A stretch of DNA of 64,000 bases, from positions 10,196 to 74,195 of the forward strand of contig JAVZGQ010000003.1 of the NCBI GenBank assembly GCA_038998585.1. The letters run 5' to 3'. This DNA is from Candidatus Aenigmatarchaeota archaeon. Lineage in GTDB: Archaea; Aenigmatarchaeota; Aenigmatarchaeia; CG10238-14; SCSR01. How positions within the stretch are numbered: the first letter of the stretch is position 1; each line of letters starts with the position of its first letter. The translations under genes and the position numbers were made by a program. Positions 1 through 64,000 of this stretch are shown here, in pieces. The notes under the pieces are model-generated. The model ran no database searches. It had not been told where the DNA came from and saw nothing but the letters and a program-made list of their open reading frames with translations.

Positions 1-683
1 TTTTTGCATATTTTCTTAAAAATTTTTTATTCGGTTTTCTTTCTTCAATAACAGCTTGTTTTTTCTTATTATCAATTTTTTTTATAGGATATATAAACTA
101 TCCTAAAATTTTGATAAGCCAGAAAGCCAAAAAAATTGATGACCAAATTTCCTTCGCAGCCATTCATCTTTCAACCCTCGCTAGTGCTAAACTACCATTG
201 AACAAAATATTTGAAACATTTTCTAAGTTTGGTGGCTATGGTGAAATAACAAAAGAAATTTCAATGATTGATAATGATGTAAAGATGTTTGGTTTAGATA
301 TAAATACGGCGCTGGAAAAGGCTGTAGATAGGTCGCCATCAAAAAATCTAAAAGAACTTTTGTGGGGGATTCTTTCGACAAACATAAGCGGAGGAGATAT
401 AGAAATTTATTTGAGAGAAAAGTCTAGAAGCTTTATGTCAGACTATAGAAAAAAACTGAGTGATTTTTCTCATCAACTTGGTATTTACATAGAAATTTTT
501 ATCACATCTATTATTTTGGGCTCGGTTTTCTTTATCATACTGACATCTATAGTTGCAGGGATTTCTGGAATAGGTCAACAAATTTTTTTGATTCAGTTTT
601 TCTTAATCTTCATATTTTTGCCACTAATATCAGCAGTTTTTATCTATCTTGTAAAAAGTTCTACACCGGGTGAGATTGATTGA
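1..683 (+). CDS. FlaJ/TadC(PilC)-like type IV pilus/archaellum platform membrane protein, first T2SS-F-type domain; 5' partial
   Basis: The frame is open from nt 3, with hydrophobic residues upstream of the TTG used by the ORF track, so the gene probably starts upstream of the window. A soluble helical domain (LPLNKIFETFSKFGGYGEITKEI...LEKAVDRSPSKNLKELLWGILS) is followed by TM helices, as in T2SS-F repeats. Confidence 0.6.
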   Translation, partial: FAYFLKNFLFGFLSSITACFFLLSIFFIGYINYPKILISQKAKKIDDQISFAAIHLSTLASAKLPLNKIFETFSKFGGYGEITKEISMIDNDVKMFGLDINTALEKAVDRSPSKNLKELLWGILSTNISGGDIEIYLREKSRSFMSDYRKKLSDFSHQLGIYIEIFITSIILGSVFFIILTSIVAGISGIGQQIFLIQFFLIFIFLPLISAVFIYLVKSSTPGEID

Positions 684-1618
684 AAATAAACTTGACAATA
701 GAACAAAGAATAATTCTAATCGCGATTTCTATAACTATGTTTTTAATTATTTTGGGACTATCAAGCCCAGACGAGAGAACAAAAAGAGGCGTCATTTCTA
801 ATGCTTTGATTTTATTTGCCTTTATGTTAATTTTGCCTTTTATCCTTCTGAGATATCAAAAAGAAAGAGCAATAAGAGAAATGGAAGAAAAAATGCCTAC
901 ATTTTTAAGAGATTTGGCAGAGGCTATAAATTCAGGTTTACCTTTTCATAAGGCCATAATCTCTTGTAGCGAAATAGATTATGGCGAGCTTTCGAAAGAA
1001 GTTAAAAAAATGGCAAATCAACTTTCATGGAACATACCTGTGAATAAAGTTTTGGACCAATTTACAGAGAGAGTCAAGTCAAGCAAAAAACTCTACATGT
1101 CTCTAAAAATTTTAAAAGAGTCTTATTTCACAGGAGGAGACGTAATTTCTACTCTAAACTCTGTTGCTGAAAATCTCACCCAACTCAATGAGATAGGAAA
1201 AGAAAGGGCAAGCATATTGAATCAGTATGTGATTTTAATTTACGCTTTAGTGTTTATATTCGTTGCCATCTTCGTTGCAATCAACAAATTAATGATACCA
1301 ATTTTTCATACTTCTGAAATATCTAATGATATGTCAATATTTGTTAGTCCATGTGAAGACAATCCCAATCCAGTATGCGAAATTTTTTCTATTCCAGCAG
1401 AGTATATATTTGGATTCCAAAACCCAAGAAGTATTGGCGGATATTATATTTCAATCTTCTTTTACATATGTACGATTATTGCTATCACATGTGGTATAGT
1501 TATAGGAGAAATAACAAAAAAGTCGATTTTTAGCGGTCTTAGACACGCAACCATACTGATAATATCTGTTTGGGGAGTCTTGTTATTGCTCAAAGTTTTG
1601 AACTTTATTGGTGTTTGA
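680..1618 (+). CDS. FlaJ/TadC(PilC)-like platform membrane protein, second T2SS-F-type domain
   Basis: TM helices come first, then MPTFLRDLAEAINSGLPFHKAIISCSE...VLDQFTERV...ISTLNSVAENL, then further TM helices, which is the T2SS-F domain pattern. The TTG start overlaps the upstream stop (TTGA). Confidence 0.6.
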   Translation: MKINLTIEQRIILIAISITMFLIILGLSSPDERTKRGVISNALILFAFMLILPFILLRYQKERAIREMEEKMPTFLRDLAEAINSGLPFHKAIISCSEIDYGELSKEVKKMANQLSWNIPVNKVLDQFTERVKSSKKLYMSLKILKESYFTGGDVISTLNSVAENLTQLNEIGKERASILNQYVILIYALVFIFVAIFVAINKLMIPIFHTSEISNDMSIFVSPCEDNPNPVCEIFSIPAEYIFGFQNPRSIGGYYISIFFYICTIIAITCGIVIGEITKKSIFSGLRHATILIISVWGVLLLLKVLNFIGV

Positions 1619-2119
1619 ATGAAAGCCCAAATCAGTTTTGTAGAATTTTTTACATCTATGATAATTTTCATAGGTTTTGCCACTTATATTTCTTTTCAAA
1701 TTTACCTATTTTTTCCAAATTATTTGAATGAAATTAAAGCAGAAAGAATGAGATCCGAAGCATTCCAGCTTTCTGAGTTATTAATTAACGATCCGGGTGA
1801 GCCGGCCAATTGGTATGAAGACTTTGATAGTGCAAAAAGAATAGGTCTTTCAGACGAAACTAAAAACATGACAAATTTCCTCTCCAGTATTAAGATATCA
1901 TCGTTTTTTTCCAATTGTTCTGTAAATTATACAAAAATAAAGAAAAAGCTTGATACAGATTACAATTTTATTATAATTTTAAAAGATAGTGAGGACAAGA
2001 TTTATTTTTGCTCACCGCAAATAATTCTTCCCAGTGCAGTTAACATAACCATGAGAAGAGTAATTGCCTTTAAAGATGACAACATTAAATATGGCGAACT
2101 ATTATTACAGGTTTGGTGA
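1619..2119 (+). CDS. Archaeal type IV prepilin-like protein (class III signal peptide MKA|QISFVEF)
   Basis: The N-terminus MKAQISFVEFFTSMIIFIGFATYISF has a K-A/Q prepilin-peptidase-type site followed by a hydrophobic helix. The gene abuts the platform gene with no gap. Confidence 0.6.
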   Translation: MKAQISFVEFFTSMIIFIGFATYISFQIYLFFPNYLNEIKAERMRSEAFQLSELLINDPGEPANWYEDFDSAKRIGLSDETKNMTNFLSSIKISSFFSNCSVNYTKIKKKLDTDYNFIIILKDSEDKIYFCSPQIILPSAVNITMRRVIAFKDDNIKYGELLLQVW

Positions 2120-2120
2120 T

Positions 2121-3401
2121 ATGAAAGCTCAAATAACTCTGGTTGAGTTTATAATAGTGACTATAGCGCTATTCATAGCTTTTGGGATCTTGTTTCCAGG
2201 CTTTGTTTACAAAAACAAGTGGAAAGAAGCAAGCATTTTGATAAATTCTAGAGATTTGATTTTGACGATGGATAGAATAGGAAAATTGTATGAATATTCT
2301 TTCAATCAAAGAAAATTATTAGAATTTTTAGGCAATATGAGTGAGAAAAATATGATCCCTTGGTTAGAAATAGAAGGCACGATCCCAAATATAGTGGCGG
2401 TAGCATGTAATTGTACAGAAAGTCAAATAAATGAAATGAATTTTTGGTTTGGTAACCTATTCATAAACAATAGAAAAGTTTATTTTTTGTTCCAAAAATC
2501 TAATCTCGAAGATATTCCGGACGAAACAGATATTTTGTTGATAAGAGATTACAAAAATCTTACTCCCTATTCCCAAAATTTTAAAAATTATTTAGCTAGG
2601 GGTGTTGGTATCGTTGAAGTAATGGATTTCGATAGTCAAGAAAAAATTGATAATACCCAACAAACGATATTTGGTTTAAAATGGGGTGGATCCGAGTTAG
2701 GTGGTGGTAACCACATGATTTTTTCCAAGCCCAATAGCGTGGATAACATAACATATTTTCTATACAAACACTTTTATCATATACCACTCCCAATCAATGC
2801 TTCTTCGAATGAACGCCTGCCCGAATGTTATTATCAACCATCAGGAAAAGGCATCTTCTACTTGAATAGAACTAACTATTTCTTTTGGATATGTAGTCCA
2901 AATTCAGTTTGGTTTGATACGAATGCCGATGGATTAAATGACACACTGGTTAATTTAGGAGAAACTTTTAAAATCAATGGAATGAATTTTACCTTGAATT
3001 ATATCCACGAAAATTCAGGAATAGCAATTTCCTTCAAACCAGATTACATTTTTTCAGATTATCTATCTTATCAACAAGGTGATAAAACTTACATAGTAAA
3101 TATCACACCAATTGATGACAAAAAAGAAAGAATTATTTTGAAGAGTGTTAAATCTGGAAGAGAATTTCCGGCCATGATTCTGAATTCTTCAAGAGTGGCT
3201 TGGATGTATGATTTGGGGAGCAATCCTTCAGATGAAGAAAAGAGTCTATTGCTTTCTCTATTGCTTTGGGCCTCTAAGAAAAAATCAAATGTTCTTACAC
3301 CATTTATTAAGAAAGGCTTTTCTTCCTCCTACATCAATGTTCAAAATGTAGATATGTTTGAAGTTTACAAATTTACTCTAAGTCTAAATTATCCTTATTG
3401 A
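2121..3401 (+). CDS. Large type IV prepilin-like protein / putative pilus-associated adhesin
   Basis: The internal ATG at 2121 gives MKAQITLVEFIIVTIALFIAFGILF, the same class III signal as the upstream gene. This start sits 1 nt after the upstream stop and is preferred over the ORF-track start at 2064. Confidence 0.55.
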   Translation: MKAQITLVEFIIVTIALFIAFGILFPGFVYKNKWKEASILINSRDLILTMDRIGKLYEYSFNQRKLLEFLGNMSEKNMIPWLEIEGTIPNIVAVACNCTESQINEMNFWFGNLFINNRKVYFLFQKSNLEDIPDETDILLIRDYKNLTPYSQNFKNYLARGVGIVEVMDFDSQEKIDNTQQTIFGLKWGGSELGGGNHMIFSKPNSVDNITYFLYKHFYHIPLPINASSNERLPECYYQPSGKGIFYLNRTNYFFWICSPNSVWFDTNADGLNDTLVNLGETFKINGMNFTLNYIHENSGIAISFKPDYIFSDYLSYQQGDKTYIVNITPIDDKKERIILKSVKSGREFPAMILNSSRVAWMYDLGSNPSDEEKSLLLSLLLWASKKKSNVLTPFIKKGFSSSYINVQNVDMFEVYKFTLSLNYPY

Positions 3402-5279
3402 CTACTTGATTCTTAAACTTTCAAGATTTCTTGGAACATTAGTTTCAACTCTAAATATCCTGTGAATCGCCTTTGCAAGTGCCAAGGACTTTTGGGGCTC
3501 ACCATGCATAATCACTACTCTATCTGGTCTAGAGGCAAGCTTGTGCATGAAGGCAAGCAATTGACTGCGATCAGAATGTCCACTCAACCCCTCTATAGTT
3601 TGAACATTCATTTTCATTTCAATTGATATTAGCCTACCATCCTCAGTCTTCACAGGAATTTCCCTCCAACCTTTTTGTATTCTTCTTCCAAGAGTCCCCT
3701 CAGACTGATATCCAACAAATATCAAAGTGTTTTTTGAATCTTTGGCTAAAGCTTTCAGATGTTCCATCACCGGACCACCAATCAACATTCCACTAGTCGA
3801 AATTATCACACAAGGCTTGTCTTCCCAAGCCTTTTCTCTTTCACTTGGGGATGAAATTCTTTTAAAAATTGGGTTTAAGAAAGGATTTTCACCAGAAAAG
3901 ATCTTCTTTTGCATATTTCTAGAAAGATATTCTGGATATGCCGTGAAAATTCCATTAGCGTCCCATATCATTCCATCAATGAAGACAGGATATTGGAAAT
4001 TGTTTTCAACTAAAATTGCCATCACTTCTTGAGCCCTTTCTACTGAGAAAGACGGTATTAGACAAATTCCCTTATTCTCCATAGTTGAATTTATAACACT
4101 CATCAACTGCTTTTCAGTTTCTGGTCTTGACGGCATAACATCTTTTTCACCACCATATGTGGATTCAATTATCAATGTCTCAACTCTTTGAAAATTCGTG
4201 AAGGCCGGATCGAGTAAAGTAGTTCTTCCGAATTTTTGGTCTAGAGCATACACTATATTATGAAGACCTTCGCCTATATGAAGATGAATTAAAGCCGAGC
4301 CAAGAATGTGGCCAGCATTTTGGAATGTTAGCCTTACATCAGGAGCGACATCAGAGACTTCACCAAATTCAAGTGGTATTGTGTGCTTTACAGCCTCTTT
4401 CACTCCCTTTGCTGTGAAAAATGGTGTAGAAGTGCCTTTCTGCATGACATCAATATAATCAAGCCAGAGTAGGGTTGATAGATCAACAGTTGGAGCAGTC
4501 ATGTAAATCGGTCCATTGTATCCATGTTCAACTAGTGCTGGAATGAAACCACAATGATCTAGGTGAGAGTGAGAAACAATTATGGCATCAAGCTCATTGT
4601 AATCAAATTCTTTTGTATTAAATATCGGATATTGGTTTGCATTTGAAGCCCCGACAGCAACTCCACAGTCCAATAAAACCTTTGATTTTGGTGTTTCTAC
4701 AAGCAGACAATTCCTTCCAACTTCCCTGAAACCACCAAGTGCTATTATCCTAATCCAATCTCTGCTTGCATTTCTTTCTCCAAAAATTTTCTCTCCAATT
4801 TCGTTTAAATATTTTTTCCTAAACTTACTTTCTGTATGTAAAACTTTTCTTATACCATTTATCACATCAGACTTTATAGGAGGAACCCTTTCTATCCTTG
4901 GGGTCCAAAGAATTTCGGTTTTAATTTTTCTAAAAGTTTCCCCACCTTTACCAATTACAAGACCTGGCTTTTCAGCCGCTATGATTACCAGGCTTCTTTC
5001 AGGTTCAAAATATATGTCCTTTATATTGGCGTCTTCAGGCACAATTTCCTTTATCTTTTGTTTGGCGACTTCTTCATCAAAACAAAGATCTTTTTCGAGC
5101 CTGACCTCTATTCTCTTTTTAATCTCGCTCACTATTTGCCTTATAGTTTCTTCACTTTTTTTGAAAAACTCTCTATCTTTGGTATAGATTATAATCTCTG
5201 AACCTTCAAGCTCTATTCTACTCACTGCTTCTTTTGGTAAAAAACTCTCTACTCTTTTCAGAATTTCCATTTCAACCAC
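3402..5279 (-). CDS. fttA: aCPSF1/FttA: KH-domain beta-CASP metallo-beta-lactamase ribonuclease (transcription termination factor)
   Basis: N-terminal KH modules (VIGKGGETFRKI) precede the metallo-beta-lactamase motif VSHSHLDHCG and beta-CASP C-terminal motifs (GHSD, MHGE). The length of 625 aa fits the family. Confidence 0.9.
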   Translation of the reverse strand: MVEMEILKRVESFLPKEAVSRIELEGSEIIIYTKDREFFKKSEETIRQIVSEIKKRIEVRLEKDLCFDEEVAKQKIKEIVPEDANIKDIYFEPERSLVIIAAEKPGLVIGKGGETFRKIKTEILWTPRIERVPPIKSDVINGIRKVLHTESKFRKKYLNEIGEKIFGERNASRDWIRIIALGGFREVGRNCLLVETPKSKVLLDCGVAVGASNANQYPIFNTKEFDYNELDAIIVSHSHLDHCGFIPALVEHGYNGPIYMTAPTVDLSTLLWLDYIDVMQKGTSTPFFTAKGVKEAVKHTIPLEFGEVSDVAPDVRLTFQNAGHILGSALIHLHIGEGLHNIVYALDQKFGRTTLLDPAFTNFQRVETLIIESTYGGEKDVMPSRPETEKQLMSVINSTMENKGICLIPSFSVERAQEVMAILVENNFQYPVFIDGMIWDANGIFTAYPEYLSRNMQKKIFSGENPFLNPIFKRISSPSEREKAWEDKPCVIISTSGMLIGGPVMEHLKALAKDSKNTLIFVGYQSEGTLGRRIQKGWREIPVKTEDGRLISIEMKMNVQTIEGLSGHSDRSQLLAFMHKLASRPDRVVIMHGEPQKSLALAKAIHRIFRVETNVPRNLESLRIK

Positions 5280-5283
5280 AAGT

Positions 5284-5925
5284 TCATTTGATATTCTCTA
5301 GAGATTCGTATCTTGTGATCTTAATCCCATCTTTTGTGATAACAGCTACATCAGCACCTTTTCCGCCAGATGCTATATCACGCTCTATAGCAGCTTTTAT
5401 TGCCCTTAAAGCAATTTTCTTACCATCTTCTACAGAAATATTATCTTTATAGCTATCTTCAAGTACACCTAGAGCCATAGGTGAGCCGGAGCCTGTTGAG
5501 AAGAATCTTTTCTCTTCTTCCCAACCACCAACTGCATCCAGACTGAAAATTTTTGGTCCAGAATCGTCGAATCCTGCTAAAATGAGCTGAACATAGTAAG
5601 GGAAGAACTTGCTTCCTTGTAAGATGTTTGATAGCAAGATGCTTGCACCTTTTACAGAAATTTTTCTCTGGTTTTGAATTTCAAACAGCTTCAATTCAGC
5701 TTTCATGTATCTTGCTAGAGTTTGAGCATCTCCACTAACACCAGATATAGTCATTGCTATATGGTCTGCTACGGGCAAAATCTTTTCCGATTCCTTACTC
5801 GCTACAAGATAACCCATTGTTGATTTTTTTTCTGCAGCCAACACTACACCATCATTACAAATCAAGCCTACGGTAGTTGTTCCGGTTTTCATCACTTCCG
5901 GTTTTTCTTCATCTAATTTTGTCAA
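5284..5925 (-). CDS. psmB: Proteasome beta subunit
   Basis: A propeptide is followed by the active-site motif G|TTTVGLICNDGVVLAAEKK. Confidence 0.92.
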   Translation of the reverse strand: MTKLDEEKPEVMKTGTTTVGLICNDGVVLAAEKKSTMGYLVASKESEKILPVADHIAMTISGVSGDAQTLARYMKAELKLFEIQNQRKISVKGASILLSNILQGSKFFPYYVQLILAGFDDSGPKIFSLDAVGGWEEEKRFFSTGSGSPMALGVLEDSYKDNISVEDGKKIALRAIKAAIERDIASGGKGADVAVITKDGIKITRYESLENIK

Positions 5926-6027
5926 ATCATCACCAAGAAATTGGATAATTTTAATTACACATTTGGTTTTAAATAGATTTCGGATGGCCCTTAAATTATA
6001 TCTGATGAAGTTAGATAAATAAAAAAT

Positions 6028-7473
6028 TCAATAAGATTTGGCTAAATAAACAACTTCTTTTGCTTCTTTTCCACAATAAATACAATTAGAAAATATTTTT
6101 TCTCTTTTAAGTGGAATTGTTCTAATAGTAGCCCCTGTTTCTTCTTTTATTTTTTCTTCACAATTTTCTTCACCACACCAACACACTTTTAGAAAGCCGC
6201 CCTTTTCTTCTAAAATTTTCTTAAATTCCTCATAATCTTTTGGAGTTGATATACTCTCTTTTAAAAATTCTTTTGCTTTTCTGAACAGATTCTCTTGTAT
6301 TTTTTCCATTAAGCTAAAAACCTTTTTTACAACTAGCTTATTTTTTACAGGAATTTTTTGGAAATCATCTCTTCTAACAATCACAACTTGTTTTTTCTTC
6401 AAATCTTTAGGTCCAATTTCAATCCTTATTGGTACGCCTTTAAGTTCCCACTCGTTGAACTTCCATCCAGGAGTATAGATTTCTCTATCATCTAGAAAAG
6501 CGGAAGCACCAGCCTTTTTCAATTTTTCTAACAATTCTTTAGCTTTTTTCAAGACTTTACGCTTTTCTTCCTCTTTATAAAATATAGGTACAATCACAAC
6601 TTGCAGGGGTGCAATTTTTGGTGGTAGCACAAGTCCCTTATCATCACCATGTACCATAACTACAGCTCCAATCAAGCGAGTGCTAATGCCCCAGCTAGTT
6701 TGCCAAACATTTTTTTCTTTTTTATCCTTATCTAGAAACTTTATTCCAAAAGGTTTTGAGAAATTTTGTCCCAAATTATGTGAAGTACCCATTTGTAAAG
6801 CTTTACCATCAGGCATCATAGCTTCCAAAGCTGTTGTGTAGAGAGCGCCTGCAAACTTTTCTTTATTGCTTTTTTTCCCCACAAGCACAGGAATTGCGAG
6901 GTAATTTTCTATGAGATCTTGATAAAATTTTAAAATTTTCATTACTTCTTCTTCAGCTTCTTCTTTTTTTGCATGTGCTGTGTGACCTTCCTGCCATAAA
7001 AATTCACTCGTTCTTATAAAAGGTTTGGTAGATTTTATTTCTGCTCTTGTTATGTTACACCATTGATTCAACAAAACCGGTAAGTCTCTCCAACTCCTTA
7101 TCCATTTTGAATAAAAATAATAAATTATTGTTTCTGAAGTTGGTCTTAATGCAAGCTTTTCACCAAGTTTGTTATTTCCAGAATGTGTCACCCAAAAAAC
7201 TTCTGGAATAAACCCTTCAAAATGTTTGGCTTCTTTCTTCAAAAAGCTTTCTGGTATAAACAAAGGAAAATAAGCGTTTTTGTATCCAGAATTTTTAAGC
7301 ATTTTGTCAAAAATTCCTTGAATCTTTTCCCATATCTCATAACCATACTCTCTTATGGCTATTGTGCCTTGTACGGGACCATAATCAGCTAAACCAGATT
7401 TTATAATCACTTGGGAATACCAGTCTGAAAAGTTTTCTGACTTCTTTACAGTAATTCCTTCTTGTTCAACCAT
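6028..7473 (-). CDS. proS: Prolyl-tRNA synthetase (archaeal/eukaryotic type)
   Basis: Contains FSDWYSQVIIKSGLADYGPVQG, class II motifs and a C-terminal zinc-type CWCG...CIYCG. Confidence 0.9.
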   Translation of the reverse strand: MVEQEGITVKKSENFSDWYSQVIIKSGLADYGPVQGTIAIREYGYEIWEKIQGIFDKMLKNSGYKNAYFPLFIPESFLKKEAKHFEGFIPEVFWVTHSGNNKLGEKLALRPTSETIIYYFYSKWIRSWRDLPVLLNQWCNITRAEIKSTKPFIRTSEFLWQEGHTAHAKKEEAEEEVMKILKFYQDLIENYLAIPVLVGKKSNKEKFAGALYTTALEAMMPDGKALQMGTSHNLGQNFSKPFGIKFLDKDKKEKNVWQTSWGISTRLIGAVVMVHGDDKGLVLPPKIAPLQVVIVPIFYKEEEKRKVLKKAKELLEKLKKAGASAFLDDREIYTPGWKFNEWELKGVPIRIEIGPKDLKKKQVVIVRRDDFQKIPVKNKLVVKKVFSLMEKIQENLFRKAKEFLKESISTPKDYEEFKKILEEKGGFLKVCWCGEENCEEKIKEETGATIRTIPLKREKIFSNCIYCGKEAKEVVYLAKSY

Positions 7474-7502
7474 ACTTAAAATTATATATTAAAAAAAATA
7501 AA

Positions 7503-8447
7503 ATGATGAGGTTTGAACCAAGCTACTTGAGATTAATTAAAAACGGAGAGATTGAAAAAAAGATAGCTAGATTTTATAAGATTTTAGAAAGGTGTGAACT
7601 CTGTCCAAGGAAATGTCACATCAATAGGTTTAAAGGAGAGAAAGGAATTTGCTGCTCTGGTTTGAAGCTAAAAGTTTCAAATTTTTTCCCTCACTTCGGC
7701 GAAGAAGATGTTCTGGTTGGAGTTCGCGGCTCTGGTACAATTTTTTTATCAAACTGCAGCTTGAGGTGCGTCTATTGCCAAAATTACGAGATATCACATT
7801 TGGGAGAGGGTGAAGAATACTCTGAAGAAGAAGTAGCTGGTATGATGTTAAGCTTACAAAGAGCGGGTTGTCATAACATAAATTTAGTAACACCGACCCA
7901 TTTCATTCCCCAGCTTGTCAAAGCTATAAAAATTGCTGCTGAAAAGGGCTTAACATTGCCGATAGTTTGGAATTGTGGTGGTTATGAAAATGTTAAAGTA
8001 ATTAAGCTACTTGAAGGGATAGTTGACATTTACATGCCAGATATAAAATATGGTAGCAATGAGGGGGCAAAAAAATATTCTAATCCTCCCGTAAGCGATT
8101 ATTGGAATAGATGTAGGGAAGCTATAAAAGAAATGCATCATCAAGTTGGAGATTTGAAAATTAAAGAAGGATTGGCTTTCCGAGGGTTGTTAATAAGGCA
8201 TCTGGTCCTACCAAATGATATAGCAAAAACTGCTAGTGTGTTGAATTTCATTGCAAAAAAGATATCCCCAAACAGTTATGTTAATATAATGTCTCAATAT
8301 TATCCAGCTGGGGAAGTCTCATTTAAACCTGAAAAATACCCTAAGCTTAAGGAAAGCATAAGAGAAGATTATAAGGAGGCAGTCAATTTGGCTTTTAAAC
8401 TTGGACTTACAAGAGGTTTAGAAGAAAGACAGCTCAGAAGAATTTAA
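7503..8447 (+). CDS. Radical SAM protein, PflX-like (pyruvate formate-lyase activase-related)
   Basis: Contains CELCPRKCHINRFKGEKGIC followed by the radical SAM cluster motif CSLRCVYCQN. Confidence 0.8.
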   Translation: MMRFEPSYLRLIKNGEIEKKIARFYKILERCELCPRKCHINRFKGEKGICCSGLKLKVSNFFPHFGEEDVLVGVRGSGTIFLSNCSLRCVYCQNYEISHLGEGEEYSEEEVAGMMLSLQRAGCHNINLVTPTHFIPQLVKAIKIAAEKGLTLPIVWNCGGYENVKVIKLLEGIVDIYMPDIKYGSNEGAKKYSNPPVSDYWNRCREAIKEMHHQVGDLKIKEGLAFRGLLIRHLVLPNDIAKTASVLNFIAKKISPNSYVNIMSQYYPAGEVSFKPEKYPKLKESIREDYKEAVNLAFKLGLTRGLEERQLRRI

Positions 8448-8479
8448 ATAAGTTTAATTTCATACTTTAAGTAGATTTT

Positions 8480-9739
8480 ATGAAGATAGCAGTACTCTCT
8501 GACTTTCACTTCGGTTTTTCTCTTACATCAGAGTTTGAAGACGATAGTTTTGAGAATGCAGAAGAGGCCATGGAGAAAGCTCTGGAAGCCGATTTGATTT
8601 TAATTCTTGGCGACATTTTTGATTCTAGGTTGCCAAAAACCCAGACTTGGGCAAAAGCTATGAAAATTTTGGTGAAACCGCTGCTTGAAGACAATAGGAA
8701 GGTAAGGCTTGTAACGTCTTCAAAAGAGTTGAAAAAGGCTTCTGTAAGAACTTTGAATCATCTGCCTATCATAGCAATTCACGGCAACCATGAAAGAAGA
8801 GGGAGAGGTGAATTGAATGCTGTTGAAGTTTTGGAGAATGCCGGCTTACTAATTCATCTCCATTGCGATTCAATAGTTCTTGAGAAAGATAGTGTAAAAG
8901 TCGCAATTCATGGAATGTCAAATGTGCCTGAAAGATTCGCAGGAGATTTTATCAATCAATGGAACCCTCAGCCAATAAAAGACTGTTTCAACATTTTGCT
9001 TTTACATCAAAGCATAGACCCTTATGTATACTCACCTCTTGAACCACCGACAATTTCAGTCTCGAACTTACCCAGGGGATTTGATTTAATTATTGACGGA
9101 CATATTCATCAACACGCTCAATTTAAAATTGGAGACTCGGTTTTACTCTTTTCAGGTAGCACGATTATAACACAATTTGATAAGGTTGAAAGTGAAATAG
9201 AAAAGGGAATTTATATGATTGATTTAGATAAGGATATAAAGATAGAGTTTATTCCTCTTGAAAAAAACAGGAAGTTTTTTTACGAGGAGATTTCACTCGA
9301 TAAAAACTCAGCAAAGGGACAAATAGAAAAAAAGTTAAAGGAGATTTTGAGCAGGAGCTTTTTCAAACCCCCAATAATAAGGATAAAATTGTTTGGAAAG
9401 GGAATAGAAATACTTGACCAAGATTTGAGAGGTTTGGAGAAAAGTTTTTCCGGCAAAGCTATATTAATATTTACCAAGGAATTCGAAACCCCAGAAGTGG
9501 AGGAGAAAAAAGAATTTCTTAGGGCTTTAAGAGAACAAAGACTTTCAATTGAAGACATAGGTTTAGAAATTCTCAGAAAGAATTTAGGAGAGTTGGGCTT
9601 CACTTCTTCTTTTGACTTTGAACAAGCTTTTAAATTACTGAGCGAGGGAGAAATTGAAAAGACCTTCAAAATTTTTACTGGAGAACAAAAAACTCTGGAG
9701 CCTATATCTAAAAAATCTTTGAAAAATTTTGGTGGTTGA
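8480..9739 (+). CDS. mre11: Mre11 DNA double-strand-break repair nuclease
   Basis: Calcineurin-like phosphoesterase motifs are present (LSDFHFG, GDIFDS, GNHE, GHIH). The stop is immediately followed by the rad50 start. Confidence 0.88.
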   Translation: MKIAVLSDFHFGFSLTSEFEDDSFENAEEAMEKALEADLILILGDIFDSRLPKTQTWAKAMKILVKPLLEDNRKVRLVTSSKELKKASVRTLNHLPIIAIHGNHERRGRGELNAVEVLENAGLLIHLHCDSIVLEKDSVKVAIHGMSNVPERFAGDFINQWNPQPIKDCFNILLLHQSIDPYVYSPLEPPTISVSNLPRGFDLIIDGHIHQHAQFKIGDSVLLFSGSTIITQFDKVESEIEKGIYMIDLDKDIKIEFIPLEKNRKFFYEEISLDKNSAKGQIEKKLKEILSRSFFKPPIIRIKLFGKGIEILDQDLRGLEKSFSGKAILIFTKEFETPEVEEKKEFLRALREQRLSIEDIGLEILRKNLGELGFTSSFDFEQAFKLLSEGEIEKTFKIFTGEQKTLEPISKKSLKNFGG

Positions 9740-12700
9740 GTGATAACAAAAATTGAGCTTAAGAATTGGCGTTCTCATTTTGATTCAAAGTTAGAATTTT
9801 CTCCGGGTACAAACATTTTATTGGGTCCCATAGGATCGGGTAAATCTCTTCCTTATAGCGAAACAATTTTAATTAAAGATTCTGTTTGGAGAAAAAGACT
9901 TATTGGGGAAGTCGTTGAGGTTGCTTTAAAAAAAGCTAGAAATGTTATAGTCAAAGGAGATAGCATCTACACAACTGAAAATGCGGAGAATTTATTCGTC
10001 CAATGTTTTAATCCTGAAACATTTAAACTAGAAACTAGAAAAGTCAAAGCTTTTATTAAACATAAATCTCCTAAAAAACTAATTCAGATTAAAACAAGAA
10101 GTGGTAGAAGGATAACGATAACTAAAGATCATTCTATTCTAATTGTAACCGAAAAAGGTATTTTGCCTGAGAAGGGAGAAAACATAAAACCCGGGGTTTT
10201 TATACCGAGTGTCAGATCACTAATCTTCGGCACTGTTGAAGAAAAAATCGATTTTCAATCCATCTTACCAGATTTTAGGTATAAAGCACTAATGGGCTTG
10301 AGATTTTTTGATGACAGCCTCCCATTTTCAAATGCTACAAAACCAACAATCAAACTTTTTGAATTTACTGATATTAGAGGAGTGCGATCAGATTGGAAAA
10401 CTTTACCTGTATTTTTTTATAAATTGTTTGAAAATGATTCTGATAACAAATGTTTTTCAAATTGGGTATTTAATATTAGTGATGAAAATCTTGAGAAGAT
10501 GATTTCAACATATTTTGAAATATACGGACGGGTAACTAAAGATGGTAAGGTTGTGTATTCTTCCCAAAATCTTAAATTTATAGACGCGCTCATGACTTTG
10601 CTATGTAGGTGGAAAATTATAACAACAATAAGAGAAAAGAAAATTAAAGGTAAAAATTATTATGAATTGGTAGTTATTCCTAAACACGTGCCTATTTTTG
10701 CTTCCCACATGAATTTCCTAAGTAATGATAAACAAAATAGACTAAATGAAATTGTTAAGATTACAAATAATCAAAGAAAATGGGATGGTATAGATATAAT
10801 CCCAAACTTCTTCATAAGGAAACTCTTACATTCTTTAATTTTAGAGTATCGTTCAAATACAAAAAAAGATCAAGGGGCACGTGAGTTATTTAAACATTTT
10901 TACAGTTGTATGAAAAATGAAAATATAGGAAGGGAAAAACTAAAAAGAATTTTGTCGTTTATACTTGAAAAGTATAAATTTAAAACCAAAAATTTTGAAA
11001 GACTAGAGAAAATAGTTGATAGTGATGTATTCTTTGATAAGGTGATTGAGATAAAAGAAATTCCGGCTGAAAGTGAGTGGGTATACGACATTTCTGTAGA
11101 AGGACTTGAGAATTTCGTTGCTGGTACAGGAAATCTAATTGTCCATAACAGCTCTATCCTAGATGCAATTTGTTTTACTCTTTTTGGGACTTTTCCGAAT
11201 CTTCAAGCCAAGAAGATAAAGCTTGACGATGTGATAATGAATAAGCCTGTTGAAAAGACAAAAGCAGAAGTTGAGCTCCATATTCAGTCGAATGGAAAGG
11301 ACTATTCTGTTAGAAGAGTTATAGAAAGAGGAAAAGGCACAACTTACTCTGAGATAAGAGAAGATGGCAAACTTCTTGAATCACCGAATGCACAAAGAGT
11401 CACCGAAAAGATTGAAGAAATTTTGAAGGTTGATTATGAACTTTTCAGTAAAGCAATTTATTCAGAGCAAAACGCTTTAGACTACTTCTTGACTATAGCA
11501 AAAGGGCAGAGAATGAAGAAGATAGACGAACTATTGGGAATAGACAAATTTGAGAAAGCTAGAGCATCTTCTGTAACTTTAAAGAATAGGGTCGCTGATA
11601 TAAAGCTTGGGATTGAAAGTAGTTTGGGACAAATAGATGAAGAAGAATTGAAGAAAAATTTGCTTGAGCTCAAAGATATAATTTCAAAACTTCTTTTAGA
11701 AAGAGAACAATTGGAGAAAAATCTCGAGAAAATGGAAAGTGAAAGGAAAAGAATTGAGCAGGAATTACTCGAACTCAAGAAGATTAGAGACGGAATAGAA
11801 ATTTTGAGAAGGGAAGAGAGAGGGAAGGAAAGTGCTCTGGAAGAGACTTTTGCTGCTATAAAGTCTATAGAAGAGGCTACAAGAGGGTTTTCTAAGGAAG
11901 AGGTGGAAAGAGAGATAAGAGAATTTGAAGATTTTTTAAACAAAAAAGAGGTTGAGCTAAAACAAAAGAAGAATTGTTATGAGAAGATTTTATCTGAAAT
12001 TTCTCAGGCGAATGGTAAGATTAAATTCCTGAGTGAAGAAAAAATTTCTAGGCTAAAACCAGTCTTAGAAGAAAAAATTGAAATCAAGAGAGAGCTCGAC
12101 CGTCTCTTAAGCATAACAGGAGAAAACATAGAAGAACAAATTGATAGAAGCAAGAATAATTTAGAAAAGATAAATTATGATATTTCTTCGACGAGTACTC
12201 TAATAAGTGATATGAATTCTTTCATCCAGCACCTGTCTTCTTCAGAAAGCAAGTGCCCTGTTTGCGATTCAGTGTTAACACAAGAAAAGAAAGTTCTATT
12301 GATTAAGCAAAAACAAGACCAGTTGAAGAAATTGCAAGACAAATTAGCAAATTTGCTCATAGATAAGCAGAGTGCAAGCGATAGTTTGATAAAGCTTGAG
12401 AACGCTGCCAAAAAAATAGGGGAGATGTACATTCAGGTTAAAGATTTGCAGGATGTGCAAAAGGAGTTTGAAGATTCTAAAAAAGTTTGGGTTGAATTGA
12501 ATGATTTTGTAAAAAAGGCAAAGATGGAATTAGAGGTGATTAAGAAAGAAATCGATTGTATTGAAAATGAAATTAAAGAAAGTGAGATTAAAAAGAGGAA
12601 ATACGAAATCTTGCTAATTCAGCTTCAAGATTTGGAGGATAGAAAAAAGAGAATTGAAGAATTGAAAAAAGAAATTGAAAAAATCAAGAAAAAAATTATA

Positions 12701-13414
12701 GAAGAGGAGGCTAAACTTGAAGGAAAAGATTTAAATACTATGGAAAAGGATCTTAGGTCAATGATAAGCAAGGAGAGTGAGGTTAGAGCAAGATTAGGAT
12801 CTTACGATTCTTTAATTCAAGAAAAGAAAACTAGAGAAAAAGAGCAAGAAGAAAAATTGAAAGAATTTGAAAAACAAAAGAAAGAAATTCAAAGACTTGA
12901 CAGGTTAGTAAAAGATTTGGAAGTTTTCAACTTGGCATTGGAAGAAACACAGGTTGAGCTCAGGAACAATTTTGTTGAAGGAGTTAATTCAACTATGGGC
13001 AAGCTTTGGAGCACACTTTATCCTTACCGCGATTTTATTTCATTGAGGCTGAACACTGAAGAAGGGGATTATATATTACAATTACAAGGAAGAGATGGAA
13101 ATTGGATTAATGTGGAAGGAAATGTTTCTGGCGGAGAAAGAAGCATAGCTTGTTTAGCCTTGAGGGTTGCCCTGGCCCTAGCTTTAGCACCTCAGCTAAG
13201 AATTCTTGTTCTGGATGAACCAACTGCAAATCTTGATGCCAAAGCTATAACAGAGCTTTCAATAACTTTAAGAGAAAGAATAAATGATTTCATAGACCAA
13301 ACCTTCCTTATAACTCATCAACCAGAACTTGAAGATGCTGCAACAGGCTCAATCTACAGGCTGGAAAGAAATAAAGATGAAAACGAACCAACCAAAGTTA
13401 TAAGAATTGACTAA
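9740..13414 (+). CDS. rad50: Rad50 ATPase, interrupted by a P-loop intein
   Basis: The Walker A motif GPIGSGK/SSILDA is split by the intein. Also present: long coiled coils, the zinc hook CPVC, the signature VSGGE, Walker B LVLDEP and the H-loop ITHQ. The start codon is GTG. Confidence 0.92.
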   Translation: MITKIELKNWRSHFDSKLEFSPGTNILLGPIGSGKSLPYSETILIKDSVWRKRLIGEVVEVALKKARNVIVKGDSIYTTENAENLFVQCFNPETFKLETRKVKAFIKHKSPKKLIQIKTRSGRRITITKDHSILIVTEKGILPEKGENIKPGVFIPSVRSLIFGTVEEKIDFQSILPDFRYKALMGLRFFDDSLPFSNATKPTIKLFEFTDIRGVRSDWKTLPVFFYKLFENDSDNKCFSNWVFNISDENLEKMISTYFEIYGRVTKDGKVVYSSQNLKFIDALMTLLCRWKIITTIREKKIKGKNYYELVVIPKHVPIFASHMNFLSNDKQNRLNEIVKITNNQRKWDGIDIIPNFFIRKLLHSLILEYRSNTKKDQGARELFKHFYSCMKNENIGREKLKRILSFILEKYKFKTKNFERLEKIVDSDVFFDKVIEIKEIPAESEWVYDISVEGLENFVAGTGNLIVHNSSILDAICFTLFGTFPNLQAKKIKLDDVIMNKPVEKTKAEVELHIQSNGKDYSVRRVIERGKGTTYSEIREDGKLLESPNAQRVTEKIEEILKVDYELFSKAIYSEQNALDYFLTIAKGQRMKKIDELLGIDKFEKARASSVTLKNRVADIKLGIESSLGQIDEEELKKNLLELKDIISKLLLEREQLEKNLEKMESERKRIEQELLELKKIRDGIEILRREERGKESALEETFAAIKSIEEATRGFSKEEVEREIREFEDFLNKKEVELKQKKNCYEKILSEISQANGKIKFLSEEKISRLKPVLEEKIEIKRELDRLLSITGENIEEQIDRSKNNLEKINYDISSTSTLISDMNSFIQHLSSSESKCPVCDSVLTQEKKVLLIKQKQDQLKKLQDKLANLLIDKQSASDSLIKLENAAKKIGEMYIQVKDLQDVQKEFEDSKKVWVELNDFVKKAKMELEVIKKEIDCIENEIKESEIKKRKYEILLIQLQDLEDRKKRIEELKKEIEKIKKKIIEEEAKLEGKDLNTMEKDLRSMISKESEVRARLGSYDSLIQEKKTREKEQEEKLKEFEKQKKEIQRLDRLVKDLEVFNLALEETQVELRNNFVEGVNSTMGKLWSTLYPYRDFISLRLNTEEGDYILQLQGRDGNWINVEGNVSGGERSIACLALRVALALALAPQLRILVLDEPTANLDAKAITELSITLRERINDFIDQTFLITHQPELEDAATGSIYRLERNKDENEPTKVIRID
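9845..11149 (+). mobile_element. Intein (435 aa, Ser1 ... His-Asn / Ser+1) with a degenerate LAGLIDADG-like homing-endonuclease region
   Basis: Block A is SLPYSETILI, block B is GRRITITKDHSILIV (TxxH) and blocks F/G are WVYDISVEGLENFVAGTGNLIVHN followed by S. The central region ISTYFEIYGRV...SSQNLKFIDALMTLLCRWKI resembles a dodecapeptide motif. Removing it restores GSGKSSILDA. Confidence 0.88.
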
Positions 13415-13437
13415 AATCATTTGAATAGTTTTTCGAT

Positions 13438-13463
13438 CTGATAAAGTACAATCCCTTTATCAG
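13438..13463. terminator. Perfect 9-bp stem hairpin in the convergent rad50/herA intergenic region
   Basis: The sequence CTGATAAAG-tacaatcc-CTTTATCAG is followed by TTT on the plus strand and lies between two convergent stop codons. Confidence 0.4.
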
Positions 13464-13510
13464 TTTCAATCTCAAAAGGAAGGTTTATACTGAACATTTA
13501 TTAAAATAAA

Positions 13511-15016
13511 TTACTTAAAAGCCCCCAAATCTTCAATTTTTTTATTTTCACTTTCGACAAAGGCTAAAATTTCTTCTTCTAAGCTTCTCCCCTTTTCAGA
13601 CTTTTTGCTTTTTCTTTCCCTTACCTTCAAAAGCAGGGGATAATTAACAGCTTCGCCTACAATCAAGGCTTCACCAACCTTTAAACCAGGGAGCATCTCC
13701 AGAACATCTTTTGTCACCCCTTCGGAACTTTCTCCTATGTGCTTTATATCGTAAGGATTGTTTATTCTCATTATGATATGGGTGTTGCACTGGCTTAGGG
13801 CTGTTGTAGCAAGTCTTATAGGCCTTTGAGTTATCAATACCAAGCAAGCCCCAAATTTCCTACCTTCTCTTGCTATTTGCTCTATAATATTTCTCGAAAT
13901 AGCCGATGCAGCCTCCTCCCCTTCGGGACAAAATTGATGGCTTTCTTCTACAAAAAGAATGAAAGGTGGAATTTTTCCTTGTCTTCTCAAATCAAAAAGT
14001 TTTCTTGCAAAATAAGTTAATATGATTTGTCTTTCTTTCAGGTGAATGAAACTAGAAAGATCAAAAACTGTTAGTTGACCAAGTTTTGCAACTTCTTCTA
14101 AAGGGGGCGAATCTATTTTATTAAAAAAACCAGTTGAAGCTAGATCAAGGAGCCAAGAACTCAAAGCAGCTTTTGTTTTTAGGTTTATACTACTTTTTTC
14201 AACCTCTTCAATTAGTTCATCAAAATCATAAATCTTTTTTTCTTCTTGCAATTTTTTGATTATTGGTGAGAGCTCCCTTCTTTGGGCATGAGACATTTGT
14301 GGTATGAACTCGTTCATAAGGCTTGATGAAATTTTGTTAGCAGCGATGGAAATTTTATCCTTCCCATAAACTTTTGTTTTGATACCATAATTTATATCAT
14401 CGGCAAATCCTATGTACTCACCATGTGGGTCGAAAACTATTATTGCAGGCTTTGCTTTGTCTTTTCTATCTAATATTTCCTCTATAAAAACACTGGCAAG
14501 ATAGCTTTTACCGGAACCACTGATCGCAAGAATCGCCAAATGTTTTTGGAAAAGCTTGGTTAAATTTAATTTCACTTCCAAGTTGTGGGCCTCCATTTTA
14601 CCAACATTCAAACCATTTTCGTCTAGACCCAAAAACTCTGAGAGCAATTTTTCGTCAGCTTTGTAAACTTTTTCTCCAGGTGAAGGGGGAAATGAGACTC
14701 TTAGTTGCTTACTTCCTTCAAAAATACCCAATGAAATAGCAGAAGCCACGAGAAATTCCCACTTATTTGCAGGGAAAATTTCTTCCAACCCTTTTCCACT
14801 TCTTTCATATTCCCTCACAGATTCGGCTCTCATGAAATACCTGTTCATCCTAAATATCTCACCAACTCTAGCTATCAACAAACCTTGTTCTGTATTGAGC
14901 TGAACATACTCATTCTTCTTCACAGGTATTTTTTCTTTGTCTTCGTTTATAACAAAAGAGAATTCACTGCTATTTGGGTCTTGTAGTGTTGATATTACTA
15001 TACCAATTTCTTTCAT
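13511..15016 (-). CDS. herA: HerA-type hexameric DNA repair helicase/ATPase
   Basis: An N-terminal barrel region is followed by Walker A AISGSGKSYLASVFIEE, Walker B ILFVEESHQF and the FtsK/HerA-type C-terminal LVLITQRP. Confidence 0.85.
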   Translation of the reverse strand: MKEIGIVISTLQDPNSSEFSFVINEDKEKIPVKKNEYVQLNTEQGLLIARVGEIFRMNRYFMRAESVREYERSGKGLEEIFPANKWEFLVASAISLGIFEGSKQLRVSFPPSPGEKVYKADEKLLSEFLGLDENGLNVGKMEAHNLEVKLNLTKLFQKHLAILAISGSGKSYLASVFIEEILDRKDKAKPAIIVFDPHGEYIGFADDINYGIKTKVYGKDKISIAANKISSSLMNEFIPQMSHAQRRELSPIIKKLQEEKKIYDFDELIEEVEKSSINLKTKAALSSWLLDLASTGFFNKIDSPPLEEVAKLGQLTVFDLSSFIHLKERQIILTYFARKLFDLRRQGKIPPFILFVEESHQFCPEGEEAASAISRNIIEQIAREGRKFGACLVLITQRPIRLATTALSQCNTHIIMRINNPYDIKHIGESSEGVTKDVLEMLPGLKVGEALIVGEAVNYPLLLKVRERKSKKSEKGRSLEEEILAFVESENKKIEDLGAFK

Positions 15017-15134
15017 AGATTTAAAATTGTTCCTTTAGAATATAAAAACTTAGAACTCACAAAGTGAATAAACCATTTTTTATTCCCTATTATGGCAATT
15101 TTCCAAAATATTTTCTGAGGATTTCTTTCCAAAA

Positions 15135-15544
15135 TTAGGTTATGTTTTCTGCAAGTTTCAAATACATTAAAACCATTTGCTTAGGCAAATAAACTATTTT
15201 TGAATTGGGGATTTCAGCAGCTATTTTTTCACAAACTTCTTTTAATCGTTTGTCTACTTTCTTTTGCCAATATAATGAACATCTGGCTTGACCATCACTC
15301 CAATTTGGTGCTTTTCTTTCATTCTTTTTGCATGTTCTTCTAAATTGAACTTAATCCCAACCAAAATGAAAGGAGGTTTAACTATTTTTCAAACAATGGA
15401 GCTTTGGGTAGGCATTTGCTTTTTATCATAATCTGGACAGCCGCAATGATGGTTTGGGTAGGGCAACTTACACCAGCTTCTACTCCTATAATCTACAACA
15501 ACTTCTCTCAATTTTAAAACTAGTATATTTTTTTCTCCCCCCAT
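15135..15544 (-). pseudogene. Decayed Cys/His-rich conserved hypothetical gene (multiple frame disruptions)
   Basis: Coherent peptide segments lie in three frames. They are MGGEKNILVLKLREVVVDYRSRSWCKLPYPNHHCGCPDYDKKQ, then CLPKAPLFEK, then (after a stop) KIVKPPFILVGIKFNLEEHAKRMKEKH, then PNWSDGQARCSLYWQKKVDKRLKEVCEKIAAEIPNSKIVYLPKQMVLMYLKLAENIT. Confidence 0.6.
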
Positions 15545-15554
15545 AGATAAAAAT

Positions 15555-16307
15555 ATGGCAATAAAGTTTATAACCAATCGACCAGCAGCTTTCATACAAG
15601 AAGAAAAAGCCTTAGTTGTATCAGAGCTTCATTTAGGCTTAGAGCACGAGCTCTTCAAGAAAGGAATCACCATTCTACCACAAAGGGAAAAATTCCAACA
15701 AGATTTAGAAAGACTTTCAAAAATTACGAAAGCAAAAACACTCATCATTATCGGCGACATAAAACACAAAGTTCCTGGCATGAGTATAAGAGAAGAAAAA
15801 GAGCTTCCTAAATTTTTTGACTGGCTGAAAGAAAAATTCAAGGTTATTCTTGTCAAAGGAAATCATGACGCTGAAATTGATCAAATAGTACCAAAAGGGA
15901 TTAAAGTCTATGGAAGCAGAGGATTAAAACTCGGTAAGTACGGCTTCTTTCACGGCCATGCTTGGCCTTCCAAAAGGCTTTTGAAATGCGACTATATTTT
16001 CTTGGCTCACTTGCATCCTACCATAGAGTTCAAAGATAAGTTTGGCTTTAGAAATATAGAGCAAGTTTGGGTTAAAGGAAAAATTGATTTAAAGAAAGTG
16101 AGAAAAAAATACAAGCTGAAAAAAACTGGCGAGTTAAATGTTATAATCATGCCAACTTTCAACCAAATGCTCGGGAGTATGAACATTAGCAAGCTAGTAG
16201 AAAGTGAAGAATCAGGAATAATAAGTAAGCTAATGAATTTAGAAAATTCTAAGATTTATCTTTTAGATGGGACTTTTCTTGGTCGCTTGAAAAACTTGAA
16301 GTCTTAA
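15555..16307 (+). CDS. Metallophosphoesterase, PdeM/COG1407-like
   Basis: Contains SELHLGLEHELFKKGITILPQ, IIIGDIKHKV, VKGNHD and FHGH, the calcineurin-like metallophosphoesterase motif order seen in DNA-damage-associated PdeM-type enzymes. Confidence 0.65.
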   Translation: MAIKFITNRPAAFIQEEKALVVSELHLGLEHELFKKGITILPQREKFQQDLERLSKITKAKTLIIIGDIKHKVPGMSIREEKELPKFFDWLKEKFKVILVKGNHDAEIDQIVPKGIKVYGSRGLKLGKYGFFHGHAWPSKRLLKCDYIFLAHLHPTIEFKDKFGFRNIEQVWVKGKIDLKKVRKKYKLKKTGELNVIIMPTFNQMLGSMNISKLVESEESGIISKLMNLENSKIYLLDGTFLGRLKNLKS

Positions 16308-17200
16308 CCTTTTCTTCTGGTTTCAGCTTCTACTCTTTCCCTTATCCTTTCTTGTATAGCTTGTGTGATGTTGCTGAAGTCTTCACCAAACCTTTCTCTC
16401 CATTCCGTCCTATTTCTTAAATGCCACTTTGCCCCACAAGTGCAAATACCATTCAAACAAACTTCTGTATCATTCCCCAAAACCATTGGACAAATCAAGC
16501 TCCTGCATTCGGAATCGTCAGTACAATTCATTCTTGTTCTATTCCAAATCGGCAAACACATGCAAATTCCTGTTGTTCCATTCTCTGGGATGAAGCATCT
16601 AAGTTCCTTACCCAATTTCAAATGACACCAAACATTCAAGCCCTTGCAATCTTCATCACTAGAACAACTTATTGTCCCCAAACCCTCATTTACCCTGTTT
16701 ATAAGCTCTTCTACTCTTTCCAAACATCTCTCATGCCCTTTGATAGAAGCGTTTATTGCCTTTTCTAAGCCTGGTTTTGCGACTTCCGGTGCTTTTGACA
16801 AAACTCTTTCAATTACTGCTGTATGCTTGTAAGTCATATTGCAAACATGCTCAAGTAAAGTGGTGGCATTCTTTCCAAGCCCAAATGTTCTGCCGGTTTC
16901 ATCATCAGCCTTTCCCAGTTCTCTTTCATACTCATATCTTAATCTCTCAACATATTGCCACTTACCCTGTGTTATGATAGCATTAAGCTCTGCTAGTCTT
17001 TGTTCAGCAAGGAAAGTATGAAATCTAGCTCTGGCCTCCGGATCAAAAGTCAGCCAAAGCCTTGCTCTTTCAAGAAAAGTCTTTACTGGGTAGAATGGAT
17101 GGTCTGGTAGAATTCCTGGTTTTGGTAACTCTTCTGCTTCTACTATACTAGCTATTAAAACAGCTGAAATCGCAATTGCGATTAAAGCTCTATTCTTCAA
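16304..17200 (-). CDS. Secreted protein: signal peptide, DUF5667-like helical region, two six-cysteine modules
   Basis: The signal peptide is MKNRALIAIAISAVLIASIVEA. LPDHPFYPVKTFLERARLWLTFDPEARA resembles DUF5667. The C-terminal modules are CSSDEDCKGLNVWCH...CFIPENGTTGICMC and CTDDSECRSLICP...CLNGICTC. Confidence 0.6.
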   Translation of the reverse strand: MKNRALIAIAISAVLIASIVEAEELPKPGILPDHPFYPVKTFLERARLWLTFDPEARARFHTFLAEQRLAELNAIITQGKWQYVERLRYEYERELGKADDETGRTFGLGKNATTLLEHVCNMTYKHTAVIERVLSKAPEVAKPGLEKAINASIKGHERCLERVEELINRVNEGLGTISCSSDEDCKGLNVWCHLKLGKELRCFIPENGTTGICMCLPIWNRTRMNCTDDSECRSLICPMVLGNDTEVCLNGICTCGAKWHLRNRTEWRERFGEDFSNITQAIQERIRERVEAETRRKG

Positions 17201-17229
17201 AAAACCACCTTTTTATATATTTTTTGAGT

Positions 17230-18945
17230 TTAAAAACTTAAAAGTTCTTTTTCATCCCCACCCAATCTTTCCCAAACTTCTTTCAAAATCTTCATATCAT
17301 CCTCGCTTATAACCGAAACCAAAACATCGCCTTCATTTATGTGTCTTCCAATAATAGGCTCTTCCATGCTAACAGCAACCTTATCACCTTTCTTAGCTTC
17401 TGATATGGTTTGTCCTTCTCTCTGAATCTCCTTTATCTTCCCGACAATCTTTCCATCTTTCTTCTTCATCAAAGCCCCAGGCTTAAGCAAGCCTTTCTTG
17501 ACTTCAACTCCAAAAATAGCAGGGTTACTTGACCTGAAAACACAGCCTTTCAATATCAAAATTTCACACGGTCTTGCTACTTTGGAAAGCTTTTCTTCGA
17601 TTTCCCTCTCTTTAGCCTTTAAGACCCATTCTTTATAATCTTCTATTAGCTTATAGATTATATTATTTCGAAAAATCTCTATCTTCAAGTCTCTTGCTAA
17701 GTTTTTGGCTTCTTCCAAAGCTTCAACATTAAAAGCTAGTATAACTTTTCTCAGTTTATCATTAACACTTTCAGCTTCTATAACATCCTGTTTTGTCACA
17801 TGACCAACTTCAGCTTTCCTTATCGGTATTCCCTCTCCCTCCAAAAGCTTGATCATGGCTTCCAAGCTCCCAAGAGTATCAGATTTTATAACCACACCAT
17901 CTATTTTCTTCAAGAACTGAATCTCTTCAACTTCAGTTTGTAAACTTTTTTTCACTTCTTCTATTTCTTTTTCATTTCTCACTGCAACTATCGGCGAGCC
18001 GGCTATCACTTTCTCCAGGTCATGGGCGGCAATTTTAATTCCAGCCGCAGCGCTTACTTCTTCTACACTCTCAAACTGCTTTTCAACTCTAAGCTCTTGC
18101 AAGGGCCTAGGTCTGAGCAAAGCCCTTATTTTTGTAACCGTAGGCTCTTTCCCCCCTATCACAAGGTAGTCGCTTTTTGAAATTTTCCCGTCGTACAATA
18201 TTACATCAATTGTAGTGCCAAAACCAACAGTTTCTTTAACTTCTAGTACGGTACCTCTAGCAATTTCAGAGAGTTTGAGTCTATTTTTCAAAAATTGTTG
18301 TGCTAGGCCTGCTAAAACAACCAAAAGTTCAGGTATACCTTCCCCTGTTATTCCAGAACAAGGAACTATTGCAACTTGTTTTCTGAAATCTTCTATTCTG
18401 TCAAATCTTTCAGAGTTGAATCTCCTTTCAGCTAGCTGTGAAACCAGCTTGTAAACATTTTTCTCAAGTTCGTCTTTCACTCCCTCTGCTTGTAACTTAA
18501 AACTTTCCAAAAAACAAGAATTTGGATATGGGTACCAGCTAGGAATTTTATCTATTTTTGTAGCGGCGACAACAAAAGGAGTTTTGAATTCTTTCAAAAC
18601 AGCTAAGCTTTCATCTGTTTGTTCTTGAAATCCTTCTGTTATGTCAACAACTAAAATGGCAAGATCGGAAACAGCCCCTCCCCTTTTCCTTAAGGTTACA
18701 AAGGCGGCATGGCCCGGAGTATCGAGCAAAAGCAAGCCTGGGATACTAAGTTCTATTTTTAATTTTTCAATTAGACTTCCACATGTCCTTTTTATTGTTT
18801 CTGCAGGGATGTAGCTTGCTCCCACATGCTGACTCATCATACCTGGCTCAAGCCTGGTAACAGCAGTGCCCCTAATTTTGTCAAGTAAAGTTGTTTTTCC
18901 ATGGTCTATATGCCCAACAGTCACTACTATAGGCGATCTTATCAT
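17230..18945 (-). CDS. infB: Translation initiation factor aIF5B (IF-2 type GTPase)
   Basis: Contains IRSPIVVTVGHIDHGKTTLLDKIRGT, DTPGH and ATKIDK GTPase motifs, with domain architecture to the C-terminus. Confidence 0.93.
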   Translation of the reverse strand: MIRSPIVVTVGHIDHGKTTLLDKIRGTAVTRLEPGMMSQHVGASYIPAETIKRTCGSLIEKLKIELSIPGLLLLDTPGHAAFVTLRKRGGAVSDLAILVVDITEGFQEQTDESLAVLKEFKTPFVVAATKIDKIPSWYPYPNSCFLESFKLQAEGVKDELEKNVYKLVSQLAERRFNSERFDRIEDFRKQVAIVPCSGITGEGIPELLVVLAGLAQQFLKNRLKLSEIARGTVLEVKETVGFGTTIDVILYDGKISKSDYLVIGGKEPTVTKIRALLRPRPLQELRVEKQFESVEEVSAAAGIKIAAHDLEKVIAGSPIVAVRNEKEIEEVKKSLQTEVEEIQFLKKIDGVVIKSDTLGSLEAMIKLLEGEGIPIRKAEVGHVTKQDVIEAESVNDKLRKVILAFNVEALEEAKNLARDLKIEIFRNNIIYKLIEDYKEWVLKAKEREIEEKLSKVARPCEILILKGCVFRSSNPAIFGVEVKKGLLKPGALMKKKDGKIVGKIKEIQREGQTISEAKKGDKVAVSMEEPIIGRHINEGDVLVSVISEDDMKILKEVWERLGGDEKELLSF

Positions 18946-19063
18946 TTAATTCACCTTAATCATTTTTAAATAGACATATTCTTATTAAATTTAGTTGATT
19001 GGGATTTAGTGTTTTTTGATTGTGGTTTAAAGTTAAAATTTAATAGAGGATATATAATTAAAA

Positions 19064-19648
19064 ATGGAAGAAAGCATAAAAAATTTGGTCAAGGCATTTA
19101 TTGGGGAGAGCCAAGCGAGAAATCGTTATAGCATTTATGCTAAAGTTGCTAAAAAAGAAGGATTTGAACAGATCGCCGAGATTTTTCTAATCACAGCCGA
19201 AAATGAAAGAGAACACGCCAGCTGGTTGTTTAAATTAATCAATGAGTTGAAGAAGAAAAGTAAAGAAAGTTTAGATGAGATCCGAGTTGATGCAACAGCT
19301 TCAACAATTTTAGGAAAAACATCTGAAAATCTAAAGTCAGCGATTGCCGGTGAAAATTACGAATATACTAAAATGTATCCAGAATTTGCAGATGTTGCTG
19401 ATAGAGAGGGGTTTCCTGAAATAGCCAAAAGGCTAAGAGCTATTGCTAAAGCAGAAGAGCATCATGAGGAAAGATTCAAAAAAATTTTGAAAGAATTAGA
19501 AGCTGGTACAGTATTTAAAAAAGAGCGGGAAGTATGGTGGGTTTGTCGTGAATGTGGTTATGTTCATTTCGGTAAAACACCGCCAGAAAGATGTCCATCT
19601 TGCGATCATGAAAAAAGCTTTTATCAGATTAAGTGTGAAGAATACTAA
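19064..19648 (+). CDS. rbr: Rubrerythrin
   Basis: Diiron four-helix motifs are present ([23 protein letters not shown]), with a C-terminal rubredoxin-like CRECG...CPSC. Confidence 0.9.
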
Positions 19649-19665
19649 ATATTTGTGGGTGAAGA

Positions 19666-20040
19666 ATGACAGAACAAAAACAAATCTATAGGTGTAATAT
19701 CTGTGGCAATATAGTTGAAGTTTTGCATGCAGGTATAGGTCAGCTTATATGTTGTGGTAAGCCAATGGAATTGTTAATGGAGAAAACCAAAGATATTGGT
19801 GAAGAAAAACATGTGCCAGTGGTAGAAAAAACAGAAAAAGAAATAAAAATAAAAGTTGGGGTTGTCCCGCATCCTATGGAAGAAAGTCATTATATTGAAT
19901 GGATAGAGGCAATTGTCGACGGAAAATCATTCAGAAAATTCTTAAAACCAGGAGATAGACCTGAGGCAGAATTTGAAATAAAAGTAAATGAAATTCAGGC
20001 GAGGGCATATTGCAACATTCATGGTCTTTGGAAATCATAG
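19666..20040 (+). CDS. dfx: Desulfoferrodoxin (2Fe superoxide reductase)
   Basis: An N-terminal desulforedoxin motif ([13 protein letters not shown]...CCG) is followed by SOR centre II residues (EKHVP...[11 protein letters not shown]...CNIHGLW). Confidence 0.9.
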
Positions 20041-20140
20041 AGCTATTAATCGGAATTTATAGAGTATTGTCAGCAAATTGTTAGAAGCGAATATTGCTTA
20101 AATTAATCAATTTTTAAATACATTTAAATAATAGATAACT

Positions 20141-20572
20141 ATGGTTTTAACTCTCAATGATTTAATGCCTATAAGTTTGTGTATAGTGACTCAAGAACTT
20201 TTAGATACAAAGCGCTTCAGGAACAATTTCTGTGATTTCACAATATTCAAATACAAAGATTTGAAATTTATAGGCAAAATAATTGAAACAAAAAGACAGC
20301 TCAATTCTTTTTCTCTTGAGAAAAATTTCTTAGAAGGTCACAAAACTATCATTCTTAGCAATATAGATAAGATAATCTCGCTTGTGGTTTCAAGATATGT
20401 TAATTTGGATTCAAGAGTTGTTGAAAAAATTGTGGAGGATTGTAAAGATATTATGGGGAAAATTTTAGATGTGGAAAATTTTGGCCAGCTTGCTTCTCTA
20501 GAGCCAGAGTTCAGAAGCAAGATAACATTAAAAGTTTACGAGCTTTTTGCTATTTCTTCAAAAACGAGGTAA
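20141..20572 (+). CDS. Hypothetical protein
   Basis: An intact 143-aa ORF with a GAGGT Shine-Dalgarno for the next gene at its 3' end. No motif recognised. Confidence 0.4.
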   Translation: MVLTLNDLMPISLCIVTQELLDTKRFRNNFCDFTIFKYKDLKFIGKIIETKRQLNSFSLEKNFLEGHKTIILSNIDKIISLVVSRYVNLDSRVVEKIVEDCKDIMGKILDVENFGQLASLEPEFRSKITLKVYELFAISSKTR

Positions 20573-20576
20573 TCAC

Positions 20577-20744
20577 ATGATAGGTGATGTTGGAGTCGAA
20601 ATAGAGAGGCTTAAAGCTAAAAGAGCGAAGATAAGTAGTAAAATAGCTTCAACAAGAAATTTCGAAACAAAAGAAAAATTGAAAGAAGAGCTCGCGAGAA
20701 TAGAATCTCAAATAAAAATCTTGGAAAATATGAAAAAGTTTTAG
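20577..20744 (+). CDS. Small coiled-coil hypothetical protein (55 aa)
   Basis: The ATG at 20577 lies 6 nt after GAGGT. The heptad-like sequence is EIERLKAKRAKISSKI...LKEELARIESQIKILE. This start is preferred over the ORF-track start at 20547. Confidence 0.4.
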   Translation: MIGDVGVEIERLKAKRAKISSKIASTRNFETKEKLKEELARIESQIKILENMKKF

Positions 20745-23700
20745 CGAGATTTTTTCATCTTTTTTAGCTCTTCCCATTTTTTCTTAAGTTCTTTCCAAGG
20801 TCTGTGAACTTCCTCTTCCTTAGCCCTAACTTTAGCAATCGGACTTTCTTCTTTAACCGGCCAAAATAGGAATGCTAATACTCCAGCAATTATTATTCCG
20901 AGAGCCAATAATATTGGCCAAATCAAAAAGCCCCCCGCCCAATTACCAGCTATGGCAAAAAGAGAAAGACCAGGAGAAATAGCTCTAAACTGATAATAAT
21001 CTTGAGTTTCATTAATTTTTACTGTTTGAAGTTTTTTCCAAGTGTTGTTGGAAAATCTGTAGATGGATATAGTTGAAACATCTATGCCATTTTCAATTAC
21101 CCAAGACTTTTCAATCTGAAAGTCTATGAGTACATTTGTTATATCGTTTTCATGTAAGTTTACTGATGAAATTTCCAAGTATTTTAGGACTAGACCTTCT
21201 TCTGTTTTTATAGCAGGAGGAACACTTTCTGGTTTTATACCCTCTTTTACAGTTAGGGTGACATTACTTATGTTCTTATTAACAAAAAGAGCTATTTTCC
21301 AAATTTTTAAGGTGTCGGCATAAGGAATAGTGATGATGGCTGGGGACTCAGGAGTAATCAACTGAATTTGAAAACTAACATTTACAGGCATGGCTGATGG
21401 TGGTAGGGTAGTTGTGGTAGTTGTAGTAGAAGTGGTGGATGTAGTAGTTGTCATATTGATGGTGTTTGGTAGTGTAGTGGTGGTTGTTATTGTACTTGTA
21501 GTTTCTGGTACCGAGACTGTTGTTTCAAAGGAAGATGAATTAACAAACCACAGACCAGAGGTTCCTTTTATCCATGATGTACAAGTTCCCTCAGTGTTGC
21601 CAGCTGTTATTTTCCAAGCAACATAACATCCGGTATAATTGTAAGGAGAAAGAGTGAAATTAACTTTATCAGAAGGAGTCCCCACTTTCACACAACTTGT
21701 ATTGAAGAAACTCACGCTACTTATATAGTTACATTTTTCAAATGCGATTTGGACATTGTCGGCATATCTCGGCCCAAGATTCTTTATCGTTACGTTAATT
21801 ATTCCGCTACTCCCATTTTGTAATTGAGAAGGATAATCAATTAAATTCATCAACAACCCCATATCATCAACTATTAGCATCTTATTTACAGGATCATCAA
21901 GACTCTCTCCTCGATAAACATTTGATGAATTAGAGCTCAAGTTTTCTGATGTGAGATTTATGTGAATGTAATACTTACCTCCCGGTAATTTTTGCGGAAT
22001 GGTTAGGTTGACGATCCAAATATCATCAGATAATGTTATTTTTGGATGAGTTATATTTTTAAACACTATATTTCTGACAAAATATGAAGCATTTGGTTCG
22101 AACAGCCAAACATTAGTTATATTATCAAGACTGAAAATCGAGCCCGCTGTCACATTTGTGCCATTTACATATTGGATTAAAAAACTTGCGTTAACCCAAC
22201 TGTTCTTTGAAGACACATTAACCGTTTCATTCCCATAGTCCTCACTTTTTAAATCTAATATTTTAACATTCCACTGATCTGTGAGATTTAGCTTTATGGA
22301 AATATTGATATTGGAATATGGGCGGCTAGTCAGGTTTGGATCTGTTGGATGAGTAGAATTAATATAAATCCAACCTTCATACAAATTTTTCGGCATCGAG
22401 CTGTTGAAAGAAACATTAATTTCGATTAAACTTGAATTATGAGGTTGAATTTCTGTTGTTGTATTGAAACTCAAATTTGCAAAGTAAGAGCAGCTGGTAC
22501 AATTTAATCTTGTAGAGTTAATAAACATTGTAGTTAGATTGTAATCACCAAAATTGCTTATGTTTATGTAAAATGTTCTAGTTAAAGTTGAATTATAATT
22601 TTCTAGAATTGTGATTTCTTTTTTGTCAAGTGTGTTATTAACTATAAGCATTGGAGCGGTGATATTAACTTTGATAGGAATTCTTATAATTCCATCATTA
22701 CTTGATTTGTAATCTAAAAAGCCTTCATAAGTCCCACTAATAACTTTTTCAGGAATTGTGAAATTGAGTTCTATTGTTTTTGTTGAATTTTCTTTTCCAA
22801 CAACATCAAAAGTTTTGTTTATATAATTTGTGAAGTTTGTTTTTATCCATTCGCTTGAATTAACAACAAAGGCCTGAATTGTAAGGCTGTATTCCGGTGT
22901 TTCTGTTGTAGTGTTTTTGACCACAACCTTCCAGAATCCATCTTTCGCCGAGTTAATTGTTTCTATGAATTCTTCTCTTTCAACATTACAAATCTCAGCA
23001 TTTTTAGACTTGTTGAATGAGCTTTCAATTTCAATTCCATCAGGATTGTAGAGAGTGATATTATAAGCTCCTTTTCCAGTCCAATTAAGATTAATTTTAA
23101 GGGTTGGCATGATCGAAGAATTCGGTAGGAAGAATGTGAAATTTCCCGGGCTATTTCCATAAAATCTCTTGACATAAAAGATTTGGCTACTTTCATTCAC
23201 AATTTCGACTGAAATACCCCCTTCGTTGTTTAATTTGAAAACTTTGGTTATGGGGATTTTGCTTACATTTTGGAGACCAAAATCAAATTCTTGCTCGCTT
23301 GAATTGAGTGTTAATGTGATAATCCTTCCATTGTACTCCGAGGTAGAATTTCCGTAAATTCTTATTTCAAATATTGTGGTGCTGTTCTCAATAAAATTGT
23401 ACATCAAACTTTCATTTCCCTCTTTGTTTATAGATTTTGCTAGGAGTTTCGGTTGTGCGCCGGTTGTGAGAAGGAAAATGTCCAAATCCTTGGCAGTAAA
23501 ATTCAGGTTTAAAGTCATTGTTGTAACATTTGGTATATTTGAAAGATTAAAATAGAAAGAGTGGTATTGGTCAGAATTTTCAAAAATTTTGCCATTAAAT
23601 TCACCAATCCCGGTTTCGGAACTCAAATTTATCGGAAGATCGATTATTACTTCCAAGCTTGTATTTTCATTCGAGTTTGAAGAGTTTTTTATTGTGAATG

Positions 23701-24463
23701 AACCGTAATATTTACCAGGCGCACATGGTAACAACAACCCACCATGACAATATTTAAGTAAGGTGTAGTTTGTGTTGCTGAAAGATGGTAAAAAATTTAT
23801 AGTGTTAAACCCACCAGTGTTGTTTTTTACATAAACATATAGTCTTGAATTTTCTTGTGAATAATTTGCAGGTACAGGTCCTGTGCCATTAGCAAAAATA
23901 ACAGAAATATTATAAGAAGAATTAGATAAGACAGAGAAGTTTACTTGGTAGTCGTTGGTCCAATTGAGATAAACGATTCTTGGTACTAAACCAAATTCTT
24001 TACTTGTGCTTATTTTTTCTGGTAATACAGTAACAGAAGTATTTGTTGTGTTTATGACACTGGAATTATCTAACATAGTAAAACTGAGATTCACCGTTTG
24101 GAAGATTAGAGGTATGGTGAGGTTAAATGAAAACCAGGCAGAAGAGTTTGCGTCTATCAAACTAAAGTCACTCCTCCATGTTAGATTTCTTGCATCAGAA
24201 TCGTAACTGAAGTTTGAAATTGTGTTGGTCGAATTGCTACCGTTGATAAATTCCAATACATCAGGCAAAGTTATGTTTAGTTCAACAATACTTGCTGTAG
24301 AGTTTGTATTGTTAATAGTGAAATTGAATCCCCAATTGCTAGTTCCACTTATGCAGTTTGTTGAGTTTGGGACTATATTAAAACTCGCGGCATAAACGAA
24401 GGAAAATAAAATTAACAATATTGAACTTAAAATTAAAGGCTTCAAAACTTTCATATTTCTCAT
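20741..24463 (-). CDS. Giant N-glycosylation-sequon-rich surface (S-layer-like) protein with a PGF-pre-PGF-like domain and C-terminal membrane anchor
   Basis: The Sec signal is MKVLKPLILSSILLILFSFVYA|A. I count about 85 N-x-S/T sequons by hand. A Thr-rich linker (TTTTTLPNTINMTTTTSTTSTTTTTTT) is followed by ...ISIYRFSNNTWKKLQT...YYQFRAISPGLSLFAIAG, a TM helix and a Lys-rich tail. Confidence 0.75.
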   Translation of the reverse strand: MRNMKVLKPLILSSILLILFSFVYAASFNIVPNSTNCISGTSNWGFNFTINNTNSTASIVELNITLPDVLEFINGSNSTNTISNFSYDSDARNLTWRSDFSLIDANSSAWFSFNLTIPLIFQTVNLSFTMLDNSSVINTTNTSVTVLPEKISTSKEFGLVPRIVYLNWTNDYQVNFSVLSNSSYNISVIFANGTGPVPANYSQENSRLYVYVKNNTGGFNTINFLPSFSNTNYTLLKYCHGGLLLPCAPGKYYGSFTIKNSSNSNENTSLEVIIDLPINLSSETGIGEFNGKIFENSDQYHSFYFNLSNIPNVTTMTLNLNFTAKDLDIFLLTTGAQPKLLAKSINKEGNESLMYNFIENSTTIFEIRIYGNSTSEYNGRIITLTLNSSEQEFDFGLQNVSKIPITKVFKLNNEGGISVEIVNESSQIFYVKRFYGNSPGNFTFFLPNSSIMPTLKINLNWTGKGAYNITLYNPDGIEIESSFNKSKNAEICNVEREEFIETINSAKDGFWKVVVKNTTTETPEYSLTIQAFVVNSSEWIKTNFTNYINKTFDVVGKENSTKTIELNFTIPEKVISGTYEGFLDYKSSNDGIIRIPIKVNITAPMLIVNNTLDKKEITILENYNSTLTRTFYINISNFGDYNLTTMFINSTRLNCTSCSYFANLSFNTTTEIQPHNSSLIEINVSFNSSMPKNLYEGWIYINSTHPTDPNLTSRPYSNINISIKLNLTDQWNVKILDLKSEDYGNETVNVSSKNSWVNASFLIQYVNGTNVTAGSIFSLDNITNVWLFEPNASYFVRNIVFKNITHPKITLSDDIWIVNLTIPQKLPGGKYYIHINLTSENLSSNSSNVYRGESLDDPVNKMLIVDDMGLLMNLIDYPSQLQNGSSGIINVTIKNLGPRYADNVQIAFEKCNYISSVSFFNTSCVKVGTPSDKVNFTLSPYNYTGCYVAWKITAGNTEGTCTSWIKGTSGLWFVNSSSFETTVSVPETTSTITTTTTLPNTINMTTTTSTTSTTTTTTTLPPSAMPVNVSFQIQLITPESPAIITIPYADTLKIWKIALFVNKNISNVTLTVKEGIKPESVPPAIKTEEGLVLKYLEISSVNLHENDITNVLIDFQIEKSWVIENGIDVSTISIYRFSNNTWKKLQTVKINETQDYYQFRAISPGLSLFAIAGNWAGGFLIWPILLALGIIIAGVLAFLFWPVKEESPIAKVRAKEEEVHRPWKELKKKWEELKKMKKSR

Positions 24464-24536
24464 TAAAAATATTTCTATTTTTAAGATAAAAATATAACCA
24501 AAAAGAATTTATTCAAGCTTTTACTTTTTTAAATTG

Positions 24537-25124
24537 ATGAAACTTGTTTGGTTTTTTATCATCTTGACGACAATTTTTATTGCAGGCTGTGTGGGGAAGA
24601 AAATGTCAAATTTGGAAGGAAAGAGAGTTTTGATGATAATAGCTCCAAACAATTTTAGAGATGAAGAATTGCTTAAACCAAAAGAAATTCTGGAAAAAGC
24701 AAGAGCAGAAGTTAAAGTGGCTTCCAAGGGTGTCAAAGAAGCAAGAGGAATGATGGGTTCAATTGTGAGTGTTGACCTTGATATAAGTGAAGCTGAAGTT
24801 CAAAACTATGATGCAATAATTTTTGTTGGTGGCACAGGAGCAGAAATTTACTTCAATGATTCAACAGCTTTAGGTATAGTTAGAAAGGCTTATGAGCAAG
24901 GTAAGGTTATTGGGGCAATTTGTATAGCCCCTTCAATTTTAGCTAATGCCGGAATTCTTGAAGGTAAGAAAGCAACATCCTGGCCTAGCGAGACAAGTAA
25001 TTTAGAAGCTAATGGGGTGAGGTATACCGGTGAGTCAGTAACTGTAGATGGAAAAATAATAACAGCCAAAGGACCAGAAGCTGCAAGTCAGTTTGGCAAA
25101 GCTATAGCCGAAGCTTTAAGTTAA
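24537..25124 (+). CDS. DJ-1/PfpI family protein with a lipoprotein-type signal
   Basis: MKLVWFFIILTTIFIAGC is a lipobox-like IAGC. The DJ-1/PfpI nucleophile elbow is GAICIAPSILANAG. The ATG at 24537 is preferred over the TTG at 24534. Confidence 0.75.
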   Translation: MKLVWFFIILTTIFIAGCVGKKMSNLEGKRVLMIIAPNNFRDEELLKPKEILEKARAEVKVASKGVKEARGMMGSIVSVDLDISEAEVQNYDAIIFVGGTGAEIYFNDSTALGIVRKAYEQGKVIGAICIAPSILANAGILEGKKATSWPSETSNLEANGVRYTGESVTVDGKIITAKGPEAASQFGKAIAEALS

Positions 25125-25155
25125 AATGCCCCCGAGGGGATTTGAACCCCCAACC

Positions 25156-25175
25156 TTACCGAGAGCTAAACTCTT
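25156..25175 (-). other. tRNA intron 2 (20 nt, position 44/45), bulge-helix-bulge motif
   Basis: The central helix is GCCG:CGGT, with 3-nt bulges TTA and AAG and the inner helix AGAG-tttag-CTCT. Splicing leaves the variable loop TGGTT, compared with TGGTC in the other tRNA-Arg. Confidence 0.7.
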
Positions 25176-25213
25176 AACGGCTTAGGAAGCCGCTGCTCTA
25201 TCCAAATTGAGCT

Positions 25214-25228
25214 TTCCTCACAATAGTT
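25214..25228 (-). other. tRNA intron 1 (15 nt, position 8/9), relaxed bulge-helix motif
   Basis: Acceptor nts 3-6 (CCTC) pair with intron GAGG to form a 4-bp helix. The helix is flanked by G7-U8-A on the 5' strand and an AAA bulge just before the D-stem GCTC. Confidence 0.65.
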
Positions 25229-25676
25229 ACGAGGGCATCAACGGATAGCTATATTTTTTACCTAAGTATTTTATATTTTGTTTTAACATTTTAGCTTTCC
25301 TCCTAATAACAAAAGTTTTTATTTCTCTCTTTTTTATTTTTTTACAAATGTAAAAATTTGTTTTTTACCAAATATCTTTAAATAAATAATTAAATAAGTT
25401 CATTAAATTTCTTAGCTCATCCTTTGTTATTTTTAAAATAAATTGAAAGATTAGTAAGACATTGGTTTACAAAGTATACTTTGGGGCACACAAGATTTGG
25501 ATTTAACGAGATTTACTATACATATGAAATGGGAGTGGGTAAAGTAAAATAATAGAGCTGAAAATAAAAAACGAATACAAAAAGAGTCTCTTAAAAATAT
25601 TTTAAGCATAATTAACCAGTCCACATGACAGTAATTTTTTATTAAATTTATACAATCAGCTTAATTAATTATAATT

Positions 25677-26783
25677 ATGCTCTCTGAAAAAGAATTGCAA
25701 AAAATTTCAAGAGGCATAATTAGAAAGAACCTGGTTGTAAAAGAAAAAGATGTTACTTTAATTTCTTGTGGTCCAAAATCTTTAAAATTTGCTGAGGCCT
25801 TGGCTCTAGAATCAGCAAAAGTTGGGGCACAACCAACAATAAATTATGGCAGTGATGAGCTTAGTTTAAAAATTTATGAATCAACCAAGATTAGGCACCT
25901 AAAACAATGGCCAAAGCTTGCTGATGTTCTTTCCAAGCTGGTTGATGTTAAGATTGTGATAGATGATACAAATCCTTTTGTTGCAAGACAAATTCCACAG
26001 AACAAAATTGAGATTAGGAGAAAAATCGTGAAGCCAATAATGAAAAGAGAAGAAGAAAGACAGATGAAAAAGGAAATGAAAGCTGCTTTGATAGGCTTTC
26101 CAACAGAAGAAGAAGCAAAAGCAATTGGTATCACTTTTCAAAAACTGGAAAAAATTTTTTGGAATGCGATGAAAGTGGATTACGAAAAACTTTACGAATA
26201 CAACAAAAATTTAATCATAAGGCTGAAAAATGCCAATAAGATTAAGATAGTTGGTGAAATGACTGATTTGGAATTTTCTGTCAGGGGAAGAAAGTTCATA
26301 AACGCATGTGGTCTTGTTTCTAAAAAAGACGAGATAGGCTACTTGAATTTGCCTGATGGTGAAGTTTTTTGCCCTCCAATTGAAAATTCTGTTAACGGCG
26401 AGATCTACTTTGATTTACCTTGCATGTGGCATTATGGAAAAAGAGTAGAGGGGGTTTGGCTTAAGTTTGAAAAAGGAAGGCTTGTTGATTTTGAGATTGA
26501 GAAAGGAAAAGAGAATTTTGAAGATGTTTTTAGACACGCTTCTGGCGATAAGGATAAAATAGGTGAATTTGCAATTGGTACAAATCCTAAAGCAAGACCA
26601 ACCGGTGGAATGATAATAATAGACGAAAAGTGTAAATCCACAATTCACTGTGCTTTAGGGCACAACAAACACTTTGGAGGGAAAAATGATTCAACTATTC
26701 ACTGGGATTTTTTCAAGGATATGAGGCATGGAGAAATTTATGTTGATGGCGAGCTTTTAATGAAAAATGGAAAGATAGTGTAG
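25677..26783 (+). CDS. Aminopeptidase, M29 (AmpS/aminopeptidase T) family
   Basis: Length and motifs fit thermophilic metalloprotease M29 (LPDGEVFCPP, EFAIGTNP, STIHCALG, HWDF). Confidence 0.7.
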   Translation: MLSEKELQKISRGIIRKNLVVKEKDVTLISCGPKSLKFAEALALESAKVGAQPTINYGSDELSLKIYESTKIRHLKQWPKLADVLSKLVDVKIVIDDTNPFVARQIPQNKIEIRRKIVKPIMKREEERQMKKEMKAALIGFPTEEEAKAIGITFQKLEKIFWNAMKVDYEKLYEYNKNLIIRLKNANKIKIVGEMTDLEFSVRGRKFINACGLVSKKDEIGYLNLPDGEVFCPPIENSVNGEIYFDLPCMWHYGKRVEGVWLKFEKGRLVDFEIEKGKENFEDVFRHASGDKDKIGEFAIGTNPKARPTGGMIIIDEKCKSTIHCALGHNKHFGGKNDSTIHWDFFKDMRHGEIYVDGELLMKNGKIV

Positions 26784-26785
26784 GT

Positions 26786-27520
26786 ATGGGCATAATTAAA
26801 ACAAAAAAAGAGATAAAGCTTCTTGAGAGATCAGCCAAAATTTCAAATTCTTGTTTGCCCTTGATTAAAACTCTATTGAAAAAAGAAAAAGTTACGGAAA
26901 AAGATATTGCTAAAGCAATTAGAAGAAAAATTTATTCTCAGGGAGCAAGTCTTGCCTTTCGAACTCTAGTTGCATGTGGTAAAAGGGCAGCAAAGATTCA
27001 CCCAAAACCAGCGGCAACTAACAAGATAATTTCTGGCCTAGGCTATATTGACTTTGGCGCTTCTTTCAAGGGATATAAAACAGATGTCACGGTTCCTTTT
27101 GTGAAGGGAAAAATTAGCAAGGAAGAAGAGAAAATGATCAAAGTTGTGGAGAAAGCTTATGATTTGGCTTTGAAATCCATTAAGGTTGGTTTACCTTGTT
27201 TTCAACTTTTTGAAAAGGTTGACAATTTCTTGAGAAGACAAGGTTTTACTATGCAACATTCTCTTGGTCATGGGGTTGGATTGAAAATTCACGAGCTACC
27301 TACAATTGGTATACCGAAAGATAAATTGAAGAAATTGATTAAGAAGAATAAAAATAGTTTGGAAAAATTGAAAAGCATAAGGTTCAAGGAAGAAATGGTC
27401 TTTACTATAGAGCCAGCTATTTATCTCAAGGGTGTTGGTGGTTGTAGACTTGAAAATGACATTTTGTTAACGAGAAATGGTCCAAGGCCTCTCACTCATG
27501 CAAGGTTAATCAGAATTTAA
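26786..27520 (+). CDS. M24 family metallopeptidase (Xaa-Pro peptidase-like catalytic domain only)
   Basis: The pita-bread fold motifs are present: DFGASFKGYKTDVT, HSLGHGVGLKIHELP, FTIEPAIY and RLEND. Confidence 0.75.
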   Translation: MGIIKTKKEIKLLERSAKISNSCLPLIKTLLKKEKVTEKDIAKAIRRKIYSQGASLAFRTLVACGKRAAKIHPKPAATNKIISGLGYIDFGASFKGYKTDVTVPFVKGKISKEEEKMIKVVEKAYDLALKSIKVGLPCFQLFEKVDNFLRRQGFTMQHSLGHGVGLKIHELPTIGIPKDKLKKLIKKNKNSLEKLKSIRFKEEMVFTIEPAIYLKGVGGCRLENDILLTRNGPRPLTHARLIRI

Positions 27521-27526
27521 ACAGGT

Positions 27527-29326
27527 TTATATCAAAGCTCTAATCTTCTTCTTACTCAATATAGTCTTTAGCAATTCTTTCCCAATATCAGACGACTTAC
27601 TTACTTTGATTTTATATTTCTTACCTATAGTTGCAGAGAAAAGGAATTTATCATCAATATAAAAATTGGCGGTTTTCCCAACAAGCCTTTTATCAAAATT
27701 GAACTCGATGCTATTACCACTTTCTTTAATTTCAAATTCAATTTCTTTCCCCATTGTGGGCGTTTTTGGTTCGACTTCTATATGCAAACCAAGTTTTTTT
27801 TCTATTGCTGAAATGGTATTACCCTCTTTTCCAATTAACCTTGCAATCACATTATTATCAACTCTCACTATTACTTTATTGTTAGAAACAAAATCAATTT
27901 CTGCTTTCGGATCAAACTTTTCTATCTCTTGTTTTATTCTTTCAATAGCCAATTTTTTTATCGGCGAGGCTTCTTGTTCCACTACAGGAACTACAATATT
28001 CTCCTCACCAAATGTGTAAATTTCGTACTCAAGTTTTCCCGTTTCAAAATCTCTGATTTCAACCAAAGGTCTTGCTAAATCAGCCTCTGTCATGCCAGTG
28101 GGTACTCTTACGGTCAAGTTCAAGTCATAAACTTTTTTGACTTCACCCTCTTTTATGAAGATCACAGTATCAATTATGTGTGGGATCATGCCGAGCTCAG
28201 TCCTCATTATAAATCTTTGAATTGCATCTATTGCATTGCTAGCATGTACAACGCCTATCATTCCCACACCAGCTAAACGCATGTCAGAAAATATCTCAAA
28301 GTCCTTAGTCTTCCTAACTTCATCATAAATTGAATAATCAGGCCTAACTAAAAGTAAGATGTCGGCAGTCTTTTCGAAATCTCCTTCCAAAGGCCCATAT
28401 TGAGTGATTTCAGGACCAACTTGTAAGTCTTTTGGAGATTCTAAAGTCTTCACAATCTTGCCTTGCTCTTTGTAAAATTCGGCTATACTGCTTGCGAAAG
28501 TAGTTTTTCCGCTTCCAGGAGGCCCAGCAATTAAAATCCCTTCTGCTTTTTCTTTCAACCTCTTCATCAGCTTTTCAGAAAGCTTGTAGTCCTCAAGTTT
28601 TAGCCTGATTATAGGTCTTACGATCGTCAATTCAAGGCCATCAGAAAAAGGGGGTCTTGCTATTGCTATTCTATAGTCTCCAAGCTGCAAGACCATTGCT
28701 CCAGCTCGAGCTATTTCAACATGTCCTTCTTCGCTCACTCTTGCAGCTTCCAAAATTTCTTTTATCATATCTTCTATCTCTTCCACAGAAAGCTTTTCTT
28801 CACTAACTTTTACAAGTTCAAACTTTCCCGGCTTACCTCTTTTAACAAGCGGTGGCACACCTTCCTTCAAATGCACGCTAAGCGTGTCAGAAGTAAAATA
28901 TTTTTCAAACTTCAGGCCGGTAGTTTTCACTTCTTGTGCTATGTATTCAACAGGAATTCCTTCAGCTTCAGCAACTAAAGCTTGAACATAGTCAGCAGTG
29001 AGCAACTTGCCATTTTCATCTTTTGCCACATCTCTAATCAAAGCATCTATTCTTCCAGCTTTTGCGAGCTTTATTTCTTCTAAACTTGGTCTCTCACCAA
29101 CAAACCTTATCTTTATCTTCTTCTCTTCGCACAAATTCCTTATTTTTTTCAACTCATCAAGGCCAACAAAACCGACATCTCTACCTTTCGAGGCCTGTGC
29201 TTGCAGTTCATCTAAAACAGCTAGGGGTATCACTAACTCAATCTCTTTAAGCTCACCTTTTTCAAGCATTTCAGCCAAATTCCCGTGAATTATCACGCTT
29301 GTATCTGGAACAATTTTTGTTGCCAT
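27527..29326 (-). CDS. PIN domain + PilT-like ATPase + KH domain protein (COG1855-type)
   Basis: The N-terminal PIN-like region is IVPDTSVIIHG...LDEL. Walker A is GPPGSGKTTFASSIA. The C-terminal KH domain is IGKEGNTISAIEKKLGLHIEV. Confidence 0.8.
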   Translation of the reverse strand: MATKIVPDTSVIIHGNLAEMLEKGELKEIELVIPLAVLDELQAQASKGRDVGFVGLDELKKIRNLCEEKKIKIRFVGERPSLEEIKLAKAGRIDALIRDVAKDENGKLLTADYVQALVAEAEGIPVEYIAQEVKTTGLKFEKYFTSDTLSVHLKEGVPPLVKRGKPGKFELVKVSEEKLSVEEIEDMIKEILEAARVSEEGHVEIARAGAMVLQLGDYRIAIARPPFSDGLELTIVRPIIRLKLEDYKLSEKLMKRLKEKAEGILIAGPPGSGKTTFASSIAEFYKEQGKIVKTLESPKDLQVGPEITQYGPLEGDFEKTADILLLVRPDYSIYDEVRKTKDFEIFSDMRLAGVGMIGVVHASNAIDAIQRFIMRTELGMIPHIIDTVIFIKEGEVKKVYDLNLTVRVPTGMTEADLARPLVEIRDFETGKLEYEIYTFGEENIVVPVVEQEASPIKKLAIERIKQEIEKFDPKAEIDFVSNNKVIVRVDNNVIARLIGKEGNTISAIEKKLGLHIEVEPKTPTMGKEIEFEIKESGNSIEFNFDKRLVGKTANFYIDDKFLFSATIGKKYKIKVSKSSDIGKELLKTILSKKKIRALI

Positions 29327-29502
29327 ATTTTAACCTTGTTTTTTATTCATTTTAAACCTATATTTCTTCTTTTTCAATCTTTTAAACTCTTATGTTCAAT
29401 TCTTCACCTTTAACTCACAACAAAATTATTAACACAAAAATAACATTTCGAGAATAGCAAAAAATTTAAAAATAAATTTCCTTCTTCTAAACAGGGGTCT
29501 GA

Positions 29503-29625
29503 ATGAAGTCATGCCCAGAGTGTGGTAGTGACAAGCTCAAAAGAAATAATGAAGGCTTGATATGTGACAATTGTGGAATTTTGATAGAAGAGAGCATTTA
29601 TTCAGGAGAAAGAATAATTGCTTGA
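29503..29625 (+). CDS. Stand-alone TFIIB-type zinc-ribbon mini-protein (40 aa)
   Basis: MKSCPECGSDKLKRNNEGLICDNCGILIEESIYSGERIIA has the CPxCG...CxxCG spacing of the TFB N-terminal ribbon. An AT-rich TATA-like element lies about 30 nt upstream. The ORF is below the ORF-track length cut-off. Confidence 0.5.
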   Translation: MKSCPECGSDKLKRNNEGLICDNCGILIEESIYSGERIIA

Positions 29626-29630
29626 TGAGT

Positions 29631-30962
29631 TTACTCTAGTTTCCTAATAGAATTGTCTACCTCCATTATTATTTCTTTTAAAGCAAGCTCTTTCTCAGTC
29701 TTTTTTTTCATGTTTTTAAGCTTAAACTTACTTTTCTCAACCTCCTTTTTTCCAACTATAACAATAAAAGGTATTCCTAAAGAATCAGCATATTCAAGCT
29801 GCTTGGTTAAGCTTCTATTCATTAAATCTACTTGGGTAGAAATTCCAGCCTTTCTCAGACTCTCAGCAATTTCTACAGCTTGTTTTTTCAAGTTTTCTTC
29901 GACATTTGCAACAAAAACTTTAACCTTTGTCTGGGGGAGCTGTATACTTTTTTCTTTTTTCAAAATTTCTATGATTCTTTCTATTCCCAGAGAAATTCCT
30001 GTGGCTTGAGTAGGCTTCCCGCCATAAAGTTCAACAAGCTTGTCATATCTACCACCACCAGCCAAAGATCCAATCTTCCCACCTTTAACTTCAATCTCAA
30101 ATATGGGCCCAGTGTAATAGTCAAGTCCTCTTGCCAAGCTGAAATCAAGAACAATTAGATCAGATATTCCATAAAATTTTGAGAATTCATAGATTTTTTT
30201 CAATTCCTCGATCCCCTCTCTTCCTTTTGAGCTTCTGTTAACTATAGCTTCACCTTTTTTCAAAACATCTTCATATTTTCCTTCAATTGAGATAATTTCA
30301 AGCAATTCTTCTATTTGTTTTTTTGGCATGCCAATTTTTTTTAACTCTTCTTTCACACCACTAGTGCCAATTTTTCCAAGCTTGTCTATAGCTCTGAAAA
30401 CTTCTAAGTTGCCAAATTCAATCTTAGCCTCTTCAGGAATTTTTTCTTTCAATATTTCTACAAAAGCTTCTAAAACTTTTCTATTGTTTATCCTGACTCT
30501 CAAGTCTCTGAAGCCCAAAGCTTTCAAGCAATCTATTGCACAAGCTATACATTCAACATCAGCCTCCATGCTGCTTGAACCACAAATATCAACATCTGCC
30601 TGATAGAACTGTCTTAGCCTTCCTGCCTGTGGCTCTTCATATCTCCAAACAGGTGCAATAACATATCTCTTGAATGGTTTTGGTAGCTGAGGATTGTTTG
30701 CTAAGAATCTTGCTAAAGGTACGGTCAAATCAAATCTCAAACCAAGCTTTCTCTCTTTCTCGCTCTCTACTTTGAAAATTTGCTTAGCAACATCTTCCCC
30801 ACTTTTTGCAGTCAATAGCTCCAAATCTTCTAGGGCAGGAGTCTCTATAGTTTCGAAACCATAAGCTTCAAAAATTTTCTTGATGGTTTGAATGACATAC
30901 TCACGAATAACCATTTCTTCGGTTCCAAAATCTCTCATGCCTTTTGGTGGATGGAATTTCAT
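29631..30962 (-). CDS. hisS: Histidyl-tRNA synthetase
   Basis: MKFHPPKGMRDF is the canonical HisRS start, so the internal ATG at 30962 is preferred. Class II motifs and the C-terminal anticodon-binding domain are present. Confidence 0.9.
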   Translation of the reverse strand: MKFHPPKGMRDFGTEEMVIREYVIQTIKKIFEAYGFETIETPALEDLELLTAKSGEDVAKQIFKVESEKERKLGLRFDLTVPLARFLANNPQLPKPFKRYVIAPVWRYEEPQAGRLRQFYQADVDICGSSSMEADVECIACAIDCLKALGFRDLRVRINNRKVLEAFVEILKEKIPEEAKIEFGNLEVFRAIDKLGKIGTSGVKEELKKIGMPKKQIEELLEIISIEGKYEDVLKKGEAIVNRSSKGREGIEELKKIYEFSKFYGISDLIVLDFSLARGLDYYTGPIFEIEVKGGKIGSLAGGGRYDKLVELYGGKPTQATGISLGIERIIEILKKEKSIQLPQTKVKVFVANVEENLKKQAVEIAESLRKAGISTQVDLMNRSLTKQLEYADSLGIPFIVIVGKKEVEKSKFKLKNMKKKTEKELALKEIIMEVDNSIRKLE

Positions 30963-31374
30963 ACTTCTATTTTGGTTTTTATTTTTAAAATCAGTAAGAA
31001 AATCTCTATTAAATCGAAATAAATCAACTCTTATTGAGGTCCCCACCATTTAAATTTAATCAATCTGGCTTAAGACATCAACTTTATTTTTTATTTAAAT
31101 TTTATTGACATCATTACCAGTAGTTATAAGACGACTCACATCTTCATTTTTATAGAGTTCAAGAGCTTTCGCCACTGCTCTATTTTTAATGAGAATGTCT
31201 ATCCCTCAGTTTAAACCCGTTGCTCCATTGGATTATTGTCGGTCTTATAAGATATTGTCTTAAAGAAAAATTTAAGTAGTTATTTCTTGAAATTAAATTA
31301 AGGAGTAAAAATGAAGGGCGATAATCGGATCTAATTCTAAAGTTTTATTTAGCCCAAATTCCAAAAATGAATTT

Positions 31375-34254
31375 ATGGTTAAGCAAGCTTCACTTAAAGA
31401 GCAGGAAGAAAAGATAATGAAATTCTGGAAGAAGAATAAGGTTTACGATAAGGTTAAAGCCCAAAGAAAAAATGCGAGGAAGTTTTACTTCTTGGATGGT
31501 CCACCTTATGCTACTGGCAGCATTCATGTAGGCACTGCGATGAACAAGGTGATAAAAGATTGTTACTTGAGATTCTTCAGGATGTTTGGCTTCAATGTTT
31601 GGGGCCAGCCAGGCTACGACACACACGGCGTGCCGATAGAAAATAAAATAGAAAAGGAGCTGGGCTTCAAGAGCAAGAAGGACATAGAGAATTTTGGTGT
31701 TGCTAAGTTCATCCAAAAGTGTAGAGAATTTGCAACCAAGTATATATCAGTTATGGGGAAACAATTTGAAAACCTTGGAGTTTGGATGGATTGGAATAAT
31801 CCTTACTTAACTTTAGCAAACGATTATATAGAAGGAGCTTGGTTTACCTTCAAGAAAGCTTTTGAGAAAGGTTTTTTATACAAGGGAAATTATCCGGTTC
31901 ATGTTTGTCCAAGATGCGAGACTGTTGTGGCTTACAATGAAATAGAGTACACAAAGCTGAAAGATCCCTCTATTTATGTTAAATTCAGAATCAAAAGCAA
32001 ACCAAATGAATATCTTGTTATTTGGACAACCACGCCATGGACTTTGCCCGCTAACAGTGGTGTGATGGCAAAACCAGATGCAGAATATGTTAGAGTTCAA
32101 GTTAATGGAGAAATTTTAATCTTGGCCAAGCAACTTCTAGAAGGAGTGATGAAAAAATTTGGGATAAAAGATTACAAAATTTTGGAGATAAAGCTTGGGA
32201 AAGAGCTTGAGAACTTGAAGTATGAACATCCCTTTGTGGATGAATTCAAGTTTCAGCAAGTTTTAACAAATGCTCATAGAGTGGTTCTTTCAGATCAGTT
32301 CGTGAGCTTGGAAGAAGGTACAGGTTTAGTTCACACCGCTCCGGGCCACGGTGAAGAAGACTATAAAGTTGGATTAGAGGCAGGATTACCGGCTATATCT
32401 CCTGTAAAAATTGACGGAACTTTTGATGAAAGTTGTGGAAAATATGCTGGCATGTTTGTTAAAGATGCTGACAAACTTATATTACAAGAGCTTAGGGCAA
32501 AAGGCCTACTGCTTCATGAAGAAACTATCGAGCACGATTATCCGATATGTTGGCGCTGTAATACACCTTTACTTCAAATTTCAGTGCCACAATGGTTTTT
32601 TAAAGTTACAGCAATTAGGAACAAGCTAATAGAAGAAAACAAAAAGATAAAATGGAATCCAAGTTGGGCAAGCCAAAGATTTCAGAACTGGTTAGAAAGC
32701 TTGGGGGATTGGCCAATTTCAAGACAAAGATATTGGGGAATTCCTTTGCCTATATGGATTTGTGAAAAATGTGGAAACATTAGAGTCATCGGTTCGAGAG
32801 AAGAATTACCAAGAATGCCAAAGGACTTTCATAAACCATACATAGATGAAATAATCTTGAAATGTAGCTGTGGAGGCAAGATGAAAAGAATTCCAGATGT
32901 GCTTGATGTTTGGTTTGATTCCGGAGTAGCTTCTTGGGCTTCTCTAGGCTATCCAAGAAACAAAAAACTTTTCAAGAAGCTTTGGCCCGCTGATTTTATC
33001 CTAGAGGGGTCAGATCAGTTTAGAGGTTGGTGGAATTCCTTGATGATAACAAGTATGATGACTTTTGATAAGGCTCCTTTCAAAAGTGTTTTAATGCATG
33101 GTTTAGTTCTGGATGCACATGGTCAAAAAATGTCCAAGAGCTTACAAAATATAGTGAGTACAGAAGAAGTGATAGAAAAATACGGCAGAGATTTGCTTAG
33201 ATTTTATTATCTTTCAAGCGAACCTTGGAATGACTATTATTTCAGTTGGCAAGTTATGGAAGAAATATCAAAATCTTTTGTTATAGTTAGGAATTCTTTC
33301 AATTTCGTCAAGACTTATGTTTCTTCCCTCGGGAAACCAAAAGGCCTGAAGCAAGAGGATAAATGGATTCTTTCTAGGTTAAATTCTTTAGTAGAAAGTT
33401 GCACAAAACATTTTCAAGATCACAATGCCCATAAAGTTGCAAACGAAGTTTTGGACTTCATCTTAAACGATTTCTCAAGATGGTACATCAAGCTGATAAG
33501 AGATAGAGTCTGGCCTTTGTATGATGGTAAAGATAAACAAGCGGCCTTCTTCACTTGTTTAACTGTAACTGAAACTATAGCAAAGCTTTTGGCCCCGATT
33601 TGTCCTTTCTTGGCGGAACAAGTTTATCAAGAAGTTGTTAAACCTTTGAAAAAAGGTAAGCTTTCGGTTCATATGGAAGACTGGCCAAAAGTTGAAAAAA
33701 GAATGATAAATAAGAAGCTTGAAGAGGAGATGAGGGTTGCTAAGCAGATTGTGGAAGCTTGTAGTGCAGCAAGACAAAAGGCAAGCCTGAAGCTGAGATG
33801 GCCAATTCCTTGTGTTGTTTTGGTATCAAAAGAAATGAATTTAGAAAATGTTGTGAAAGATTTAAAAGAAGTTCTTCTCAAGATGTGTAATACTAAAGAA
33901 ATAAAGCTTTCGAAAGAAGAGCCAGAAGGTGAATTTTCTACAGCGGAATTTAACTTAGGAAAAATCTTCATTCCATCTAAGCTCGATGAAAAGCTTTTAG
34001 ATGAAGCTCTATTGAGAGAGCTTGTGAGGAAGATACAAGAGATGAGAAAGAAATTTGGTTTTGTTGTTAAGGACAGGATTGATTTAACTTTAAGTTCAGA
34101 TGAAAAGACTAGCAAATTTTTGGAGAAAAACAAAAAGCTGATAGCAAAAGAGGTTGGCGCCAAAATTGTAACAGTAGGAGTTACAGAAGGGAAGTTCTCA
34201 GAAAATCTCGAGTTTGAAGATAAAAAGGTAAGTATAGCCTTTAACAAAGCTTAA
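31375..34254 (+). CDS. ileS: Isoleucyl-tRNA synthetase
   Basis: FLDGPPYATGSIHVGTAMNK is the HIGH region. Also present: the PGYDTHGVPIE CP1 editing region, zinc-type CPRC/CWRC and KMSKS. Confidence 0.88.
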   Translation: MVKQASLKEQEEKIMKFWKKNKVYDKVKAQRKNARKFYFLDGPPYATGSIHVGTAMNKVIKDCYLRFFRMFGFNVWGQPGYDTHGVPIENKIEKELGFKSKKDIENFGVAKFIQKCREFATKYISVMGKQFENLGVWMDWNNPYLTLANDYIEGAWFTFKKAFEKGFLYKGNYPVHVCPRCETVVAYNEIEYTKLKDPSIYVKFRIKSKPNEYLVIWTTTPWTLPANSGVMAKPDAEYVRVQVNGEILILAKQLLEGVMKKFGIKDYKILEIKLGKELENLKYEHPFVDEFKFQQVLTNAHRVVLSDQFVSLEEGTGLVHTAPGHGEEDYKVGLEAGLPAISPVKIDGTFDESCGKYAGMFVKDADKLILQELRAKGLLLHEETIEHDYPICWRCNTPLLQISVPQWFFKVTAIRNKLIEENKKIKWNPSWASQRFQNWLESLGDWPISRQRYWGIPLPIWICEKCGNIRVIGSREELPRMPKDFHKPYIDEIILKCSCGGKMKRIPDVLDVWFDSGVASWASLGYPRNKKLFKKLWPADFILEGSDQFRGWWNSLMITSMMTFDKAPFKSVLMHGLVLDAHGQKMSKSLQNIVSTEEVIEKYGRDLLRFYYLSSEPWNDYYFSWQVMEEISKSFVIVRNSFNFVKTYVSSLGKPKGLKQEDKWILSRLNSLVESCTKHFQDHNAHKVANEVLDFILNDFSRWYIKLIRDRVWPLYDGKDKQAAFFTCLTVTETIAKLLAPICPFLAEQVYQEVVKPLKKGKLSVHMEDWPKVEKRMINKKLEEEMRVAKQIVEACSAARQKASLKLRWPIPCVVLVSKEMNLENVVKDLKEVLLKMCNTKEIKLSKEEPEGEFSTAEFNLGKIFIPSKLDEKLLDEALLRELVRKIQEMRKKFGFVVKDRIDLTLSSDEKTSKFLEKNKKLIAKEVGAKIVTVGVTEGKFSENLEFEDKKVSIAFNKA

Positions 34255-34370
34255 TTGTCTATCAACCCCCGAATTTTTAGATTTATTTTTAAAAAGACTA
34301 GAGAAAAAACATTTAACTCACTTATTTGGTTCTAAACCTATATTAACCATTTTTTATTCAAACTCAAAAC

Positions 34371-34775
34371 ATGGAAATTAAGAAAAATATTTTAATTATA
34401 GCCTGTATTTTAATCTCATCAGCAGGTTTAGTCTTAGTCTATTTTTCAGCTTTAAAAGTTTCACCTTGCGATATAAAAATAAGTAAAATAGATTCGGGCT
34501 CAATCGGTAAGCTAGTCTCTACAAGTGGTAAAATTTCTTATGTTAGAATCCACCCAAATGGCCACATTTTTTTAACTTTGACGGATGGTGATTCAAGAAT
34601 AGAAGTTCCAATTTTCTCGAGTTTAGCAAGTAAATTGAATGATGGTATGACTAAATACGACTTAAGAAAAGGTAAAGTCGTGAAAATTACAGGGATTGTG
34701 GGCGAATATAAGGGCCAGCTTCAAATTGTCCCACAGAAACCAACAGACATTAGAATTTTAGATAGTCTGAAATAG
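34371..34775 (+). CDS. Membrane-anchored OB-fold (nucleic-acid-binding type) protein
   Basis: An N-terminal TM helix is followed by VSTSGKISYVRIHPNGHIFLTLTDGDSRIEVPIF...VVKITGIVGEYKGQLQIVP, a typical tRNA_anti/OB-fold pattern. Confidence 0.55.
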   Translation: MEIKKNILIIACILISSAGLVLVYFSALKVSPCDIKISKIDSGSIGKLVSTSGKISYVRIHPNGHIFLTLTDGDSRIEVPIFSSLASKLNDGMTKYDLRKGKVVKITGIVGEYKGQLQIVPQKPTDIRILDSLK

Positions 34776-34776
34776 A

Positions 34777-36018
34777 ATGTTCGATTTCATCTTAATTTCA
34801 TTTGTCGGAATTTCAATAGGTTTATTTTCAGGATTGATGCCAGGCGCACATATTAACACTTTATTACCCCTACTACTATCTTTTTCGGCTTTTTTCAATC
34901 TTTCACCCCACCATTTGGCTGTTCTTATAGTCTCGACTGCGATGAGTGAAATTTTTTTCAACTTTATTTCATCAATTTTTATTGGTGCTCCAGAAGAAGA
35001 GACTGCCCTATCGGTTTTACCTGGTCACAGGCTTCTTTTGGAGGGTAAAGGATACGAAGCAATAAGACTCATAGTTATAGGCGGCGTAGGATCTTTGACT
35101 CTCACTATTTTATTCATAGCATTTCTCTCACCATACTTTACATCTTTTTATAAACTTACAAGACCTTACATACATTTTGCCATAATTGCGGTTGTGGCTT
35201 TCATGATTTTTTCTGAGAAAACTCCCAGAAGAATAATTTCTTCAATATTCATAATTTCTCTTTCAGGAATTTTTGGTTTAATTGTTTTGAATTCCAAGCT
35301 TTTACCTTCACAACATATTCTACTTCCCATTTTCACAGGAATGTTTGGCTTGAGCACATTGATGGTCAGCCTTTCTGAGACCTCAAAAATTCCTGAACAG
35401 AAGGAAGATTTTTGTCTGGGTATATCAACAAAAGAAATCATAAGATCAATTTTCTTGGGTTCGATTGCTGGTGTTATGACAGGCTTTTTACCTGCTATTG
35501 GAGTTTCTCAAGCCACTGTTATTGTACAATATCTTGGTGGGACAGGAGACGCCAGAAGCTTTCTAGTCACACTTTCTGGAATAAATGTTGGCAATGAAGT
35601 TTTTTCCTTAATTTCTCTTTATCTTGTTTCAAATCCAAGAAGTGGTGCAAGCGTTGCAATTCAACAAATTTTATCTGAATTGAGTTTTTATGATGTTTTG
35701 CTTTTGATTGGAACCATTTGTTTTGTTTCGGGGATTTCTGCCCTACTTACACTTTATCTAGGCGAGCGAATACCAAAATTTTTGATAAAATTGGACTACA
35801 AAACTTTAACGCTTTCTGTAATAAGTTTCATTTGTGCCATGGTTTTTATCTGGACAGGAATTATGGGCATTTTTGTCCTTTCTATATCAACTGCCATTGG
35901 TCTTCTTTGTGTTCATCTTGAAATAAGAAGAAGCCATTGTATGGGTGTGCTCATGATTCCAAGCATTTTATTTTTTTCTGGTTTAAATCCTGTAGTTCTC
36001 TCGGCATTAGGAATATAA
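34777..36018 (+). CDS. Polytopic membrane protein, TctA/DUF112-like
   Basis: About 10 or more predicted TM helices. The N-terminal GLFSGLMPGAHINTLLPLLL resembles the DUF112 signature. The gene starts 1 nt after the OB-fold gene stop. Confidence 0.5.
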   Translation: MFDFILISFVGISIGLFSGLMPGAHINTLLPLLLSFSAFFNLSPHHLAVLIVSTAMSEIFFNFISSIFIGAPEEETALSVLPGHRLLLEGKGYEAIRLIVIGGVGSLTLTILFIAFLSPYFTSFYKLTRPYIHFAIIAVVAFMIFSEKTPRRIISSIFIISLSGIFGLIVLNSKLLPSQHILLPIFTGMFGLSTLMVSLSETSKIPEQKEDFCLGISTKEIIRSIFLGSIAGVMTGFLPAIGVSQATVIVQYLGGTGDARSFLVTLSGINVGNEVFSLISLYLVSNPRSGASVAIQQILSELSFYDVLLLIGTICFVSGISALLTLYLGERIPKFLIKLDYKTLTLSVISFICAMVFIWTGIMGIFVLSISTAIGLLCVHLEIRRSHCMGVLMIPSILFFSGLNPVVLSALGI

Positions 36019-36137
36019 TTTGATCAGATTTCTTTTATGACAATTTTGAGGAAATGAGACGGATTTTAGAAAACTATGTGTATGTTAAAAACAATATTTT
36101 AATTAAAATCGAAATTTTTTATCAGACTGGTGAAAAT

Positions 36138-38459
36138 ATGGCTACAAAAAAGGAATTGATCCAAGAGTTTCAAAAGAATCCTGACCGCTATTGGAAAATT
36201 AAACTTTTCGATGAGTTAGGCTTTAAAAGAAGACGATGTGGCAAATGTGGGAAATATTTTTGGTCTATAAAAGAGCAAGACACTTGTAATGACTCTACTT
36301 GCAGAAGCTATGATTTCATAGATAAACCTCCAACAAAGAAAAGTTGGGATATTTTCAAAACCTGGGAAAAAATTAAGAAATTTTTTGTTGATAATGATCA
36401 TATAGCGCTTAAACGCTATCCTACAGTCTGCAGATGGTATCCGCTTTATTTTACGATTGCAGGAATAGTAGATTTCTATCGAGTTGGTGAAGATGGTGGT
36501 CTTGATTGGGAATTTCCAGCAAACCCAACGATATTATTACAGCCTTGCTTACGCTTCAACGATATACCAAATGTCGGCCTGAATTCAAAAAGCTTTACAT
36601 GTTTTGGGATGATTCAACAAACTTCTTTATTTGACGGCAAAAAAGGCTACTGGAAGGATAAATGCATAGAACTTGATTTTAATCTCCTTACAAAAGTTTT
36701 TGGGATAAACCCAGAAGAGATAAATTTCATAGAAGATGCTTGGCTTGGTTACGGTGCTTTTGGGAGTAGTCTGGAATATCATGTTCAAGGAATAGAGCTA
36801 GGCAATGCTGTTTTTACCGAATTTTTAGGAACACCTGAAAACTATCGAGAATCAAAAGAAAAGATAATCGATATGGGAGCAGGATGGGAAAGGTTTACCT
36901 GGATAACACAAGGCACACCCACTTGCTATGATGCAGTTTTTGGGCCAGTTTTAGATAAAATGAAGAAAGTTTGTGATATAAAGTATAACAAGAAATTTTT
37001 TATACAGTATTCAAAAATTTCTGGTAAAATTAATCTTGATGAGTTCGTGGATTTCAAACCAGTTTTATCTTCTATAGCCAACACGCTTAAAATTTCTATG
37101 GAAGAATTACAAAAAACAATAGAGCCTTTACAAGCTTTATACACAATAGCAGATCATGTAAGATCTTTAGTTTTTGCAATTGCAGATGGAGGCTTGCCAA
37201 GCAATATTGCTGGTGGCTACAATCTGAGAGTTATTTTAAGGAGGTCTTTAGGCTTCATAGATAAATTTGGTTGGGATTTGAAAATATGGGACGTTGCAAA
37301 TTGGCATATAGACTATTTGAAAAATATTTTCCCCGAGCTTGAAGAAAAAAAAGAAGAAATAGAAAAGATTTTACAAGTAGAAGCAAAAAGATATGAAAAT
37401 ACAAAAGAAAGGGCAAACAGGATTATTCAAACATTTGCTGGAAGAAAACTAACAAAAGAAGATTTGATAAAATTTTATGATTCTGAGGGTATAACTCCAG
37501 AGCAACTTGGAATAGAAGTTTCTTCAGATTTCTATGCCGAGGTTACAGAAAAACATATGGTCGAAAAAAAAGAAGAGAAGAAAATAGTTTTGGATGTTTC
37601 CAAATTACCAAAAACAAAAATTCTCTATTACAATGATGTGATTAATTTCGAAGCAAGGGTTTTGAAAATTTCTGGAAATTTTGTCGTATTAGATCAAACA
37701 GCTTTTTACCCAACTTCTGGCGGTCAGGAACATGATACTGGTTATATTGGTGGAAATAGGGTTGTGGATGTGATAAATCTAAATTCTGTTATAGTTCACC
37801 AGCTTGAAGGCTGTAATTTAAAAGAGGGACAAATCGTGAAGTGTATAATTGATAATAAAAGAAGAGAAATTTTGAAGAAGCATCACGACGCAATCCATAT
37901 AATAAGCGGGGCAGCAAGAAAAGTTTTGGGTCAACATGTTCATCAATACGGTGCAGAAAAAACAGAAGAAAAGGCAAGGATCGACATCACACACTTTGAA
38001 GCTTTGAGTGAAGAGGAAGAAGAAAAAATAGAAAATCTTGCTAACGAAATTGTGCAAAGAAATTTGCCGATAAAAAAGTTCATCGTCGATAGAGGTGAGG
38101 CTGAGAAAAGGTATGGTTTTGGTATTTATGCCGGCGGGTATATTCCTTCAAGATTTTTGAGAATTGTGGAGATAGAAGGATTCGATGTTGAAGCCTGTGG
38201 AGGATTACACGGAAACAGCACGAGAGAAGTAGGGCTAATAAAAATTTTGAAGACGAAAAGAGTTGCTGACGGTTTGGTAAGAATTGAGATTAAGGCAGGG
38301 GGAATTGCTTTGGAGCACTTGAAAGAAAAAGAAAAGATATTAAGGGAAGTTCAAGAAAAGCTGAATGTAAGTGAAGAAAAAGTCGTTGAGGCTATAAAAA
38401 AACTTTTTGAAGATTGGAAGAAATTGAGAAAACAATTGAGAAAGAGGTATAAAAGATGA
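36138..38459 (+). CDS. alaS: Alanyl-tRNA synthetase (archaeal type), lacking the C-terminal C-Ala/DHHA1 domain
   Basis: MATKKELIQEF...GFKRRRCGKCGKYFWS is an archaeal AlaRS N-terminus. Editing-domain HxxxH/CGGLH motifs are present. The gene ends in the helical linker, and the ATG at 36138 is preferred over the ORF-track start at 36054. Confidence 0.88.
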   Translation: MATKKELIQEFQKNPDRYWKIKLFDELGFKRRRCGKCGKYFWSIKEQDTCNDSTCRSYDFIDKPPTKKSWDIFKTWEKIKKFFVDNDHIALKRYPTVCRWYPLYFTIAGIVDFYRVGEDGGLDWEFPANPTILLQPCLRFNDIPNVGLNSKSFTCFGMIQQTSLFDGKKGYWKDKCIELDFNLLTKVFGINPEEINFIEDAWLGYGAFGSSLEYHVQGIELGNAVFTEFLGTPENYRESKEKIIDMGAGWERFTWITQGTPTCYDAVFGPVLDKMKKVCDIKYNKKFFIQYSKISGKINLDEFVDFKPVLSSIANTLKISMEELQKTIEPLQALYTIADHVRSLVFAIADGGLPSNIAGGYNLRVILRRSLGFIDKFGWDLKIWDVANWHIDYLKNIFPELEEKKEEIEKILQVEAKRYENTKERANRIIQTFAGRKLTKEDLIKFYDSEGITPEQLGIEVSSDFYAEVTEKHMVEKKEEKKIVLDVSKLPKTKILYYNDVINFEARVLKISGNFVVLDQTAFYPTSGGQEHDTGYIGGNRVVDVINLNSVIVHQLEGCNLKEGQIVKCIIDNKRREILKKHHDAIHIISGAARKVLGQHVHQYGAEKTEEKARIDITHFEALSEEEEEKIENLANEIVQRNLPIKKFIVDRGEAEKRYGFGIYAGGYIPSRFLRIVEIEGFDVEACGGLHGNSTREVGLIKILKTKRVADGLVRIEIKAGGIALEHLKEKEKILREVQEKLNVSEEKVVEAIKKLFEDWKKLRKQLRKRYKR

Positions 38460-38611
38460 TTTCAAAAAAAGAGTGGGAAGAGCTTAAGAAAAAAGAAAAA
38501 ATATTGAGTGAGGCTACTAAAATTCTTAGGGTTGAAGATAAAGACTTGCCTAGAGTTATAGAAAGATTTCAAAGAGAAATAAAAGAAATGAAAGAAAAAT
38601 TAAAAAGTTAA
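38456..38611 (+). CDS. Mini-ORF (51 aa) duplicating the AlaRS C-terminal helical linker
   Basis: MISKKEWEELKKKEKILSEATKILRVEDKDLPRVIERFQREIKEMKEKLKS aligns with the AlaRS tail KEKEKILREVQEKLNVSEEKVVEAIKKLFEDWKKLRKQLRK. The start overlaps the alaS stop (ATGA). Confidence 0.45.
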   Translation: MISKKEWEELKKKEKILSEATKILRVEDKDLPRVIERFQREIKEMKEKLKS

Positions 38612-38616
38612 ACATT

Positions 38617-39207
38617 CTATACTCTTGGCAATATTATCAAACCTTCTTCAGGGTCGCCTATAGCAAGGTAATTGTTTTCCAAGAACAACTTCCCAACTAA
38701 GGCCGAGGTAATAGCATCTAGCTCGTCATCCGTTATCTTATTTTTTTCAACATCTCCTTTAAACCCAAATTTTATCAAGGCCTTTCTCAATTTTTCCCGA
38801 CCTTCTTGTTTTCTCGGCATTTTCAATATATCTTGAGCTGCCCCCGGAAAGCTTTCTATCACTTTGTACCCTTTCTTTTCGAGGAATTTTTTTAGCTTCA
38901 TTCCTCTTTTCGTCAAGCTTCTCATGGGGCCAAGAGTGAGAGGAAAGAATTTTATTCTCATTTTTAAAAGCTCTCTGTCACACGCTCTTAAATGAGGAGC
39001 TCCCTTATTTTCAAGAGTTTTTCTACCTTTTGGTAAACAAAGCGGAGCATCTATGCTTATTATATCAGGATCCCTTTTGAGAGTCTCCTTGACTATTTCT
39101 TTATCCGAATGTAAAGCAATGGTTTCACAGTTTAAATTTTCATCTATGAAACAAAAGCCGGTGACTCGCTTCTCGCTACCTGCCAAATCTATGCCAACAA
39201 TTCTCAT
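38617..39207 (-). CDS. Predicted RNase H-fold nuclease (DUF429/COG2410-like)
   Basis: Contains MRIVGIDLAGSEKRVTGFCFID...IISIDAPLCLP...RACDREL, a pattern typical of this family. Confidence 0.55.
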   Translation of the reverse strand: MRIVGIDLAGSEKRVTGFCFIDENLNCETIALHSDKEIVKETLKRDPDIISIDAPLCLPKGRKTLENKGAPHLRACDRELLKMRIKFFPLTLGPMRSLTKRGMKLKKFLEKKGYKVIESFPGAAQDILKMPRKQEGREKLRKALIKFGFKGDVEKNKITDDELDAITSALVGKLFLENNYLAIGDPEEGLIILPRV

Positions 39208-39265
39208 ACCAATCCTTCAAATAAAAATTTTTTTATCTTTAGACAATCTCTTTGTTCGCCCAAAC

Positions 39266-39715
39266 TTAAACTCCAGCACATTCTATAGGCGGGTAAATCA
39301 TGATTTCACACAAAATTCCCATGACATTTTCTTCTGTTATATTATCTCCTTCCAAAAATTTTTCTTGGAGATAAATTCTATTCTCAGTAATGTTAAATCC
39401 TATGAAATGAAGCTTAGATTCACTTCCATTCACCAAAATTTTTTCCAAGAAGACCTTGTCTTTATAATTGTTTACAATAGACTCTAGAAAAGAAATTTTT
39501 TCTTGGCAATAAGTGCAATTCTTTCCATAAAAGAATTCCACTAAGGTCATACCCTGCCTTAAAACCAAATTTTTTTGGTTTAGATCAAGCTCATAATCAA
39601 TTATATTTCCTTCTGGTAGCTTTGGTTGAAAAATAAGAGAAGAAATGTAATAGATAAATGTAGAGCTAAGCATAAGCAGAATTAAAACAGCTCCGAGTAA
39701 AGAAGACCTCTTCAT
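39266..39715 (-). CDS. Membrane-anchored thioredoxin-fold protein (CxxC)
   Basis: An N-terminal TM helix is followed by LVEFFYGKNCTYCQEKISFLE, the thioredoxin-like CxxC context. Confidence 0.55.
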   Translation of the reverse strand: MKRSSLLGAVLILLMLSSTFIYYISSLIFQPKLPEGNIIDYELDLNQKNLVLRQGMTLVEFFYGKNCTYCQEKISFLESIVNNYKDKVFLEKILVNGSESKLHFIGFNITENRIYLQEKFLEGDNITEENVMGILCEIMIYPPIECAGV

Positions 39716-39761
39716 ACTTTAAGAAATTTAATATTTCAAGATTAAATCTTTTATAGAGAGA

Positions 39762-40553
39762 ATGGTCCTGGAAAGATTAGTAACCGTGAGGAGCGCTATC
39801 AAGCGGCCATTTTGGGTTTTTATAATCGGCGGCTTGATATCCACTATAAGCTTGTCCTTATCTTTCTTACTTTTCCCGGATTCTGCAGGTTTTATAAGTA
39901 GCTTCTTTATCACCTTTGGGATAATGCCTTTTATGTTAGATTTCATAAAATATGAGGGAGCGAATGTTGATCAGAAAGCGGAAGAATTGAAGAAAATGAA
40001 CATATTTCAAAGACACAGAAATGTGATTATGGTTTACACAGCCTTTTTTACCGGCATGGTTCTAACCCAAACAATTCTTTATATAATGATTCCAGAATCC
40101 TTGTCCCAGAAGCTCTTTGAAGATCAAATAACACAAATAAACTTAATAAGAGGCAGAGTAACTTTTAGTGGAACATTCTCAGCAATACTTTTTAACAATT
40201 CTGGCGTTCTACTCCTTTCTTTTCTATTCTCTTTCTTATTTGGAGCAGGCGCGGTTTTTATTTTAGCCTGGAATGCTTCTGTTCTTTCTGTAGCAATTGG
40301 TATGACTGCAAAAAGCCTGGGTGGGCTCAAAGGTATACCTTTAGCAATTCTGACTTTCTTTCCGCACGGGAGTCTTGAAATTTTAGCTTATTTTATAGGC
40401 GGAATTGCTGGTGGCTTGGCCTCTATTTCTTTCACAAAAAGAAAGACAGAAAAGTTTAGTTTCATCTTGAGGGATAGTTTTGAAATGATCTTGACAGCAT
40501 TTGTTTTATTGGTTATAGCCGCAGCAATTGAAACAACAATGATTGTGGTCTGA
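39762..40553 (+). CDS. SpoIIM/DUF95-family membrane protein
   Basis: Multiple TM helices, with FFPHGSLEILAYFIGGIAG characteristic of DUF95. Confidence 0.65.
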   Translation: MVLERLVTVRSAIKRPFWVFIIGGLISTISLSLSFLLFPDSAGFISSFFITFGIMPFMLDFIKYEGANVDQKAEELKKMNIFQRHRNVIMVYTAFFTGMVLTQTILYIMIPESLSQKLFEDQITQINLIRGRVTFSGTFSAILFNNSGVLLLSFLFSFLFGAGAVFILAWNASVLSVAIGMTAKSLGGLKGIPLAILTFFPHGSLEILAYFIGGIAGGLASISFTKRKTEKFSFILRDSFEMILTAFVLLVIAAAIETTMIVV

Positions 40554-43256
40554 TCACTCTAAGTAAATTCCAGGTTTACCATACTTTGCTTTCACAGCCT
40601 TGTTCTGTGGGTCATATCTTTTCTCATCTGAAGTTTTGAAAGCAAAAACTTTCTTAAACCCAAATTTTTTCTTCAAGTATTTTTCAAACTCTTTAAAATA
40701 CTCCAACTCTTTTTCAGTAACAAAATAAAAATAGGCTTTTTCTTTCTCATCGGTAAGCTTTTTGACTTGAGAAATATCTTCCATTAACCTCTTAAAGTTT
40801 TCTTCCAGCTCAATGACATTTTTATCAATTTTGTTTTCATCAAACTCCGGCCATTTTTCAACACAAACAAAACCATTGTTCCCTAATAAGCTCCACCATT
40901 CTTCTGTGATATGTGGTAAAACAGGGTTAAGAATTTTTATTAAAGTATTTATGGCATCCGAAATTATTTGCTTGTTACAATTCTTAATTCCACCACATCT
41001 TTCAACATATTCTTTCAAGTCATTCAAGAATTCAAAGAATGCGACTTGGACAGCAGTTCTAAACCTAAGTTGTTCATATGCTTCCCCAGTCTTTTTCACA
41101 TGCTGTTGAACCTTGCTTTGTATTAACAAGTCAATTTTTCTCACATCTTCTCTTTTAGCTTTTTTCAGATCTTTGACAAGTTTTGAAATGAAACTAATTT
41201 TTGAAGCATATGTTGCAACAGTTTCATCCCTCCAGTCTGCATCGTCCAAGTTTTCGGCAGAAGCAATGATGTTTATTCTCACCAAATCGCTTCCGATTCT
41301 TTCAATCAGACCTTTTAATGGTATTATATTACCTTTAGATTTGCTCATTTTCGTCCCACTTACATTAACAAAGCCATTGACCCCTATCATTCGTGGCCAA
41401 TATTTTGGGTCATCCCAAACAGCAACATGGTGGAAAAGAAAGAAAGTCAAATGATTTTGTACAAGATCTTTTCCAGATCCCCTGAAGTCTACAGGGTAGA
41501 AATATTCAAATTCTTTTTTCATTTCTTCTATAATTTCTTTTTCCAAACCTGATTTTTTGCTCAAATCTTCCAAATTTCCTCTGCTCAAAAAAATATAGTC
41601 AAAGACTTCATCTGTTAGTTTTTCGGCAGGCACTTGTTTTTCATTTATCACTCTGGCTATAGTGTAATAGGCCATGTAAATCACACTATCAGAGAGCGTC
41701 TCAATTATCCAGCTTTTGTCCCAAGGCAAGGGTGTGCCTAAACCTGTCTTTCTTGTGCAAGCTTTATCCTTCAGCCAATCGACTGTGTTAAGGAACTGGC
41801 TTCTTATCTCTTCTGGATAAAACTTCATAGACTTTATGCATTGTCTAACCCTCTCTTTCCAACTTTCGTCAGAAAACTTCAAAAACCACTGATTCTCCAA
41901 AATCTTCACATGATTTTTTGTCCCGCATCTACAAACAACTGGACCAGTTGATTCCCACATCACATCGGCTATTCCTCTATCAATAAAATCTCTTGAAAGC
42001 TTTTCCTTGCAAGCAGAAACCCTCATTCCAGAGTATTCACCACAATTTTCTTTCAAAACACCAAGATGAAATTCTTTCTTGTAGAGTTGGGAAGTGGCTT
42101 CATTTAATTTTTCTTTATCATTTTGGTCTTTCACTCCAAGCTTTTCACAAAATTCTATTCCAGGGTGCTCACCAAACTCAGGAGTTTTTATAAGCGAGAT
42201 TGGTTTAATTTCAAGCACAACTTTAGGATCAATTCCATATTTCTTCAATTCTTCAGGATTTCTCTGCAAGTCATATAGACCAATCCAATCATAGGGAGCG
42301 TGAGAAGGGACGGACATCACTATTCCAGTAGCAGCATCAGGATCAACAAAGCTTGCGGGTAAAATTATAACTTTGTTTTTTGTCACAGGATTTTCAACAT
42401 ATTTACCCACAATATTTGATCCTTTCACACTGTTTAAAATCTCAACTTTTTTGAGCTGGTCATTTAATTTTTTCACAGCCTCTTTACTTAGCAACCAAGT
42501 TTCATCATCAACTCTGGCCCAAACATAGTCTACATCAGGATTTATCCAAATATTTGTAACACCATAAATGGTTTCTGGTCTTAAAGTTCCACAAGGCAAA
42601 ATTTCCCCCGAGTCCAACTTGAATTTAATTAAAATGTAATCTATAGGGCTTTCTCCCTCACCCTTCAACCTATCATGATCACCGGTTGGTGACTGACATT
42701 TTGGGCACCAAATTACGGGATGCGTGCCTTGAGCTATATATCCTTTTTTTCTTAAAGTATTGTATTGCCATTCAATGAACCTAGAATATTGTGGAGTTAT
42801 AGTTGTGGTAATGAAAGTTCTTCTCCAATCTATCGAGCATCCGGCTAATTTAAGAGCTTCAACCCATTTTTTCATCCAATATTTTGCCACAAAAACAGGA
42901 CCTTTCTCGATGAAAGCTTGAATATCTTTATCGGTAGCGCCATAGATTTTGAAAGTGTCTTTTTGAGACTCATCCCCGTTTTTTAATCTTTCTATTGTAC
43001 CTAGAATAGGCTCACCGGTAGCATGAAAGCCTTGAGGATAAAGAACATTAAAGCCTTGCATTCTTTTAAATCTTGCAAAAGAATCTACCCTGAAAAAAGA
43101 AAAACTATGGCCTATATGAGGTGCACCATTCACATATGGATATGGAAATGTGATGAAAAATTTTTTTCTGTTTTCATCAACATTTGCTTCGAAGACTTTA
43201 GATTTTTCCCATTCATTTTGCCACTTATTCTCTATTTTTCTTATAGATAAAACCAT
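40554..43256 (-). CDS. leuS: Leucyl-tRNA synthetase (archaeal type)
   Basis: Contains IENKWQNEWEKSKVFEA...FPYPYVNGAPHIGHSFSF (HIGH region), the CP1 editing domain and KMSKSKGN. Confidence 0.9.
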   Translation of the reverse strand: MVLSIRKIENKWQNEWEKSKVFEANVDENRKKFFITFPYPYVNGAPHIGHSFSFFRVDSFARFKRMQGFNVLYPQGFHATGEPILGTIERLKNGDESQKDTFKIYGATDKDIQAFIEKGPVFVAKYWMKKWVEALKLAGCSIDWRRTFITTTITPQYSRFIEWQYNTLRKKGYIAQGTHPVIWCPKCQSPTGDHDRLKGEGESPIDYILIKFKLDSGEILPCGTLRPETIYGVTNIWINPDVDYVWARVDDETWLLSKEAVKKLNDQLKKVEILNSVKGSNIVGKYVENPVTKNKVIILPASFVDPDAATGIVMSVPSHAPYDWIGLYDLQRNPEELKKYGIDPKVVLEIKPISLIKTPEFGEHPGIEFCEKLGVKDQNDKEKLNEATSQLYKKEFHLGVLKENCGEYSGMRVSACKEKLSRDFIDRGIADVMWESTGPVVCRCGTKNHVKILENQWFLKFSDESWKERVRQCIKSMKFYPEEIRSQFLNTVDWLKDKACTRKTGLGTPLPWDKSWIIETLSDSVIYMAYYTIARVINEKQVPAEKLTDEVFDYIFLSRGNLEDLSKKSGLEKEIIEEMKKEFEYFYPVDFRGSGKDLVQNHLTFFLFHHVAVWDDPKYWPRMIGVNGFVNVSGTKMSKSKGNIIPLKGLIERIGSDLVRINIIASAENLDDADWRDETVATYASKISFISKLVKDLKKAKREDVRKIDLLIQSKVQQHVKKTGEAYEQLRFRTAVQVAFFEFLNDLKEYVERCGGIKNCNKQIISDAINTLIKILNPVLPHITEEWWSLLGNNGFVCVEKWPEFDENKIDKNVIELEENFKRLMEDISQVKKLTDEKEKAYFYFVTEKELEYFKEFEKYLKKKFGFKKVFAFKTSDEKRYDPQNKAVKAKYGKPGIYLE

Positions 43257-43438
43257 ACCTAACCTCCTAAATAAATTAAATATAGAAAGAAAAGTTTAAG
43301 CTTATACGAGAAGTCGCTCACCCATCTAGCTCACTAAATTATTTTAGGAAGAAAAGATTAAAAAGCTTTTATACTTTTTTAATTTCTTTGTCTAAAAGAA
43401 TATGATAAACAAAATAACTTATAAACATCTCGCTATAT

Positions 43439-43486
43439 TGTGTGTTTAATTTACACCAGTTTAAGTGAATTTAATTAAGACACACA
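43439..43486. repeat. Imperfect 13-bp inverted repeat / hairpin downstream of acs
   Basis: TGTGTGTTTAATT ... AATTAAGACACACA pairs with one bulged G around a 21-nt loop. It lies about 55 nt past the acs stop. Confidence 0.35.
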
Positions 43487-43540
43487 CAAAGGTTCGGCGC
43501 CAGACTTGCTCTTTATACTAAGAACTTATATAAAAAATTA

Positions 43541-45493
43541 TTATTTCTGTAGGGTTTGTTTAATTTTTTCAACACATTCGGGGTTCATCAAAGTTGAGGT
43601 ATCTCCAAGTTCTTCACCCCTAATTAATCTTTTGAGTATATGCCTGATGATTTTCCCACTTCTAGTCTTTGGCAAATCTTGAACATAAACTATTTTAGCA
43701 GGCTTTGCTATGGGCCCAATTTTTTTTGCCACAAACTCGATCAGCTCAGAAGAAAGTTTCTCACTTGTTTCAAAGCTAGGTTTCAAAACAACAAAAGCTA
43801 TTGGCACCTCTCCCTTTATTTCGTCTGGCAAACCAACAACAGCCGATTCTACAACAGCTTCGTGCAAGTTTATTGCATCTTCGATTTCAGCATTCGATAA
43901 TCTGTGGCCAGCAACTTTTAAAACATCATCAACTCTTCCGGTTATTCTGATTAAACCGTTCTCATCCCTAAGAGCACCATCGCCTGTGAGATAAATCTCC
44001 TTTCCATATTTAGTGAAATAACTTTCTTCGTATTTTTTATGGTTTTTGTAGATTCCCCTAAGCATGCCTGGGGGGAAGGGCGGCAATATTACAAGATTTC
44101 CTATCTGATTTGGTTGACAAGGTCTACCCACTTCATCCAAAATTTCTACTTTAATTCCCGGAAAGGGTAGACCGACGAAAGCTGGCTTGAACGGCCCAAT
44201 TCCCGGTAAAGAACTTATAATTATTCCCCCGGTTTCAGTTTGCCACCAAGTATCAACTATTAAACATTTTTTCTTACCCACATTCTCAAAATACCAATTC
44301 CAAGTTCTTTCATCCATGACCTCACCAACTGAGCCCAAAAGCCTTAGACTTTTAAGCTTATACTTCTTAAAAACCTCGCTACCCAATCTTTCGAACATCC
44401 TGATTGCAGTTGGGGCTGTGTAAAAAATTGTTACCTTGTGTTTCTCAATAATTTGGGCCCATCTCTCTACAGAAGGATAATCAAGGGCACCTTCAAAAAT
44501 TAAGGTTGTTATTCCATTTAGTAGTGGGGAATAACAGAGGTATGTGTGTCCTGTAATCCAACCTAAATCAGAAGTGCACCAGAGTAAATCTTTTTCATGA
44601 AAATCAAAGATCCATTTCCCCGTCCAATAGGCTTGAACAGTATAGCCCCCCACGCTGTGTAAAATTGGTAAAAACTCTCCAGTTGTTCCACTTTCAGGTA
44701 AAATAAAAAATGGGTCTTCTGAATCCAAAATTTCTGGTGGGCAATTTTCTGATTCGTTTTTGACTAAATCGTCCCACCATAAATCCCTTTTTGAATCAAA
44801 AGGAATATCAATTTTCACCCTTTTGACAACAATTACTTTTTCGACTTTAGTATCTTTTATACCCTCATCCGCATTTTTTTTAAGTTCAATTATCTTTCCT
44901 CTCCTAAAATATCCGTCAGCAGTAATTAAAAATTTGCATCCCCCAATTTTCAATCTTTGTTGCAGAGCATGTGGCAAAAAAGCAGAAAAGCTAACCAAAT
45001 GAACTGCCCCAATTCTGGCACAGGCCAATATCGAGATTATTGCTTCAGGAATCATTGGCATGTAGATCCCAATAACATCTCCCTTCTTTACCCCAATCCT
45101 CTTCAAACCGTTTGCTGCTTTATTCACTTGCTTGAAAAGTTCTTCATAAGTTAAAACTCTTGTGTTTTCTTCAATTGGTTCAGGTTCCCATATCAGGGCA
45201 GGCTTATTTTTAATCTTCTCCCAATTCAGATTTTTTTCGAAGATGTTGGAAGTTATGTTTATCTTTCCTCCCAAAAACCATTTGAAATAAGGTGGCTCAT
45301 GTACAAAGAGTTTTTCCCATTTTTTAAACCAGAAAAGTTGCTCTGCTAAGCCTTCCCAAAACTTTAGAGGGTCTTTACTTGCTTCTTCATAAATTTTCTT
45401 GTCAGAAATCCATGCCCCTTTCCTCATTCTACCAGAAGGCCAATACATCCCATCTTTCTTAATAACCCAAGAATTTCCAAAGTCAAAAAACAT
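43541..45493 (-). CDS. acs: Acetyl-CoA synthetase (AMP-forming acetate--CoA ligase)
   Basis: The ACS N-terminal region (WPSGRM...YEEASKDPLKFWE) is present, with AMP-binding motifs (ESGTTG-like, YWTGKW, TGDGALRDENG, PKTRSGKIIR). Confidence 0.85.
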   Translation of the reverse strand: MFFDFGNSWVIKKDGMYWPSGRMRKGAWISDKKIYEEASKDPLKFWEGLAEQLFWFKKWEKLFVHEPPYFKWFLGGKINITSNIFEKNLNWEKIKNKPALIWEPEPIEENTRVLTYEELFKQVNKAANGLKRIGVKKGDVIGIYMPMIPEAIISILACARIGAVHLVSFSAFLPHALQQRLKIGGCKFLITADGYFRRGKIIELKKNADEGIKDTKVEKVIVVKRVKIDIPFDSKRDLWWDDLVKNESENCPPEILDSEDPFFILPESGTTGEFLPILHSVGGYTVQAYWTGKWIFDFHEKDLLWCTSDLGWITGHTYLCYSPLLNGITTLIFEGALDYPSVERWAQIIEKHKVTIFYTAPTAIRMFERLGSEVFKKYKLKSLRLLGSVGEVMDERTWNWYFENVGKKKCLIVDTWWQTETGGIIISSLPGIGPFKPAFVGLPFPGIKVEILDEVGRPCQPNQIGNLVILPPFPPGMLRGIYKNHKKYEESYFTKYGKEIYLTGDGALRDENGLIRITGRVDDVLKVAGHRLSNAEIEDAINLHEAVVESAVVGLPDEIKGEVPIAFVVLKPSFETSEKLSSELIEFVAKKIGPIAKPAKIVYVQDLPKTRSGKIIRHILKRLIRGEELGDTSTLMNPECVEKIKQTLQK

Positions 45494-45525
45494 ATTCTTT
45501 AATTTATCTTGTTGTGATAAAAATC

Positions 45526-46098
45526 TTACATTTTGAAAGCTTCTTCAAAAACTTTTTTGTTGAGTTCCAGAAATTCTGGCCTGATTTTTTTAGCAACAGC
45601 TTTCCAGGCGTTTTCTTTCTTGAGCGGTAGCAACCTCTTATTTATTGCATAGCCTAGCATAAAGATGTTGCTCATTGCATCTTCTCCTGTCAAACTTTCA
45701 ACAATTTTACTAGCATTAACAACTTCAACTTTTGCAAACTTTTTTATTTCTTTCAAGATGCTTCCTGCGTCTAAGTATTTTTCTAGAATTGGTCTAGGGT
45801 GCAAAAGCTTTTTATCTGTTAAGATTGTCGTATTCTTATTGGCATAATAGCAAGCCCTCCAAGCCTCCAAAACATCCAAAGCTATTATTAAGTTTGCCCC
45901 AGCTTTTCTAACAAGCGGTGAAAAAATTTTATCACCAAATCTTACATGACATTGCAATGCTCCACCTCTTTGAGAAAGGCCATGCACTTCTGTAGATTTA
46001 ACATCATGACCTTCTTCAACTGCAGCTCTACCTATAATTTCAGCCAAGCTCAAGACCCCTTGACCACCATACCCAATAACAACTAGATTGAATCTCAT
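45526..46098 (-). CDS. iorB: Indolepyruvate:ferredoxin oxidoreductase beta subunit
   Basis: Contains MRFNLVVIGYGGQGVLSLAEIIGRAA, with a size and position immediately downstream of iorA. Confidence 0.8.
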   Translation of the reverse strand: MRFNLVVIGYGGQGVLSLAEIIGRAAVEEGHDVKSTEVHGLSQRGGALQCHVRFGDKIFSPLVRKAGANLIIALDVLEAWRACYYANKNTTILTDKKLLHPRPILEKYLDAGSILKEIKKFAKVEVVNASKIVESLTGEDAMSNIFMLGYAINKRLLPLKKENAWKAVAKKIRPEFLELNKKVFEEAFKM

Positions 46099-46101
46099 TT
46101 T

Positions 46102-47937
46102 TCACACCCTTGCTTTAATTCCGCTGAAAATTTGAGCACAAACGCCACACCCCCAGCAAAGATTTTGGTCTATGTAAAATCTACCACTTTCTTTTCTTAT
46201 TGCAGGGCAACCAAAACCTTTAAGTTTATTTGCCTTTTCTTCATCCGGCTGTTCTATGAACTCGAATTTTGGAATTTTTATACCTTTTCTTACCATATTT
46301 CTTACAGTTTGTAGTCTACATTCACCTCTTGAAACTATTAAACCTACACCAGGCAAAGAATAAAGCTCTTTTGCGGCTTTGATTAATTCTTCAAGATTGA
46401 AAGCGTTTACAACTCTAATATTCTCTACACCACAAGCCTTAGCTATATCTTCTATCGTCAAAGCCTTGGATTCTTCCTTCATCCCAGTTAAAGCAACTCC
46501 AGGATGTGGTTGATGACCAGTCATAGCAGTTGTTTTGTTATCTAGAACAACAACAAGCAAATTGCTTTTGTTGTGAATGGCGTTTATCAACCCAGGAATT
46601 CCAGCATGGAAGAAGGTAGAATCTCCAATAAAAACAACAGGCTTTTGTCTCGTAGCTCTTTCTATCCCCTGTGAAACACTTATGCTAGCACCCATAGAAA
46701 GAAAGAAATCCTGTTGACTTATGGGTGGGGAGATTCCTAACATGTAGCAGCCTATGTCACCACCAAAAACTTTCTCTGGACCAACAGCTTGTTTTATTGA
46801 CCAAAAGCTTGCTCTATGAGGGCAGCCTGGACAAAGCTGTGGGGATCTTATTTCTATTTTTTCAGCCTCAAATCTACTCAACACTTCTTTTGGAATTTTT
46901 TTCTTAGCTATTTTGGCTAGGGCTTTCATCACAATTTCTGGTTTGTATTCACCGGAAAAGGGGAGCAGATCTTTGCCATGAACTTTCAGTTTTGGATTCA
47001 CCCTTTTGGCTATTCTTTCGACTTCCTTCTCGATAATAGGTTCAAGTTCTTCTACAACAAGAACTTCTCCCAAATTTTTTATAAAATTTTTTATCAGATT
47101 TTCAGGGAACGGGAAAATCATGGTTAATTTGAGCAGTGGAATTTTCAGTTTAAGCTCATCCAAAGCCTCTCTCACATAATTGAAAGATATTCCAGAAGCT
47201 ATCACACCGATTTTGCTTTTTTGGTTTTTGTTCAACACGAAGTTAATTTTACTTCTATCCCCCAATTCTTTTATTTTTTCTAATTTCTCATGAATTTCAG
47301 CATGAGTTTGAATTATTCTTGGAGGGTAATTTCTAAAAGCTATGTCTTTAACGAATTTTCCTTCAATTTTCCCTTTTTTTATTCCTTCAAGTTTAACCAA
47401 GCTCCTCATATGGCTTACTCTTGTTGTGCTTCTTATCATAAAAGGAATATTAAATTTTTCAGAAAGTTCAAAAGCAAGCTTGGTTAAGTTTTTAGCATCT
47501 TGTGGATCAGAAGGTTCCAGCATAGGTAAATGAGCAATTCTTGAAAAAAGCCTGCTGTCTTGCTCTGATTGGGCCGAACTCAGACAACCAGGATCGTCTG
47601 CGACTACTATGACCATACCGGCTTTAACTCCAGTGTAAGCTAGGGGGAAAACAGAGTCGCAAGCAACATTCAGACCAAAGTCCTTAAATGAGACTATTGA
47701 CCTTAAACCAGAAAAAGCTGCTCCGGCCGCAACCTCAAGTGCCACTTTTTCATTTGTGCTATATTCAAAGTAAATTCCAGCCTGTTTTGCAACTTCAGCA
47801 AAAGTGTCACCAATTTCTGAGGCCGGGGTTCCAGGATAAGTTGTAGCTACAGCAATGCCAGCTTCCAAAGCACCTCTTGCTATTGCCTCATTCCCAAGCA
47901 GGAAGGCTTTATTTTTTTGAGATAAGACTTCACTCAT
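46102..47937 (-). CDS. iorA: Indolepyruvate:ferredoxin oxidoreductase alpha subunit
   Basis: Contains LLGNEAIARGALEAGIAVATTYPGTPASEI, the TPP-binding GDSTFFHAG and C-terminal ferredoxin-type cysteines (CWGCGVC). Confidence 0.85.
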   Translation of the reverse strand: MSEVLSQKNKAFLLGNEAIARGALEAGIAVATTYPGTPASEIGDTFAEVAKQAGIYFEYSTNEKVALEVAAGAAFSGLRSIVSFKDFGLNVACDSVFPLAYTGVKAGMVIVVADDPGCLSSAQSEQDSRLFSRIAHLPMLEPSDPQDAKNLTKLAFELSEKFNIPFMIRSTTRVSHMRSLVKLEGIKKGKIEGKFVKDIAFRNYPPRIIQTHAEIHEKLEKIKELGDRSKINFVLNKNQKSKIGVIASGISFNYVREALDELKLKIPLLKLTMIFPFPENLIKNFIKNLGEVLVVEELEPIIEKEVERIAKRVNPKLKVHGKDLLPFSGEYKPEIVMKALAKIAKKKIPKEVLSRFEAEKIEIRSPQLCPGCPHRASFWSIKQAVGPEKVFGGDIGCYMLGISPPISQQDFFLSMGASISVSQGIERATRQKPVVFIGDSTFFHAGIPGLINAIHNKSNLLVVVLDNKTTAMTGHQPHPGVALTGMKEESKALTIEDIAKACGVENIRVVNAFNLEELIKAAKELYSLPGVGLIVSRGECRLQTVRNMVRKGIKIPKFEFIEQPDEEKANKLKGFGCPAIRKESGRFYIDQNLCWGCGVCAQIFSGIKARV

Positions 47938-48203
47938 ATACTCACCAGTTAAAAATTTTGTTTGACTTATGTAAATAATTTATTTATTGTGTAACTAAAA
48001 GAATCTATTGAGTCCAGAAAGCAGAATCGTAAAAAGCAAAATAAAATGTGTTAAAATTTTTGATTTAAATAAAGATCATTTGGGCAAATTGTTTTATAAA
48101 TTGAGGTGATATGTGAAATGAATAAAAATATCCAAAAAAAAGACAAACGCTTTTTAGTGTAAAAAATAAATTACTATGGAATAATAATTAAGAATTTAAT
48201 TGG

Positions 48204-48230
48204 GCCCCCGTAAATATCGAGCCCCCGTAA
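48204..48230 (+). repeat. Direct duplication of the tRNA 5' exon (GCCCCCGTAA twice, 17-nt period)
   Basis: GCCCCCGTAA occurs at 48204-48213 and again at 48221-48230. Both copies can pair with the intron GGGG and the D-stem GCTC. Confidence 0.7.
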
Positions 48231-48307
48231 GTATGGGGAAAGCTCAGTTTGGATAGAGCGGCTGCCTTCTAAGCAGATGGTCGAGGGTTCAAATCCCTCC
48301 GGGGGCA
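48221..48307 (+). tRNA. tRNA-Arg(TCT) with a 12-nt non-canonical intron at 8/9; no encoded CCA
   Basis: The acceptor GCCCCCG pairs with CGGGGGC. Other elements are the D-arm GCTCAGTTTGGATAGAGC, anticodon loop CTTCTAA and T-arm GAGGG-TTCAAAT-CCCTC. Removing 48229-48240 gives a 75-nt cloverleaf. Confidence 0.8.
48229..48240 (+). other. tRNA intron (12 nt, position 8/9), relaxed bulge-helix motif
   Basis: The outer helix is GAGC:GCTC and the central helix is CCCC:GGGG. The 3' bulge is AAA, and the 5' GTA merges into a small loop. Confidence 0.65.
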
Positions 48308-48308
48308 T

Positions 48309-48542
48309 ATGTCGGAAGAAATAGAAGAACAAAGGTTTGGAATCTACATAGTAAGAAGAATAAACAAGAATACGAAACAGATGCAAGTCGAGCTAAAAAC
48401 AAAAGGAGAAAAATTTCCTTTGAGCGAAGCAGTTATAGTCTTGGAGGGCTGGATAGAGAGGGTGAAGCAAGAGATAAAAAAGCCATTTAACTTTGACAAA
48501 ATGATATTCAAAAGCTTTGATAAGTCGGAAAAAAAATCTTAA
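48309..48542 (+). CDS. Hypothetical small protein (77 aa)
   Basis: An intact ORF starting 2 nt after the tRNA. No motif recognised. Confidence 0.35.
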   Translation: MSEEIEEQRFGIYIVRRINKNTKQMQVELKTKGEKFPLSEAVIVLEGWIERVKQEIKKPFNFDKMIFKSFDKSEKKS

Positions 48543-48618
48543 AAGAAAAAATTTCAATAAAACAGTTTCATAGACGATAACCTTTAAACTATAAAAAAAC
48601 AAATTAAGGTTTGATTGA

Positions 48619-49392
48619 ATGACAAGAACTATATTAATAACCTCGGGCAAAGGAGGGGTCGGTAAGACCACTCTAACTTCAAATCTAGCTTCGGCACTAT
48701 CATTGCTAGGGGAAGATGTTGTTGCAGTTGATACAAACCTAACAACACCAAACTTAGGTTTGTACCTAGGAATGCATTTTGCTCCAGTAACTTTACACGA
48801 TGTCTTGAAAGGCGAATCAAAACTTAAGGATGCAATTTACCCCCACCCATTTGGCTTTAAGATAGTGCCGGCAAGTATGGGAGTAGATGACTTGACTGGG
48901 GCAGACCCCTCTCGCTTATACGAAGTTGTTTTGGATTTGATAGGTAAAACCAATTTTATTCTTTTAGATTCGGCGGCAGGTTTAGGCAGGGAGGCAACTT
49001 CGGCTTTGCAAGCAACAGAAGAAGTTTTGGTGATCACAAATCCAAATTTACCCTCTGTTGCTGATGCTCTTAAGACTGTAAGGCTTGCCGAGAGACTTGA
49101 AAAAAAGATAATAGGTGTGGTTGCTAACAGAGTGAGAAAAAAAGAATATGAGTTAACAAAGAATGAAATTGAGGAAATGATAGGGCATCCTGTTTTGGCC
49201 CAAATTCCAGAGGACAACAATGTGGCAAAAGCAATTTTTTCAAAGATGCCGGTTGTTAACTATTCTCCTCATTCTCCCGCTGCAATGGAATTCAAAAGAC
49301 TTGCCTGTTTTTTAACAGGAAGACCTTTTTTGGAAAGGCCGAGATTCCACTTTACTATTATTGACAAGCTTGTTAATTGGATGACTAGATAA
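48619..49392 (+). CDS. minD: MinD/ParA-family P-loop ATPase (archaeal MinD-like)
   Basis: Contains ILITSGKGGVGKTTLTSNLASAL (deviant Walker A) and ILLDSAAG. Confidence 0.85.
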   Translation: MTRTILITSGKGGVGKTTLTSNLASALSLLGEDVVAVDTNLTTPNLGLYLGMHFAPVTLHDVLKGESKLKDAIYPHPFGFKIVPASMGVDDLTGADPSRLYEVVLDLIGKTNFILLDSAAGLGREATSALQATEEVLVITNPNLPSVADALKTVRLAERLEKKIIGVVANRVRKKEYELTKNEIEEMIGHPVLAQIPEDNNVAKAIFSKMPVVNYSPHSPAAMEFKRLACFLTGRPFLERPRFHFTIIDKLVNWMTR

Positions 49393-51034
49393 AGCTTAAA
49401 TCAAGCTCAAAAGCAGCTACAGGCATATCAAGTTTCCAATTCTCGAGAACAGAGGGATGAATTTCTCCAATTATTCCCACATGTTTTCCATTCACAAAAA
49501 TATCTGCACATCTTCCCTCAATGAAGCTTGGATGTTTAATCCTCTTAAGCTTGTAATTCACATCAATCAAAGACATAAAAGCATCTAGAAAACTAGCAAT
49601 ATCTTCATACCTTACTACAGAATCAGCGATAGCCACGGCAACTTTTCTCACATCTCTTGTTCTTGTCTCTTGTTTTTCGTCAATTAGGATAACATCCCCA
49701 ACTTCAAATATCTTTTGTGGGTATTCAACATGTTTGTTGTTAGAAAAAAAGTCCATTAAGCTCGGTAATAACCAATTCCTGAACACAGACCAATTCTCAG
49801 AGACAATGTTTTCTATTTCTGCCACCCTCTCTTCTTTTAAATTCATCTTCTTAAACAAATTTTCTTTATTTGTTAGGGTGTAAGACAAAATCTCTTGAAA
49901 GCCCAAGCTTGTCATAAGCTCAGCAACTTTTTCAGTTTTTAATTCAGTTTCATTAATCTTTCCTTCAGTTTTTATCTTCAAGACTTCTGGTTTGATTTTA
50001 TCATATCCATAAGAAATTATCACATCTTCAACCACATCCCTTTGATGCATTATATCATTTCGATAAGCAGGGTAGAGTAATTCAATCTTATTATCTTTTT
50101 TCAAAATCTTGTAATTAGCTCTTTCAAGCAAATTACAAATTTTTTTCAGACTTAAATCGAGCCCAGTAATTTTTTTTACATAGCTCACATCAACAAAAGT
50201 CTTTTTTGGTTTTAGGTCTGGAGTTATTATAGTTTTATCAGGATAAACAACTTTAACAGAATAAATCTCTCCACCTCTGTCCGCCATGGCAGTAACCATA
50301 ACATTCAATGCAGGCATTAAGAACTTTAAATTAAATCCACTACATTCAATAAAAACATTTTTAGTCTCTTCCACAACTTTCCCACTGTACTCAGAGTTTA
50401 TGATTGGAGGTAAAGATAAAACTTCATTTCTTGCGTCAATGAAAACCGGATATTCTTTCTTTCCAGCAAGCAAGTGCCCAAACTCTTTTCCTTTTGGGTG
50501 TTTTTCTAAAATTTCCCTTGGGGTTAAAGCTTCTGTAAAGTCTAAAGGAATGAACTTGACTCCATCAGGCTTCACTGTCGTGAATTTTATCGGCGACTTG
50601 ATTTTATCATAATCATAAACACCAATTGCAACCTCTTTCCTATTTCTTCCTAAGCTTGTTGCAATTTTCTCTTGAAGCTGAATCATTTGTGAGAGAAAAG
50701 CTTGAGTCATTTTTAAATTCTTCACGACGGCACAGACAGTATAAGGCCTGATTCTCGAAACTTTTTTATCAACTTCAACAATAACTTCTGGTTCCTTGAC
50801 TCTGTATTCAGGAAAACTCGACTTGAATGCCCTGCTTTTAATCTCTCTTGCTATCCCTTCTGTGCTCCAAAGATCCGGTCTATTAGTGTCTTTTGCTTCA
50901 ATTTTTAAAGTATCACCCTCTACAGCATCTATTTCACACTTCGCAAAGTCCGCAAGCCCTTTCAATTCTTCTATTTCAATTCTTCTCCCAATCAACTCGC
51001 ACAAATCTTGATAAGAAACCTCTATCGTCGGCAT
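49385..51034 (-). CDS. pheT: Phenylalanyl-tRNA synthetase beta subunit
   Basis: MPTIEVSYQDLCELIG... shows the archaeal PheT B1/B5 and B3_4 organisation. The gene overlaps the pheS stop. Confidence 0.88.
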   Translation of the reverse strand: MPTIEVSYQDLCELIGRRIEIEELKGLADFAKCEIDAVEGDTLKIEAKDTNRPDLWSTEGIAREIKSRAFKSSFPEYRVKEPEVIVEVDKKVSRIRPYTVCAVVKNLKMTQAFLSQMIQLQEKIATSLGRNRKEVAIGVYDYDKIKSPIKFTTVKPDGVKFIPLDFTEALTPREILEKHPKGKEFGHLLAGKKEYPVFIDARNEVLSLPPIINSEYSGKVVEETKNVFIECSGFNLKFLMPALNVMVTAMADRGGEIYSVKVVYPDKTIITPDLKPKKTFVDVSYVKKITGLDLSLKKICNLLERANYKILKKDNKIELLYPAYRNDIMHQRDVVEDVIISYGYDKIKPEVLKIKTEGKINETELKTEKVAELMTSLGFQEILSYTLTNKENLFKKMNLKEERVAEIENIVSENWSVFRNWLLPSLMDFFSNNKHVEYPQKIFEVGDVILIDEKQETRTRDVRKVAVAIADSVVRYEDIASFLDAFMSLIDVNYKLKRIKHPSFIEGRCADIFVNGKHVGIIGEIHPSVLENWKLDMPVAAFELDLSFI

Positions 51035-52311
51035 TCAAAACCCTCCAATTCTCTAAGCCATTTTAAATTTCGGGAAAATAATTCCCTTATATCATTTATC
51101 TTTAGTTTGAACATAGCTAGCCTATCTATTCCTAGACCCCAAGCCAAAACTGGAACATTTATTCCCAATGGATGGGTTACTTCTTCTCTAAATATACCAG
51201 CACCTCCAAATTCTACCCATCCTAGTTGTGGGTGTTCACAAGATAACTGTACTGAACATTCTGTGAATGGATAGTAATCTGGTATGAACTTTACTTTTTT
51301 TGCTCCCGCGATTTCTTTTGCAAACATCTCTAAAATTCCTAGAAGATGTCTGAAATTTACTTCTTTCCCCAAAACTATACCTTCAACCTGATTAAATTCA
51401 ACTCCGTGTGAAGCATCTATAACATCTGGCCTGTAACATCTAGCTATTGCAAAATATTTCCCAGGAATTTTTGGTTTACTTGCTAAAGTTCTTGCAGACA
51501 GGCAAGTGCCATGTGCCCTTGGCATTAGTTGCATTGCAATTCTTGGGTCCCACCTATAACCCCAGCCCAAGCTTCCGGCCGTCCCTTTCTCGTGAGTTTT
51601 TTTCACAGCTCCGGCGATTTTTGGCAACTTACCAAACTTAGGATATTTCATCATATAAGTGCTCCACCAGTCTCTTGCAGGATGGTTTTGTGGTTGATAG
51701 AGAGCATCAAAATTCCAGAATTGTGTTTCTATCGTTGGGCCTTTCATCTCGACGAAACCCATGCTAATAAGCTTTTTTCTTATTTGACCCAAGAATTCAA
51801 GGTAAGGTTGTCTTTTACCAGGGGAAATTTTGTCCAATTCAAGCTTATTTTTGATTACTACAACATCAACAGTTTTGAATTTTTTACCTTTCCACAATTT
51901 TGTTATCAAAAGATCATGAGTTAAAACATCAATTACATTTCCTACTTTAGCTAAAGCTTCTTCTACAGTTTTATATGTTTCTGTAACTTTTTCAACAAGC
52001 TTTCTTTCTATCAAAATTTTCAAAATCTCTTCATCTACAGGCTTGCCTTTGCTTATTTTCTTCAAGGCCTCTTCTTCTGGAATTTCTTCAGGTAAAGGTT
52101 TCATCAAAATTATTTCATCCCCTTTCTTCATCACCCAGCCTTTCTCTAAGGCCCATTTCAAAGCTATTGGAAAGTTTTTAATTTTTGATATTAGCTTACC
52201 AAGAGTTGCCATTTTTTTTGGCATAGTGTCTAGAAGCAAAACAAGATTTTTTTCTGGCAAACCCTTTTCTAAATATTCTTTTCCCTCTTCTGTTAGCTTG
52301 TAGCTCGACAT
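51022..52311 (-). CDS. pheS: Phenylalanyl-tRNA synthetase alpha subunit
   Basis: Class II motifs are present, including FDALYQPQNHPARD and GWGLGIDRLAM. Confidence 0.9.
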   Translation of the reverse strand: MSSYKLTEEGKEYLEKGLPEKNLVLLLDTMPKKMATLGKLISKIKNFPIALKWALEKGWVMKKGDEIILMKPLPEEIPEEEALKKISKGKPVDEEILKILIERKLVEKVTETYKTVEEALAKVGNVIDVLTHDLLITKLWKGKKFKTVDVVVIKNKLELDKISPGKRQPYLEFLGQIRKKLISMGFVEMKGPTIETQFWNFDALYQPQNHPARDWWSTYMMKYPKFGKLPKIAGAVKKTHEKGTAGSLGWGYRWDPRIAMQLMPRAHGTCLSARTLASKPKIPGKYFAIARCYRPDVIDASHGVEFNQVEGIVLGKEVNFRHLLGILEMFAKEIAGAKKVKFIPDYYPFTECSVQLSCEHPQLGWVEFGGAGIFREEVTHPLGINVPVLAWGLGIDRLAMFKLKINDIRELFSRNLKWLRELEGFECRR

Positions 52312-52523
52312 TAAATCACTATTTGAACTTGATTAATATTATTTTTTATACCCAAAATGTTTACCACAATTACTTTCCCGTCTTTTATTAAAAAATTGAA
52401 GAATTTTAAGCCCAAGATCTTGTTATAAAATGATTTAGGGGCATTAAAAAGACTCAAGTTTTGCCAATGAATTAGATTATCATCACAATAATTTATTTAC
52501 ATAATAATTTTAACTTTATAGTT

Positions 52524-53237
52524 TTATCTTATTGGAGCGTATTCATTAATTTTAGGCATCTTTCCTGCCAATTTGTACATCAAATAAAATTTCACATATT
52601 TTATTATAGATTTAATTTTCCCCCACTTCCTTATTCTCCTCGGGAAAGTCATCACAAAAGCCGAATCAGTGCAGACAATTTTTCCCAACTTTGAAATTCT
52701 TTCAGAGATATCAAAATCTTCACAAAATCTTATATTTTCATTAAACCCACCAATTTTTTCAAAGGCTTTTCTTTCATAAGCCACACACACTCCAGTAACT
52801 TGCGGGGTTTTAGTTTTGAGGGAAATTTTTACGAATTGGCCGTACATCCAAAATAGCAAGAATTCTGTTATTTTAGCACTTAAAGGCATAATAGGGCAAG
52901 TGACACCAACAACACCCTCCTCAAATTTTTTTACAATTTCAGTTAAAAGGTTAAAAGTTGCTACCGTATCAGCATCTATAAAAACAAGAATTTCTCCTTC
53001 AGCTTCTCTCGCTCCAGCATTTTTCCCCGCAGACACGCCTTTTTTCTTAACTACGATAACCTTATCAACATATTTTTTTGCAATTTTCACTGTATTATCT
53101 TTGCTATTACCATCAGCAACAATTATTTCATATTTCCCTTTGTAATCTTGAGCCTTAAGAGCTTTTAAAGTAAATTCTATATACTTTTCTTCATTTAGTG
53201 TAGGCACTATTACTGAGACAAAGGGTAGTCTCTTCAT
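52524..53237 (-). CDS. Family 2 glycosyltransferase
   Basis: Contains VSVIVPTLNEEKYIEFTL...IIVADGNSKDNT...FIDAD (GT-A fold, DxD). Confidence 0.8.
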   Translation of the reverse strand: MKRLPFVSVIVPTLNEEKYIEFTLKALKAQDYKGKYEIIVADGNSKDNTVKIAKKYVDKVIVVKKKGVSAGKNAGAREAEGEILVFIDADTVATFNLLTEIVKKFEEGVVGVTCPIMPLSAKITEFLLFWMYGQFVKISLKTKTPQVTGVCVAYERKAFEKIGGFNENIRFCEDFDISERISKLGKIVCTDSAFVMTFPRRIRKWGKIKSIIKYVKFYLMYKLAGKMPKINEYAPIR

Positions 53238-53238
53238 C

Positions 53239-54369
53239 TTAACCCTTAAAAATGAATTTCTCGACTTGGTTTTTTGCCTTTTCCCTCTTCTTTTGATGTT
53301 TTTTCAAGAAATTGTTCAGTTTTTCAATTAGGATATTTTTCAGTTCTCCTGTGAGAAGTCGACCACTTTTATAGTCTTCTCTAATCTTCTCAAGCTTTTT
53401 ATCATCCTCTTCAAAAAAAGTTAGCCATTGGTAAGAAACATCTATATCAGGATTCCCTCCTCTCTTTCTATGCTCTTCTACCGTGGGCTGGCCACCAGAG
53501 AAAGCATATTTGACTATTTTCTCTCTTACAACTTCTGGGCTGTCTGTGGTGAAAATTGCAGTTTGTTTTTCTGAAGAAGACATTTTCCCTTGTTGCATCA
53601 TTCCTCCTAAACCTGGCAAGAATATGCAATGAATTATTGCGGGCTTGTAAAAACCAAGTTTGGGTAAAACATCTCTAGCTATCCTGAAATGAGGATCTTG
53701 ATCTACGGCCAAAGGCACCAAGCAAGGGATATTTTTTCTTTTTAAAACTGAAGGAAGAAGAGCCGGGACAGCTTGCATTGCTGTGTAAAAAATTGAACCG
53801 ATGTTTGTTTCGTTTGTAAAACCAAAAACAGCTTTAACTGTGGAAAAAGTTATTTTCTTAGCTATCTTGCAAGCTTCTTTATACATCAGATTGGCATGAA
53901 TAGTATCAACAAGAAAATAAGTTTTCTTTGGGTCAAACCCTAGGGCTATGACATCGAGCATATTTTCGTAAGTATATTTTTTTGTATCTTCCAAGGTGAG
54001 CTCGCTATGAAACAAAAATTTCTCTTCGTCTGGAAACTGAAACCAAAGCTCTACATCGAGCTTGTCTTGTAACCATTTTGTAAACATCCATGGGACTAAA
54101 TGACCCATGTGAATAGGACCAGAAGGTGCCCTTCCTGTATAGAGAAAAAACTTGTTTCCATTTTCATATTCATCTAAGGCCCAATCTAAGTCGCGATGAG
54201 CAAAAAATATTCTTCTTCTCAAAAAGTGGTGAAGTTCTTTTGTATGTTTTTTTATTCTTTCCAAGAGCTTTTCATCAAGTGAAGCGATTCCAAACTGCTT
54301 CATGAGCTTCTCATAATCTATTTCTCCTTTAACTTCCCATGGTGTTACAATAAATTTCTCCCCCTCCAT
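53239..54369 (-). CDS. trpS: Tryptophanyl-tRNA synthetase (archaeal/eukaryotic type)
   Basis: Contains VTPWEVKGEIDYEKLMKQFG, YTGRAPSGPIHMGHLVPWMFTKWLQ, AVDQDPHFR, KMSSS and AFSGGQPTVEEHRKRGGNPDIDV. Confidence 0.88.
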   Translation of the reverse strand: MEGEKFIVTPWEVKGEIDYEKLMKQFGIASLDEKLLERIKKHTKELHHFLRRRIFFAHRDLDWALDEYENGNKFFLYTGRAPSGPIHMGHLVPWMFTKWLQDKLDVELWFQFPDEEKFLFHSELTLEDTKKYTYENMLDVIALGFDPKKTYFLVDTIHANLMYKEACKIAKKITFSTVKAVFGFTNETNIGSIFYTAMQAVPALLPSVLKRKNIPCLVPLAVDQDPHFRIARDVLPKLGFYKPAIIHCIFLPGLGGMMQQGKMSSSEKQTAIFTTDSPEVVREKIVKYAFSGGQPTVEEHRKRGGNPDIDVSYQWLTFFEEDDKKLEKIREDYKSGRLLTGELKNILIEKLNNFLKKHQKKREKAKNQVEKFIFKG

Positions 54370-54453
54370 TTTAATCCCAAAAATATTTAATATTTTCTAA
54401 ATTATTTTAACAAATAAATATATGCAATTTCAACTTCAATAAAAGTGGTTTTC

Positions 54454-54888
54454 ATGGCTTCGTTTAAGTTTGTGATAAGCGACCCTGAAACAAGAAAGAG
54501 CTATCAGCTTGAATTAGATCAATCTAAAGCTTTAGGTTTAATTGGAAAGAAGATAGGAGAAGAATTCAATGGAGATTTGATAGGCCTACTAGGTTATTCT
54601 TTGAAAATTACAGGAGGAACCGATAAAGATGGCTTCCCAATGCACCCATCAATTCCAGGGAGCGTGAAGAAAAAGGTCTTACTTTCAGGCTCACCTTGCT
54701 TCCATCCAACAAAAAAGGGAGAAATAAGAAGGAAGACAGTAAGGGGTAACATGATTTCTTCAGATATAGTTCAAATTAATGTCAAGATAACCAAGAAAGG
54801 GGAAAAGCCTATTGAAGAACTTGTGCCAATAAAACAAAAAGCTGAGCAGAAAGTAGGAGGTGAAGGAATTCAAGGAAGTAAATCCTAA
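54454..54888 (+). CDS. rps6e: Ribosomal protein S6e
   Basis: Contains FKFVISDPETRKSYQLE...KITGGTDKDGFPM. The ATG at 54454 is preferred over the GTG at 54445. Confidence 0.88.
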   Translation: MASFKFVISDPETRKSYQLELDQSKALGLIGKKIGEEFNGDLIGLLGYSLKITGGTDKDGFPMHPSIPGSVKKKVLLSGSPCFHPTKKGEIRRKTVRGNMISSDIVQINVKITKKGEKPIEELVPIKQKAEQKVGGEGIQGSKS

Positions 54889-56089
54889 GCTTATACCAGA
54901 GGTTAATATAGGCCTTGTCGGCCATGTCGCGCACGGTAAGACCAGTTTAGTTGAGGCAATTTCAGGTAAAAGGACTTTAACTCATTCAGAGGAGTTGAAG
55001 CGTGGTATAACAATACGTTTGGGCTATGCAGATGCTTCTTTTTACAAATGCTTGAATTGTGGGCGCTACTCAACCTCACCAAAATGTCCATTTTGTTTTT
55101 CAGATACAGAGCTTCAGAGAACTGTAAGCTTTATAGATGCCCCGGGTCATGAGACTTTAATGGCAACCGTGTTAACAGGTGCAAGTCTTATGAATGGGGC
55201 AATTTTAATCATAGCTGCAAACGAGAAATGTCCTCAACCCCAGACTAAAGAACATTTGAAAGCCTTGGAGCTTATTGGGATAAAGAATGTGGTTGTTGCC
55301 CAGACAAAAATTGATTTGGTCTCTGAAGAACAAGCTTTAAACAATTACAGGCAAATAAAAGATTTTCTACAAGGCACAATATTGGAGAATTCGCCCATAA
55401 TTCCAGTTTCATCTCCCTACAGAATTAATATAGATGTGATGATAGAGGCAATAGAAAAATTCATCCCAACCCCTAAGCATGATGAAGCTAAAGATTTGAG
55501 AATGTTTGTGGCAAGAAGCTTTGACATAAATAAACCAGGGACCGAGTGTGATAAGCTTGTTGGTGGTGTGCTGGGAGGAGCCATAGTCCAGGGAAAGCTT
55601 AAGTTGGGTGATGAAATAGAAATAAGACCTGGGGTGAAAATTAAGGAAAAGTATCAGACTTTGTTCAGTAAGGTTGTTGGTTTGCAGAAAGCAAAAATAG
55701 ATTTGGAGGAAGCTGGACCAGGGGGCTTGCTTGGTGTGCTCACAGAGCTAGACCCCTTCTTAACAAAATCCGATTTACTTGTTGGTAATTTGGTCGGACA
55801 TCCAGGAAAGCTTCCAGAAGTTTTAAAGAGCTTGGAAATGGAAATGACTCTCTTAGAAAGAATAGTGGGGTCAGAAGATCTGAAGGAAATGCCGCCAATT
55901 AAACAAAACGAAAGTTTGATGATAAATGTTGGTACTGCTCGATCGATAGGTAATGTGGTTGAAGTTAAGAAAAATAGAGTAAAACTTGACTTGAAAATTC
56001 CTATTTGTGTTGAGAAAAATAGTAAAATAGTCGTTTCTAGACAAATCCTTGGAAGGTGGCGATTGGTTGGTTATGGTGTTCTTCTTTGA
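54860..56089 (+). CDS. eif2g: Translation initiation factor aIF2 gamma
   Basis: Contains PEVNIGLVGHVAHGKTSLVEAISG, the zinc ribbon CLNCG...CPFC, and DAPGH and TKID. The GTG start is embedded in GGAGGTG and overlaps the rps6e end. Confidence 0.9.
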   Translation: MKEFKEVNPKLIPEVNIGLVGHVAHGKTSLVEAISGKRTLTHSEELKRGITIRLGYADASFYKCLNCGRYSTSPKCPFCFSDTELQRTVSFIDAPGHETLMATVLTGASLMNGAILIIAANEKCPQPQTKEHLKALELIGIKNVVVAQTKIDLVSEEQALNNYRQIKDFLQGTILENSPIIPVSSPYRINIDVMIEAIEKFIPTPKHDEAKDLRMFVARSFDINKPGTECDKLVGGVLGGAIVQGKLKLGDEIEIRPGVKIKEKYQTLFSKVVGLQKAKIDLEEAGPGGLLGVLTELDPFLTKSDLLVGNLVGHPGKLPEVLKSLEMEMTLLERIVGSEDLKEMPPIKQNESLMINVGTARSIGNVVEVKKNRVKLDLKIPICVEKNSKIVVSRQILGRWRLVGYGVLL

Positions 56090-56092
56090 TGT

Positions 56093-56497
56093 TTAAGACG
56101 GGCAATATATTCTAACCGTAGTGGCCGAGCTACCTGAAGATACTCTTATTCCATAATATCCCGTTCCTGCTGCTGCTCTATTACATGTTACGGTTGTGTA
56201 GTTTCCAGGGCTTATCGTAGTTGGGTTGAACGAGCAAGTTACTGAGGATGGATTGCCTGGAACACTAGTAGCAGTTAATCCCGTTGCTGGGGATGTACCA
56301 TCATTCATCAACCAAAATGTGATGGCGTTTGTGGTCCCACCTGGTTGACAATATGGCTCTCCCACAACACTTAAAATCACAGCTGTTCTAGCGGTGAAAA
56401 CACCTGAAATGTAAGTGTAGGCGGCTCCAGCCAAAGCTATTGTTATCATCAGCATCAGAAGTGTTGCTATTACAGTCGAAATACCCTTTCTTTCCAT
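56093..56497 (-). CDS. Archaeal type IV pilin (archaellin-like N-terminal domain)
   Basis: MERKG|ISTVIATLLMLMITIALAGAAYTYISGVF is a class III signal with the conserved hydrophobic pilin helix. It is followed by a Thr/Ser/Gly-rich globular part. Confidence 0.75.
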   Translation of the reverse strand: MERKGISTVIATLLMLMITIALAGAAYTYISGVFTARTAVILSVVGEPYCQPGGTTNAITFWLMNDGTSPATGLTATSVPGNPSSVTCSFNPTTISPGNYTTVTCNRAAAGTGYYGIRVSSGSSATTVRIYCPS

Positions 56498-56530
56498 ATT
56501 TTTTATTTATTTTTTGCCCATATAAATCTT

Positions 56531-56896
56531 ATGAAAGTCTTTATTGATACAAATTTTTTGGTGGATTTGATTAGATTTAGAATTGATATTGAAAAAATTT
56601 CAGAACTAGTTTCTGGGTATAAGCTTTTTGTCCTATCTTCAAACATCTTCGAACTCAAAAAAATAGCAAGGAATAGAGGTGAGAGTGGTAAGCTAGCAAA
56701 AGCTGCCCTTAAACTCATAAAACTGAAAAAAATTAATATTCTAAAGATAGAGGAGGACCCAGATAAAGCTTTTTTAAATCTTGCTGACAAAAATACAATA
56801 ATTGCAACTAATGATTCAGAACTTAGAAAAAAACTAAAAAAAAATGGAATAAAAACAATTTATTTAAGAGGAAACAAAAAATTGGAAGTGGGTTGA
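56531..56896 (+). CDS. Fcf1/Utp24-like PIN-domain nuclease (COG1412)
   Basis: Contains MKVFIDTNFLV...IIATNDSELRKKLKKNGIKTIYLRG. The gene holds the conserved position between aIF2-gamma and rpoE. Confidence 0.75.
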   Translation: MKVFIDTNFLVDLIRFRIDIEKISELVSGYKLFVLSSNIFELKKIARNRGESGKLAKAALKLIKLKKINILKIEEDPDKAFLNLADKNTIIATNDSELRKKLKKNGIKTIYLRGNKKLEVG

Positions 56897-57480
56897 TGTA
56901 TAGAATAGTTGAAGTTGAAGAAAAGATAAGAGTTCCACCAACAAAATTCAATATGAATGTGAAAGATGCTGTTAAACAAAGCATTCAAGAAAGCTTAGAG
57001 TGCATTCTAGATCCGAGAATAGGTTTCATCCTTGCTTGTACAGAAGTGGAGAAAGTCGAGGAGGGTAAGATAATTCCGGGTGACCCTGGAATTTTTTACA
57101 AAACAGTTTTTAAATTATTAACATTTAAGCCAGAGCTTCATGAACTCATTTATGGTGAAGTTATAGATAACACGGAATTTGGGGCTTTTGTTAGGATTGG
57201 GCCGATGGACGGTCTAGTCCACATCTCCCAGCTTATGGACGATTTTGTCAGCTTTGATAGTAAAAGCTCAGTTTTTCTCGGTAAAGAAAGTAAGAGGACT
57301 TTGAAAGAGGGGGATTTAGTTAGGGCAAGGATAATTTCTCTAAGTATAGGAAAAGATGAAAACAAAATAGGTTTGACTATGAGGCAGCCTTTACTAGGAT
57401 CTTTAGTCTGGATAGAGGAAGAGAAAAAGAAAGCAAAGAAGGCGAGGGGATTAGATGGCAAAGAGAATGCAAGTTTGTAG
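56893..57480 (+). CDS. rpoE: RNA polymerase subunit Rpo7 (E')
   Basis: Contains MYRIVEVEEKIRVPP... followed by an S1 domain (GEVIDNTEFGAFVRIGPMDGLVHISQ). Confidence 0.88.
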   Translation: MMYRIVEVEEKIRVPPTKFNMNVKDAVKQSIQESLECILDPRIGFILACTEVEKVEEGKIIPGDPGIFYKTVFKLLTFKPELHELIYGEVIDNTEFGAFVRIGPMDGLVHISQLMDDFVSFDSKSSVFLGKESKRTLKEGDLVRARIISLSIGKDENKIGLTMRQPLLGSLVWIEEEKKKAKKARGLDGKENASL

Positions 57481-57643
57481 AAATTGCAGACGCTTCACGA
57501 CTGAAAAAGCTTGTCCAGTGTGCAAATCGACAAATCTCTCAACAAGCTGGAAGGGTATGGTTATAATTTTAAATACCAATGGCGAAATAGCAAAAGCTTT
57601 GAAAATAAGCGAACCAGGTAAGTATGCCTTATATGTGGGATAG
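57455..57643 (+). CDS. spt4: Transcription elongation factor Spt4 (RpoE'')
   Basis: Contains CRNCRRFTTEKACPVCKS...SWKGMVIIL (zinc ribbon plus the Spt4 motif). Confidence 0.85.
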   Translation: MAKRMQVCRNCRRFTTEKACPVCKSTNLSTSWKGMVIILNTNGEIAKALKISEPGKYALYVG

Positions 57644-57646
57644 GAT

Positions 57647-57967
57647 ATGGAAATTGAAGTTCTTGAAGAAAGAGACAATGTCTTGCTGAAAAGAAAAGAA
57701 ATCAAGCTTGGAATAAAACATGCAGGCTCGCCAACACCAAAAAAACAAGATTTAATAAAAGAGATAGCTGCAAGATATTCAATTTCGGAAGATCATGTTA
57801 TCGTGGATTACATATTCACGAAAAAGGGACTTCAAGAATCTTTCGCAAAAGTTAAAATTTATCAAGAGCTGCCAAAGGCTAAGAAGAAAGAAGAAGTGAA
57901 AGAGCTTCCAAAAGCTGAGCAAAAAGAGGAGGTGAAAAGTGAGGCACAAACCGGTGAAGCAAAGTGA
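57647..57967 (+). CDS. rps24e: Ribosomal protein S24e with a duplicated Lys/Glu-rich tail
   Basis: Contains [25 protein letters not shown]...[13 protein letters not shown]. The tail is [24 protein letters not shown]. Confidence 0.88.
57866..57937 (+). repeat. Tandem 36-nt duplication (2 copies) in the rps24e 3' end
   Basis: gagctgccaaaggctaagaagaaagaagaagtgaaa is followed by gagcttccaaaagctgagcaaaaagaggaggtgaaa. Copy 2 carries the GAGGAGGTGA Shine-Dalgarno for rps27ae. Confidence 0.8.
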
Positions 57968-58118
57968 TTTCTTCAGTTTGAAAGATGGTAAACTCGAAAG
58001 AATAAGAAGAGTCTGTGACAGATGTGGAGATGGGACATTCATGGCAGAACACGAAGATAGATGGTATTGTGGGAAATGTGGTTTGACTATTTGGAAAGAA
58101 AAGTCACAAAAGTCTTAA
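57939..58118 (+). CDS. rps27ae: Ribosomal protein S27ae (59 aa)
   Basis: ...[39 protein letters not shown] is the C4 zinc ribbon of S27ae. The GTG start lies 8 nt after GAGGAGG. The ORF track missed this gene. Confidence 0.75.
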
Positions 58119-58778
58119 AGTCTCCTGAATTCTTACTATTTCTGGTCCTGTTGTGCTATCACCAACTAAAACTCCTTTACTGTTTGCAATCATACAAGCA
58201 CCAACAAAAGGCGAGCCGAAATTTGCAGTCCCTATGTCAGCTCTAACCTTCAGGATCTCTTCAATTTTTTTAATTTCCTCTTCGCTCGCATCTCTATGTA
58301 GCAAGCATCCATTGTTGGTTGCAACTCCACACGACCCTACAGTTTTAACTCCTCCTATACTTGAAAAAATGGCTTCAACACCAAGGCAATCCTCTATTCC
58401 CTTCTTTTCCTTTTTACTGAAGAGGTTGCTTAGAACAGCCCCTTTCCCATTACACAAGATTAAGTTCCCTATTGCAGTGAACTTCGATCTTAATATTAGG
58501 AGATTAATGCCAAAAATCTCCTTGAGCTCAAAAAGTTTCTTTTTCTCAAAATCTGTCAAAATTTTTGGTGCTATAATTCCATTTTCATTGAAAGCGCAGA
58601 AGATTCCAATAAAGTCAGTAGAAGATAAACTCAAGGCCACAGACTTTACTTTCAAAACTTCTTCAATTTTTTCTCTCTTTTCTTCAAGAATTCTCCCAAG
58701 AATACAAAAATTATCGCAGGCTTTACCATAAAGCCCCAAATTATGGTCTCCAAAAAAATTTGTTTGCCAAATCTTCAA
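58104..58778 (-). CDS. eif6: Translation initiation factor aIF6
   Basis: Contains [22 protein letters not shown] and the pentein repeat pattern. Confidence 0.88.
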
Positions 58779-58782
58779 TCCA

Positions 58783-59034
58783 TCACTTTCCTAATTCGAC
58801 CTTAACACTTTTTTCTTCTTTTATAAGCTTCAGCTTCAGTTTTGCGGGAGGCTTTTTTGCTCCGTGTTTCCAAATTTCTTCGTTCACACTCTTATCTATT
58901 TTAACTTCCAAACCTTTGAACATCTTCTGAACTTTTTCCCTAACCAGATTCATAAGTCTTTTCGCTTTTTCCACTCTCCTCACTTTTGTTAGTTCTTTCT
59001 TCAAGTTTAAAGTCAAGAACTTTTCTTCAGACAT
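58783..59034 (-). CDS. rpl31e: Ribosomal protein L31e
   Basis: Contains LTLNLKKELTKVRRVEKAKRLMNLVREKVQKMF...VKIDKSVNEEIWKHG. Confidence 0.88.
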   Translation of the reverse strand: MSEEKFLTLNLKKELTKVRRVEKAKRLMNLVREKVQKMFKGLEVKIDKSVNEEIWKHGAKKPPAKLKLKLIKEEKSVKVELGK

Positions 59035-59035
59035 A

Positions 59036-59203
59036 TTAGACCCTCAGTCTGGTTCTTCTCCATTTCTTGATTCCATCAACAGAGATTCTTCTTGACCTAG
59101 CTCTCTTCATTCCAAATTTCTTTATATCCGCCCATCTCGGTGCATTCTTCACCTTTCTTATTTTTCCAAGCTTTATTTTTTTGGTTATATGCTTAATTGC
59201 CAT
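59036..59203 (-). CDS. rpl39e: Ribosomal protein L39e-like (55 aa)
   Basis: MAIKHITKKIKLGKIRKVKNAPRWADIKKFGMKRARSRRISVDGIKKWRRTRLRV is basic and ends in the L39e-like W-R-R-T-[KR]-L. It is packed exactly between the rrp42 stop and the rpl31e start. The ORF track missed this gene. Confidence 0.65.
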   Translation of the reverse strand: MAIKHITKKIKLGKIRKVKNAPRWADIKKFGMKRARSRRISVDGIKKWRRTRLRV

Positions 59204-59965
59204 TCATCCCACCAAATTTCTTATTTCTTTGCTTTTTTCTATTGCGATATTTATCATTTTCTCTACATCTTCTATATTCAACTCACCGTTTCCCTGCTTC
59301 TGTATCGCACAAATCAAATCGTCTTCCCTAACACTAACACTTAATTTTGCTTCTGTTATCTCTTCTTCCTCTAACACAGGGTCGACCAAGAATCTTTCCT
59401 TGATCTTGCTTACGCTGACATTTATAGGTTTGAACTGGACCGGTAATTTCTTTTCAAATTCTCCTCTCGATATTTTCTCACCCTCAAATTTTGGAATCTT
59501 TGTGTTCAACAATGCTACGAGACTTGCCAAGGCAGAAGCGTCCAGAAGATTGCCTTTGTGGTTGATGACTTGTATGTCAATGAAGACGCACCAAACCTTT
59601 TTCCCCGGCTCCAAACAAAGTTCGTTCAGTTTCACGCAATTTGAAGATCTTATTCCCCTGTCCACAATTCTTGCAAGTTCAATCGCGTCCTCCCCCGGAG
59701 GCCCAGACTCAAAATCAGGAGATGCGATAGGGCTGAACTCTGCATTCACAATCAATATTCCTTCTTCTGGTGTGTCTGGGAAAGGTTCGCCCAACTCAAG
59801 CTTAACACCGGCTATGACTTCTGTTTCACCAAACTTGACAGCTGCAGAGCCTTCGGCATTTTTCACCACATTTGGTACAATTTCTATTTTCCTAAATTCT
59901 TCGAATTCCCTACCATCTACTCTTTTACCTCTTTCTATGAGTTCAAGTGCGTATTCTCCGTTCAT
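59204..59965 (-). CDS. rrp42: Exosome complex subunit Rrp42
   Basis: Contains RVDGREFEEFRKIEI...AEGSAAVKFGETEVIAGVK (RNase PH-like, Rrp42 type). Confidence 0.88.
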   Translation of the reverse strand: MNGEYALELIERGKRVDGREFEEFRKIEIVPNVVKNAEGSAAVKFGETEVIAGVKLELGEPFPDTPEEGILIVNAEFSPIASPDFESGPPGEDAIELARIVDRGIRSSNCVKLNELCLEPGKKVWCVFIDIQVINHKGNLLDASALASLVALLNTKIPKFEGEKISRGEFEKKLPVQFKPINVSVSKIKERFLVDPVLEEEEITEAKLSVSVREDDLICAIQKQGNGELNIEDVEKMINIAIEKSKEIRNLVG

Positions 59966-59969
59966 TCCA

Positions 59970-60680
59970 TCACCTATATTTTTCCCTTATAGCATTTTTT
60001 TGCATCTCATAAATTTTCTTGCAGGCATCTTTTGCAATTTCCATCAATTTCTTGATTTCCTCTTTTGTCAAAGTTCCGTCCATTTGTAACAGTGTTATTT
60101 TTTCCTTACTAGGCATCATGGCAAAAGCCATATCACATTCAGAATTATTATCTTCCATTCCAGAAAGATCCAGGATCAGGGTTCCATCAATCTTCCCAAC
60201 AGAGCATGCTACGACCAAATCTTTCATCGGAATGCCTGCAGAAGCTAAGGCAAGGCTCGCTGCATTTATTCCAGTAACTCTAGTTGAGCCATCTGCTTGT
60301 AAAATTTCAACAAAAACATCTACAGTTGCTTTTGGAAATTCTTCTAAAAAAATTGCTGGCTCAAGGGCAAGTCTTATCATCTTTGAAAGTTCTATGCTTC
60401 TTCTATCAGGACCCGGGGCTTTCCTTTCAGAAACAGAGAAGGGTACCATGTTGTATCTACATCTCAATATTCCTGTTTCGGCCTCTTGAAGGTATTTGGG
60501 GTAAAGAGGCCTTGGTCCATAAACTGCTGCTATTGCCAAAGTATTTCCGAATTTCACCATAGCAGAGCCGTCTGCTCTACTAATCACACCTACCTTCATC
60601 TCAATTTTTCTCATCTCTTCCGGTAGTCTTCCATCCAACCTTTTTCCATCAACTAGAAGTTTAATATCACTCTTTGTCAT
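59970..60680 (-). CDS. rrp41: Exosome complex exonuclease Rrp41
   Basis: Contains KRLDGRLPEEMRKIEMKVGVISRADGSAMVKFGNTLAIAAVYGPR. The ATG at 60680 is preferred, with the TTG at 60689 as an alternative. Confidence 0.88.
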   Translation of the reverse strand: MTKSDIKLLVDGKRLDGRLPEEMRKIEMKVGVISRADGSAMVKFGNTLAIAAVYGPRPLYPKYLQEAETGILRCRYNMVPFSVSERKAPGPDRRSIELSKMIRLALEPAIFLEEFPKATVDVFVEILQADGSTRVTGINAASLALASAGIPMKDLVVACSVGKIDGTLILDLSGMEDNNSECDMAFAMMPSKEKITLLQMDGTLTKEEIKKLMEIAKDACKKIYEMQKNAIREKYR

Positions 60681-60685
60681 GAAGA

Positions 60686-61345
60686 TCAACTCAACATTTT
60701 TTCGATTTTTTCAGTTAAGCCTATTGTGTGAGATTCCTTTTCTATAGTTAGTATTGCTTCTATTGCTTTACTCTTGTTTTCTCCTCTTATCCATATGTAA
60801 CCATTTCTTCCAGTATAAATCTCACAGTTAGTTTTCTTTTTTATTATGTTTATCATACTTCCACCTTTACCTATTATTCTCGGAACTTTATTCGGATTTA
60901 TCTTTATTAGAACCCCGCCATAGAGCTTCCTGCTTCCTATGTTTCTCATCGAGACTTGAATTGTTTTATCTTTTGTAACTTTCGAAACAGTACAAAACAC
61001 AACATCGTCAACATCAAAATACCTGCTTATATCTGTTCTTGAGATATCAACAAATTCTCCAACACCTTCGGCCAAAGGCAAGAAAGCAACATAAGGCGAA
61101 TTTATATCAATCATCCATCCAGAAATTTCTACACTCAAAATCTTTCCTATTACTCTGTCTCCAACTCTTGGCATATATGCTCCAGCCAAGGGTATAACAA
61201 AAACCTCGTTTTCCCCTATATTTGGAATCCCTAAAACCTTGGAAAAAACCTTCTCTCCCTCAAGATAAACACCATAACCAACTTTTCTTCCAGCTTTTTC
61301 GCAAAGTAGCTCTCCAGGTAAAACTATTTCTCTTTTTTCACTCAT
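60686..61345 (-). CDS. rrp4: Exosome complex RNA-binding subunit Rrp4
   Basis: An N-terminal domain is followed by S1 (PRVGDRVIGKILSVEISGWMIDI) and KH (IPRIIGKGGSMINIIKKKT). Confidence 0.88.
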   Translation of the reverse strand: MSEKREIVLPGELLCEKAGRKVGYGVYLEGEKVFSKVLGIPNIGENEVFVIPLAGAYMPRVGDRVIGKILSVEISGWMIDINSPYVAFLPLAEGVGEFVDISRTDISRYFDVDDVVFCTVSKVTKDKTIQVSMRNIGSRKLYGGVLIKINPNKVPRIIGKGGSMINIIKKKTNCEIYTGRNGYIWIRGENKSKAIEAILTIEKESHTIGLTEKIEKMLS

Positions 61346-62052
61346 ATGTCCTCCCTCTTTATGACTTTTGATTCAAAATTGCCGTGAGTTAAGGAAGATA
61401 GCTTCTGGAAAAGCTCTTCCTGAACACCAGCCAATAACTCTATGTTTACTACCAAACTACCATCTCCCAACCATTCTTCATTAACAATATTTCCTGCGTT
61501 CTTAAGTATGTTGTAAGAGCTTCCAGAAAATTGTGGGGGTATTTTTATTTGTAACACAACTTTCTGGAATTTTATAGGCAATATTGTTTTTATAACTTTT
61601 AAAACTTTATCTACTTGAAGCTCAGCATCAATAAAGGGGTCTATGTTAATTCCGACTTGCTCCATGGCATTGATTATTCTTTGAGGAGGGTGTGGCGTAT
61701 TTGTTTGGGGGTTTATCCCCCTTCTTGAAATAATATTCGCTATTTGTATTTTTTTCTGTTCTGTCATCTTTCTTCTTTGTTCGGTTGTTAGCTGAATTTC
61801 ACCCTCTTTTATTATCTTTTCAGCTATTTTCATTATATCTGTTGTGCCAAAAACTTTTTGAAGGTCTTGCTCAGATACAGCTTCACCTTTTTTCGAATCC
61901 TTATAAATAACGGGATAAGCCAGTAAATCATCCATACTCACTTTTATCCCTTTCTTTACTTCCAGAGCCTTCTCAGGATCTACTAGTATCTCAAACCTTT
62001 GTCCAGAACGCTGTAATCTAGCTATGACAGCCTTATCTACTCCTACAGTGAT
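61342..62052 (-). CDS. sdo1: SBDS-family ribosome maturation protein; conserved N-terminus lacks a canonical start codon
   Basis: The frame is open from 62061 and encodes VDKAVIARLQRSGQRFEILVDPEKALEVKKG upstream of the first GTG/ATG. The proposed start is ATC at 62052, 5 nt after AAGGTG. The minimal ORF-track call is 61342-61941. Confidence 0.7.
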   Translation of the reverse strand: MTVGVDKAVIARLQRSGQRFEILVDPEKALEVKKGIKVSMDDLLAYPVIYKDSKKGEAVSEQDLQKVFGTTDIMKIAEKIIKEGEIQLTTEQRRKMTEQKKIQIANIISRRGINPQTNTPHPPQRIINAMEQVGINIDPFIDAELQVDKVLKVIKTILPIKFQKVVLQIKIPPQFSGSSYNILKNAGNIVNEEWLGDGSLVVNIELLAGVQEELFQKLSSLTHGNFESKVIKREDI

Positions 62053-62080
62053 ATCGACACCTTAATAAAATATCAGCAAC

Positions 62081-62822
62081 TTAAAATTTTATCTTTTTGA
62101 TTTCTTCTTCGGAAAGTCTCTTGAACTTTTTGTCTTCAACTCTTATAATAGCTATATCGGCTTCGCCATCTTTTTCTGTTTTTGAGATTATATCTAGAGC
62201 AATTTTCAAGGCCTCTGTTTCACTTAAGTTAGGCTTCCATCTTTGTCTCAAAATCTTGTTTGCCGGAGCAGAGCCCCTTCCAATTACATAAGCATACCAT
62301 TCATAAAGCATACCAGAAGGATCTACCTCTATCAGATGAATTCCAGTCGCATCTACACCGCCAACCAGAAATGAGACTCCATAGGGCCTTAAGCCCGCAT
62401 AAAGTGTTGAAATTTGCATCCTGTCGGCAATGCTTCTTGCAAGGCTCCAAATATCCATGGCCTCTTCGTAAGTTATTCTATGGATTTGGGCTCTAACTCT
62501 TGCTTGATTTGTAAGTACACGAGCGTCTGCAAGCAAGCCAGCAGCAACGGCAGCAGCGTGGTCATCTATTTGGAAAATCTTTTCTATAGATTCAGGAACC
62601 ATCAAAGGCGTTTTTGGTTTGGCTGTAGCAAAAAGAATTCCGTCCTTGAAAACTATTGCCATGCAAGTTGTTCCTCTCTTTACCGCTTCTCTCGCGTATT
62701 CGACTTGAAAGAGTCTTCCATCCGGGCTGATTCCGCACTAGTTAGCAGTAATACTAACTAATTAAACGGCAAGTTGACTGAGTAGAGATTAAGCTCTACT
62801 CATTTGTCCTGTCATAGCCCAT
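62081..62822 (-). CDS. psmA: Proteasome alpha subunit, interrupted after codon 7 by a 64-nt intervening sequence
   Basis: The first segment is ATG GGC TAT GAC AGG ACA AAT (MGYDRTN) at 62822-62802. After 64 nt, CGISPDGRLFQVEYAREAVKRGTTCMAIVFKDG... continues in another frame. The rest is a typical alpha subunit. Confidence 0.8.
62738..62801 (-). other. 64-nt intervening sequence in psmA with two hairpins at its borders
   Basis: Hairpin 1 is (T)GAGTAGAG-cttaat-CTCTACTC(A). Hairpin 2 is (AT)TAGTTAG-tattactg-CTAACTA(GT). The element contains in-frame stops for both flanking frames. Confidence 0.7.
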
Positions 62823-63115
62823 ATTTCTGCGAAGAGGAGCTTTTACTCACCCTTCAATTCAGGAAGGATTTCAGGCATCTTTTATCACCAATGCAAGAAA
62901 TTCACTTATTTTCATATACACCCCCATTTCTCACTATATATTTTTGAATTAAGTTATATTTTAACTTTAAAAATACTAGAACTTTTTCTTTTTTTTAGAA
63001 TTAAATTAACTTTTTCTAAAAATTTAGAAGAATGAAAATCTGAAATTGATTAATTTTTGTGACATTCTTCACAATCTTTTATAAGTTAGTATGTTTTTTT
63101 GATGTAAATTTCTAA

Positions 63116-63466
63116 CTATTTTTTCAACCCCTTTATGCTTCCAGAAATTTTCATGATTTTGAAAACAATCCTAGAGTCCCCAAGCCTTGATATCAGACCT
63201 AAACCAGCCACAACCTTTTCCACAACTTTATTATTGCACTTTATTACACCGATTTGTTCTTTTTCATTCCACAAATTTTTTATTATTCGAAGAGAAAGCT
63301 CAGAAACACCAAGTTCACCATAAAAGTCTAGAAAGGAATTCCAAATTGAATTTTCCAAGTCAACATAGCTTACAGGCCCTTCAGAAATAACTTTAAAATT
63401 TACATATCTTTCCTTTTCTCTCAAACTTGGGAGCAAAATCTTTGGTCTATCTGTTTTCTTACCCAA
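63116..63466 (-). CDS. rnp2: RNase P protein component Pop5 (Rnp2)
   Basis: Contains LPSLREKERYVNFKVISE...SIWNSFLDFYGELGVSE...GVIKCNNKVVEKV. Confidence 0.8.
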   Translation of the reverse strand: MGKKTDRPKILLPSLREKERYVNFKVISEGPVSYVDLENSIWNSFLDFYGELGVSELSLRIIKNLWNEKEQIGVIKCNNKVVEKVVAGLGLISRLGDSRIVFKIMKISGSIKGLKK

Positions 63467-64000
63467 TCCTTCTCACCCCAGGCATAATCCAATTTCCACT
63501 TCTTCTCTCAATGACTTTTTCGATGATTTCTTTTGGAATTTCAGATACAGCTCTCTTTCCGTCTTTAAGTTCTAACCCTAACAAAGTTGCAATAGAAGCC
63601 AAGCAAAGAGGATCTCTGAGCTCCCAGTGACTTACAGCTCCAGAACAGACTATAATCTTAGCTTTGTATTTTTTGGCAAGCTGTACATTTCTCGCTATGT
63701 TTGCCAAAATTTTCGATCTGCTAACTTTATTTGATATCAATATTTCTCTCAGGTTTATTTCTATGGCAACATCATTTTTTGCTGCAAATTTCACACTAAC
63801 ATGATCTAGACCAGAATCGTTTCTCTGATATTCCGGATGCGTTAAAATGTCGACTTCAGGCGTTTCGCATGCAACTCTGTTCATTTCTATATCTCCTCCC
63901 CTTGCCAAAAGCAAATCAAAACCTCTTCTTTTATCGGCTAAATATTTTAACTCTTTTGTGTCTCTTGCCTCAAATCCTAAATAAACATCGATCCCAACTT
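63459..64000 (-). CDS. rnp3: RNase P protein component Rpp30 (Rnp3); 5' partial, frame open to window edge
   Basis: Contains ...GFEARDTKELKYLADKRRGFDLLLARGGD...VDILTHPE...GLDHV...IEINL. There is no stop between 63914 and the end of the window. Confidence 0.75.
   Translation of the reverse strand, partial: VGIDVYLGFEARDTKELKYLADKRRGFDLLLARGGDIEMNRVACETPEVDILTHPEYQRNDSGLDHVSVKFAAKNDVAIEINLREILISNKVSRSKILANIARNVQLAKKYKAKIIVCSGAVSHWELRDPLCLASIATLLGLELKDGKRAVSEIPKEIIEKVIERRSGNWIMPGVRRIG

Follow-up and report, generated by a model that had tools for sequence, protein, structure and literature searches.

The 64-kb stretch of archaeal DNA analyzed here (the window) carries a tRNA-Arg(CCU) gene with short inserts at positions 8/9 and 44/45, which raises the question of whether the gene is functional and how the inserts could be removed. 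The features of its sequence argue that it is very probably a functional gene of Candidatus Aenigmatarchaeota (DPANN), interrupted by two minimal bulge–helix–bulge (BHB) introns of the protein-spliced type. By itself, the two-intron gene is an unremarkable instance of a known phenomenon. The host is a tiny hot-spring archaeon, represented by a Candidatus Aenigmatarchaeota (DPANN) metagenome-assembled genome (MAG). On the sense strand, from 25236 to 25127, exons and introns alternate in the order GCCCTCGT, aactattgtgaggaa, AGCTCAATTTGGATAGAGCAGCGGCTTCCTAAGCCGTT, aagagtttagctctcggtaa and GGTTGGGGGTTCAAATCCCCTCGGGGGCA (Table 1).

Table 1. Coordinates of the tRNA-Arg(CCU) gene, its parts and related features in the window
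Feature	Position	Strand	Description
tRNA-Arg(CCU) gene	25127..25236	(-)	110 nt, three exons and two mini-introns; CCA not encoded
5' leader segment	25238..25248	(-)	ctatccgttga; complementary to D-arm nt 12-16 and 18-22
Exon 1	25229..25236	(-)	tRNA nt 1-8, GCCCUCGU; C3-C6 form the H helix strand of the 8/9 motif
Intron 1 (8/9)	25214..25228	(-)	15 nt between U8 and A9, aacuauugugaggaa
Exon 2	25176..25213	(-)	tRNA nt 9-44: D-arm, anticodon arm with CCU, U44
Intron 2 (44/45)	25156..25175	(-)	20 nt between U44 and G45, aagaguuuagcucucgguaa
Exon 3	25127..25155	(-)	tRNA nt 45-73: GGUU, T-arm, 3' acceptor strand, discriminator A73
T-run	25123..25126	(-)	Adjoins the discriminator base on its 3' side; overlaps the stop codon of PfpI, a convergent gene; likely an archaeal transcription stop, as read from the sequence
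Paralogous tRNA-Arg(UCU)	48204..48307	(+)	Intron at the same 8/9 site; GGGG pairs with C3-C6 (CCCC)

The first-pass annotation had described a twice-interrupted tRNA-Arg(CCT); its coordinates are exact, and the introns at 8/9 and 44/45 are backed by comparative evidence. The strand needs correcting to minus. Every structural element that the annotation listed is seen in the 110 nt, namely the 7-bp acceptor stem (with a U5·G68 wobble), the D-arm, the anticodon arm (CCU), the T-arm and inserts of 15 and 20 nt, and there is indeed no insert at the canonical 37/38 site. When both inserts are removed in silico, ARAGORN calls a 75-nt tRNA-Arg(cct) with a canonical cloverleaf, and its variable loop is UGGUU, the TGGTT expected after splicing. 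Standard scanners had been suspected of missing or mis-scoring the gene, and they do: ARAGORN reports zero tRNAs in the window, intron mode included, and the Rfam tRNA model matches the interrupted gene barely past its threshold, with 32.6 bits over model positions 9-63 only and a 21-nt insertion. A permissive Rfam scan of the 64-kb window gave no additional tRNAs.

To describe the splice sites, we compared the two inserts with the BHB core rule of a 4-bp helix with splice sites 2 nt 3' of each strand, and both the 8/9 and the 44/45 site show this geometry. Neither site forms the strict hBHBh' motif, in which both flanking helices have at least 2 bp and both bulges are closed. At 44/45, the central helix H is GCCG:CGGU, where CGGU of the intron pairs with G39-G42 (4/4 pairs), a result reached with P = 0.013 when the insert is shuffled. 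The bulges are UU/a and aa/G45 (the slash marking the splice site), and the inner helix h', AGAG(U):(G)CUCU, has 4-5 bp. All of the pairings proposed earlier for this site (GCCG:CGGT, the TTA and AAG bulges and AGAG:CTCT) are thus present in the sequence. The description of the motif as a good BHB is right for the central and inner helices and the bulges; the outer helix is absent. The outer exon–exon helix has h = 0, and the motif is therefore of the relaxed HBh' form and not a full hBHBh'. The local minimum of free energy (MFE) around intron 2 is the 44/45 motif itself. The corresponding splice conformer of the gene (-31.7 kcal/mol) is about 3 kcal/mol less stable than the cloverleaf (-34.6 kcal/mol), and the anticodon stem must melt to form it.

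The 8/9 motif is built differently. Its H helix is CCUC:GAGG, in which GAGG of the intron pairs with C3-C6 (4/4 pairs; P = 0.005 when the insert is shuffled), and the splice sites are GU/a and aa/A9. The inner helix h' consists of only two weak pairs. No clean 3-nt bulge holds the 5' splice site, which would be flanked by G·U, U·G and A:U pairs according to the predicted fold. The motif is of the relaxed hBH/BHL form. Relaxed HBh' and hBH/BHL forms are both recognized sub-types of archaeal BHB/EndA tRNA introns. The GAGG:CCTC pairing flanked by GUA and AAA had been noticed at first pass and is there in the sequence. The motif had been taken as relaxed and bare; relaxed it is, and it is less bare than supposed, since the 5' leader adds an outer helix with the D-arm. 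In the modeled fold, the segment ctatccgttga of the leader supplies this outer helix, with 5+6 bp to the D-arm and two exon pairs (G1:C11 and C2:G10). The 5' fold including the leader has -17.4 kcal/mol, a value matched by 18/2000 leader shuffles, which is moderate support. With the leader, the full-length MFE structure includes the 8/9 motif, and after in silico splicing at 8/9 the MFE structure changes to the acceptor stem and D-arm. We had considered the 8/9 motif thermodynamically implausible, because the fold without the leader reaches -20.7 kcal/mol, about 14 kcal/mol worse than the cloverleaf at -34.6 kcal/mol; this objection was dropped once the leader was added. The same deficit of the leaderless conformer means that the mechanism would require transcription to start no further downstream than -12.

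Leader complementarity follows the presence of the 8/9 intron. The leader:D-arm duplex of this gene has -11.0 kcal/mol, compared with -3.7 +/- 1.7 kcal/mol for shuffles, and 1/1000 shuffles is as low. Four other single-copy 8/9 genes have duplexes of -9.3 to -17.0 kcal/mol (z of -2.7 to -4.9), whereas the leader duplexes of 17 genes without an 8/9 intron span -1.0 to -6.7 kcal/mol, with z from +1.4 to -2.1 and mostly near 0. Judged by sequence complementarity, an antisense leader thus appears in five 8/9-intron genes and in 0/17 genes without that intron. Counting contiguous leader:exon pairs separates the groups poorly (Mann–Whitney p = 0.06), and the duplex-energy test is preferred over this count. 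In three of the 8/9 genes, a duplicated exon 1 takes the place of an antisense leader. Exon 1 of the paralogous tRNA-Arg(UCU) gene occurs as a tandem duplicate (48204-48211 and 48221-48228), so that its intron is either 12 or 29 nt long.

The splice geometry recurs well beyond this gene. We compared 19 ortholog inserts at seven positions (8/9, 20a/21, 30/31, 33/34, 37/38, 40/41 and 44/45). At the EndA register they average 3.74/4 H pairs, compared with 1.43 +/- 0.20 for shuffles, none of which (0/5000) reaches 3.74; other registers give 0.9-2.3 H pairs. The inserts end in AA in 15/19 cases. Eight further 8/9 introns, from metagenomic Arg tRNA genes, all have 4/4 H pairs and the AAA bulge, with perfect covariation between exon and intron, CCUC occurring with GAGG and CCCC with GGGG. 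At 44/45, the orthologs L002/L005 carry a homologous 19-nt intron with CGGC in place of the CGGU of the window; G39:U becomes G:C, and the pairing is kept. The terminal AA and the 3' CGGU/CGGC are common to the 44/45 introns of the window and L002/L005.

Regarding orthologs, the syntenic locus in relatives is PfpI–tRNA–M29–M24, and the gene is uninterrupted at this locus in L001/L003, L006 and L007. The predicted spliced product matches these intronless genes at 74/75 (L001/L003 and L006) and 71/75 (L007) positions; a single D-loop base separates it from an uninterrupted syntenic ortholog in an 83%-related genome. Aligned along the entire Rfam tRNA model, the L001 ortholog reaches 65.6 bits. 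The 8/9 intron is absent from orthologs L001-L007, and other syntenic orthologs have different small inserts with the same splice geometry. The acceptor stem covaries across orthologs (U5·G68 and U5:A68). Exon identity to relatives is 69-74/75, compared with 50-66% at third-codon positions of the adjacent M29 gene and about 50% in the flanks; the exons are under selection. Four intron states occur at neighbor-protein identities of at least 80%, namely none, 33/34, 33/34 with 44/45, and 8/9 with 44/45, and at least seven insertion sites are found in the one orthologous syntenic gene across the phylum. The introns, on this comparison, appear evolutionarily short-lived; the neighbor-joining tree was built on one protein and is too weak for exact counts of gain and loss.

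These comparisons bear on other explanations of the inserts. A decaying pseudogene, in which the inserts are disabling and never removed and tRNA-Arg(CCU) comes from another gene, would account for the blank from ARAGORN and the Rfam score barely past threshold, and a second tRNA-Arg(CCU) copy is possible beyond the 64-kb window. This reading is very unlikely, since the exons are identical to orthologs at 74/75 positions against 50-66% at nearby neutral sites. Both inserts also stand in the exact register of the 4-bp helix with AA/N bulges (P = 0.005 and P = 0.013), other lineages contain both intron types, with compensatory changes, and a co-adapted leader is present; random insertions would show no such features. 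The inserts could also be an artefact of assembly or sequencing of the contig, whose source is a metagenome-assembled genome. We give this practically no credence, as independent assemblies from other samples contain inserts of these kinds at matching positions and with related sequences, and the inserts are structured and are neither repeats nor chimeric junctions.

The 20-nt segment might instead be kept in the mature tRNA as a long variable arm resembling that of class II, with the 8/9 insert alone, or neither insert, being removed. When only the 8/9 insert is taken out, ARAGORN does call a tRNA-Arg of 95 nt whose variable region has 25 nt; an AGAG:CUCU hairpin is possible, and the resulting cloverleaf has a slight edge in stability over the splice conformer (-34.6 versus -31.7 kcal/mol). 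Against a retained arm stands the plain 5-nt variable loop UGGUU in L001/L003, L004, L006, L007, L008 and L017, so a long extra arm is not kept in the orthologs. The CGGU/CGGC and AA preserved in the window and L002/L005 would serve no function in a variable arm; they obey the rule found at six other positions. In archaea, class II tRNAs are known only for Leu and Ser, which also counts against this explanation, and we regard it as very unlikely.

Removal of relaxed introns at such positions had been taken to imply an endonuclease of broad specificity. This idea gains from an epsilon2-type EndA with an intact specificity loop, read from the sequences of other Aenigmatarchaeota contigs. In L033, L035, L037 and L038, an Arg tRNA with an 8/9 intron and a 400-aa EndA lie about 5 kb apart. 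The Aenigmatarchaeota EndA (for example, the 400-aa ORF at 5063-6265 of L035) matches the epsilon2 EndA of ARMAN-2 (PDB 4FZ2) with a phmmer E value of 3.1e-89; residues 31-400 align with 25-387 of 395, end to end and collinear, although the identity of Aenigmatarchaeota EndAs to ARMAN-2 is only about 45-50% over the aligned region. The Pfam catalytic and N-terminal domains map to the central unit of the 400-aa EndA. Homologues of 381-442 aa are labeled Aenigmatarchaeota, and four of them come from hot-spring MAG assemblies. In 11 aligned EndAs from Aenigmatarchaeota, Micrarchaeota and related archaea, Y236/H251/K282, R275, W384 and Y160/K161 are invariant, and the ASL motif is GVYK or GTYK. 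These residues are the catalytic triad, the RNA-binding R275 and W384, and Y160 and K161 of the ASL, respectively (PMC3488258, PMC12397907). Many Aenigmatarchaeota MAGs encode such a three-unit EndA of the epsilon2 type with the ASL intact. Within the window, neither EndA nor RtcB was detected by tblastn (EndA) and Pfam scans of 46 ORFs, the latter leaving out three ORFs of at least 130 aa at 61342-63914 near the 3' end as well as small ORFs. The tblastn query was the M. jannaschii EndA sequence, and the probe was validated on the L033-L038 EndAs (1e-22 to 1e-24).

From these observations, we propose the following order of events. Transcription would begin 12 nt or more ahead of the mature 5' end, and the leader of the primary transcript would pair with the 5' half of the D-arm, to which G1:C11 and C2:G10 would be added to complete the outer helix. 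Acceptor nucleotides C3-C6, which are complementary to the GAGG at the 3' end of intron 1, are predicted to pair with it. The 3' splice site at 8/9 would then lie in the AAA bulge and the 5' site 2 nt beyond the helix, in a weak helix or loop, making an hBH/BHL substrate. Independently, G39-G42 would pair with CGGU of intron 2, with UU/A and AA/G bulges and AGAG:CUCU closing the structure, to present a relaxed HBh' substrate. An endonuclease of the epsilon2 type, which is encoded in the phylum on other contigs, may cleave both introns, and the exons would be joined by RtcB-type ligation. With the 8/9 intron out, the acceptor stem and D-arm would become the most stable fold. RNase P would then take off the leader, and CCA would be added.

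It is possible, although we hold the idea as tentative and rather doubtful, that the Arg tRNA genes of Aenigmatarchaeota show minimal (11-25 nt) BHB introns at the moments of their birth, movement and loss, while sequence beyond the tRNA co-evolves so that each new intron can be spliced. If so, the 8/9 intron would work only through an antisense leader that pairs with the D-arm or, where exon 1 is tandemly duplicated (three other genes), through one copy being able to hold the 3' acceptor strand. Such leader-dependent cis-splicing would occupy a place between ordinary introns and tRNAs that are split or permuted. The four states of the shallow clade, at protein identities of at least 80%, would then be snapshots of intron insertion, which have been asked for in a review (PMC4033280). 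Because ARAGORN is blank on this gene and Rfam matches it only in part, the tRNA complements of Aenigmatarchaeota MAGs, and hence estimates of their completeness and decoding, are probably under-called. With at least seven sites across the phylum, four states among very close relatives and a leader element that goes specifically with the 8/9 intron, this orthologous gene provides a compact natural data set on the gain and loss of protein-spliced tRNA introns and on how a new intron gains a cleavable structure. The combination of an epsilon2-type endonuclease and scattered relaxed introns would extend from Micrarchaeota to a second DPANN phylum, which bears on the origin of the enzyme.

The closest known systems are ARMAN-1/-2 (Candidatus Micrarchaeum acidiphilum) and Mancarchaeum, which have multi-intron tRNA genes and the epsilon2 EndA (Fujishima 2011; Hirata 2012, PMC3488258; Kaneta 2018, PMC5829648; PMC12397907). 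They share with the present gene a DPANN host, short introns, non-canonical positions and relaxed hBH, HBh' and BHL motifs. The EndAs of ARMAN-2 and Aenigmatarchaeota are alike in being single three-unit chains (alphaN–alpha–betaC) of about 390-400 aa, and the latter keeps Y236, H251, K282, R275, W384 and the ASL residues Y160 and K161 of ARMAN-2. The phyla differ, as ARMAN belongs to Micrarchaeota and the present host to Aenigmatarchaeota. In the literature searched, the epsilon2 type is reported from Micrarchaeota only, with Aenigmarchaeota not sampled there, and no ARMAN 8/9 intron with an outer helix built by the leader was found.

Multiple non-canonical tRNA introns are also known from Thermoproteales (Sugahara 2007/2008; Fujishima 2010; reviews PMC4090602 and PMC4033280). 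The comparison made in the first-pass annotation holds for the kind of multi-intron gene, but not for the host itself, which neighboring proteins and synteny place in the DPANN phylum Aenigmatarchaeota; a Thermoproteales origin was ruled out, since the neighbor proteins and 29 syntenic loci all belong to Candidatus Aenigmatarchaeota MAGs. Thermoproteales genes have up to three small BHB introns each, at many positions, including 3/4 in the acceptor stem and 45/46 near the variable loop. The reviews (PMC4090602 and PMC4033280) do not list positions 8/9 and 44/45, the primary position tables being outside the search. The two groups are alike in their rapid gain of introns, in having related intron sequences at different sites and in needing BHB-aware scanning. 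Thermoproteales belong to TACK and have an (alpha–beta)2 EndA with the Crenarchaea-specific loop (CSL), whereas the present host comes from a DPANN phylum whose EndA is of the epsilon type.

Finally, the leader recalls the split and permuted tRNA genes of Nanoarchaeum equitans, Caldivirga, Thermofilum and Cyanidioschyzon, in which pairing of leader and trailer builds the BHB. As in those genes, an extra-tRNA leader complementary to part of the precursor would present the splice site to EndA. The present gene differs in being contiguous and collinear, and its leader would pair with the D-arm exon and not with the trailer of a second transcript. Its leader would also be removed by RNase P, and not by EndA.

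The tRNA-Arg(CCU) gene occupies 110 nt of the minus strand and is followed directly by a T-run. Its sense sequence is GCCCTCGT / aactattgtgaggaa / AGCTCAATTTGGATAGAGCAGCGGCTTCCTAAGCCGTT / aagagtttagctctcggtaa / GGTTGGGGGTTCAAATCCCCTCGGGGGCA, in which slashes mark the exon and insert borders. ARAGORN called no tRNA across the 64-kb window or in the isolated precursor, intron mode included, and the Rfam tRNA model matched positions 9–63 only, at 32.6 bits (threshold 29), reading 21 nt of the variable region as an insertion. When the 15-nt and 20-nt segments were removed in silico, ARAGORN identified the remaining 75 nt as tRNA-Arg(cct), folding into an ordinary cloverleaf. Two additional D-loop positions (17a and 20a) place the inserts at 8/9 and 44/45 in Sprinzl numbering, and position 37/38 carries none. 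The first-pass annotation thus had the interval exact, with only the strand to be corrected to minus, and was right about the two insert sites, the empty canonical site and a gene that standard scanners miss or mis-score.

The PfpI–tRNA–M29–M24 gene order is conserved among relatives, and an uninterrupted tRNA-Arg(CCU) stands at the equivalent spot in the syntenic loci L001/L003 and L006 (M29 identity 83%) and L007 (80%). The predicted spliced product differs from the L001/L003 and L006 orthologs at a single D-loop base and from that of L007 at four positions (71/75 matching); the L001 gene aligns to the Rfam model in full, at 65.6 bits. Since these uninterrupted orthologs match the spliced product, both junctions are fixed. 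Exon identity to insert-bearing and uninterrupted relatives is 69–74 of 75. By contrast, third-codon identity in the adjacent gene is just 50–66%, and the flanking sequence can hardly be aligned at all. Purifying selection thus acts on the exons, and this speaks against a pseudogene. Other relatives carry inserts of their own (see table). In L002, the 33/34 intron AAGATTAT resembles the 44/45 intron AAGATTTT, so that introns at different sites have common 5′ ends, and AAGTAT starts both the 8/9 intron of the window tRNA-Arg(UCU) and the 33/34 intron of L010. The common 5′ ends (L002/L005, L004, L010 and the window) could have arisen by transposition of introns from one site to another, a process proposed for Thermoproteales, or could simply show a preference of EndA, the tRNA splicing endonuclease, for an AAG start.

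Coordinates and insert sites of the features discussed
Locus	Feature	Coordinates
Window	tRNA-Arg(CCU) gene, sense	25236–25127 (−)
Window	leader ctatccgttga	25248–25238
Window	spacer, tRNA 5′ end to M29	25237–25676
Window	tRNA-Arg(UCU) gene	48204–48307 (+)
Window	Rad50 homologue, 1224 aa	9740–13414 (+)
Window	ORF adjoining PfpI, 1240 aa	20741–24463 (−)
Window	snR75 match	53884–53974 (−)
L035	epsilon2-type EndA gene	5063–6265
L037	epsilon2-type EndA gene	5946–7148
L033	epsilon2-type EndA gene	about 6540–7319
L038	epsilon2-type EndA gene	about 9797–10444
L004	16-nt insert at 33/34	
L002/L005	16-nt insert at 33/34 and 19-nt relative of the window's 44/45 insert	
L008, L017, L019, L028	12–20-nt inserts at the canonical 37/38 site	
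L010, L011	25-nt insert at 33/34	
L009, L029	11–12-nt insert in the D-loop	
L012, L016	insert at 30/31 and at a second site	
L013, L016	insert at 40/41	

To the inserts we applied the EndA rule of a 4-bp central helix (H) with each cut 2 nt 3′ of its strand, scoring exon positions −6 to −3 against intron positions −6 to −3 in all curated inserts. The mean was 3.74/4 pairs (n = 19 inserts at seven positions; 14 perfect), compared with 1.43 ± 0.20 for shuffled inserts, and none of 5000 shuffles attained the observed mean. Moving the register by 1–3 nt dropped the mean to 0.9–2.3 pairs, and AA is the 3′ terminus of 15/19 inserts. Taken singly, the two tRNA-Arg(CCU) inserts have their 4/4 score attained by shuffles at P = 0.005 and P = 0.013. 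A metagenome scan requiring an insert at 8/9 within a similar Arg-type tRNA body gave eight contigs with inserts of 11–23 nt, all eight with an H score of 4/4 and with AAA as the 3′ bulge. Exon and intron covary in these genes (CCUC always with GAGG, CCCC always with GGGG), a rule that the window tRNA-Arg(UCU) at 48.2 kb also obeys. Likewise, the 44/45 intron has CGGC in L002/L005 against CGGU in the window, with pairing to G39–G42 kept. The tRNA-Arg(CCU) inserts are very probably EndA-spliced introns.

The local minimum-energy fold at 44/45 is the splice motif, with H GCCG:CGGU, a UUA bulge and an AGAG(U):(G)CUCU inner helix (h′). There is no outer helix (h) past the AAG bulge, so the motif, annotated as a good bulge–helix–bulge (BHB) on the strength of pairings and bulges that we also find, is of the relaxed HBh′ form. 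The predicted splice conformer (−31.7 kcal/mol) lies ~3 kcal/mol above a cloverleaf with an insert hairpin (−34.6 kcal/mol).

The 8/9 motif uses acceptor nucleotides 3–6 and, when flankless, costs ~14 kcal/mol relative to the cloverleaf. The leader is antisense to D-arm nt 18–22 and 12–16, and refolding with 24 nt of leader gave a predicted 5′ fold of −17.4 kcal/mol, comprising a leader:D-arm helix, G1:C11 and C2:G10, the AAA bulge and the CCUC:GAGG helix, with the 5′ splice site in a weakly paired terminal loop. This motif is present in the full-length minimum-energy structure including the leader, the leader conformer (−34.0) and the cloverleaf (−34.4) being isoenergetic; once the 8/9 intron is excised in silico, the acceptor stem and D-arm form the most stable predicted fold. 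Shuffled leaders attained the observed MFE in 18/2000 cases, and the duplex energy of −11.0 kcal/mol in 1/1000. Four other single-copy 8/9-intron genes have antisense leaders of different sequence (−9.3 to −17.0 kcal/mol, z −2.7 to −4.9), and by duplex energy against shuffles the complementarity is absent in 17/17 examined genes without an 8/9 intron. Leader pairing with the D-arm would complete the motif by supplying its outer helix, and the motif would dissolve to the cloverleaf once the intron is excised. We moderately favour such a leader step on these modelled folds; of the relaxed motif first annotated, CCUC:GAGG and the AAA bulge stand, while its form is amended by the predicted outer helix.

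The Arg tRNA leaders of the metagenomic contigs L035, L038, L037, L033 and L034 are antisense to their own D-arms, at about 20/22 positions by eye in L035. Predicted 5′ folds reach −33.5 (L035) and −27.1 kcal/mol (L037), and the differences between these two leaders keep the pairing. At first impression the L035-type leader resembled a divergent tRNA fragment; no anticodon arm is next on that strand.

Three more 8/9 genes, including the window tRNA-Arg(UCU), have exon 1 duplicated in tandem instead of an antisense leader. In the window, GCCCCCGT occurs at 48204 and 48221, sharing GCCCCCGTAA.TAT, and the mature tRNA is identical with either copy, the intron being 29 or 12 nt. The MFE fold (−46.4 kcal/mol) places the upstream copy on the 3′ acceptor strand and the downstream copy in the splice motif; folding of the 5′ part puts the upstream copy in the splice motif, with an outer helix of 8 bp. 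L032 and L039 have a like duplication with a period of 10 nt. The Arg-UCU genes of L032, L033, L035, L037 and L039 apparently bear two or three extra inserts around the anticodon arm and variable region.

In the 64-kb window, neither a tblastn search with the M. jannaschii EndA nor Pfam scans of 46 ORFs found an EndA. In four metagenomic contigs with an 8/9-intron Arg tRNA, EndA is a single 400-aa ORF ~5 kb from the tRNA, with the same neighbouring genes in L035 and L037. It matches the ARMAN-2 epsilon2 endonuclease, the three-unit single-chain type (PDB 4FZ2), over its whole length (E = 3e-89). Homologues of 381–442 aa carry Aenigmatarchaeota or Micrarchaeota labels and include proteins from four hot-spring MAG assemblies, in an accession series shared with the window's relatives. 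Catalytic Y236/H251/K282, RNA-binding R275/W384 and specificity-loop Y160/K161, all shown by experiment to be important in ARMAN-2 (PMC3488258, PMC12397907), are invariant in an 11-protein alignment. The broad-specificity enzyme proposed at first pass, heterotetrameric or epsilon2, is thus supported by other Aenigmatarchaeota contigs, and of the two types it is probably the epsilon one. Published reports that we found on epsilon2 EndA come from Micrarchaeota only.

The genes around tRNA-Arg(CCU) (PfpI, M29 and M24 peptidases, PIN/KH ATPase and HisRS) are ordinary archaeal housekeeping genes, and the remaining window is core chromosome, with eight aminoacyl-tRNA synthetase genes, aIF2-gamma, aIF5B, eIF6, exosome subunits, a proteasome subunit, FttA and Mre11/Rad50/HerA. 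A Candidatus Aenigmatarchaeota MAG encodes a protein that matches the M29 peptidase at 100% identity, and the peptidase's next-closest relatives, at 83% identity or less, have the same label, so the host is a DPANN archaeon. This rules out a Thermoproteales host: the likeness drawn to that order holds for the non-canonical introns and not for the taxon. A very AT-rich spacer of ~440 nt lies between the tRNA 5′ end and the divergent M29 gene, compared with only ~35–40 nt in L001 and L002; in L001 an additional 73-aa ORF separates PfpI from the tRNA. The 1240-aa ORF has no Pfam match, nor do large ORFs of 960 and 1221 aa at the equivalent position in L001 and L002. The Rad50 homologue contains Pfam Intein_splicing (residues 89–470), inserted C-terminal to the N-terminal P-loop region, and Mre11-like phosphoesterase and HerA genes adjoin. 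A sub-threshold Rfam match to the C/D-box snoRNA family snR75 (24.3 bits, E = 0.67), inside a Trp/Tyr-tRNA synthetase ORF, is probably chance.

Overall, the first-pass observation and interpretation stand once strand, taxon, enzyme type and both motif forms are corrected. Non-canonical and multiple BHB introns with relaxed motifs, co-occurring broad-specificity EndAs and rapid intron turnover are well documented in Thermoproteales, Nanoarchaeum, ARMAN and other DPANN, and the twice-interrupted tRNA-Arg(CCU) is a further example; in the literature searched we found no study of Aenigmarchaeota tRNA introns. What makes the locus of interest is the comparative series, together with the leader association, and not the gene on its own. 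In split and permuted tRNAs, leader or trailer pairing is known to build the BHB, whereas here the gene is contiguous and leader pairing is predicted; we found no description in the literature of a leader-built BHB for a contiguous gene with an acceptor/D-junction intron. tRNAscan-SE 2.0 adds 60 nt of flanking sequence to its candidates so that BHBs close to the ends are caught; the idea of a BHB involving flanking sequence is therefore at least implicit already.
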